Numbered from the whole stretch's first letter, positions 1 through 63,669 are shown. The stretch is 63,669 nucleotides of DNA, filler included, from Octopus bimaculoides (GCF_001194135.2; 6 parts of 4 records of this genome joined end to end with filler, not necessarily neighbours in it), one strand, 5' to 3'. The notes: generated by a model not told the origin, from the sequence alone. Translations and numbers: made by a program.

Positions 1-1906
1 ATATATATATATATATATATCCATATATATATATATATATATCCATATATATATATATATATACATACATATATATATACAGTATTAAAACTAAGGATTA
101 TTCTGAAGTAGCAATAACATTACTTTTAATTCTACAATTATTTACCACCTTTTAAGACCAAAAAACGTTTCAATTGCACCAATTAGTAATCATTGCAGTT
201 GCAACCCCTCTATAAAACGGTGCAGTCTCTTAAGGGCCTTAACTTGATATCCCTCCATATTCTCCATTTAACGATTTTCTTTTATAATCTCTGCATTGTA
301 TAATGTAGAGTTGTCCATTAAGTCAGATGCAAACAATCTCTATTTCAAGTTCTTACACAAACACACACACACACACACACACGTGTGTGTGTATTGTTTG
401 TGTAGACAATAATGTGTTCGTGTGTGTGTGTGTGTGTGTGTGTGTGGTAGCTTTCATTGTCTCACACCTTTTGCATTCCATTCTCTTTTCTTTTCCACAG
501 AGGCACAGCCAATAGATAAAGCCAGCTCCATGTCAATTCTTTGACCTATTTATCAATGTCTTATACATTGTATCCTTGTCCTAGATTTTTCTCTGGCTGA
601 TATCAAGCTCTACCTTGACGTCATGGCAGGCTGGTTATTAATAAGGAGGGTGTATAAGTGTGAAAATTCGATCATCCTAACCATACATTGTATGTCACCA
701 CAAAACAAGAAAAAAGAAAAATGAATGTGAAGTTACAGAGTGGAAAATAAGCATAAACAAAAGAAAAACAAAATAAAACAATTAAAATGAAGCAAACCTA
801 CTTTTTTTGTTATTTTATTAACATAAAACTGTTATTTTTTTTAGTTTGATTTTTATTTTGACCTTAGTTTTATGTGTTACCCTGGTAGAGAAATCTCTTT
901 AAAATCTTTTGAAAATACAAGATTACCCTATTTTATGAAACTGTTTGTGGTATTGAAGTATGGTAAATGGTGATGAATTAGAGCATAACAGCTTAGTTTT
1001 TTTATGCTTAGATTCTACCAAAGTGTATTTAGTACTTTCTGGAATTTTAACTCAGAACTTAATAAAATTTATGAGTTGTTATGTTGTGTTTGGCTTGAAA
1101 TGAAGCCATCTATTCAAATCGAAACAGATATATTGTGAAAACAGAATTTTACTAATTTAATTATCACCATCATCGTCATCGTCATTGTTGTCGTCATTGT
1201 TGTCATCCTCATCATCATCACCACCATCATCATTTAACATCTGTTTTCCATGCTGGCATGATTTGGACAATTTGACAGGAGCTGACCAACCGGAGAGCCA
1301 TACCAAGCTCGAGATGCCTGCTTTAGCATGGTTTCTATGGCTGGATGCCTTTCCTAATTCCAACCACTTTACAGAGTGCATAAGTGCTTTTTACATGGAC
1401 CCAGTACAAGTCCTACTAACATAGCACCAGCAAGGATGCTTTTTGCTAGGTACCAACATTATACTAATTCAATTATACTGTAGAAAAATCATTTTACTAA
1501 TTTAATTATATTATGGAAGAATTGTTTTAGTAATTTGATTGTATTTTGGTAAAACTATTGTATATAGTTTAAGAACACACACAGTGACTAACTTTTATTT
1601 TCATTTATTTTCCCCCATCATTTAGCAGCTTGGGTATTGTGGATGTGTAGTTAAGGAGTTTACTTCCTAAGTCCTGGGTTCAATCCCCACTGTGTGACAC
1701 CTTGAATAAGTGTCTTCCCCTATAGCCCTAGGCTGACCGAAACATTTTGGTCAGCTTCTCATATGTATATATATGTGTGTGTTGCACTGGCTGTTGTTGT
1801 TATTTTTATTGTCGTGTTCATTTGAAGTACTCTTAAATATCTAATTAGTGTTATTTTATTTATTTATTATTTTTTTTGCAGCAAAGTGTGCAGACTACAT
1901 GACGCC

Positions 1907-2047
1907 ATGGTTGTGGTGGTTGTGCCCGATGTGTCTTCGGAAGTCGATAACAAGGGACTTATTAATTTTGACTTTCTTATGCCAAATGGGATCCTCATTG
2001 CAATGAAAGTAGACTTTTATTGTGCTACATTTGAAAAAATTAAGCAG
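1907..2047 (+). CDS. PI3K p110 first visible coding exon (ABD N-terminus)
   Basis: Acceptor ttttttgcag ends at 1881. GCCATGG Kozak context at 1907. FDFLMPNG matches the p110 (V/L)xxLLPxG motif. Donor cag|gtaagg after 2047, phase 0. The frame is also open back to the acceptor, so an upstream start cannot be excluded. Confidence 0.9.
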
Positions 2048-4779
2048 GTAAGGACAAGTCGTTATAAGAATTTTGGTTTTTTGCTCTCATGATTCTTGCT
2101 TCATGGGGAATTGACGAATCCCTCATTTGTCATTGATGTCTAACTCTAGGTCAGGTCTGAATGAGCAGACTGAACAGAGCTAGAATCAAAAGCTTGCCAG
2201 CTGTGACCATCAAGCCTGTTTGTACATCAGGGATCATGTTGTCTTATATGCCCATGCCCTTCTTTTCTTTCAAACAGCAGGGTGTAATTTGAAAGAGGTT
2301 TGGCTGATATTTCTAACAGTTTGAGCAATCATGTTGAGCTCTTACTCATTCGTTTGGTTATTGTTGTTGTTGATGTTGTTGTCACTAGCATACTATTTCA
2401 GTTGGAGAGTTGGCACATCACTCATCGATGAAGAAATGCTGTGTACTGTTAAGGACTGATGTGATTGTTCCAATACAAATTCAATGTGTTTATAATCCCC
2501 ACCCCACCCCGCTGTTGGTGTGTTTATGTCCTTGTAATTTGGCAGTTCAGCAAAAAATGACCAATGGTATATAAGTACCAGGTTTCTTAAAAGAAAAAAG
2601 CACTGGAGTCAATTTGTTCGACTAAAATTCTTCCAAGCAATGCCCCATCCTGGCCACAATCTAATGATTGAAACAAGTAAAAGGAGATAAAATAATATAT
2701 ATATATCGAATCAAATTTGCAAATTCGATGACTGGCACCCGTGCCAATGGAGCGCTAAGAGCACCATCCGAGCGTGATCGTTGCCAGTGCAGCAACAAGT
2801 GACCAATAGCATAAGTACTAGGCTTACAAAGAATAAGTCCTCAGGTTGATTTGCTCGACTAAAGGCGGTACTCCAGCATGGTCGCAGTCAAATGACTGAA
2901 ACAGGTAAATGAGTATTAACACCAAGGTGATAATTTGAAGAAAATTCCAAATTTAGATCCTACTTATTTACATAATCATATTTTCATTTTTTTTTTTCCT
3001 GGTATTTTTAAGTTTTAAGAAAAATAGTAATTTCAGTGATTTAAAATGTTTGCACTGAACGTTCAATGAGTGATGTGCTTTGTTTATTAACCATCATCCT
3101 CTTTTCATCTGCATCAGCAGATTGCAGCCTGTGAGCTGTAGCACAAATTGTAAGCGTGTTATATCTCTCTGTATCTGTGAGTGTGTGTATGTCTAAGTAT
3201 ATGTAAATATTTAACTATTTATCTGTCTGTCTGTCTGACGACACATGGAGGTGATGACAAATGACTGAACCGTTTGGTAATTTGCTGTGGTTAAAAAAAA
3301 CCATCAAGCTAGTCATCAATGCCAGTGACATGTGAAAGTCACTCATTCCAGTGACACATAAAAGGCACTTGTGCCACTAACACATGAGAAGTACCTATAC
3401 CAGTGATACATAAAAAGGTACCTATGCTGGTGACATGTAAAAGACACTCAGTACCCTCTATTTAATGTATTCCTTTTATCTTTTACTTGTTTCAATCATT
3501 GGACTGTGGCCATGCTGGGGTACTACTTTAAACGTTTTAATCAAATAAGTACTTAATTTTGCTTTGTCTCATTATCCAGCCTACTCTGCTGTGTGGTTGG
3601 CATTAGGAAGGGCATCCGGCCTTAGAAATCATGCCAAATAGACCTTGCTAGTGCTGGTGCCATGTAAAATGCACCCAGTTCACTCTGTAAAGTGGTTGGT
3701 GTCAGGAAGGGCATCCTGCTGTAAGACTTATGCCAAACAGACCTCACCATGTAAAAATCACCCACTCCACTGTAATGTGGTTGGCGTTAGGAAGGACATC
3801 CAGCTGTAAAAACCATATCAAAAGAAATCATGAAGCTTGGTGCACACCTCTGATTTGCCACCCCATGTCAGACCATCCAACCCATGCCAGCATGGAAAGT
3901 AGACGTTAAATGATGACAATAACATACATGCATGCACACTTGCAAGCAAGCATGCATGCACACATACAAAGAGCAAGAGATAGATAGACACTTGCATAAA
4001 CTATATTTTACTCTGAATTCATATATATTTGAGTTGGAGTGCTACCCACAATCCGAGAAAATAAAATGAAAATGAAAATAAAAATAAAACCAATAAAATG
4101 CCAACAAAAATATATAAATAAAATGTCGAAATGATTTTTACAAATGTCAACATTTAAACTAAAATGAATTGCTGTGTCTAGAAATTAAAATATAACAACT
4201 CCAATGAGTAATGAAATATTAAATATACTTAAATAACTGCAGTTGAAATGCGTAGAGTTGAAAGAAACCTATCTACTCCACTGTGCTTTACATTTAACAT
4301 TAGACAAAAAACAAATGTTTTTTATGTTTTTGAAGTATGTTGGCTGGATGGACAACTTGACAGACGTTTATTTGGTATATGTGTGTGTGTGCATGTACAT
4401 GTATATTTGTATGCGTAAATTCATATGTATACATACACACACACACACACGCACACACATTTTTATATATACATACATATTTACATGCATATGTACATGC
4501 ATTCATATATATATATGATGATTTCCGCTTGTTGTTTTTTATCTTATATATATATATATATACCTTATTTAAAAGCAGCAGAAATATAACAAAAAACTGT
4601 TACTCAGAGTTTCACGTTCATCGGACAGTTTTGTTAGAAAATTTTCTAACGGGAACGTGAAACTCCGAGTAACAGTTTTTTTGTTATATTTCTGCTGCTT
4701 TTAAATAAAGCATATTACTCTACCTCTGGTATTTGAGTACTCTTTTTTCCACCTTGTTGCACATTTATGTGCTTACTCC

Positions 4780-4813
<34 letters not shown>

Positions 4814-5452
4814 AATATATATATGTAAATAATATGTGACAATTATTTGGTAGCCATGATAAAACTCTGAGTTTTGGATGTCTGGGCGGAAACCCACGCC
4901 GCCATCTCTTCAGTTATCTGGCCATTGAGAAAATGCTATGGCCAGATAACTGAAGAGATGGCAGTTTGGGTTTCCGTCCCTGCATCCGAAACTCAGTTTT
5001 ATCATGGCTACCGAATAATTGTGACATGTTTTCTACAGATAAATTCCTCTGTTTACATAATATCGAGGTCACTTTCTTTCTTTTGTTGTCTTACCTGTTC
5101 TATTAATATATATAGTATCAAATATATGCATTTATATATCCATATATAAGTGTATATACGCATGCTAACATGGAAGGTGGAGAAGCAATGATTATGATGA
5201 TATATATATATATATATATATGAAATATAAATTTTGAGCGTGGCCGTTGCTAGTACCACCTGACTGGCCTTCGTGCCGGTGGCACGTAAAAAGCACCCAC
5301 TACACTCTCTGAGTGGTTGGTGTCAGGAAGGGCATCCAGCTGTAGAAACTCTGCCAAATCAGATTGGAGCCTGGTGTAGCCATCTGGTTTCACCAGTACT
5401 CAGTCAAATCGTCCAACCCATGCTAGCATGGAAAGCGGATGTTAAACGATGA

Positions 5453-5487
<35 letters not shown>

Positions 5488-5888
5488 CAAACAAACATAA
5501 TTATATATGTACATACTATACATACATACACACATACATAAATATTATATACATAAACAAACATACTACATATATATATGTGTGTGCACACATGCGCAAA
5601 CACACACACACACACATTCTCTTTCAGCAAGGGCAGTGACCTGCTATTTAGGTTTATTTCACAGTATTGTCACCCTCTTCTTCAGACACATTCAACTAAT
5701 ATAGTTTGACATATCTGAAGAAGTGGCTACGAGTTGTGTGGAAACTCTAGTTTAATAGGCTCCCACTGGAGCAGTTCTAGATGAATTCATCTATGACAGT
5801 TCATCTACAACAGTTTATCTGTGTGTGGTTGTATATGTATGTGTGGTTGTGTGTGTGTGTGTATGTGTGTGTGTGGGTGTGTTAGTGT

Positions 5889-5919
<31 letters not shown>

Positions 5920-8900
5920 ATTGTTGCATGTGTGTATGTGTGTGGTTGTATGTGTGTGTGTGTGTGGTTCTAGATAAATTGTAGATGAATTCACTGGATA
6001 ACACTGGAACAACCTTAATAAATTACTGCAATCTCTTGATCATGACATAACAAGTGTGTGTGTGTGTGTCTTTGTGTGTGTATCCTTACCTTTTGATTCA
6101 GTCAATAGACTGTGGCCATGCAGGGGCGCCACCTTGAAGGCTTCCTTTTGCCAATCCTCACCTGTTTCCAAGTAAGGTAATATTTCCTCATGGCCAGACA
6201 AATGTGCAAATTAATGATGCTGCTTCTATAATGGTGGCAATCATTTTAGAACTTCTACATGATGCCACGACAAGGTGGCAAGATGTCGAGCTGGCCGAAA
6301 CGTTAGCACATCGGGCGAAATGCTTAGCAGTATTTCATCTGCTGTTACGTTCTGAGTTCAAATTCCACCGAGGTTGACTTTGCCTTTTATCCTTTCGGGG
6401 TCGATAAATTAAGTACCATTTACGCACTGGGAGCGATGTAATTGACTTAATCCCTTTCTCTGTCCTTGTTTGTCCCCTCTATGTTTAGCCCCTTGTGGGC
6501 AATAAAGAGATAAGAAACATTATTATACTGGGTGAAATGCTTAGCAGTATTTCGGTTGCCATTATGTTTTGAGTTCAAATTCCGCCGAGGTTGACTTTGC
6601 CTTTCNNNNNNNNNNTGGCCGAAACGTTAGCACATCGGGCGAAATGCTTAGCAGTATTTCATCTGCTGTTACGTTCTGAGTTCAAATTCCACCGAGGTTG
6701 ACTTTGCCTTTTATCCTTTCGGGGTCGATAAATTAAGTACCATTTACGCACTGGGAGCGATGTAATTGACTTAATCCCGTTCTCTGTCCTTGTTTGTCCC
6801 CTCTATGTTTAGCCCCTTGTGGGCAATAAAGAGATAAGAAACATTATTATACTGGGTGAAATGCTTAGCAGTATTTCGGTTGCCATTATGTTTTGAGTTC
6901 AAATTCCGCCGAGGTTGACTTTGCCTTTCATCCTTTGGTGGTCGATAAATTAAGTACCAGTTACGCACTGGAGAGAGAGATACATGCATACAGACACAAG
7001 TTCTTGCTTTCAATGGCTGCTGTGGTGCATGACTGACTTTGAATTGGTCGATCACCCTCCCTATTCTCCTGATTTGGCCCCATCAACTATCATCTGTTCC
7101 CCAACATGAAGAAACATTTGGTCCAGAACTAATTTCATCATGCTGATAACGTGATTTGTGATTTGTGCTGTTGATGATTGCTTTGACCAGCCGGATGAAG
7201 GCTTCTTCATCATTGGGCTCTGAACACTGCAACACCAATGGAAGAAGTGTGTGGGTTGCAAGGGGGACTGTGCAGAAAAATAGACCTCATTTGGTCACAT
7301 TCGATGAGTGTCTCTTAGTCAGCCTATGAACTTTCCAGTCAACCCTCAGATATAGGCCTTCGGCAATTCATATGTATGTATATACTTTTACTTGTTTCAG
7401 TCATTTGACTGTGGCCATGCTGGAGCACCGCCTTTAGTCGAGCAAGTTGACTCCAGGACTTATTCTTTGGAAGCCTAGTATTTATTCTATCGGTGTCTTT
7501 TGCTCAACTGCTAAGTTACAGGGACATAAACACACCAGCATCGGTTGTCAAGCGATGTTAGGGGGACAAACACAGACACACAAACACACACATATATATA
7601 TGTACATATACATATATACGACGGGGTTCTTTCAGTTTCCATCTACCAAATCCACTCACAAGGCTTTGGTTGGCCCGAGGCTATAGTAGAAGACACTTGC
7701 CCAAGGTGCCACGCAGTGGGACTGAACCCGGAACCATGTGGTTGGTAAGCAAGCTACTTACCACACAGCCATATATAATTGTTTGCTTATTGTCTGTTTT
7801 TGCATGGGAACTGATTTTAAGACAGGAATTTTCAGCTGGATGCATGTGTGGGTGTGTGGTTAATCGTATAGTTTTGGGTTTAACCCCACTCTGTGGAACC
7901 TTGAGCAATTGTCCTCTACCAAAGCGCTGAGCCAACCAAAACCTTGTTAGTGGACTTGGAAGATGATAACTGAAAGATGCTCATAGTAATGTGTGTGTGA
8001 GCATTTATATGTATGTATGTGTGTGTTTGTTTGTGTGTGTGTGTGTGTGTGTGTGTTTATTTGTGTCTCCTTGTCTTGACATCACAGGATAATTGTAAAT
8101 GAGTGTCATGGTCATACAAGCAGTGTCATTCATTTTCAATATTCTGTGAAAGCATGTCTGGCCACATAGAAGTAGTACCTTGCTTGAAAACAGTTTAGGG
8201 TTGATGACAGCAAGGGTATCTGGTCGTAAAAAAATCTCTGCCTCAATAAACTCCATCTGACCCATGCAAGCATAGACAAGAGGACGTTAAATATATAAAT
8301 CAGTATTTCATGTCTCTCTCCATTCTCTTTCTCTTTTTACAGGACTTATGGCAAGAAGCATCAAAGCAACCACTTTATTCTCTACTTCGGAGCTATGAGG
8401 AATATGCCTTCCAGTTTATCAACAACCAAGGGAAAAGGGTCCGTTCATTTTTTTAATCTTTGTTTTGGTTTGGCATGGAACTTATATTTTCATTTTGTCC
8501 TTCCTTCCTTCCTTCTTGAGTCATCCTGACTCATAAGGGCTGGTTTCCATGGCATATATATTCTCCACCTGGACTGGATGCCAGTCTCTCACAAGATTAC
8601 TCACTTTTGCCACCTGAGTGGACTGGAGTAATGTGAAAGGAAGTGTTTTGCTCAAGAACACAATGTATTACCTGATCCAGGAATCAAAACCACAATCTTA
8701 TGATCATGAGTCCAACGCCCTAACCACTAAGCCACATGCCTCCACACCCGGACACTTCACGAGTAAAAGAGAAAGCAATTATTCGAGAAACATTTATTTG
8801 AATGGAAAATTGTATGAGTGAAAATTATTCAAAAGGACATACTCTCTCTTTTAATTGTTTCAGTCATTTGACTGTGGCCATGCTGGAGCACCACCTTTAG

Positions 8901-9053
8901 TCGAGCAAATCGACTCCAGGACTTATTCTTTGTAAGCCTAGTACTTATTCTATCAGTCTCTTTTTGCCAAACCACTAAGTTACGGGGACGTAAACACACC
9001 AGCATCGGTTGTCAAGCGATGTTGGGGGGACAAACACAGACATACAAACATAT

Positions 9054-9122
<69 letters not shown>

Positions 9123-12100
9123 TATATACGCATATATACGGCGGGCTTCTTTCAGTTTCTGTCTACCAAATCCACTCACAAGGCTTTGGTCAGCCCGAGG
9201 CTATAGTAGAAGACATTTGCCCAAGGTGTCACGCAGTGGGACTGAACCCAGAAGCATGTGGTTGGTAAGCGAACTACTTACCTCACAGTCATGTTAATTG
9301 TTCTGAATTTTTTATTTTATTTAAGCAAAAATGATAAAATTAAAAATCAAGTAAACAAATAATATTTATTTCGAATAACCTGTTTTCCAAATAATTGTTT
9401 TTGAGTAATTGTTTTCAAACAACTTTCATGATACGATGATTCGGGAGCCCCAGCACAGGCTGTTTGGCCATGTTGCTCAATTTTGTGAGTGAAACCCTTG
9501 TGTGTTCTCTTCACTGAGGATCCAGCTGGGATGACATCTCGTGTTGGTCAACCACATGCCACAGAGTCACGGCAAACGAGGAGGTGTCTCATGGAGATGA
9601 GGACTGACTGGGATTTTGCTTGACTGGTCACCTGGAGGGACCCGGGAATATACTGACAAATGATGAATGTGGCAACACGTTGCAATGGCACGTACCACCA
9701 CACTTGATCTGACCCAACCAATTAGTTGGACCTGGAAAAGACAACTTCCATGATTCTTTAGTTTCTCATAGCCTCTAAGAATTACCATTGCTTAGCACAG
9801 AGTAAGGTTTTGTTTTGCTACTGCTGTTACACTGGACATTAGATTACATCAGTGGTTTATATTTTGGAGTCATCTGCACTCTAACAGAGGACAGAGGTCA
9901 ATCAAGTACATCAATGTCATTAGCTAAAACATACAACATGAAATGTGTGTTTCTGTCTTTCAAATTCAATCTCATGGCTTTGGTTAACCCAAGGTGATGG
10001 GAGAAGACACTTGTTCACACTTGCTCAAGGTGCTATGCAGTGGGATTGGACCCAGACTCCTTAACTACACAATTATACCTGTAACCTTTTACCACTTATT
10101 TCAGTCATTGAACTGTGGCCATGCTGGGGCACTACCTTGACGGGTTTAGTTAAACAGATTGATCCCAGTACCTATCATTTTCAAATCTGGCACTTATTTT
10201 ATCAGTCTCTTTGGTCAAACTGCTATCTTACAGAAATGTAAACAAACCAACACTGGTTCTTAAGCAGAGGTGGGGGTAATTGTTTTTACTTTCAGTTTTC
10301 CCATTCTTTTTGTCATTTTTTTTTTTTTTTTTTTTTTTTTTGTCATTTTCAATTTCCTAAAATTCTGATTTTCTGTTTGCTAATTTTCAATTTTCCATTT
10401 TCTGATTTTGCCTTCAATTATTCTTTTTTTTTTTTTTTATTACTTTCTAACAGGAAGAAGTATTGTGGGAAAGTCATTCTCTGTCTGAAATACAACTTTG
10501 TGCAACATGCTTAAAACTCATAGAAAAAGAATTGAACAACGAAAGACGTTACTCTTTAGACCGACGCATAAATTCTTTAATTTCAAGTGAGTATGGGTCA
10601 ATCATTGACCGAACGATTGATTTGATTTCTGTTACCTAACATCGTTGTCATCATCACCTTCATTGGCGTCGGCGATGTCAGTGTTGTCTCATTTTATAAT
10701 GTACTTATGTTTCATGAGATTGTTGTTGTTGGCACTCCGTCGCTTACTACGTCGAGGGTTCAAGTTGATCCGATCAACAGAACAGCCCGCTCGTGAAATT
10801 AACGTGCAAGTGGCTGAGCACTCCACAGACACGTGTACCCTTAACGTAGTTCTCGGGGATATTCAGCGTGACACAGTGTGACAAGGCTGACCCTTTGAAT
10901 TACAGGTACAACAGAAACAGGAAATAAGAGTGAGAGAAAGTTGTGGTGAAAGAGTACAGCAGGGTTCGCCACCATCCCTTGCCGGAGCCTCGTGGAGCTT
11001 TAGGTGTTTTCACTCAATAAACACTCACAACGCCTGGTCTGGGAATCGAAACCACGATCCTATGACCGCGAGTCCGCTGCCCTAATCACTGGGCCATTGC
11101 GCCTCCACTTCATGAGAGTAGATAAAGGATAAAGACCCTCTTTGGTTACGAATGACAATAGGATTGCATCTAGAAAGTTCCCCTCCTGGGCAAGGTTGTT
11201 TTATGGAAGACCAGCAGTCACACATGCATACCAGCCTCTCCTCTCCACACCACCGATGTTATCCAAGGGAAAGGCAAAGGCTGATACAGCTTGGCACCAG
11301 TGACATCACAACTCATTTCTACAGCTGAGAGAACTAGAGCAACATGAAATAAAATGTCTTGTTCGAGAACACAACACACAGCCTGGTCCAGGAGTTGAAC
11401 TCACTACGTCATGATTGTGAGCTCGTCACTATAACCACTGAGCCATGTGCCTTCACCTGAAATTAGCAGATATAGATTACATCAGTATAAAATACAACTG
11501 TGAGCAAATGCCTCTGGTCTTATTCATCAGCATTACTTGGCAAAAATATGACCCATGGATTCTGAATTCTAGTCTATCTGAGGTTATGAAGACGTTCCTA
11601 CCATGCCAGAGATATGACTTGAATGTAGAACTGATTTGCCATGCTTATACCCTTTGGTAACACATGTCTTTTGGTATATCTGGTGAATTGTACTCATCAT
11701 CATCATCATCATCATTTAACGTCAGCTTTCCATGCTATCATGGGTTGGACGATTTGACTGGGGACTGGCGAACCAGATGGCTACACCAGACTCCAATCTG
11801 ATCTGGCAGAGTTTCTACAGCTGGATGCTTTTCCTAACACCAACCACTCCAAGAGTGTAGTGGGTGCTTTTTACGTGCCACCGGCACGAGGACCAGTCCA
11901 GCAGTACTGGTAACAGCCACGCTCAAATGGTGTTTATTTACNNNNNNNNNNNNNNNNNNNNNNNNNNNNNNNNNNNNNNNNNNNNNNNNNNNNNNNNNNN
12001 NNNNNNNNNNNNNNNNNNNNNNNNNNNNNNNNNNNNNNNNNNNNNNNNNNNNNNNNNNNNNNNNNNNNNNNNNNNNNNNNNNNNNNNNNNNNNNNNNNNN

Positions 12101-15100
12101 NNNNNNNNNNNNNNNNNNNNNNNNNNNNNNNNNNNNNNNNNNNNNNNNNNNNNNNNNNNNNNNNNNNNNNNNNNNNNNNNNNNNNNNNNNNNNNNNNNNN
12201 NNNNNNNNNNNNNNNNNNNNNNNNNNNNNNNNNNNNNNNNNNNNNNNNNNNNNNNNNNNNNNNNNNNNNNNNNNNNNNNNNNNNNNNNNNNNNNNNNNNN
12301 NNNNTGCAAGCTGAGTTTAGTGTCCAATGAAGGAAGGTTGGCATGGTTACCAGTCAACGAATTTGGTTCAATTTTCAATTTCGATTTCACTTGCCTCAAC
12401 GGGTCTTCGCAAGCAGGGTTTTGTGTCCAAAGAAGGACAGGTACGCATAAGTGGGCTGGCTACACCCTTGGTAAAGGCCACAGGTTATGGTCTCACTTGT
12501 CTTGCTGGGTCTTCTCACGCACAGCATATTTCCAAAGGTCTCGGTCACAAGTCATTGCCTCGGTGAGGCCTAATGTTCGGAGGTCTTGCTTCATCACCTC
12601 ATCCCAGGTCTTCCTGGGTCTACCTCTTCCACGAGTACCCTCAACCGCAAGGCTGTGGCACTTTTTATGTGCATATGTGTATACATACAGATATATATAT
12701 ATATGCATAAACATATATGCACATATGTGCATGCTTTGTATTCACTTGTTTCAATTTGTCTTAATGTATTTTCTTACACTATTCAATATTAAGTTAGTTA
12801 CCACCAAATTTAATTTCATAATATAATTTTCTCGTTGGGTTCTTCTTCCATTGCTGAAACTTTATGAAATAAAACAAAACAAAAAAACACCAGAAAAATT
12901 GCAAAACAAGGCAAAAAAAGAAAAAAAATCAAAAGTGTAAATTTCAATTAATAGCAAGAGAATTAATTTTAACGAATCAGTCTTGCTAGGCTTTGATTAC
13001 TGGATCTCAATTGTTGTAATTATCATGAGCTACTTAGAATTGAATGCTATGGTAATGCTTGACGAAGTTAAGTATCTAATTGTCTTGTATTTTTTTTAAC
13101 TCTCATTATTAGTTCCAAGTTATGAATTAACAGATCTGCAATCTAGTGAAGTGGAAAATTTCCGTGTAAGGATCAAGGCTTACTGTGATAAGATTGTTCT
13201 AGAAAGGGATCACTTGGTAAGAAATTTTTTACTATTATTTTTTATCTTTCTTACTTGTTTCAGTCATTGAACTTTCAGCCATGTTGGGGTACCACCTTGA
13301 AGGGTTTTGTCTTCTTAGAAGATTTTTTTGTTTGTTTTGCAAATACTTGGTGACCCTGTCAGTGCAGATGCCACTCAAAAGCACACAGTCCACACTGTAA
13401 AGTGGTTGGTGTTTGGAAGGGCATCCAGCTGTAAAAACGTTGCCAAAACTGACCTTGCTGGTGCTTGTGCCATGTAAAAAGCACTAAGTCAACTCTGCTG
13501 AGTGGTTGATGTTTGGAAGAGCATCCAGCTGTAAAAATCCTGCCAAAACAGTTACAGAAGTTTGGTGCAGGCTTCTGCCTGACCAGCTCTTGTGAAACTG
13601 CCCTACCCATGCTAGCATGGAAGGCAGACGTTAAATGACGTCGACAATGATGATGATGATGATGATGAAGGTGACCCCTGGACTTGTGTTATTTTATTAG
13701 TTTTTTTCCTTTTCTGGAACGCATTATCTATGACTTGCTGGTTGACCAGATTACTAATGATATTGCAGAGACCCTGATGCTATCCCTTTCCAAAATTAGG
13801 TGAGATAAATTGTTCCTGTTTGTTTGACCCTTTCATTTCTGTATTTATTTTTAGATGCTCTGTGTTTCTTTCGATTACTTTAAATATAACAAAGAACTTT
13901 GTAAAATAACTTAGTTATCATTCAGCTGGTGTTAGGAACATAAATTGTGACTAAGGTTTGGTGGAAGATTTTAATTCAGAACTTTAATTCAGAAAAGAAG
14001 ACATTTGTACTCAGAGCCAGAGCCAATTTCAGCTGGGTTGGTCACGAAAGGGTTAACTCTTTAACATTCAAATCATTCTGTCAAATGTAATCCATATTTA
14101 TTCATATTGTTTTGAATTAATTATGCATTATCTCATAGCTTTGAAAATTTTTGATAACATGACTGTTTATTTTTAGAATGACATTGTAGGGTAGGTGTGA
14201 GAGGCTGGATTGGGCCAATTTGAACATAAAACAGGGAGAACATTTGGGCTTGATATGGCTTGTTTAAGTGCCAAAGGGATAATTGAACTCTTTTATATCT
14301 ACATGATAATTTGTTAGTCTTAGAATTAGCAAGATTTTCTTCTAAATATGTAAATAAATTTTTGAGCAATACCTTCTAGATTTCTTAAAGTTATCTCCCT
14401 TTTTCCTAGAGGGTCTCTAACAGTTACCTGAAAGATTAATTAAGAAACTTTTTTTATGCTGCACATCCAATGCAATTGCACCTTAATTTATTTATACCAT
14501 GACACACAGTATCTGATTCTTCTCATTGATCCTGTTTAGAATTGACACTTATAATCATCATCGTCGTTTAACGTCCGCTTTCCATGCTAGCATGGGTTGG
14601 ACGATTTGACTGAGGAATGGTGAAACCGGATGGCAACACCAGGCTCCAATCTAATTTGGCAGAGTTTCTACAGCTGGATGCCCTTCCTAACGCCAACCAC
14701 TCAGAGAGTGTAGTGGGTGCTTTTACGTGTCACCCGCACGAAGGCCATTCAGGCGGTACTGGCAATGAAACTTTTAATGAATAATGTATAAAAACTGTTT
14801 TTTTTTTTTTGTTTGTTTTTCACTGCAGGGACAAACACAAAGCATGAGAGACCAACATAGAGTAGATGTAGGCATCTTCAAAACAAAACTGGATCTCCTC
14901 TTATCAAGGGTTCGGGATGAACCCACCTCACACAGATAAGGGCAGCAATGTCAAACTCCTTCATTTGCTAAATGTCACACATCAGAGGAGGTTTGGTGAA
15001 AGTGCAGCAAAGCCACAGCTCTCGAGCTGAAACTAGAAAAGAAAAGAAAGACAAAGAAAGACAAAATATAGAAGTTTGTAGACTTTCTCCGGTTATTTTG

Positions 15101-15863
15101 GTTTTAACTTTTTTTTTTTTTTCTTGTAGGGATGGGATGAAAGAATTAGATACTGCTTCCCTCCTCGGCTGTGTAAAAAAGAATTGAGAACAACGATTAT
15201 AGAGAAATTGAATGCAGAGAAACTAACTGAGGGTTATTTTTCAATTGAGGTCTCTCGAGACAAAAAGGTATGTTCACTTCATTATCTATTTCTGTGTTGA
15301 TAAATTGATCAGCAACATGTGTTATTATAAAGACGGTGAGCTGGCAGAAACGTTAGCACGCCAGGCAAAATGCTTAGCGGTATTTCGCCTGCCGTTACGT
15401 TCTGAGTTCAAATTCCGCCGAGGTCGACTTTGCCTTTCATCCTTTCGGGGTCGATAAATTAAGTACCAGTTACGCACTGGGGTCGATGTAATTGACTTAA
15501 TCCCTTTGTCTGTCCTTATTTGTCCCCTCTATGTTTAGCCCCTTGTGGGTAATAAAGAAATAAGAAATGTTAGTACACCAGGTGAAATGCTTAGCGGTTT
15601 TTCATCTGTCTTTATGTTCTGAGTTCAAATTCCTCTGAGGTCAACTTTGCCATTCATCCTTTCAGGGTACTGGGGTCAATGTAATCAACTGGACCCCTCC
15701 CCCAAAATTTTGGGCCTTGTGCTTAGAGTAGAAAAGAATATGTGTTGTTGTACGCATTTACTTGTTTCAGCCACTGGACTATGGCTATACTGGGACACTA
15801 TTTTTTTAAATTGGTTAGTCAAATAAATTAGCTGTAGTACTTCCTTGTTAATTGTTGTTGTTG

Positions 15864-15918
<55 letters not shown>

Positions 15919-18138
15919 GGCAGTGAGCTGGTAGAATCATTAGCACACTGGACAAAATGTTTAGAAGCATTTTCTCTGCCTTTATGTTCAAAGTTCAAAT
16001 TCTGTGGGTTGACTTTGTCTTTCACCGTTTCTGAGTTGATAAAATAAGTACCTGTTGAATACTGGGGTAATCGACTTATCCCCTTCCCCAAAACTGCTGC
16101 CCTTGTTGCAAAATTTGAAACCATTATTATTATTATTATCATTATTGAGTGAGAAAGTAGTGCATGCCATCAAAGTGACACTGGGGTAAAATATACGAAG
16201 CCCAAAATACCCATCATGACTACTCGTCTGATAAGGGTACACCAGATGCATGCATCGCAACCACATGTGCATGACATGGTGCTCTCATATCAAGATAAAC
16301 AGCGCATGACCTTGCAGGTGGGGCCCAGTTAGAATTTTCTTTAGGTTGAGTGGCCCTTTCCACTCAAAAGGTCCCTGAATAAGGGTTGTTTAAGGATGTT
16401 GAACAAAACACCCATGTTTCCAGAGGAATTATTGAAACCCCACAAAATTCCTTTCAGTACATGGCTATGATGCTCCCCCACTACTTCTGCTCATGATCAG
16501 AGATGCACATATTGTCAGCCACCAAGGGACATGCTCAACTTGTTAAGGTCAAACAACTGACAAGCAAATCTGTGGTATTGAGCAGAATACTTGCTGTAGC
16601 CCATCTTTTATACCAAGACAAAACAATGTACATGATAACACTTCCAATCAGTTAATTATTGTTATTGAAAAGCGGACGTTAAACGATGATGATGATGATG
16701 ATGAACTAACGGTCCTGTTAAAGTGCTCAGGGTCTGGTTTTGGTCCTGACCTTCAGGTTGATAAGAACTGGGATGAGATGGCAAACAGGATGGCCAGCCT
16801 TACCCAGAAATGGGCTGAAAGAAAGCTGTCCCTGAGAGGTTGGGCGAAGGTGACAAATGATTACATCACCTCTGTTATCATTTATCGCCTGACCACCATG
16901 CCTTGTCCAAGTTACTGCTTGACCAGTTTGGAACATCTCTTATTTAAATTCTTGTGGAAGGGACGTGTTCCAATGGTCAGGCAGTCAATCTGTTGCCAGC
17001 ATCCTCTGAGTGGCAGATTAGGTATGCTGACATGTGCTTAGATTACACCACCTGCAACGATTTCTGGGTGGTGAGTGTGTGTGGGTTCCATTTGTGAGGT
17101 TCATCTTTCCGCAGCTCATTTCCTTGACAGAGCTGCAGTCCTGTGTGAAGAAAGCAGGGAGACTGGCTGCCTGGCACCTAGAGTGTCGTCAGGCACTCAC
17201 AACCTTCTACCAGTTGGGCAATGGGATCAGTGGATGTTTTATATTAGAAATTTATAGAGGATTAGTGGTGGGGAAGTGCAATGACATTCCCAGGGAGACA
17301 CTGGGAGCTGACGAGAATGACCTAGCTAGTCTGTTCCAGAGGACTTTCTGGTCGGGAACTATTATGGATAATTTTCAGATCTCCTTGGCCTGGCAGTGCT
17401 ACTGGTGGTGGTGGTGGGGGGGGCACTACCGGTTCGAGATAAGCTCTACAGGCATGGATCTGCTGTCAGACAGACTTGTCCGAGGTGCACGCAGAGTGAT
17501 GAAATCATTCTGCACACCCTCGTTCAGTGTCTGGGAATTGCTGACTTGAGGGGTTATGCTGAACAGCTGCTGTCACGTGTGGGACGGATCCGTCTGTTGG
17601 CCGAGTTTGTAGTGATGATCGCACCGCCACCCTCCTTCAATCGGATAGGCAAGGCAGTTTTCCTTTGCCTGGTGGCTGTGGCAAAAGAGGTTGTTTGGTG
17701 GACAAGGCTGAAAGGCATGAGGACAGATACATTGAAAAGGAAATTGAGAGTGGAGAGCAAAGTGCTGTCCTTGAGTGAGTTTATTGAGAGGCGGGTGAAA
17801 GTTGTGAAAATGGCAAGAGTGGATGGTGCCTCTCTAAGTGTAGTCCTGTGAGTCGGAGAGAAGGAATTGGAAGGGGCACTTGCTCATAGGGTCTCTGGGA
17901 AATTCCGGACAGTGGGGTTCCTCGATTATCCCTAGAGGCATTCCTGTATCAAGAGGGCCACATCTCTATCATCCCCCCACTTTTTTTTAACTTGGTATGC
18001 TATGCATATATGTCACTGAGTATACATTTTTTTTTATCATTTCATTATTATCTGTAAATCCCCACACTTTATGTCTGTCTCTGTATTGTCCCTCTCATCC
18101 TTCACCCTTCTGGCAAATAAATGAAATCATCATCATCA

Positions 18139-18173
<35 letters not shown>

Positions 18174-20131
18174 ATTGTTGGGTTTTTATTTTTGTAAATC
18201 TAGGTTGTCAAAGAAGAAGTATTGTGCAGCTTTTACCCAAAACAGTTAGTGTCTGATCTGGTAAAAAGAAGAGCTAAGGAGCTGGGACTTAAAGATTTGG
18301 ATGCTACTAACTATTTGCTCAAAGTATCAGGATTGGATGAATATTTATATGGAAACCATGCTCTCATAGATTTTAAGGTATTCTTCCTTTTATGTTTTGG
18401 ACATATTGTAAAGCGGTGAGCTGGCAGAACCTTTAATGCATTGTACAAAATGATTAACAACATTTTATTCATTTTTATGTTCTGAGTTCAAATTCTGCTG
18501 AGGTTGACTTTGCCTTTCACCCTTTCAGGGTCGAGGTAATTCTGTACCAGTTGAACACTGCAATCATCAGGCTTTGAGTGCATAGTAGAAAGGATTATTA
18601 TTAACATTATTAAAAAGGCAGTGAGCTAGCAGAATCGTTAGCATCCTGGACGATACAACTTAGTGGTATATCACCTGTCGCTTCGTTCTGACTTCAAATT
18701 CTGTTGAGACTGACTTTGCGTTTCATCCTTTCAGGGNNNNNNNNNNNNNAGCTAGCAGAATCGTTAGCATCCTGGACGATACAACTTAGTGGTATATCAC
18801 CTGTCGCTTCGTTCTGACTTCAAATTCTGTTGAGACTGACTTTGCGTTTCATCCTTTCAGGGTTGATAAATTGAGTACCAGTGAAACACTGGGGTTGATA
18901 TAACTGACTAGTTCCCTCCCACAAAATTTCAGGCCTTGTGCTTATAGTAGAAAGGATTATTATTATTATTACTATTATTATTGAGTGAGAGAGCAGTCCA
19001 TGCCATCAAAGTGACACTGGTGTAAAATATACAAAGCCCATTATTATTACTATTATTATTATTATTATTATTAAGGCAGTGAGCTGGCAGAATTGTTAGC
19101 ATGCTGGGTGAAATGCTTAGCGGTATTTTGTCTGCTGTTACATTCCGAGTTCAAATTTCGCCGAGGTTGACTTTGCCTTACATCTTTTCGGGGCGGATGA
19201 AATTAGTACCAGTTACACACTGAGGTCGATGTAATCGACTTAATCCCTTCCCCCAAATTTGAGGCCTTGTGCTTCCAGTNNNNNNNNNNNNNNNNNNNNN
19301 NNNNNNNNNNNNNNNNNNNNNNNNNNNNNNNNNNNNNNNNNNNNNNNNNNNNNNNNNNNNNNNNNNNNNNNNNNNNNNNNNNNNNNNNNNNNNNNNNNNN
19401 NNNNNNNNNNNNNNNNNNNNNNNNNNNNNNNNNNNNNNNNNNNNNNNNNNNNNNNNNNNNNNNNNNNNNNNNNNNNNNNNNNNNNNNNNNNNNNNNNNNN
19501 NNNNNNNNNNNNNNNNNNNNNNNNNNNNNNNNNNNNNNNNNNNNNNNNNNNNNNNNNNNNNNNNNNNNNNNNNNNNNNNNNNNNNNNNNNNNNNNNNNNN
19601 NNNNNNNNNNNNNNNNNNNNNNNNNNNNNNNNNNNNNNNNNNNNNNNNNNNNNNNNNNNNNNNNNNNNNNNNNNNNNNNNNNNNNNNNNNNNNNNNNNNN
19701 NNNNNNNNNNNNNNNNNNNNNNNNNNNNNNNNNNNNNNNNNNNNNNNNNNNNNNNNNNNNNNNNNNNNNNNNNNNNNNNNNNNNNNNNNNNNNNNNNNNN
19801 NNNNNNNNNNNNNNNNNNNNNNNNNNNNNNNNNNNNNNNNNNNNNNNNNNNNNNNNNNNNNNNNNNNNNNNNNNNNNNNNNNNNNNNNNNNNNNNNNNNN
19901 NNNNNNNNNNNNNNNNNNNNNNNNNNNNNNNNNNNNNNNNNNNNNNNNNNNNNNNNNNNNNNNNNNNNNNNNNNNNNNNNNNNNNNNNNNNNNNNNNNNN
20001 NNNNNNNNNNNNNNNNNNNNNNNNNNNNNNNNNNNNNNNNNNNNNNNNNNNNNNNNNNNGTACATGATAAGACTTCCAATCAGTTAAGATCAAAAGCCAT
20101 GAGAGCCACTGCCTGGTACTGCATCCGGGCA

Positions 20132-20171
<40 letters not shown>

Positions 20172-20265
20172 ATATTTGTTTTGCATTTATTTCAGTTTAT
20201 TTATGAATGTCTTCACAAGGACTCTGTTCCCAGGGTATGTTTGGTGACTCGGTCGGAAGTTTCTT
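1907..20265 (+). CDS. Class I phosphoinositide 3-kinase catalytic subunit (p110, PIK3CA/B/D-like), 5' partial gene: join(1907..2047,8343..8438,10454..10586,13113..13216,15130..15267,18204..18377,20196..20265)
   Basis: Seven AG/GT-bounded exons join in compatible phases (0,0,1,0,0,0,1) into an uninterrupted 285-codon frame. It reads MVVVVVPDVSSEVDNKGLINFDFLMPNGILIAMKVDFYCATFEKIKQ|DLWQEASKQPLYSLL...|EEVLWESHSL...LDRRINSLIS|IPSYELTDLQSSEVENFR...|GWDERIRYCFPP...|...YLLKVSGLDEYLYGNHALIDFK|FIYECL. This is colinear with the p110 adaptor-binding domain, linker and Ras-binding domain. Paralog identity is not resolvable by eye. C2, helical and kinase exons lie beyond the scaffold end at 21422. Confidence 0.92.
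4565..4708. repeat. Foldback: 55/56-nt inverted arms made of two partial hammerhead-like copies
   Basis: Arms 4565-4619 and 4653-4708 are reverse complements with one substitution and one indel. The spacer contains a perfect 18-bp palindrome gttagaaaattttctaac (4633-4650). Confidence 0.85.
5232..5455 (+). mobile_element. SINE/LINE-tail family C with (GAT)n tail; other copies at about 3330-3920, 13370-13670, 20740-20955, 52880-53140 (+) and 1160-1470, 11697-11941, 14557-14765 (-)
   Basis: Shared ggttggygtyaggaagggcatccagctgta core and ccatgctagcatggaaagcggacgttaaacgatgatgat end. Confidence 0.85.
6996..7349 (+). mobile_element. mariner transposon 3' remnant
   Basis: Encodes HPPYSPDLAP followed by YHLFPNMKKHL, disrupted; similar to the 3' part of the element at 33764-34700. 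Confidence 0.8.
7385..7770 (-). mobile_element. tRNA-derived SINE family B with internal microsatellite; other copies at about 8845-9290, 10000-10275, 41630-42160, 45270-45480, 48870-49030, 59095-59243 (-) and 1625-1790, 2500-2910, 7845-8270, 50389-50650, 53392-53560 (+)
   Basis: Head gtggctgtgtggtaag...gggttcagtccc, CORE-like accttgggcaagtgtcttc, then an (AT/AC)n tract and a 3' part ending gactgaaacaagtaaaa. Confidence 0.85.
8343..8438 (+). CDS. PI3K p110 exon (ABD: DLWQEASKQPLYSLLRSYEEYAFQFINNQGKR)
   Basis: Long pyrimidine tract + AG at 8341-8342; 96 nt; GT at 8439. Matches p110 LWxxxxxxPLxxLLxxxxxYxF. Confidence 0.9.
9440..9720 (+). mobile_element. RTE-clade LINE 3' remnant
   Basis: Degenerate LFGHVA...EDPAG...PH..W segment typical of the RTE ORF C-terminus; stops and frameshifts. 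Confidence 0.5.
10454..10586 (+). CDS. PI3K p110 exon (end of ABD: EEVLWESHSLSEIQLCATCLKLIEKELNNERRYSLDRRINSLIS)
   Basis: ctaacag acceptor after poly-T; 133 nt; a|gtgagt donor, phase 1. Colinear with p110 EExxDETRRLCD...LKLI...LDxxIGxLIG. Confidence 0.88.
10721..11106 (-). mobile_element. tRNA-derived SINE with (CAA)n tail
   Basis: Minus-strand head ggcgcaatggcccagtgattagggcagcggactc...ggtttcgattccc with A and B boxes; tail tgttgttgtt on +. Confidence 0.75.
11120..11452 (-). mobile_element. tRNA-derived CORE-like SINE; related copy at about 8515-8745
   Basis: Minus-strand head ggcacatggctcagtggtta...gagttcaactcc followed by tgtgttgtgttcttgarcaa core. Confidence 0.65.
12305..12665 (-). mobile_element. 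RTE-clade LINE 3' end with 3' UTR
   Basis: KCHSLAVEGTRGRGRPRKTWDEVMKQDLRTLGLTEAMTCDRDLWKYAV, the typical RTE C-terminal RxRGRPxxxW motif. Confidence 0.8.
13113..13216 (+). CDS. PI3K p110 exon (ABD-RBD linker: IPSYELTDLQSSEVENFRVRIKAYCDKIVLERDHL)
   Basis: attag acceptor; 104 nt; phase 1 in, phase 0 out; ttg|gtaaga donor. Matches p110 GLHEFDSLKDPEVNEFR spacing. Confidence 0.88.
14829..14970 (+). mobile_element. Probable CR1/L2-type LINE 3' fragment
   Basis: FKTKLDLLLSRVRDEP resembles the FKxxLDxxLxxxPDEP terminal motif of such LINEs (recalled, not searched). Confidence 0.4.
15130..15267 (+). CDS. PI3K p110 exon (start of RBD: GWDERIRYCFPPRLCKKELRTTIIEKLNAEKLTEGYFSIEVSRDKK)
   Basis: Poly-T + cttgtag acceptor; 138 nt; aag|gtatgt donor; phase 0/0. 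WxxxxxYxFPP motif as in p110 beta/delta. Confidence 0.87.
16144..16655. mobile_element. Repeat family D, always adjacent to (ATT)n; fragments also at 18980-19040, 20060-20132 and 38569-38586
   Basis: Shared attgagtgagaragyagtscatgccatcaaagtgacactgg left end and gtacatgataasacttccaatcagttaa...ggtactgcatcmgggcat right end. Confidence 0.65.
16724..18125 (+). mobile_element. Tx1/L1-clade LINE, 5'-truncated and frameshifted, in a PI3K intron
   Basis: WAERKLSLRGWAKV...LFKFLWKGR...GRLG post-RT motifs, CPRC...H...C zinc knuckle, 3' UTR ending aataaa...(atc)n(att)n. Confidence 0.85.
18204..18377 (+). CDS. PI3K p110 exon (Ras-binding domain, ...YLLKVSGLDEYLYGNHALIDFK)
   Basis: aaatctag acceptor; 174 nt; aag|gtattc donor; phase 0/0. 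Classic RBD YxLxVxGxxEYxxGxxxLxxF motif. Confidence 0.93.
20196..20265 (+). CDS. PI3K p110 exon (end of RBD: FIYECLHKDSVPRVCLVTRSEVS)
   Basis: tttatttcag acceptor; 70 nt; t|gtaagt donor, phase 1. Corresponds to p110 YIxxCxxxxxxPxxxL. Confidence 0.85.
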
Positions 20266-21422
20266 GTAAGTATTCTGTATATTGTTGTTGTGTTTTGTTG
20301 TTTCTTCTCAAGTATCTTTCTCCTCCTGCACACCATTGTGGCCACCGCCACTATGATGACGATGGTCATCATCATCATCACTATAACTATTATCATGACT
20401 GCCACCACCATCATCATTATCACCACCACTGTTCCATTTATCATCACCACACACACATACGCGCGTATACATATACAAACACACATGTACATGTGTATAT
20501 ATACACACACACATCTGTTTGTTTGCTTGGAAATGAGTCAGGGTTGGCAGTTAGCAGGGCATCAGGCTGTAGAAAATATGCTTCAATAAAGTCCTTCAAA
20601 TCCATGGAAGCATGGAAAAGAAACCATTAAAAGAATGATGACACAGTTCCACATTAATTTCATGAGCAGGCTGTTCCATTGATCAGATCTGCTCGAACCC
20701 TCATCATTGTAACCGACAGAGTGCCACATATATATATATATTGGTGCCACATAAAGAGCACTTATGCCAGTTGCACATTAAAAGCTCCTAGTACACACAC
20801 TGTAAAGTGGTTGGCATTAAGAAGGGCATCCAGCTGTAGAAACCAAGCCAAATCAAACTGGAATCTGGTGAAGTTTTTCAGCTTGCCAGTTCTGGTCAAA
20901 CTGTCCAATCCATGCTAGCATGGAAAATGGATATTAAATGATGATGAGGATGATATACACACATACATGCATGCATATATGTATATATATATATATCGCC
21001 GGCAGCCGCGCCCTCGCAGGCGGTGCTGACGACTGTCGTGGACGAGCCACGCGACAGGAGACCTTTCTTCCGGGTGTGCACGACAGGAGACACCGACGCG
21101 GATACGTGCATATATATGTATGTATACGTTCGTATATGTGGGTATACTGTGTGTTTATATATATATATTTGTATTTATGTGCTTTTCTGAGTATATTCCA
21201 CCGATGAAGGCAAAGCATTTATTATGCAAAGCCAGAAATCCGGGATCTGGAATTATCCAGTTATTTTTACTAGTTTATTTTGTCTTCGCTCTTTGTGCTA
21301 TATGAACATTTATTGTGGTTTAGAGTCAAGATTTGACTGCTATTTTTCAGCGTGGCGGTATCTCTTAGATACCCTATATTATAATTATATATATGGACTG
21401 GCTCTTGTGCGGGTGGCACATA

Positions 21423-21522
21423 NNNNNNNNNNNNNNNNNNNNNNNNNNNNNNNNNNNNNNNNNNNNTTAATTAATTAANNNNNNNNNNNNNNNNNNNNNN
21501 NNNNNNNNNNNNNNNNNNNNNN
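21423..21522. other. Artificial scaffold-joining spacer (44 N + TTAATTAATTAA + 44 N); identical spacers at 35015-35114, 45764-45863, 50289-50388 and 53596-53695
   Basis: Exact 100-nt structure five times; the 12-mer gives stops in all six frames. Confidence 0.97.
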
Positions 21523-22086
21523 TTATAGGATACCGTTAATATGATTATTCGTATTAAGATTTAAAAGAAAACAACGGAAGCTTTTTTTTTTTACATGTGC
21601 AAATTTAAATATCAGCTAAATAAACCTATGAATAAATAATAGAATAATGGCACATTTCTATATTAGCCACAGAATTTTAGACTGAATTAGACGAAAAATG
21701 TCATGTTAGCGATCGCTTCAAATGAATCAATAGTTTGAACTAATGTAAAACATAGTGAGATTCCGTCATTTGGCATAAAAAGAAAGTTTCCCCAGTTGTA
21801 ATATTTTAAGTAGTAAATATTTTTTCTTTACCACATCATACTGAGACTTATACCCCCAGTAAAGAACAAACGGTTCTAAGAAAGGAGGTAGGGAAACAGG
21901 AAAATGTATATTTGCTCGATGAGGAAATAGGTGACCTGGCTCGTACTACGCTACCCTGAAATCACAGTCACTACTCCGTCCATTCAGCTTATATAAATAT
22001 ATTGTAATACGTCACGACATGCCAAGGCATAACCAATCTCGAGCCGACTAAAGACTTGTGAGTGGATTTCGCAGACGAGAACTGTC

Positions 22087-22507
22087 ATTATTCAGTTTAT
22101 TACAAGATTTCTTGTCAATAAAGAAACGGTTTCTAACCTAGATCCAAGGCTCTTTCATTGGAATTTCAACATCAACAACAGGGTATTCTTGTTTATATGT
22201 ATGCATGCATGTATGTATGTATGTATGTATGTATGTATGCATGTATGTATATATGTGTGTGTGTATGTGTATGTATGTATGTATGTATGTATTTATGTAC
22301 AGATTTGTATGTTTTATGTATGTATTCTCATGCATATAGTAGCATATCTAGACATTCATATGTATTTAAATAATAAACTTCTGGAAAGTTTTACAGATTT
22401 TTACAGTTCCAGTGATGGATTGGATCTGTAATCTTCGAATTAGCTTTCTTCTTTCTGATTTTGAGAAGCATATTTCTCAAGATTGGTATTTAGGCAGTGT
22501 GGTACAT
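22087..22507 (+). repeat. Left copy of a ~0.4-kb repeat with internal (TATG)n, inverted relative to 25748-26115
   Basis: Colinear reverse-complement similarity over the full length (e.g. ttacagttccagtgatggattggat; tttctcaagattggtatttaggcagtgt). Confidence 0.85.
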
Positions 22508-25500
22508 ATTACAGGCCCCCAATAATTACAGGTATAAACCTGAACTTGTAATCTGTATAGAGTAACTTCAGATTTCTCAATAGTTCAGCATAGGTGTTCT
22601 CTTTATCACTGATCTTCAGCTTTATGTTAACATTCGCTAGGCAGCTAATTTCCCCGGCTGTGTACAATTTCTCTGTCCCGAATCATTATATCAGGTCCCA
22701 AATCATTATATCAGGTCCCAAATGATTATATCAGTGCTTCTACGATACTGTGGGTTCTTATTTCGGTGACATTATGATTATCCTTCCGACGGATTTCATT
22801 ATAGATTGTCCTAGTTACAACATCATGTCTCATCGGTAGATAATACCGTGATGGCATTTTCGGACAAATGCTTATGATGTGGGTGATATCTTCAGTGTGA
22901 ACTCCACAAAGTCTGCATTGGTTGTCACATTTTACGGCTTTTCTTGCATCTCTATTGCTTTTGTGCATCAAACGCATACCCTTCAAAGTGGGAGGTAGTA
23001 ACCCGGCTATTGGTCCATGATAAATTGCTTTGATGATCGATTTTACTATCATCACGGAGCTTTTTACTAATATATCCACGCATAGTCTTCTGCTCATAAA
23101 AGCTTATCCTTTCATCTGATGATACGTTGCAGTAGAGTCGTGCGACTTCTTTGGACATGTATTCTAGGTTATCAAAGAGTGTTGCTCAAGGAGCTGCCTT
23201 CCAAGTATTATGATGTTATCAGCTTCATGTCAAGGGATGCACTTCGACACTTGGTGGTTAAAAGATGTTACTGAAGGGATATCATGCGACATTCAAAGGC
23301 ATTTTGGATCGATGTTAAGCCTCTGCCGCTTTGTTTTTGCTTTAGGTAGAATCGGTCTATGTCACAGTTTATGTGGAAATTATGTGTGCTTGTTCGTATT
23401 TTTCGGATTTCCACATCAATGGTTCGGATCTCATCAAGTGTCCCTCAAGCCACCCAAATGTTGGCATGAGTACTGGCACTGCAAACACATTTTTGGGCCA
23501 CTGTTTTATTGAATATAGTAAGTTCTGAGGCCCAAATTTTCTTTATTCTGCTGTAATATTCTTTAGTGACGCGTGTTTTGTTATCGGCGCCATTGTAAGA
23601 TATATTTTCATCCACCCCTACATACCTGTAACATTCCTCGTCACATACAGGGAAACAGTCAAAATCATTGATGAAGATGTTACTAGTCTGGTTTATAATT
23701 TTCCCCGATTTTCACAACCGTATAAGAACATTTATCCTGACAAATTCCAACCCTACATTCTTTGAGAATGCTGTAACTAAATCAAGGCTATTTTTCATAT
23801 CATACATATTCTTTGCATTAAGTTTTATGTCATCCACAAAGAAACAGTGTGTAATTTTGGTATTTTTGCTTTCTTGTGAACCAGTGAGATATCCTTCAGA
23901 CTTTCTTAATATGAATGACAAGGGGTTTACAGAAAGTGTAACCAACATCACAGAGAGGCTGTCTCTTTGGCATATGCCTTTGCGATACTATATTCTATCG
24001 GTGATAATACAATCACTCTTTGTGTTTAAATTCAAGATGGTTGCCCACGATGAAGTCTGGTCAGCTATAGCTTTGACTATTCTTACTGGAACTTTAGCAA
24101 GTTGAAGGGCTTCTAGCATTCATGAGTGGGGAACAGAGTCAAATGCTTTCTTGTAGTCTAGCCACATTAAAATTAGGTTCCTCCTATGCTCTCACACTCT
24201 TAACATCATAGTTTTGTTGATTAACAATTGCTCGGCACACAGCTAGGCTCCCTTCTTCCCAGCGGCTTGTTCTGCTGTAGTAATGTTATTGGTTTCAAAA
24301 TGGTCCTGGATGAAGGGTTTTAAACATGCTGTATACATTTTATACATTAAGTTCTGGCATGCAATTGGCCAGTAGCCTTTTGCCATGTGGGTGGTTCTGC
24401 TCTCTCATGTCTCTGTATGCTGCTGCCTGGTTGCCGTTAATTTTTTTGTTTATTGTTCTCTCGGTTATTCTCTTCTGATGTCGGAGTTTTTCACTGACAG
24501 CTCATGCTTGGGGGTAATCAGTTTGCAAGTGAGTATCTTCTTTTTGCTGTCTCCAAACATCATTTCTATCTCTACTTTCTATTGGTGGAACGTATAGTGA
24601 TTTGCTTGTTTGCATGCAATAAGCATCATTACGTGACTAATGGTCTTCCGTAAACCAGTTATCTTTTTCTCTGTCTTCAAAACCCATGATGGTACTTTCT
24701 TTGCTATTTCGGTTTTGTTTACTTTTTGAATATCATTCATGTACTGTTTTTCAGTAGTAACCAGGGCATATAGAGAAGCATTAATCTGCCAGTATGTGGT
24801 TCATCAAACTTTTGTAAATATTCATCATCAATTTCATTAACAGCTTTTAATACCGTATCTGGTGCTTTTTTTTTACTTACTTTGGTAGAAAATAATCTCT
24901 CCTAGAGAGAGTACTTCAATCAAAGCCAAAGTTATTTTTTCTCGGAAAATTTTGTAAGGACACATTTCACCGGCATATAATCCTGACTACCACTATTACT
25001 ACCAATAATCGTTGCGGTTGTACCTGCTATTCACCATAGTCGTAGTAGGGGATCAGTGGTCAGTTACTTGAGTCAGTAATGTAGTTTGGCTGGCAGGCAC
25101 TATGGAATCTGTTGGAATGTCGCTAGCTGCGAAACCACGTGGTGGTCTTATATCATTCATGTTTTCGTTTTTGTTTATAGAGTTGGGAAGAAGGTTAATT
25201 TTCGATTTTTTAATAAATTTACAGTTACTAACCTTCTGATGTTCTACAAATGTTGCTTGTTGGCGTAGTTGCTTCGCAGTAAAATGATTTAATTCTGGAT
25301 GCAGATCGTCCCAATATGATTTCAGTCGATTCATACAGCCAACAGCAGGGATTTATTTCGCATTTTTGTAACGGTTAAATAGTTCATTATCGAATTCATA
25401 ACTCCAAGTGAAATGAGTTTTGTAGTTATGGTTTCTTCTACAACTAAGGCTAGAAAGAATTTGTTTACATGTTGAGCGGTTCTTGTCGTTCTGTTCCTCG

Positions 25501-25620
25501 ATTGTGTTGTTGTTGATGTTGTGTCCAGCCATGTCGTAAATACTTGCATGCTTCCTGCATGCTGTTCTCCCTGCAGGCTGTGCTCCCTGCATGCTAAATT
25601 CAAGTTTCAGTCGAAAATCA
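22505..25620 (-). mobile_element. R4/Dong-clade (restriction-like endonuclease) non-LTR retrotransposon, nearly full length but decayed
   Basis: In order on -: N-terminal MNRLKSYWDDLHPELNHFTAKQLRQQA, RT ITHCFFVDDIKL, CRLCG...HIISICP zinc knuckle, RHD motif, PDI(I/M)IxD nuclease motif and FIPVIIG C-terminus; many stops and frameshifts. Confidence 0.85.
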
Positions 25621-25747
25621 CTACGATCGTGAATAAATGATTCCCTCAGTTAATTCATCTGAAGATTAACCAGTTATTTAACAAGGCTAATAGTTGTGGC
25701 TCCAAAGCTGGAGATCGTATTCAGATTTATTTTTGGCGCACTGGGAC

Positions 25748-26115
25748 ATGTAACACACTGCCTAAATACCAATCTTGAGAAATTAGGCTTCTCAAAATCA
25801 GAATAGACAAAGTTGATTCGAAGACTACAAATCCAATCCATCACTGGAACTGTAAAAATCTAAAACTTTCCAGTAGTTTGTCATTTAAGTATATATGCAC
25901 ATGTCTAGACATGAAACTATATGCATGAGAGTACATACATAAAACAAAACATATAACTTTGCACATGCAGTGACTCCAAATACTGCGCATATACACAAAT
26001 AGATGAAAAAATACCCTATTGATGTTGATGAAATTCCAATCAAGGAGCCCTGGATCTATATTCGAAATCGGCTCTTTCTTTATTGGCAAGAAATCTTGAA
26101 ATAAAACTGAATAAT
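25748..26115 (-). repeat. Right, inverted copy of the ~0.4-kb repeat
   Basis: Reverse complement aligns to 22087-22507. Confidence 0.85.
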
Positions 26116-26185
26116 CACCCCCCCCCCACACACATGTACAAGGTNNNNNNNNNNCCCCCCCCCCCACACACACACACATGTACAA

Positions 26186-26760
26186 GGTGTTCAGGAAAAT
26201 TTAAAAGTTTCCATACAAGGAAATAAAATAATTAATTTCGCATGCAAATAATAAAAGTTTTTTAAAACATCAAATTTTCAACTAGATTATGGCCGGGAGA
26301 TACCAGTTTACTCATAGTAGCCGCCCTCAGCTTCCACCACGGCCTCAGAACGGCTCTAGAACTTAATGCATGCGTTACTGAATCTCCAGGAAGGACTTCA
26401 AACACTTCCTTGATATGAACCACCAGCTTGGCCTTGGTGTTTTTCTCAACCACGCCCTACTCATAGTAATCCGTGGGAAGAGAATAGAGGGAATTAGGAG
26501 CTAAGAAATTGGGGCTAGTGAAGTCGTAGGGATTCTCTGAAAACCATGTGGCAAGGAGCCTAATCCTACTGCCACACATATGACCTTCCAACAGTAACTC
26601 CCAACAACTAGTGCTTTACCACTGTCTCCAGCAGCTTCACATAGCCATCTGAATTGAGTTGAAGCTCTTGTTCCAAGACTTGTGGCGGCATGACTGGAGA
26701 CACACACAAAGACCATCACAGTTAGCGGGAAACTGGTTTCCATTATACCGGGGACATTAC
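26186..26760 (-). mobile_element. Tc1/mariner superfamily (Tc1/maT-like) transposase 3' remnant
   Basis: Degenerate VMVF..VSS, YVWQ*D*APCH and PNS....DYY..GVVEKNT segments; TIR-like tacaaggtgttcaggaaaa at the left end. Confidence 0.65.
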
Positions 26761-27226
26761 AAGGATTGTAGGTAAGCCAACTTTTATTTTAGGTGTTGTG
26801 CAACTGGCTCTGGCAGATCTTTTCGCCTGAGAAGAACCAGAACCTCTACGGCTCAACAGGATACCTTAGCTTTTTCAGGAACTTCTTTACCTTTGTCAGT
26901 CGGATTTTCTTGACCTTGACTGTCAAAATTTGTCCCTTTCGCCTCTTGTACGAGTGATAGCGAAGGTCCGCATTCAGGGCCATCTCCATGGGAGCGTCTC
27001 TCATATTCATCCCTCTCCCCAAAGCTCAGATTCTGTTGCACGGATCTTCTATCATCTTGTCCTGCAGTTGTTGAATGAATTCTGATGTGCAACGCAATCA
27101 AAATATCTGAGGTGTCCCTTCTGTTGGCTACGGTTTCTTTGTCTCCGTTGTAGCTATCCATGTCACTTCTTACAACCTTTACAAAGTTTACAGAACATTG
27201 AGCAACAGACATAATTTCGGCATACC

Positions 27227-27476
27227 CACCGAAAATGTAGCTCAAAGTTTACCATTTTAACACCGTTGTCGAGATCAAGGCGAATCGCAGAAGGTCCTCA
27301 ACTCATTTGCGGAAAATAACTTCCAAGCCGGATTCCAAAAGTGGTAGGAAGTTGGGACCAGTATATAGCTGCACAAGGTGACTCTTTCGAAGGAGATGAT
27401 GTTAAAACTTAGGAAAATACGTTATTTTTTTTTTATAAAATATAACTAGTCCGGGAACTGTTTGATTCCACCTCGT
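27227..27476 (+). mobile_element. mariner 3' end remnant with right TIR
   Basis: PKM*LKVYHFNTVVEIKA..QKVLN...FQKW...IAAQGD.FEG, ending gtccgggaactgtttgattccacctcgt. Confidence 0.7.
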
Positions 27477-28559
27477 TTAACTCGGAAATTTGGATAGCTT
27501 TGTTATAATACTCCGACTGATAAGGTTTCTATATTTACTTCTTACTGTGTCTCTTATCCTCGTCACATACAATGTTTCTTCATCAATCTAAACACTATAT
27601 TCACAGAGTTGTTACGAGTGAAATATTATCTAATGGCCAAAATTCGACGAATAGAGCTTCTATTACTCACAAACAGACTCTTTACAGGTTCAGCTTTGTT
27701 TGCAGAATGTATTTCATAGAACAAACACTGCTTCTTGACATCTTTACTTTGTATCACCTCCCAGACATCGCAACCAAAACTTTGCCGTGTGCTCTTCAGA
27801 ATTGCTATTCGCCAGAATTTACTTCCTTATATAGGTCACCGATTAATTGATACTCCATAAGAATACCAATGCTGTCGATGACTGTAGCCTATGAATGTTT
27901 TCAATAACATAGACTCTGCGCTTCCTCCCCTCACTAATTTACACAAATATAATTACTTTTGATGTCTTAAGAGGGCAATTATGCATACTAAAAGCCAAGG
28001 TCGTATATCTTTACATGCTGTGCTACAACGCCTGACGTTTTTTTTTTCTCCAAAATTTTTAGATCTGAACAAAATTTCTTATTCAGACATTTGTCAAATT
28101 AGAGACTTGCTCTTTAATACAGTTTATATATGTAATACTTCATGGAATAAATATGTGTGCACTTCAAATTTAAGGAGTGTTTTTTAGGACACAGAACGTC
28201 TACAACTACGTTTTACAGGATGCTACTTAGAGTAAGAGTTATTCTCTTCATTTCTGTATTTCCTTTTCTACTTGTCACTGCTAACATTAATTTGAATCAT
28301 CATACTCTATCTCATATACTAGTCATTCTGTGCGTTGGTTATATTCTCGTCTTAATTTTCAGTTTTAAGTTTGTGTACAGGCATTATAAATGAGTGCAAC
28401 TGTTAAATAATTAGTAGTTCAATTTGCTTTCATCAATATTAAGTAAATTATAGGTAATTAAATAACCCGTGAGAAACATGTTTCGTATTAAGTGCTACAT
28501 AATTGTGTGAAAGCGGTTGAAATAGTGAAAGAAAGTGTGAAGTCATTATGCTTATGCCT

Positions 28560-28992
28560 AAGACGGCGAGCTGGCAGAAACGTTAGCACGCCGGGCGAAG
28601 GGCTTAGCGGTATTTCGTCTGCTGTTACGTTCTGAGTTCAAATTCCGCCGAGGTCTACTTTGCCTTTCATCCTTTCGGGGTCGATAAATTAAGTACCAGT
28701 TGCACACTGGGGTCGATGTAGTCGACATAATCCGTTTGTCTGTCCTTGTTTTTCCCCTCTATGTTTAGCCCCTTTTGTAGGCAATAAAGAAATCAGAAAC
28801 GTTGGCACGCCGGGCGAAATGCTTATCGGTATTTCGTCTGTCTTCACGTTCTGAGTTCAAATTCCGCCGAGGTCGACTTTGCCTTTCATCCTTTAGAGGT
28901 CGATAAATTAAGTACTAGTTGCGTACTGGGATCGATTTAATCGACTGGCCCCCTCCCCCAAAATTTCGGGCCTTGTGCCTAGAGTAGAAAAG
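28560..28992 (+). mobile_element. tRNA-derived SINE family A, dimeric copy; other copies at about 6285-6970, 15325-15740, 15915-16120, 18410-18600, 18615-18965, 19070-19279, 36585-36740, 39680-39825, 50880-51030 (+) and 51710-52130 (-)
   Basis: A-box-like tggcagaaacgttag, B-box-like gagttcaaattcc, conserved gcctttcatcctttcggggtcgataaattaagtacc core and (att)n tails; more than 10 recognisable copies. Confidence 0.85.
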
Positions 28993-29444
28993 AAGTGTCA
29001 TACTTGTGCTTTTTGCATGATAGTTTACAGTTTATGTGAAGAGGAAAAAAAATCAGTTTTGAAAATATGACATGCTGAGATCTACCTCCTTTAGTTTTAG
29101 TTCTCAGCAACCACATGGTTTCGGATTTTGTCCCCAAAACAATATATGAAGGTAATAGTATAGATTAAGTTTCCAGAGGCACAAGTGAAATTTTTATTTA
29201 TCTTAAATATTTCGGTTGCATTTTGCTCTTGATAATTTATACCGCTTCTCACACTTCTTAGATCATGCATGTCGTATTTATACTGAGTTAGTCACATCAC
29301 GTGCTATGCATTTCACGTGCCATAATAATTACTATAGTACATCACGTGTGCCTCGGGCTAGTCAGTTAATAGTGATTACAATTAAAACGAGAATATCTGA
29401 CGCCGAGGCCTAAAACTGCTTTCGATTTTTCCTCACCCATCGTT

Positions 29445-31472
29445 ATGGCTACTAAGAAGAGAAAGGTTGATGATGAATGTCGTATTTTCAATAAAGAATA
29501 GGGAGAAATGTACTTCTTTGGGGGAAACAAACGACCAGAAAGCTAGATGCCTGATATGCAACGAAAGTGTTGCTGTTATGAAATAATACAATATTCGTCG
29601 TCACTACTAAGCAAAACATCTCAACACATTCTAAATATTGTGGAAAATTGCGGTCTGAGAAATTTGAATGCATGAATCGTAGTTTGGAATCTGAAAGGAA
29701 TTTCTTTACGAAAAAGTTTGTTGGAAATAAATCTATCACTCGTGCAAGTTGCAAAATAGTGAATAAGTAGGTAGAGCGAGGAAAACAATTTACTGACGGA
29801 AACGTTATAAAAGAGTGTATGATGGAAGTAGCAAATGACTTGTGTCCTGAAAGAGCTAACATGTTAGGCTGTATCAGCCTTTCAGCACGTTCAGTTTTGC
29901 GGACGATAGAACAACTTGAAGAGAATATACAGTTACAGATACATGAGAAAGGTAAGAAATTGTTGTGGTATTCTTTTGAGATGGATGAGTCTACTGATCT
30001 CTCTAGTACATCACAACGTCATGTGTTCATTCGTGGTGTTAATTGCAACTTTCAGATTATAGAAGAAATGGCATCTGTTTGCAGTGTACATGGAACCACA
30101 ACTGGAGAAGATATTTTCATAGAGGTACAGAAGACTTTGCAAAACTATAACCTTCAGTAGAATCAGCTTCGATATGTTACAGTTGATGGAGGAAAAAAAC
30201 ATGGCAGATGTGAGGAAAGGTTTGGTAGGGCGGATCCAGACCAAGTTGGAGGAGCTTTAACTTCCGAAAGCTTTGTTTATACACTGCATTATACAGCAGC
30301 ATGCACTCTGTGGAAAACACTTAGATATTTCTTGCGTACTAAAACCGGTTACAACTGTGGCGAACTTTATTCAGAATCATGGGCTTAATCACCGACAGTT
30401 CCAGGTTTTCCTTGAAGAAATGGATCCTAATTTCTGTGACTGGCCTTACTACCCAAGTGAGATGGCTTAGTTGCGGTAAAGTCTTGTTTCGTTTTTATAA
30501 GCTCCTAAGAAAAATAGATCTTTGTCTCACCAAAAAGAATAGAGCTGATTCACAGCTGTCAGATCCTTCATGGTTATCAAAGTTATTATTTTTAGTTGAC
30601 ATCACTTCTCATATGAATGAATTGAATTTAAAACTGCAAGGAAAGAATAACCTTATCTGTGATCTCTACAGAATTATTACAGCTTTTCGGGGAAAGCTAT
30701 CTTCGTTTGAAGTACAACTTGAAGGAGGAAACTTCTCTCATTTTCAGTTTCAGTGTTTTTAAGAGTTTTGCACAGAAAATGTGGAACATGTTAACCTCGA
30801 GTTTCAGGAAAAAATTATTCGGGTCTTAAATAAGCATTTTTCTCAAAGATTTTCAGAGCTTGACAGAATTGAGAATGAAATTCTTTTGTTTGAGAATCCC
30901 TTTGGCTGTTATCTTGATAACATGCTAACTGAAATACAACTGGAGCTTATTGATTTGCAAGCTAATACCTTGTTGAAAGAGAAGCACAGAGAAGGAATTT
31001 TCAAAATTGAAAAGAATTGCCATCAGTGTTTGGAACAACGTATGTTTGTGAGCACAAAAGTGATGTGTGTGAAGCCAATACATCGAACAAGGCTCACTGA
31101 TGAACATTTGAAAGCAATTCTTATAGTTGGCTGCAGTAATCATAAAGCAAATGTTGATATTTTGGAAGCAAAATGCCAATTTCACAAATCTCATTAACTT
31201 TTGTGCTGCTTACTTTTTATGCAATTCAGCTATGTGTGCACTTTTTCTAAAAATTCTAACTTGGTAATATTTTGGTATTATTAAAATATATTTATTGTTT
31301 TTATTTTGTATATTTTATGTATTGATATATAAATAGGATGACTGTCTTTATTTTTTGTGTATATTCAGTGTATTCTATATTGTACTGAATTGAACAAAAT
31401 ATTTATCCGGCCCGCGCTCGGCATGCTTTTACCTATATCGGGCCCACTATGAAAACATTTTGGTGACCCCTG
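29445..31472 (+). mobile_element. hAT (Buster/SPIN, GTF2IRD2-like) transposase pseudogene with right TIR
   Basis: MATKKRKVDDECRIF, CLIC...YNIRRHY zinc finger, MDESTD, TVDG, HCIIQQHALC, RWLS; multiple stops. Right end tggtgacccctg at 31461-31472; left TIR not found. Confidence 0.9.
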
Positions 31473-32061
31473 CTTTACTATATAAAATTTCATGAAATTT
31501 GTGACGAAATGTTATTATTCGTATCCTCGATGTATCCTCCATTAACTGTATATCAAAATCATACATATTCTATGTCTTTTGCATCTGAAGCTTAGAGAAC
31601 AATCTCTAACAGCTTAATTAGCTTAAATTATTTCAATTTACATACATATGTGTCAACATTATATTAACTATTATATTGGTTAATATCTATTTTCATCGAG
31701 AACGTGTTAAAAAAACTTACTGAACACAAATTGTTTCCAGGACCTTGGAATTATTGTTCAAGTGTATATACCCAACATTTTGCACTAAGATTTGAACTTA
31801 AATATATAATTAATTCATGTCACATGACCTGAAAACAACCTAAATATAAAGCTAAATGGCAATAAATAGAAATTATAAAAGAGAACAAAAATATAAATTT
31901 ACAATTTTAATTATGAAGGGTTTTGTTTGTATGTATATAATTTTGTATAAAATTGTTTAGACAATGATATAGAAAATATACAGCGATGAATGTTTTAACA
32001 AAGTTATTTTTAAAATTTAAATTTCATTTTATAGAACATTTTGAAAGTAACTCTATAATGT

Positions 32062-33202
32062 TCAGGGAAAAGTGCTTTCTACCTTCTTTTTCGGTGGGTT
32101 TTCTTTTACGTAAATTGTCCAAAGATATTTTACGAGATCTGAAACAACCAAATCAGTTGAGTTTTTGCCAACAACTCTCATTAACAGTACACCGTCAAGT
32201 TTGAGATAGTCATCTGCGAATGCTAAACATGCGCGTTTGGAAGGTTTATCCATGCCTATATCATTGATAGTTAGATACTTAAAAATATAGTTGACATAAC
32301 TCCTTTTAGAAAGCATCCTATATACCCATCCTAATAAATTAAGCAGACAGAGCCCGCTGATTACCGCAAAAAAGAACCATAAAAACATAAATACTTTTTC
32401 GTTTAGAACATTTATAGGCAAGACACATTGCGTTTTTAGCGTTACTACTTGACTCATCTGTCGAAATTTATAATCACAATATGCGATCCGTGGGAATATC
32501 GAATTATTAAACATAACTTCATTATTCTGCACATATTCTGCTACATGTAATCCGAAACTAGAAAACTCAATTCTTAAAAGACTATTTAGCAAGTAGAATT
32601 GAGATATTGCATTTAAGCAATATAATAACTTCATAATGAAATACAAGATTGTGAGATATGATCCCCGTTTAGGTTTAATTAGAGAAAGTAAATTGCGGCT
32701 CCTCCGTTTATTCGATACAATCCATCGATTAATATAATCGCCGATATGTTCGATTGTTTCATCTCGATCCTTCTCCGAGCCAAGCTGTGTCTTTTCTGAG
32801 AGTTGCGCAATTTTTTCTAGATTCATACCCGATCCTTTGTTCGTCATTTGCCAAATTATATTTGGCGTCTTGAATAACAAAGCTTCAAATAACAAAATTA
32901 TCGGAATCCATAGGTAATAATGAATGACATCTCTCTTTTCAGTTAAGTTTGAGGTGCTATCTGGAACATGATACAGTGGGCCCGTCCAACAGAATGTTTC
33001 AATATAATCTCGTTCATCTTTTCCTTCTTTAGGTATATAACAAGTAATAGCATTTCCTATATATGTACCGCCTGTGACCACAATCGAAAATATAACGAGA
33101 ATACAAACTGTGTAAATGTGATTGATTCGGTCAATAAGGTCATCGTCGTAGTTGCCCGCAAGTTTCGAAAATGAGGCAAACTCAGCTATTGATTCAAATA
33201 TC
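32062..33202 (-). CDS. inx: Innexin (invertebrate gap-junction/pannexin-family channel), main coding exon; about 380 aa if the upstream exon supplies AT of ATG
   Basis: Intact ORF with DDDLIDRINHIYT N-terminal motif, four hydrophobic segments, two Cys in each extracellular loop (ITCYIP, TFCWT; AYCDY, TQCVLP), YYLW (canonical YYQW), LLFKTP, FPR and NEKVF. The first 33 residues of the supplied 413-aa ORF are an intronic pyrimidine tract ending ttttctatatttcag at 33203. Confidence 0.96.
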
Positions 33203-33763
33203 CTGAAATATAGAAAATGAAAGTGATTTAAGTGACAGGTTATTAGTATCATATTTAATAATAAAAATCGATCGATGTATTTGATTATAGAAAAGGAAAA
33301 CATGACTTAAGGAATATAGTTTTCCAAGTTTCTCTGTCCAAAGCCTGCACATTCATTACTGTTTATCTTACCACCATCTCGAGAATTAGATGATTAGGAA
33401 TAATAAAATTTCTCAAAAAATTAGGTTTTTTCATGGATTTCTATAAAGTTCGAACAATCTTATAAGTTTCGATATCTAAGAAAATATTTTTATTCAATGC
33501 AAGTATGAATGAAACTGTTACAGTATTCTGAAATAATTGGCAGATCCATCTTCCTATCACTTTATTCAATGGGTCTATATGCCATCAGTATTTTTTCACT
33601 GCAGCTGGATATATTATTGGAAGATACGAAAATAAAATTTGCGAAAGCTACCTTCCAGTAATTTCTACTTCTCTACCGTATAGTAAATACTAAATATTAT
33701 GCAGGTGACGATAGTATTGATCTTTTTCTTAAATAAAAGTAACTAGTAGCGACTCTCTTGAAA

Positions 33764-34700
33764 ATGGACACAGAGTGGCATCGTGGTGTTATCAAGTACC
33801 TTCAGAAAAAGTAATTAGCCCAGGGTTGCTGAATTTGGAAGGAGAAGGTAGAGTCTTGAAGATCACCCAAGATCTGGACGCCTTGCAAATGCCACAGAGG
33901 AAAATATTGATCGTGTTCACCACATGGTGAAGGATAACAAGTGGTTGACTGTATATCAAATAACCAATGCTATTAACATATCCTGTGAAAGAGTTGAGAA
34001 TATTCTCCACAAATGTTTCTGTTCGGTGGGTGCCACATCATCTGACACCTGATCAAAAGTGCACCAGTTTGATCACATCACAAGAAAAACTGACATTGTT
34101 TGAGGTGGACCCAGCTGGTTTCCTTGAACATTTCCTAACCCAAATGAATATTGGGCTTATCACTTTGAGCCAGACAAAAAAAAAGACAATCCATGCAGTC
34201 GAAATACCTGTATTCATCTACTCCAAAGAAGGCAGAGATAATGATGGCCTCAATTTTGGCAGACGGAAAAGGTATTGTCTTTATTGATTCTCTTCAAAAG
34301 GGCCACACCATCAATAGAAAATATTATGCCAGCTTACTGAGGCAGTTACAAAACACTATCAACACCAAAAGCCCAAGAAATCTGACGAAAGAAGCCTAGT
34401 TTCATCAAGTCTTTTGTTTCAATGGCTGCTCTAGGTGACTGTGTTATTTGAATTGCTTGATAAGCCTCCTTATTATCCTGATTTGGCCCCATCTGATTAT
34501 CATCTGTTCCTCAACATAAAAAAAAGAAACATTTGACTGGGAGCCAGTATTGTAGTGAGGATGACGTCATATCTGCTGTTGATTTTTTTTAACCATCAGG
34601 ATGTAAGTTTCTTCACCGATGGGACTAATGAGGCAATACGGACACAATAATGAGTGCAATGAGAAATATGCTGAAAAATAAACTCCATTTAGTCACATTC
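33764..34700 (+). mobile_element. mariner transposase pseudogene upstream of the innexin exon
   Basis: RWVPHHLT, GIVFIDSLQKGHTIN..YY, PPYYPDLAPSDYHLF motifs with frameshifts and an internal deletion. Confidence 0.88.
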
Positions 34701-34749
34701 AGACGCGCCCCCACATACACACACATACACACGCACACACACACATACA

Positions 34750-34790
<41 letters not shown>

Positions 34791-48778: not shown

Positions 48779-49568
48779 TTACATACGTATACATAGATAT
48801 ATACATATCCATATACATACATACATACATACATACATACATACATACGTATGTGCAGGCATGTCTATGTGATTAAGAAGGTCGCTTTGCAACCACACCG
48901 TTCTAGGTTGAATTCTACTGCGCAGCACATTGTGCAAAAGACTTTTCTTATAGCGCCGGGATGACCAATGTCTTTTGGGGGAATCTGGAAGGCAGAAACT
49001 ATGTAAAAAGCTACAGTATACGCACCTACGTGCACAAGCATATATATATATATATTTANNNNNNNNNNNNNNNNNNNNNNNNNNNNNNNNNNNNNNNNNN
49101 NNNNNNNNNNNNNNNNNNNNNNNNNNNNNNNTATATATATATACACATACATACACATATATACACTTATATGAATCACAGTAATAGATACGATCTCATG
49201 TTAGTTGATGCTAATAATATATTAAAACATTACCTTTTCTTTTACATTTTTAATTTTGTGACCATGTTTTGTGTTTTGTCCATATTTCGCATATTCTTTA
49301 TATTTCATATTCGTGTACACATACGCATGCGTAAGCATAAGTGTTTGCATGTATTTAGTTCGTTTCTTTCAGTTCAGTGTGTGGGTGTGAGTGTAGCATA
49401 TGTATTTATTTGTGTTAGTTTGTGAGTTACTGTAAATATTTATATATGTTTGTGTGTGTGTTCGTGAGATTAAACTTAGAGTCTCAAACGCTTTGTGCGT
49501 AATACCGTCGACCATTTTGAAAGAAAGCAGATTGCTCTACTTCAACCTCTTTCTTTTTCTCTTTCCCT

Positions 49569-49600
<32 letters not shown>

Positions 49601-49775
49601 CTAACTAAATAACTGTCTATGATTTACAAATATTTTTATTTTCTGCTTTGATTTGTTTCATTTCGTGAACAACGTTGGCGTCATCACGGAGATAACGCAA
49701 CAGTAGAATTAGAAAATAACTAAACAAACACACACACACAAATACACACACATACATACACACACATATATACAT

Positions 49776-49832
<57 letters not shown>

Positions 49833-49841
49833 ATACAAATC

Positions 49842-49908
<67 letters not shown>

Positions 49909-50388
49909 ATAACATTACATGAATAAATAATGAATATATGCAATATATAAGAACTATAAAAAAAGAAGCGAGTATTGAACAGATGTAAGCGAGATCACAG
50001 GAATGTGACGAAAGCCTTTGATACACATAAGCGAAATAATGAAAGAATAATTAGCATATCTGTTAGGAAATGTTAGAAACAGCGAATCGTATATAGAATT
50101 AATAATAAACATAATAATAAAAAAGAATGTTTTATTTGCTACCGTGCTGAACATGTGAGAACACTACAAGCACCAAGTACATATTAAATGTGTATATGAG
50201 TGTGCGTGTGCGCGTGTATGTTCATTTATATGTATGTATGTATGTATGTATATACATATAAATATATGCATATATATATATATATATANNNNNNNNNNNN
50301 NNNNNNNNNNNNNNNNNNNNNNNNNNNNNNNNTTAATTAATTAANNNNNNNNNNNNNNNNNNNNNNNNNNNNNNNNNNNNNNNNNNNN

Positions 50389-50426
<38 letters not shown>

Positions 50427-50648
50427 TGTGTCTGTGTTTATCCCCCCACCATCGCTTGACAACCGATGCTGGTGTGTTTACGTCCCCGTAACTTAGCGGT
50501 TCGGCAAACAGAGACCGATAGAATAAGTACTGGGCTTACAAAGAATAAGTCCTGGGGTTGATTTTCTTGACTAAAGGCGGTGCTCCAGCATGGCCACAGT
50601 CAAAAATGACTGAAACAAGTAAAAGAGTAAAAGAGAGAGTAAAACAAA

Positions 50649-50679
<31 letters not shown>

Positions 50680-51347
50680 GTGATGATGTTGTTGTCCAAG
50701 TCATGATTATAATTCCTCAGACTGAACATCTCTAACAATCTGTTATTCTCCTCTTGGATGGATCTGAAAGAATTTGTTGAGGCGGATATTCTACGGTCAG
50801 ACAACATTTCTCTCACCTGTCCTCATCTGTTTCCAAGTAAGGTAATATTATTTTCCAGACATTATTTTGCCTGTCTTTACACTCTGAGTTCAAATTCCAC
50901 TGAGGTTGACTTTGCCTTTCATCCTTTCAGGGTTGATAAATTAGGTACCAGTTGCATACTGGAGTAAATCTAATCGACTGGCCCCCACCTCCTCCAAAAT
51001 TTCAGGCCTTGTGCCTAGAGTAGAAAAGAATATTTTCCAGACATGTCCAGACATGTCTCAGAAAACTGGGAGCAAAAATCCCCACTTGCATGAGGGGATA
51101 CTTAAACTGTTTAGTGATGTTAAGGCAAGGAGACAGTAACCTGCACGCACATGCATATGGGTATAATATATATGTATAGATATATATATATATATATATA
51201 TATNNNNNNNNNNNNNNNNNNNNNNNNNNNNNNNNNNNNNNNNNNNNNNNNNNNNNNNNNNNNNNNNNNNNNNNNNNNNNNNNNNNNNNNNNNNNNNNNN
51301 NNNCATGCTAGCATGGAAAGCGGACGTTAAACGATGATGATATATTG

Positions 51348-51680
51348 TACACAGGGTGTTTCAAATAATTTGATGTCATTTCGCATTCTAATAACTTCAC
51401 CACTCCTTGTTTAAATGACTTCCAATTTTAACAGCATGTGTAGAAACAGGTCAAAATTTTATGTTTAATGTTTTTGATATGTTTATCTTTTCACTGGAAG
51501 AGAAAAAGTGTTTGTGTGTTGGATTATGCTTGAACACAATCGAACAAGACTGTGTAGCATGCATGAGAGAGTTCTCTAAATAGTCACCAATGGCAATGCA
51601 GATTTGGGATATGGCACAAAAAATTCAAAGAGGAAGGGCAAAAGGATCTGAACAATCCCTAACATCAGAAGAAACGATCA
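51348..51680 (+). mobile_element. Tc1/mariner 5' remnant (DUF4817-like HTH N-terminus)
   Basis: TIR-like cagggtgtttcaaa, then degenerate EEK.FCVLDYA*TQSNKTV...QIW.WHKKFKEEG. Confidence 0.6.
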
Positions 51681-53570
51681 AGCGGGTTTGCTAAAAGCTC
51701 ATATAGTGGTTTCAAATTTTGGCACAAGGCTAGTAATTTCGAGCGTGGGGGTAAATCGATTACATCAACCCCAGTACTAAAATGGTACTTATTTTATTGA
51801 CCCCAAATTTATGAAGGGTAAAGTTGACCTTGGTGACATTTGAACTCAGAGCATAAGGTAGGATGAAATGCTACTAAGCATTTTATTCTGCCAGCTCACC
51901 ACCTTCTCCTGGTGAAACATATAGTGATTTCAAATTTTGGCACTAGGCCAGCAATTTTGTGGGAGGGGTAAGTCGATTACATCGACCCCAGTGTTCAACT
52001 GGTACTTATTTTATTGACCCTGAGAGGATGAAATGCAAAGTTGACCTAGGCAGAATTTGGACTCAGAACGTTAAGACCGACAAAATACCGCTAAACATTC
52101 TGTCCGGTTTGCTAACGCTTCAGCCATCTTGCTACCTTCATTGTGGAATATATTGAAATGTATAATTGAGGAAGTGGAAATGCTTCTTTATTTTGTTTAT
52201 TTATTTACAGATTTCTTTTTTTTTTGTCATGATTTTACTGATTAATCTTATAAAGTATATTCATTTTCGACTGAAAGGACTGTAAAAACAAATTACAACA
52301 GAGAGAACGAATCGAAGTTTGAATGTAAAACTGAAGTTTCAAGTAACAGAATAACAGGCCGAGACTATTCAAGGGAGGCTACTGTGTCAATCGCGTTAAA
52401 ATAATTTATTGTTGCTGTTGTTTAGCCTCAGACAAAATTGATGCTCAAATCCTGTTTCTCCACAGATTATATTGTCCAATGTAATTCTGTATTCTTAAAG
52501 CTATCGTGATTTGAAAGCAATTTGGCTGTCATTTCTAGCAAGCAAATGACCACATAGGGGCTTCCTTGTTGACTTCAATTATTATTGTAATAGTTTTAGA
52601 ATAATAATAGGCACACCGTGAACCTGGATGTTATAAGAAGTGGCTAAAAGGGGTTAGTGGTAAGAAGGGTATATGGTCGTCAAACCTTCCATCAGAAAAA
52701 CCATCTAATTCATAACAAAAGCAAAGGAAAAAAAAAGGGGGCTTAGAAAACTGATCCACTGTATCCTTCATTTTTTAAAATGATGGTGTGTGGTTCAAGA
52801 GACATTTAGTTGTTATTTCTAAGAGGTCCATCATTTACATCGAAACTCCCTTGTTCACTCATATTAATTACTGCTGTTCATTACATGCAAGTGCCACATA
52901 AAAAGCACCCCATCTGGTGCCATGAAATAGCATTGGTGCCACATAATAGTACTGGTGGTAGTGCTACGTAGCAAGCACCCAGTACACTCTGTAAAGTGGT
53001 TGGCATCATGAAGGGCACCCAGTCACAGAAACCATAGCAAAACAAACAATCAGAACCTGGTGCAGTTCTGCAGCTGGCCAGCTCCTGTCAAACCATCCAC
53101 CCCATGTCAGCACGGAAAAAGGATGTTAAATGATGACGATGATTGTTGTTGACTGAAAATATAACTAAAATAATCATTTGATATAACAGCATACATTCTT
53201 GGCTTATTGCTAAATATTCTGATACAGTTACAGCACTTAACTGAAAATTATCAAAAAAAAAACTATTCCTGTGTCTCTCTGCGTTTGTGTGTTCACGGAC
53301 ATGAGTTAAAGTATGAACAGTAATAAATGAGTAACGAACGAATATATAGTGCGTGTGTTTATTTGGAAAAAAAAAAAAAAATTACCATCCTGTAGGCGCA
53401 GGAGTGGCTGTGTGGTAAGTAGCTTGCTTACCAACCACATGGTTCTGGGTTCAGTCCCACTGCGTGGCACCTTGGGCAAGTGTCTTCTACTATAGCCTCG
53501 GGCTGACCAAAGCGTTGTGAGTGGATTTTGTAGATGGAAACTGAAAGAAGCCTGTCATATATATAACGTG

Positions 53571-53595
53571 GGTGGCTGATGAAGGAGAATGTTCT
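53571..53595 (+). ncRNA. 5' half of a probable hammerhead ribozyme cut by the scaffold end
   Basis: CTGATGA at 53576-53582 followed by AGGAGAA-TG-TTCT, the start of a self-complementary stem II, then N spacer. Confidence 0.35.
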
Positions 53596-53695
53596 NNNNN
53601 NNNNNNNNNNNNNNNNNNNNNNNNNNNNNNNNNNNNNNNTTAATTAATTAANNNNNNNNNNNNNNNNNNNNNNNNNNNNNNNNNNNNNNNNNNNN

Positions 53696-54063
53696 AGTGG
53701 AAATACACTTCACTTTATCGTGCAGTTACTGTTAATACTTCATTTAGAGAATTAACATTGCTTGTTTTCACTTTTTCGATATCAGTGAAGAATTTCACTG
53801 GAAAAATATACTTAAGGTTGCCAAGAATTTATATCTCTCATCGAAGGTCGGTAGCTATCGGACGCTGACGAAGGGAAATAACCCTGAAACCCGGGTCCGT
53901 TCGTGCTACGATCGCGATGAGAGGAATAACTTCCATTGGCAAAACAAACAGGACACAGTAGTGTGTCGATAAGCCAGCTGGAGGAGATGTCCTCCTGGGG
54001 CTAAAGCAACAGTAACATCCACCCCTAGGGGTCAGCCACACTTAAGTGGTAATACACTTCACT
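53696..54063 (+). mobile_element. Putative retrozyme / Penelope-type non-autonomous retroelement monomer (349-nt period) containing the hammerhead
   Basis: Direct repeat agtgg(a/t)aatacacttcact at 53696-53714 and 54045-54063 (18/19 identical); no long ORF; several internal hairpins. Confidence 0.6.
53835..53923 (+). ncRNA. Type I hammerhead ribozyme, intact core; predicted cleavage after C53897 (GUC)
   Basis: Stem I CGGACG(53859-64)/CGUUCG(53898-903); core CUGACGA(53865-71); stem II AGGG-AAAUAA-CCCU(53872-85); GAAA(53886-89); stem III AC-CCGG-GU; C17 at 53897. Stem I extends via GUAGC/GCUAC and CUCUCAUCG/CGAUGAGAG. Confidence 0.9.
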
Positions 54064-57000
54064 ATATATACATATATATACATATATATACTAATAGAGA
54101 GAGAGAAAGCAACATGAATTCACTATCAAGGGGTTTCGCGCTGATCATTCAATGACAACCCATTTTCTGTGTTTTATTAAAATATAAAAAAATGAAAACC
54201 TCTATGTTCGTTATTCAACCGTTGCATAACGTCCTGAATATTGGCCATATTCCCACACCATATCAACCAGTGAGTGCGTGTGTGCGTGTGAGCCTGTGTT
54301 TCAATATTTTGTTGCAAATCAGAGATCTCACATGCTACATTGAACTGAGACGAACCAGCACATCAATAATGAAGAAGGAGTAGGAGAGACGAGTGAGGGT
54401 TAAAAAGAAAGAAGAGAAAAATTAGATAGAGATATCAGAGAAATAGGCAAGATATAAGAGGGAAATATATTATGGTGAAATGAAGAACACCTAATGTGAA
54501 GCCATTTCATTATTCATGTATATGTGTGCATTAGACTATTGACGTGTTGTTTTTCGGATTTGTAAGAGTTGCTTCTTAAAGTGTCTTTGTGTTTCTGTAA
54601 TACCAATGATCTAGCGTTTAAACAGAGGTCTTCTCTGAGTAAAATTTATTGGGTGTTCTTTTTTCTCTGTAGTACATAACTCATACGTTGCTTTCATTTG
54701 TAGGATTAAGTTTAATGCTGCAATCATAAGCTTTTCTGCCAGCGAATAATTCTTACTTCTTGATAAGCGTTTAAAACGATTTTATGCAATATCAAATATA
54801 TCTTGTTTCTTGAGAGTATTGACGTATTCTCGAAAAGCGCTGTCTTAATGATGGCTGGCAGCATATCCGCTTGTTGCTCTTAGATACCTTATTTATGGTT
54901 GCATTAACAATTTTCTATGTGAATTTATCTTTCGGGCCTCAGTTTAATTTCTTGCCTTTCGAATAATATTTTATTCTATCGAAACGAACATTCCTAACGA
55001 CCACTGAACCACATGGACTCGTTAATAAAAAAATCTATTGAGGACATAACAATATAAATACGAATTCTACTGATTCTGTTTGTTCCCCATGCTTTATATA
55101 TCTTCATATTAACATTAGTTAATTGTAAAATTTAATTCCATTTTATCAAAAATAAATTGGCAAATAAAGAATATACATCTAAAAGAATAATTTATGATTC
55201 CCTTAATACTGTTGCCTTGCGTATTTGTGCTATACTATCGTCACTTTTTACATATTAAGTACGTAAATATAAGGGATAACAATTTTCAGAAATAAAACTT
55301 GAAGCCAAAAGACGCTCACGGATGCCAGGATTTCCAGTTCATGTGAATATTGCATATTTAAAGTAGGTTGACAACTTGAAACATTCTTTCAGAGTAAGTG
55401 CTTCCAAAATATTCTAAAGTTCTTGTGAGTCAAGATAATTATTTTATGGCAGTCAATCGAGAATAATTTGTATTCAGAAACTAAAGATCATCTCCATATC
55501 AGTTGGAAATTCTAAGTGAAATACTTTAAATCATGTCAGACACTAATAATCATTATTAAAATCATTTTAATCAATGTAAGGGATACAATATGAAAATATC
55601 GTAGTTAATAATATACAGAGTATTTAAATACTCCTTAAGTAGTAAACTAAAAATAATGTCCGGTAGATTTATTGGGCATTATCAGTATGACTCCAAACAG
55701 ACTGTGTATCTTAATAGCGACTTATTCAAAGAAGAAGTCTAAACGAATAAGAAAACATTTGTTTCATTACATAATTTGGATACAGCTGGTGTCACATTAG
55801 TTTGATCAAGTTTCACCTCCATAACATTAACTGATAGAAATACTGTGAAATAAACTCACCGATTGCATTTCCATTTAATAGAGTTAGATACCTTACAGTG
55901 ATTTATATGTCAAGACTAAATTTCTTGCATAGTATTAGAACTGTAGAAACGTAATTAATATTTGCTCTACGTTTTCTTTCTCTTGAGCCATATATGCCTA
56001 AATGATGTACGTCCGATGATTAAAGGGTCTATAATTTGTATTTATTCACAGATTCCGAGCTACACCGATGCATTTAAATATCACTAGTGAACTTTATATT
56101 GTCTCTAACAACTATGACGTAGTGCACAGCATTTTCGTCCAACAACACTAAATAATTAATTGTTCTTCACCCGGCTGTACTCACTTCCACAATGCGTTAA
56201 AGCATAATAAAGCATGATCTTGGATTGACGAAAATAAGAGATATAAGCAAAAGTAACTTCATTAAAGGGTTACCGAATTCATCGTCCGAAAGTCCAGTAT
56301 AAACTACACGGACAAAAGTCATGAATACACAGAAAATCTAAAATATATAGAACAAACACATAGAAGCAGTAGATCTAGGAAAATAAACATAATTTATCTA
56401 AACCACTTACTGACTTAATGTAGCATCCAATACAGATAAAATACCCATGAATAAGTTATGAATGTTTCTACGGTAGAAATGAATATTTTAAGCTCATCGA
56501 TAAGAATACTTTATAAAATAGCTACACTTGCGATGATTTCCTCGCAATAAATGCCCTGTCATGTGAAGTTTGTAGAAATGAGGACAATGATGATGGAGAA
56601 TGGTTTCTTACTTAGACACAAAATCCTTCAAATTCGAGATGGGATAGTTGATAGTGTCGATATCAGCACTTAACTGGCATTTTCATTTTATCAATACAAG
56701 ATGGAAGAGAAGCATGTAATTAAAGATAAATCACTGGTTAGTTTTTAAGTGTATAGATTATCAAAACAAACAACTCCCGGTTTCATGTGATTCCAACTTT
56801 ATCCCAAATTTTCAAACATTTCTACAACATCAGATTTCCGTCTACTCCTTCAATGAAGTATCTGCTCACACAGGTTTTGTCAGCCTAGGGCTACACTAAA
56901 AAATACATGCCAAGGTTCTGTGTTGTTGGACGTAGGCCAAGATCATATGGTTGGGATGTCAGCTTTATAACCATATGCCTTTGACTAAACCATTAAAAAT

Positions 57001-57384
57001 TACAATTTTTGTGACGTCAGAAATGTTCATAATTTATCATTGAACATTGACATTTTATCAGTTTTTCGTCAAAACAAGTAAAAGAAAATCTAGGGGCCTA
57101 AGGACGAACAATTCTTCACTATTGGACCATTAAAACAAAATTCATGGTGGAAAAATTAGTGTCCTACCGATTTCATTAATAATTAATATAGTTAAGCTGA
57201 ATGGGAATCTATTCTATTTTCATTGAATGTCACACACTTGTAGTAGAACACCTAGTCCACATAAGACAATATAATTCATGAATTTAATATGAAATAACAG
57301 AAACTTAATTAAAAGCCATTTTTTGTTCTATTTTAAACGAAATTAACATATGCACTTGGAGTGTATGTGTTGGAATGTAACATA

Positions 57385-57435
<51 letters not shown>

Positions 57436-57720
57436 TGTATGAATATATGTATGTATATATATATGTATGTATATATGTATATATGTATGTATGTATTCAT
57501 GTGTGTATGCTACGTTTATATGCTTTCAGTAACTCATAGAATGGCGAACAATCTAAGCCTCACATGATATTAACTCTGTTGCATTTTCAATGAACTTGAC
57601 AATATTTGTGTGTTTTACACTTACATACAAACATGCATGCATACATACATACATACATACATACATCTATCTTATAATGTCACCTGTAACAAAACACATG
57701 TCACTAAAGAATATTACAGC

Positions 57721-57885
57721 CGAGTAAAGAAAATTTGAACCTCGGAACTCTCTGCATTCCATAAAACAGTGGCTCACAGTGTGTTTGCAGTGCCAGTACT
57801 CTTACTACCATTTGGGCTCCTTGATTGGGGGCTTCATGAGATCCGAGCCATTAGGACTGGTAATCTTTTTCAATCACGTAGACTA
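57721..57885 (+). mobile_element. Short R4/Dong-clade fragment
   Basis: RVKKI*TSELSAFHKTVAHSVFAVPVL..FGLLDW; reverse complement matches 23410-23530. Confidence 0.7.
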
Positions 57886-57889
57886 AAGG

Positions 57890-58085
57890 AAAAACTCAAA
57901 TCTAGGAAGCCATATTTGTAACCTCAAGTACAGCGGTATAACACACAGCATTAAGTGGAATATGTTAGAGATATCTAGGGCATACTTCAAAGAAGTTTAG
58001 GCTCTGTATACCTGAAAGAACATACATTTTTATTAAATCGAAAAACTGCACTGACCTACTTAACTCGAGAGTTCAGATATTTACA
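57890..58085 (+). mobile_element. Penelope-like GIY-YIG endonuclease C-terminal remnant
   Basis: LGSHICNLKYSGITHSIKW.ML...LCI.E...I...LLNSR pattern, typical of Penelope EN ends; frameshifted. Confidence 0.55.
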
Positions 58086-58946
58086 AGATGAATGCATTTT
58101 GACAAGATTCTCCTTTTGAACGGGAAGGTGTCACTGTCACTAGATTCGATACACACTTTAAAGATATTCAACTTTTCTCTCATTCGGATATTTCACAAGG
58201 CGTAATGTTTTAAATGAAAACACCGAGTTAAAATTCATTAAAACTTCAAAATTAACCACGCTCTTCATTTAAGGGATAACAGGATATATGCTAGATTCCA
58301 TAAGTAGAATCATCCCAATTCCCTTGGTTAAAGAGTTTTATCGTTTTGCTTTCTTGCATTTTCTGTTTTAGTATTTCATCAGGTTATTTGAGTCTGAACA
58401 ATTGCGGGATCGTGAATGACAAACTATACAAGCATGACCGATTAGTGCAAAATCTGATCATGAAACTTGAAGTAGCTTACGTATAATATAACTCCTTTAT
58501 TCACAAATTTAAATTCATCTCTCAATGAACTGCGTACATTTTTACGATCCTAATAACATCCGAACAGTTCTCTAATATATATAGCAAAATATATATCAAA
58601 ATTGCACACAATTTATACATTTATATATTTTATAAGGTAGAATATTTACATAGACTAACGGCTTCGCGTTTTGTTATTCATGACTAGGAAATTGGTGAAA
58701 ATATTGCAGTTACGTAGTACCTTGAAGGTACATGTTGGTTGCATGAAAGTTTATGCAACCAACATGGACTAAAAACTACTTAGTAGCAATATTTATACCG
58801 ATTTCACAGTCATGACTAGTAAAAAGCGAAGCTGGTGGACTACACAAATATTCTATCTCTTAAAATATATTAAAAATACATGAACTAGGTGCCTATTGCT
58901 TCTTTTGTTATATTTTTCTCACCACATGGGAGAAAATCTATTCAAA

Positions 58947-59002
<56 letters not shown>

Positions 59003-59894
59003 CTCACACACACACACACGCACACACATGTCTATATTAACACACATATATATATATACATACGGACAGAACTACATTACAATTTACTCCTTTATTCTTT
59101 TACTTCTTTCAGTCCAGAGAAGGCGGCCATGCTGGAGCACAGTACCGCCCTGAAGAGTTTTAGTCAAACGAATCGATCCAGGTACTTATTTTTTTAAGCC
59201 TGGAGCTTATTTATCCGGCCCTTTTGCAAAGTTACGGGGACATNNNNNNNNNNNNNNNNNNNNNNNNNNNNNNNNNNNNNNNNNNNNNNNNNNNNNNNNN
59301 NNNNNNNNNNNNNNNNNNNNNNNNNNNNNNNNNNNNNNNNNNNNNNNNNNNNNNNNNNNNNNNNNNNNNNNNNNNNNNNNNNNNNNNNNNNNNNNNNNNN
59401 NNNNNNNNNNNNNNNNNNNNNNNNNNNNNNNNNNNNNNNNNNNNNNNNNNNNNNNNNNNNNNNNNNNNNNNNNNNNNNNNNNNNNNNNNNNNNNNNNNNN
59501 NNNNNNNNNNNNNNNNNNNNNNNNNNNNNNNNNNNNNNNNNNNNNNNNNNNNNNNNNNNNNNNNNNNNNNNNNNNNNNNNNNNNNNNNNNNNNNNNNNNN
59601 NNNNNNNNNNNNNNNNNNNNNNNNNNNNNNNNNNNNNNNNNNNNNNNNNNNNNNNNNNNNNNNNNNNNNNNNNNNNNNNNNNNNNNNNNNNNNNNNNNNN
59701 NNNNNNNNNNNNNNNNNNNNNNNNNNNNNNNNNNNNNNNNNNNNNNNNNNNNNNNNNNNNNNNNNNNNNNNNNNNNNNNNNNNNNNNNNNNNNNNNNNNN
59801 NNNNNNNNNNNNNNNNNNNNNNNNNNNNNNNNNNNNNNNNNNNNNNNNNNNNNNNNNNNNNNNNNNNNNNNNNNNNNNNNNNNNNNNNNNNNNN

Positions 59895-59958
<64 letters not shown>

Positions 59959-61843
59959 CATACATACGTAGAACCAACGGGATTATAGCACTTTTCTAGG
60001 TAGGCAAGGTAAATCATTGAGTCAGGTAAAACTTAATAATTTATTTGTTTTGTTGTGTATTTTTTATAAAGTGGCAGGGTTGATTTGCTTTCACTATTAT
60101 TTCTTGAATCAACATAAATTTTTTTTCTGTTGGACATGGTTCATTTCTTCTAAGGTCTGTTTACTAGCAGCTTGTGCGCAATTAGAGTAGCGCATCGAAT
60201 CGTATTATCCATATCGTTTACGGCTTGTCCCCTTCGTGTGTTTGTCTATTTTTGTATCTGTATACATACCTAAGTGAGTGAGTAAATCTGGATGAGAGTA
60301 GATGTGTGCAAATTGTACCACAAATCTCACTATATGTTTTCGCGACTGTGTGCTTCTCTATTATGGCGTGTTGTTTGTGTTGATGTTTGTGTTTATGTAC
60401 TTGCACATACCTGCGTTTACATCCACACTGTCTTATTATTTAAGTCATACTGTCTCATGAGAATTTTTACAATATATGGACGTGTTGAGATGTAGAACGA
60501 AGTGTTTGAGAGAAAAGACGTACATCAGTAGCTAGATAAGATATGCAAGGTGAGACTAGCAGCATTGATATTGATTCTCCATTTAATATGTATTAAGACT
60601 GATGTCCTCATTTGTAATAACAGATATTTACTATGCAATCCTCTTGAAACGAAGAAACAGCAGATTTAAAAAAATAGAACATTAAAATAAAATGCTACAG
60701 TAAGACAGTTCTTGCTCTGCATTGTTCTTCATCATTAAGAAACATGTGCCACTGGCTCTGATTAATACTCAAGAGTAAAACTGTCAAGCACGTTCGCAAC
60801 AGTGGTCAGTTATTTTCTTATATTTTCTTTTCCTCTTATCCGAAATACGTTATACAAAATTTAATTATCAAATACGTGTCTTTTACACTTATATCACAGT
60901 CTTTATCAACCATTCTTTTGATTCTGAAACTACACGAAAGAGACGTGAACTCAAACACTGTTTAGTTCTATCACAGTCTACAAGGTAATAAACCGTTAAT
61001 AATATATACATGCAATCGATCAGGTGACAAAAAGAAGTATCTTGTCTTAGTAATGACAAAATTAATCATCAACAACTTCGCAATAAAAGAAATATTCTTC
61101 ATTTATTTATTCACTAATCATCTTCATATATATATATATATANNNNNNNNNNNNNNNNNNNNNNNNNNNNNNNNNNNNNNNNNNNNNNNNNNNNNNNNNN
61201 NNNNNNNNNNNNNNNNNNNNNNNNNNNNNNNNNNNNNNNNNNNNNNNNNNNNNNNNNNNNNNNNNNNNNNNNNNNNNNNNNNNNNNNNNNNNNNNNNNNN
61301 NNNNNNNNNNNNNNNNNNNNNNNNNNNNNNNNNNNNNNNNNNNNNNNNNNNNNNNNNNNNNNNNNNNNNNNNNNNNNNNNNNNNNNNNNNNNNNNNNNNN
61401 NNNNNNNNNNNNNNNNNNNNNNNNNNNNNNNNNNNNNNNNNNNNNNNNNNNNNNNNNNNNNNNNNNNNNNNNNNNNNNNNNNNNNNNNNNNNNNNNNNNN
61501 NNNNNNNNNNNNNNNNNNNNNNNNNNNNNNNNNNNNNNNNNNNNNNNNNNNNNNNNNNNNNNNNNNNNNNNNNNNNNNNNNNNNNNNNNNNNNNNNNNNN
61601 NNNNNNNNNNNNNNNNNNNNNNNNNNNNNNNNNNNNNNNNNNNNNNNNNNNNNNNNNNNNNNNNNNNNNNNNNNNNNNNNNNNNNNNNNNNNNNNNNNNN
61701 NNNNNNNNNNNNNNNNNNNNNNNNNNNNNNNNNNNNNNNNNNNNNNNNNNNNNNNNNNNNNNNNNNNNNNNNNNNNNNNNNNNNNNNNNNNNNNNNNNNN
61801 NNNNNNNNNNNNNNNNNNNNNNNNNNNNNNNNNNNNTATATAA

Positions 61844-61885
<42 letters not shown>

Positions 61886-63614
61886 GGGGAGCGAGGGAGA
61901 GAGAGAGGGAGAGGGAGGGAGAGAGAGAGGGAGAGCGAGGGAGAGAGAGAGAGGGAGGGAGAGATACATATGTATGTATGTATGTGTGTATGTGTACTAA
62001 CGCATGCAGGCGATCTTAAAGATGAAGCATTTGCAATGGACCTTCAATATGGTGATTAATTACGGCATGATTTTGTGCTTCCGTACTTGTGTATGTGTAT
62101 GTGTGTGTGTGTGTGTGTGTGCGTAGGCGTGTGCGTGTGTGTATGTTATTCTTCCGTTACTTTCCTTCCTATTCATGGAATTGTTTTGTTCTTCCTTTAG
62201 TTTTCCATGTTCTTTTCTTTACAATTCCTTCTTTTCATCTCTTTACATGTAGTCATTTAATATTGGATTTTATTCAACCATTACAATAAGCCATATTCTC
62301 TTTCGTTCTCATCTGTATTCTCATCATTTCATTTATAATCAGTTCGTTTAGCGTAAGTAAATTATGTTAAAATTTTCCTCTGTCTACTATCATTCCTCCG
62401 GTTTTCCACTATAAAATAGAAAAGAGGTCACGCAGCAAATAATTTATTTTATAAGTGTATTCAAAATACTTCAGTTGCTTACACCTAAGTACGATTTGAC
62501 TAAAAATAACCTTTGATAAAAGGAGGTCTTTTCGTACATCACGGACAACGCTGACAATTGTTTACTTCCTTTTTCATGACCATGGGATCAGACAAAGATT
62601 TGGTTCGACTGACCACTGAAATGTTCCATTCTGCCAACGATGTAAACATTGCCTTCATTCTTGCTGATACTTAATGTATAAGTAATTACAACTATTATCA
62701 TTCTATCGTTTTCTAATAGGGACAATATTTTCGAATGTCTTGTTTTTTTCTTTAAGAGTGTAACCTACGTAATTTAAGGGACATTATGCTGATATTGTTA
62801 TCTGGTATATCTAAAAGTAATGACTCAATCGTTTGATGCCACATACATATATTATATGATATCAGAAATGACCGAAACTATATCTAAAGGAAGAACACCG
62901 ATATGCCAGTAAGTAATCTATTTCACATATTTTATTCATATTTGAGAACCTTACCACTCACTTGACATATTCTCTTTTGAAACGTACGTAAAGATCTCAG
63001 CGTGTCTTCCACACCCAACAAGTTTTACTTCACAGATCTGCTCTAACTATTTTCAAAAGACTCTTTGCCTGCACCGAACAATTCTTTTACTCTTCTCTTA
63101 TCCTCCGCCACACGCTTTATATACATTGAGTTTTCTACCTGAACGTTATCTTGCACCGTCTTCGAATTCGCATTTTATCTAGTGCATATTCCCAGATTGA
63201 GTAATATTTCGGGGAAACGTAGTCACTTAATTTATCATATATTAATAAACGGGTGCAAATTTTGTAGCAATACTATGTAACTTCAAGGATTCCATAAAAA
63301 GGTAAAGGCAGAAATCATGGATAAAGACGAGAGGTTTTTTCTCTGTTGCTTGCGTTTGATATTGTTGTAAGTAAAATTCGAACCAACAGGCTTTAATTGC
63401 ACGTATCACAAAAAATAGCTGTTCACGAAACGACTTACAAAACGCTTCGAAGATATCAGTAGCAGAATTTTCAAGCGACACACAAAATGTATGCAAGTTG
63501 TCCATTTTTGCAAAAATTGCAAACCCGAATCTAGGGGACATGTACATATGCATACGTAAATACAAACACACACAAGCACGCACTTACATATACATATATA
63601 TGTATGTATTTATT

Positions 63615-63669
<55 letters not shown>

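What the first reader, a model, noticed from the sequence alone, without database searches (positions are those of the whole stretch)
53696..54063. 349-nt structured unit around the ribozyme: candidate retrozyme (circRNA-forming mobile element)
Seen: the scaffold starts with agtggaaatacacttcact and the same 19-mer (one mismatch) recurs exactly 349 nt later, then stops at an (AT)-rich tract. The unit has no meaningful ORF but several hairpins or palindromes: cagtgaa/ttcactg 53783-53800, gacac/gtgtc 53952-53967, ggagga/tcctcc 53980-53995, cccctagggg 54022-54031, cacttaagtg 54039-54048. Established: metazoan non-LTR retrozymes are tandem repeats of a few hundred nt with one type I hammerhead per monomer, processed to circular RNAs and thought to be mobilised by Penelope-like elements; similar-sized monomers are reported in mussels. 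Inference: this is the last monomer of an array that broke the assembly at the scaffold start. Penelope endonuclease remnants at 57890-58085 and 36830-37110 show candidate helper elements exist in this genome. Alternative: the 19-mer is a target-site duplication of a solo insertion.
Basis: partly seen in the sequence, partly recalled or inferred. Interest (0 to 1): 0.85.

Follow-up and report, generated by a model that had tools for sequence, protein, structure and literature searches.

The report
Hammerhead-ribozyme retrozyme monomer at scaffold edge
This is one 349-base copy of a small non-coding mobile repeat carrying a self-cleaving hammerhead ribozyme, a known kind of element (animal retrozyme) not yet reported from cephalopods in the papers I could search; whether this copy sits in a tandem array or makes circular RNA could not be tested here.

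Summary
The 19-mer at 53696-53714 recurs 349 nt later with one mismatch (0 expected by chance), and the repeat ends directly against a (TATATATACA)n tract.

The unit contains a complete type I hammerhead at 53859-53903, cleaving at 53897/53898. Rfam does not report it. However, a covariance model built only from four experimentally validated retrozyme ribozymes (coral, mussel, two axolotl) finds it at 22.1 bits, E = 7.5e-5. The best score in 80 kb of control DNA was 12.7 bits. An explicit descriptor gave 0 hits in 20 Mb of random sequence.

Other retrozyme features are met:
- The unit has no coding capacity and is 43% GC.
- It folds much better than shuffles (z = -5.1), with helix I extended into a long rod.
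- Two ribozyme copies are predicted to form a double hammerhead through the CCCGGG palindrome.

Not shown:
- Tandem arrangement: only 1.05 units are visible, and the left repeat is cut by the piece edge.
- Copy number, RNA expression and circles.
- The claimed Penelope endonuclease remnant at 57890-58085, which gets no Pfam support.
- The organism.

Verdict: a probable non-LTR retrozyme copy, a new member of a known kind, of moderate interest.

The parts
53696..54044 (+). One full 349-nt repeat unit (monomer) in genomic register. It is non-coding and 43% GC.
   Evidence: The period is defined by the 19-mer repeat. GC content and fold z = -4.9 (linear) and -5.5 (circular) come; a repeat run gave z = -5.1, against -1.6 to +2.2 for nine neighbouring 349-nt windows. 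There is no ORF above 67 codons.
53696..53714 (+). Left copy of the 19-mer, at the start of the unit. It is cut by the piece edge, so it may extend upstream.
   Evidence: Together with 54044 it forms a 7-bp hairpin (AAGUGGA / UUCACUU, loop AAUACAC) with pair probability about 0.75.
54045..54063 (+). Right copy of the 19-mer, the first 19 nt of a further unit. It has one mismatch at 54050. The element's 3' end is at 54063.
   Evidence: The sequence diverges from the unit after 54063.
53859..53903 (+). Type I hammerhead ribozyme:
- helix I 5' strand CGGACG, 53859-53864
- core CUGACGA, 53865-53871
- helix II AGGG/CCCU with loop AAAUAA, 53872-53885
- GAAA, 53886-53889
- helix III palindrome CCCGGG, 53890-53895
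- U16.1 and C17, 53896-53897
- predicted cleavage between 53897 and 53898
- helix I 3' strand CGUUCG, 53898-53903
   Evidence: The descriptor scan finds this as the only hit in the piece and gives 0 hits in 20 Mb of random sequence. Model R1, built from four validated retrozyme hammerheads, scores it 22.1 bits, E = 7.5e-5, full length with no mispairs. The best control score is 12.7 bits. Rfam is negative.
53818..53864 (+). 5' arm of the long rod that continues hammerhead helix I.
   Evidence: It pairs with 53898-53942: 39 bp in the linear MFE and 35 bp in the circular MFE. The central 10-bp block has pair probability 0.9-1.0.
53898..53942 (+). 3' arm of the same rod. It begins at the nucleotide that becomes the 5' end after cleavage.
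53783..53800 (+). Hairpin CAGUGAA / UUCACUG.
   Evidence: Present in the MFE as 7 bp.
53952..53967 (+). Hairpin GACACA / UGUGUC.
   Evidence: Present in the MFE as 6 bp.
53980..53995 (+). Hairpin GGAGGA / UCCUCC.
   Evidence: Present in the MFE as 6 bp.
54021..54032 (+). Hairpin over the palindrome CCCCTAGGGG.
   Evidence: Present in the MFE as 4 bp. It is a perfect 10-nt palindrome.
54039..54048 (.). Perfect 10-nt palindrome CACTTAAGTG spanning the boundary between the unit's end and the 19-mer.
   Evidence: The background rate is about 1e-3 per position, which argues that the 19-mer is part of the unit and not duplicated target DNA.
54064..54091 (.). AT-rich microsatellite (TATATATACA)n directly abutting the element's 3' end. 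It is the probable insertion target.
   Evidence: TRF places it at 54063-54091, 2.9 copies, 100% match. Only 0.9% of positions in the piece are followed by such a tract.

Best explanation
The 368 bases are the 3'-terminal monomer, plus the first 19 nt of a further monomer, of a head-to-tail insertion of a non-autonomous, non-LTR retrozyme whose RNA sense is the + strand.

Shown from the sequence:
- a complete canonical type I hammerhead
- a 349-nt period with no coding capacity
- an unusually stable branched-rod fold that grows out of hammerhead helix I
- a self-complementary helix III (ACCCGGGU) that lets two copies pair into a double hammerhead
- a 3' end that falls immediately after a small hairpin with an AC-rich loop and abuts AT-rich microsatellite DNA

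Inferred by analogy with the coral, mussel and axolotl elements (PMC7229834) and the anole Penelope-like enzyme (PMC11167929):
1. Arrays are transcribed as multimers.
2. Each ribozyme cuts between 53897 and 53898, most efficiently as a dimer in multimeric transcripts. [quoted passage not shown]
3. A host RtcB-type tRNA ligase closes these RNAs into circles.
4. A Penelope-like element's reverse transcriptase/endonuclease nicks AT-rich DNA, starts cDNA synthesis internally at the hairpin, and runs more than once round the template. This gives head-to-tail copies whose last unit is partial.

This particular locus shows only one ribozyme. It can release a unit-length RNA only if at least one more unit lies upstream of the piece edge.
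For: - 19-mer repeat at exactly 349 nt, 0 expected by chance.
- Hammerhead descriptor: a single hit in the piece with helix I of 6 bp and helix II of 4 bp; 0 hits in 20 Mb of composition-matched random sequence.
- Model R1 was built only from validated retrozyme ribozymes (sequences from the supplement of PMC7229834; alignment; model). It finds 53859-53903 at 22.1 bits, E = 7.5e-5, with all 12 pairs standard and helices I and II different in sequence from the training set.
- In 80 kb of control loci containing 11 chance core matches, the best score is 12.7 bits.
- The architecture matches the published definition of the canonical metazoan hammerhead: helix I 6 bp, helix II 4 bp, helix III 1-2 bp with a small palindromic loop (PMC4209133). 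That type is associated with retrozymes rather than with autonomous PLEs (legend of Suppl. Fig. S1).
- Fold z = -5.1, against -1.1 to -3.8 for the four validated retrozymes and -1.6 to +2.2 for neighbouring DNA.
- The dimer MFE (-58.7, against 2 x -26.6) adopts the double hammerhead. The helix III self-duplex is -14.9 kcal/mol; mussel's is -13.3.
- The unit size of 349 lies within the 170-400 nt class, next to mussel's 350-390. GC is 43%, below 50%.
- The 3' junction is a hairpin followed by AT-rich DNA. This parallels the Penelope-like mechanism of an AT-rich nick with an internal start in an AC-rich stem-loop.
- The left repeat is cut by the piece edge, and a 10-nt palindrome spans the unit/19-mer boundary. 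Both fit a continuing array better than a target-site duplication.
Against: - Only 1.05 units and one ribozyme are visible, so tandem arrangement is not demonstrated.
- Rfam reports no hammerhead at three search scales, even at E<=10. I could not run a positive control for that.
- No second copy exists in the piece.
- No copy was found in metagenome, viral or prokaryote collections, nor through ORF-based look-ups. No eukaryotic genome collection was available, so copy number is unknown.
- The 10.1-11.1 pair is A-U rather than the usually conserved G-C (PMC4209133), which may lower activity. One validated axolotl ribozyme has a U-U mismatch there and still cleaves.
- No helper remnant is detectable in the piece.
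- Cleavage, transcription and circles are untested.
- The organism is unverified.
Confidence: 0.7

Rival explanations
1. This is a solitary insertion of one cDNA copy, a 330-bp element at 53715-54044, flanked by a 19-bp target-site duplication. There is no array upstream, and the locus yields at most a once-cut transcript and no circle.
For: - Metazoan retrozymes can have target-site duplications larger than 4 bp.
- Monomeric copies are common in many families.
- Only one ribozyme is seen.
- The two 19-mers differ at one base, as old duplications often do.
Against: - It needs the piece to start exactly at the first base of the duplication.
- A perfect 10-nt palindrome spans the supposed element/target junction at 54039-54048; the chance is about 1% given a background of 1e-3 per position and 9 spanning registers.
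- The 19-mer plus base 54044 forms a hairpin integrated in the unit's fold.
- The assembly broke here, which suggests repeated rather than unique DNA upstream (inference).
Confidence: 0.15
2. The sequence is the terminal repeat (pseudo-LTR) of a 5'-truncated or upstream-lying autonomous Penelope-like element, not an independent retrozyme.
For: - Penelope-like elements carry type I hammerheads in their terminal repeats.
- They are usually 5'-truncated, leaving a single terminal repeat.
- They insert in AT-rich or microsatellite DNA.
- Retrozymes are phylogenetically close to such repeats.
- The sequence upstream of the piece is unknown.
Against: - A 349-nt period cannot contain a >3-kb element body. 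A single truncated copy would not repeat its own first 19 nt.
- The ribozyme is the canonical type (helix I 6 bp, helix II 4 bp). It is not the minimal type reported in metazoan PLEs, which has helix II of 6-8 bp, helix I of 4-5 bp and an extra unpaired base.
- No RT or GIY-YIG signal is present anywhere in the piece.
Confidence: 0.08
3. This is a decayed or fortuitous hammerhead-like motif in ordinary repetitive DNA, with no catalytic activity and no RNA life cycle.
For: - Rfam is silent.
- The 10.1-11.1 pair is A-U.
- The monomeric helix III is unstable at +2.9 kcal/mol.
- In the circular fold the nearest-neighbour model prefers an alternative pairing, and the active fold costs 7.6 kcal/mol.
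- The first-stage scan looked at many windows, so rare chance motifs can surface.
Against: - The chance rate is below 1 per 20 Mb for the descriptor.
- R1 gives E = 7.5e-5 with all helices intact and no core substitution.
- The motif sits exactly where a long rod (z about -5) closes helix I, inside a 349-nt periodic unit.
- The validated mussel ribozyme has the same helix III design.
Confidence: 0.05

Closest known systems
Mytilus galloprovincialis non-LTR retrozyme (Rtz Mg353; Cervera & de la Pena 2020, PMC7229834)
   Same: - Mollusc-type unit size: 350-390 bp there, 349 here.
- AT-rich and non-coding.
- One type I hammerhead per unit, with helix I of 6 bp and helix II of 4 bp.
- A 6-nt palindrome in helix III: CGCGCG there, CCCGGG here.
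- Helix III self-duplex of similar strength: -13.3 against -14.9 kcal/mol.
   Different: - No detectable sequence homology outside the catalytic core (local alignment z = 2.8, below the best shuffle).
- All helix sequences differ.
- The 10.1-11.1 pair is A-U here and G-C in mussel.
- The predicted fold is much stronger here: z = -5.1 against -1.1.
- Tandem arrays, self-cleavage and abundant circular RNA are demonstrated for mussel and untested here.
Newt satellite 2 / axolotl retrozymes Rtz331 and Rtz353
   Same: Units of about 330-350 nt with a type I hammerhead. Its short palindromic helix III makes it work best as a dimer in multimeric transcripts. RNAs are circularised by a tRNA ligase.
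   Different: These are vertebrate elements with 51-58% GC and unrelated sequence. They reach up to about 120,000 copies. Copy number and dimer dependence here are only predicted.
Pseudo-LTR hammerheads of Penelope-like elements (Cervera & de la Pena 2014; Frangieh et al. 2024)
   Same: - A type I hammerhead with palindromic helix III positions.
- Head-to-tail or partial-tandem copies.
- Insertion next to AT-rich or microsatellite DNA.
- An element 3' end at an internal stem-loop rather than at a tail homologous to the target.
   Different: - The ribozyme here is the canonical type, not the minimal type.
- The unit is 349 nt with no RT-endonuclease ORF.
- No PLE protein remnant is detectable in the piece.
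Schistosoma Sm-alpha SINE-like hammerhead repeats (from my own knowledge, not checked here)
   Same: A non-coding repeat of about 330 nt with an active type I hammerhead, found both dispersed and in tandem.
   Different: Sm-alpha is described as carrying a tRNA-like Pol III promoter. No tRNA-like sequence is found here.
Plant LTR retrozymes (Cervera et al. 2016, PMC4918200)
   Same: Non-autonomous retroelements that propagate through hammerhead-processed circular RNA.
   Different: The plant elements have type III hammerheads inside about 350-bp LTRs, a primer binding site and polypurine tract, 4-bp target-site duplications and 600-1000-nt circles. None of these applies here.

Membership tests
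Metazoan non-LTR retrozyme | Type I hammerhead with intact catalytic core (CUGANGA / GAAA / UH) | tested here: met
   CUGACGA is at 53865-71, GAAA at 53886-89 and UC at 53896-97. The descriptor hit is unique in the piece, with 0 hits in 20 Mb of random sequence. R1 scores it 22.1 bits, E = 7.5e-5, against a control maximum of 12.7 bits.
Metazoan non-LTR retrozyme | Canonical architecture: helix I about 6 bp, helix II about 4 bp, helix III 1-2 bp capped by a small palindromic loop (PMC4209133) | tested here: met
   Helix I is 6 bp and helix II is 4 bp. Helix III is A-U plus C-G with CCGG, within the palindrome CCCGGG.
Metazoan non-LTR retrozyme | Conserved G10.1-C11.1 pair and loop 1 / loop 2 tertiary contacts | tested here: not met
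   The 10.1-11.1 pair is A-U. Loop contacts could not be evaluated. The mussel family also lacks most of the conserved loop nucleotides, and axolotl Amex2 has U-U at this pair, so this feature is not strictly defining.
Metazoan non-LTR retrozyme | Unit of about 150-450 bp, GC below 50%, no ORF, no LTR/PBS/PPT | tested here: met
   The unit is 349 nt and 43% GC. The longest ORF is 67 codons and has no homologue.
Metazoan non-LTR retrozyme | Head-to-tail tandem copies, each with a ribozyme | tested here: inconclusive
   Only 1.05 units and one ribozyme are visible. The left repeat is cut by the piece edge. No other copy was retrievable.
Metazoan non-LTR retrozyme | Highly self-paired monomer or circular RNA | tested here: met
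   The circular MFE is -108.7 kcal/mol with z = -5.1 to -5.5, stronger than the four validated retrozymes and the neighbouring DNA.
Metazoan non-LTR retrozyme | Self-cleavage and accumulation of unit-length linear and circular RNA | not testable with these tools
   This needs in vitro transcription, northern blots, RNase R treatment or RNA-seq.
Metazoan non-LTR retrozyme | Co-occurrence with Penelope-like elements in the same genome | tested here: inconclusive
   No RT or GIY-YIG signal is found in the piece. Published octopus annotations list active Penelope families, but the organism of this piece is unverified.
Penelope-like element pseudo-LTR (minimal hammerhead) | Minimal hammerhead: helix II 6-8 bp, helix I 4-5 bp, an unpaired base between positions 9 and 10.1, helix III absent or 1 bp | tested here: not met
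   Helix II is 4 bp, helix I is 6 bp and continues into a rod, and there is no extra base after A9.
Penelope-like element pseudo-LTR (minimal hammerhead) | Flanks an RT / GIY-YIG ORF | tested here: inconclusive
   No such ORF lies downstream. The upstream sequence is outside the piece. The 349-nt period excludes an ORF between the two 19-mers.
Rfam hammerhead families (e.g. type I, RF00163) | Score at or above the family's gathering threshold | tested here: not met
   No hammerhead family is reported at E<=1 over 10 kb, or at E<=10 over 415 nt and 86 nt. A positive control with validated retrozyme ribozymes could not be run.
tRNA-derived SINE with hammerhead (Sm-alpha type) | tRNA-like Pol III promoter region | tested here: not met
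   ARAGORN finds no tRNA-like sequence in the piece. This is a weak test for a degenerate SINE head.

The most novel reading that the evidence does not exclude
The element's 3' end carries the mark of how retrozymes borrow the Penelope-like machinery. Reverse transcription would start at a dedicated small hairpin (AAGUGG(A/U)-AAUACAC-UUCACUU) on a circular or multimeric template, after a nick in AT-rich microsatellite DNA. Every independent insertion of the family would then end at ...CACTTCACT next to AT-rich DNA and be longer than a whole number of units. If so, this family would give the first sequence-level evidence for the retrozyme-PLE partnership, which the literature so far supports only by co-occurrence and phylogeny. 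It would do so in cephalopods, where retrozymes are undescribed. The predicted rise in the cost of the active ribozyme fold, from 0.9 kcal/mol in the linear form to 7.6 in the circle, would additionally act as a built-in switch protecting the circle.
Probability: 0.2. Interest if true: 0.6.

Novelty: new member of a known kind. Interest (0 to 1): 0.38.

Why it matters
Retrozymes are a natural, ribozyme-driven route to abundant small circular RNAs in animals, and in mussels and corals these circles are highly abundant. I found no report of them in cephalopods: searches combining hammerhead or retrozyme with octopus or cephalopod returned no such report, and the two octopus/cephalopod repeat-annotation papers I searched do not mention ribozymes.

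If this family is tandem and expressed, it would have three consequences:
- It would add an unannotated class of repeat and of circular RNA to cephalopod genomes and transcriptomes.
- It would extend the retrozyme/Penelope co-distribution within molluscs.
- Its clean 3' junction gives a concrete, checkable prediction about where and how the helper reverse transcriptase starts.

As a single partial locus, however, it adds an example to a known class and not a new principle.

Tried and rejected
1. Rfam at three scales gave no hammerhead. The weak miRNA-family hits are microsatellite artefacts.
2. Protein-handle route to other copies. The 67-codon minus-strand ORF had no homologue in the 5.8-billion-cluster search. 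Exact-product look-ups for three window ORFs (53838-54041-, 54192-54383+, 63242-63583-) found nothing on record.
3. DNA pattern scans:
   - The ribozyme pattern found nothing in metagenome or viral contigs.
   - The 3'-hairpin pattern found nothing in metagenomes.
   - A looser ribozyme pattern in prokaryote genomes gave 11 hits. That is about the number I calculate for chance, and all scored 8 bits or less at the pattern sites with R1. I rejected them as noise.
4. Homology of the unit body to validated mussel and coral retrozymes was not significant.
5. A second copy or further ribozyme in the piece: none found. The R1 hit at 59147-59183 (11.1 bits) has GAAU in place of GAAA and was rejected.
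6. The Penelope endonuclease remnant at 57890-58085 got no Pfam hit in six frames at E<=10. The ten longest stop-free segments of the piece gave only a sub-threshold Imm43 match.
7. tRNA-like SINE head: none found.
8. I considered spending the remaining large protein searches on the 74-codon plus-strand frame or the putative endonuclease fragment. I decided against it. The frame has no start codon, and a 40-residue degenerate fragment could not reach significance against 1.8 billion sequences.

Full report
**Scope.** Only the piece 53696-63669 is real sequence. It contains two N gaps (59244-59894 and 61143-61836) and ends inside an (AT)41 tract. It therefore looks like a short-read scaffold whose ends sit on repeats.

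**1. The observation.**
- AGTGGAAATACACTTCACT occupies 53696-53714 and recurs at 54045-54063 with one mismatch at 54050, exactly 349 nt later. Allowing three mismatches there are 2 matches against 0.00 expected.
- After 54063 the sequence stops following the unit and becomes (TATATATACA)2.9. Only 0.9% of positions in this piece are followed by a tract of that kind.
- The left copy begins at the first base of the piece, so the repeat is censored there. Its 19-nt length is a minimum.
- All five listed hairpins or palindromes exist.
- The longest ORF in the unit is 67 codons on the minus strand, and the longest stop-free frame a tandem array would offer is 74 codons. The 67-codon ORF has no homologue.

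**2. Is there really a ribozyme?** Rfam reports no hammerhead family over 10 kb at E<=1, nor over 415 nt or 86 nt at E<=10. That counts against the claim, so I tested it independently in two ways.

Descriptor test. I wrote an explicit descriptor: CUGANGA, a helix II hairpin, GAAA, a short helix III closed by A-U, UH, and helix I.
- It finds one site in the piece, on the + strand. Helix I is 6 bp (CGGACG/CGUUCG), helix II is 4 bp (AGGG/CCCU, loop AAAUAA) and helix III is CCCGGG, with cleavage before 53898.
- At that stringency it finds none in 20 Mb of composition-matched random sequence.

Covariance model test.
- The supplement of Cervera & de la Pena 2020 gives four retrozyme constructs whose self-cleavage was shown experimentally: coral, mussel and two axolotl families.
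- I aligned only their ribozymes and built model R1 with the hammerhead structure, then searched the piece with filters off.
- The top hit is 53859-53903 at 22.1 bits, E = 7.5e-5. It is full length, has no non-standard pair, and has helix I and II sequences unlike any training sequence.
- The runner-up (11.1 bits, 59147-59183) has GAAU instead of GAAA.
- As a negative control I used 80 kb of prokaryote loci that contain, by construction, 11 chance matches to the core plus CCCGGGTCCG. The best score there is 12.7 bits, and the pattern sites themselves reach at most about 8 bits.

The motif therefore has the helices and not only the core.

It matches the published definition of the canonical metazoan type I hammerhead: helix I 6 bp, helix II 4 bp, helix III 1-2 bp capped by a small palindromic loop (PMC4209133). 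That paper and the 2020 supplement associate this type with retrozymes, and the 'minimal' variants with autonomous Penelope-like elements. One departure is that the 10.1-11.1 pair is A-U and not the usual G-C.

**3. The unit as an RNA.**
- In cleavage register the 349-nt RNA folds at -110.5 kcal/mol (z = -4.9). As a circle it folds at -108.7 (z = -5.5).
- A second run gave z = -5.1. The four validated retrozymes gave -1.1 to -3.8, and nine neighbouring 349-nt windows gave -1.6 to +2.2.
- Hammerhead helix I continues into a rod of 35-39 bp (53898-53942 with 53818-53864).
- The 19-mer, together with base 54044, forms a 7-bp hairpin with loop AAUACAC at probability about 0.75.

**4. Monomer or dimer?**
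- The monomeric helix III hairpin is unfavourable at +2.9 kcal/mol, whereas ACCCGGGU self-pairs at -14.9.
- The predicted MFE of two ribozyme segments (-58.7, against 2 x -26.6) is the double hammerhead, with an 8-bp shared helix III.
- The validated mussel ribozyme has the same design (ACGCGCGU, -13.3) and cleaves at about 0.1 per min as a monomer. The axolotl ribozymes need dimers.
- I therefore expect modest monomeric activity and better dimeric activity. This is inference.
- In the nearest-neighbour model the active fold costs 0.9 kcal/mol in the linear monomer but 7.6 in the circle, where GAC 53861-63 pairs with GUC 53895-97. This could protect the circle, or it could merely reflect the model's multiloop penalty.

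**5. Array, solo copy or PLE end?**
- The piece holds no second copy, and only one ribozyme is visible. As seen, the locus could be cut once but could not release a unit.
- Three points favour more sequence of the same kind upstream:
  - The repeat is censored by the edge. A true 19-bp target-site duplication would need the piece to start exactly at its first base.
  - A perfect 10-nt palindrome, CACTTAAGTG (54039-54048), spans the junction between the unit's end and the 19-mer. The background is about 1e-3 per position, so about 1% for any register spanning a given bond.
  - Short-read assemblies stop at repeats (inference).
- A terminal repeat of a truncated Penelope-like element does not fit. 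The 349-nt period excludes an ORF, and the ribozyme is of the canonical type.
- I put the array (or insertion of more than one unit) reading at about 0.7, the solo insertion with duplication at 0.15, a PLE end at 0.08, and a dead or chance motif at 0.05.

**6. Mobilisation.**
- The literature proposes that circles or multimers are copied by a Penelope-like reverse transcriptase into tandem cDNA.
- For the anole element, the enzyme nicks AT-rich DNA and starts reverse transcription internally at an AC-rich stem-loop with no homology to the target.
- Penelope-like elements also show a bias for (TA)n and other microsatellites.
- The junction here has that shape: a hairpin with loop AAUACAC, then AT-rich microsatellite. 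This is a parallel and not a demonstration. A microsatellite 3' tail of another retroelement type is not excluded.

**7. Helper elements.**
There is no Pfam match in six frames at E<=10.
- There is no transposon domain in the ten longest stop-free segments of the piece.
- By eye, frame +2 reads S-TAV-*-H ... GH ... RLCIPERTYI, which faintly recalls the C-terminal half of such endonucleases. That rests on memory only.
- Independent literature does list 30 recently active Penelope families in Octopus vulgaris (PMC13282606) and Penelope among abundant coleoid repeats (PMC8967140).

**8. Other copies.**
- No eukaryotic genome collection was available.
- Pattern scans of metagenome and viral contigs found nothing. 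ORF-based look-ups also found nothing.
- Copy number, tandem organisation and expression remain open.

**9. Comparison and novelty.**
- The closest known relative in kind is the mussel retrozyme. It has the same size class, the same ribozyme design and the same phylum, but no sequence homology outside the core. That is as expected, since these families are described as species-specific.
- Searches for hammerhead or retrozyme with octopus or cephalopod found no report of such elements, and the octopus repeat papers do not mention ribozymes.
- I rate it a new member of a known kind. Interest is moderate (0.38) because the class and mechanism are established and this single partial locus cannot show tandem structure or RNA.
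- The most novel reading not excluded is that the 3' hairpin is the retrozyme's dedicated start site for a Penelope-like reverse transcriptase (probability about 0.2).

Noticed in passing
58620-58873: A near-perfect foldback of about 250 nt: arms of 99 nt, 76% complementary by the repeat finder. The RNA MFE is -110.6 kcal/mol with z = -13.5. It is a candidate MITE or foldback element. The weak sub-threshold Rfam mir-95 and R2-element hits here probably just reflect the hairpin.
   Followed up: partly
59100-59243: A SINE-like fragment running into the N gap. It contains a degenerate hammerhead-like string, CUGAAGA-GUUU-UAGUC-AAAC-GAAUC (59150-59178), which scores 11.1 bits and E = 0.13 with R1. 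It has GAAU instead of GAAA, so the core is not intact.
   Followed up: partly
59244-59894 and 61143-61836: Two assembly gaps of 651 and 694 N, each bordered by microsatellites: (TG)30 at 59895-59955, (AT)n before 61143, and an (AG)-rich array at 61844-61964.
   Followed up: no
63588-63669: The piece ends inside an (AT)41 microsatellite. Both ends of the piece therefore lie on repeats, as expected for a short-read scaffold that could not be extended.
   Followed up: no
57386-57522 and 58946-59028: Compound (TG)n/(TATG)n and (AC)n microsatellites lie in inverted orientation about 1.45 kb apart and dominate the list of inverted repeats. This may be coincidental in a microsatellite-rich genome.
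   Followed up: no
57926-58085: Frame +2, with two stops, reads S-TAV-*-H ... GH ... RLCIPERTYI. From memory only, this faintly resembles the C-terminal half of a Penelope-like GIY-YIG endonuclease. Pfam finds nothing at E<=10.
   Followed up: partly
63245-63583 (minus strand): The longest stop-free frame in the piece (113 codons) gives only a sub-threshold Pfam match to Imm43 (20 bits, cut-off 25). No identical gene product is on record. It is probably non-coding.
   Followed up: partly
53861-53867 with 53892-53897: In the circular fold, an alternative pairing (GAC/GUC and CUG/CGG) covers the cleavage site and part of the catalytic core. It raises the cost of the active ribozyme fold from 0.9 kcal/mol (linear) to 7.6 (circle).
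   Followed up: partly
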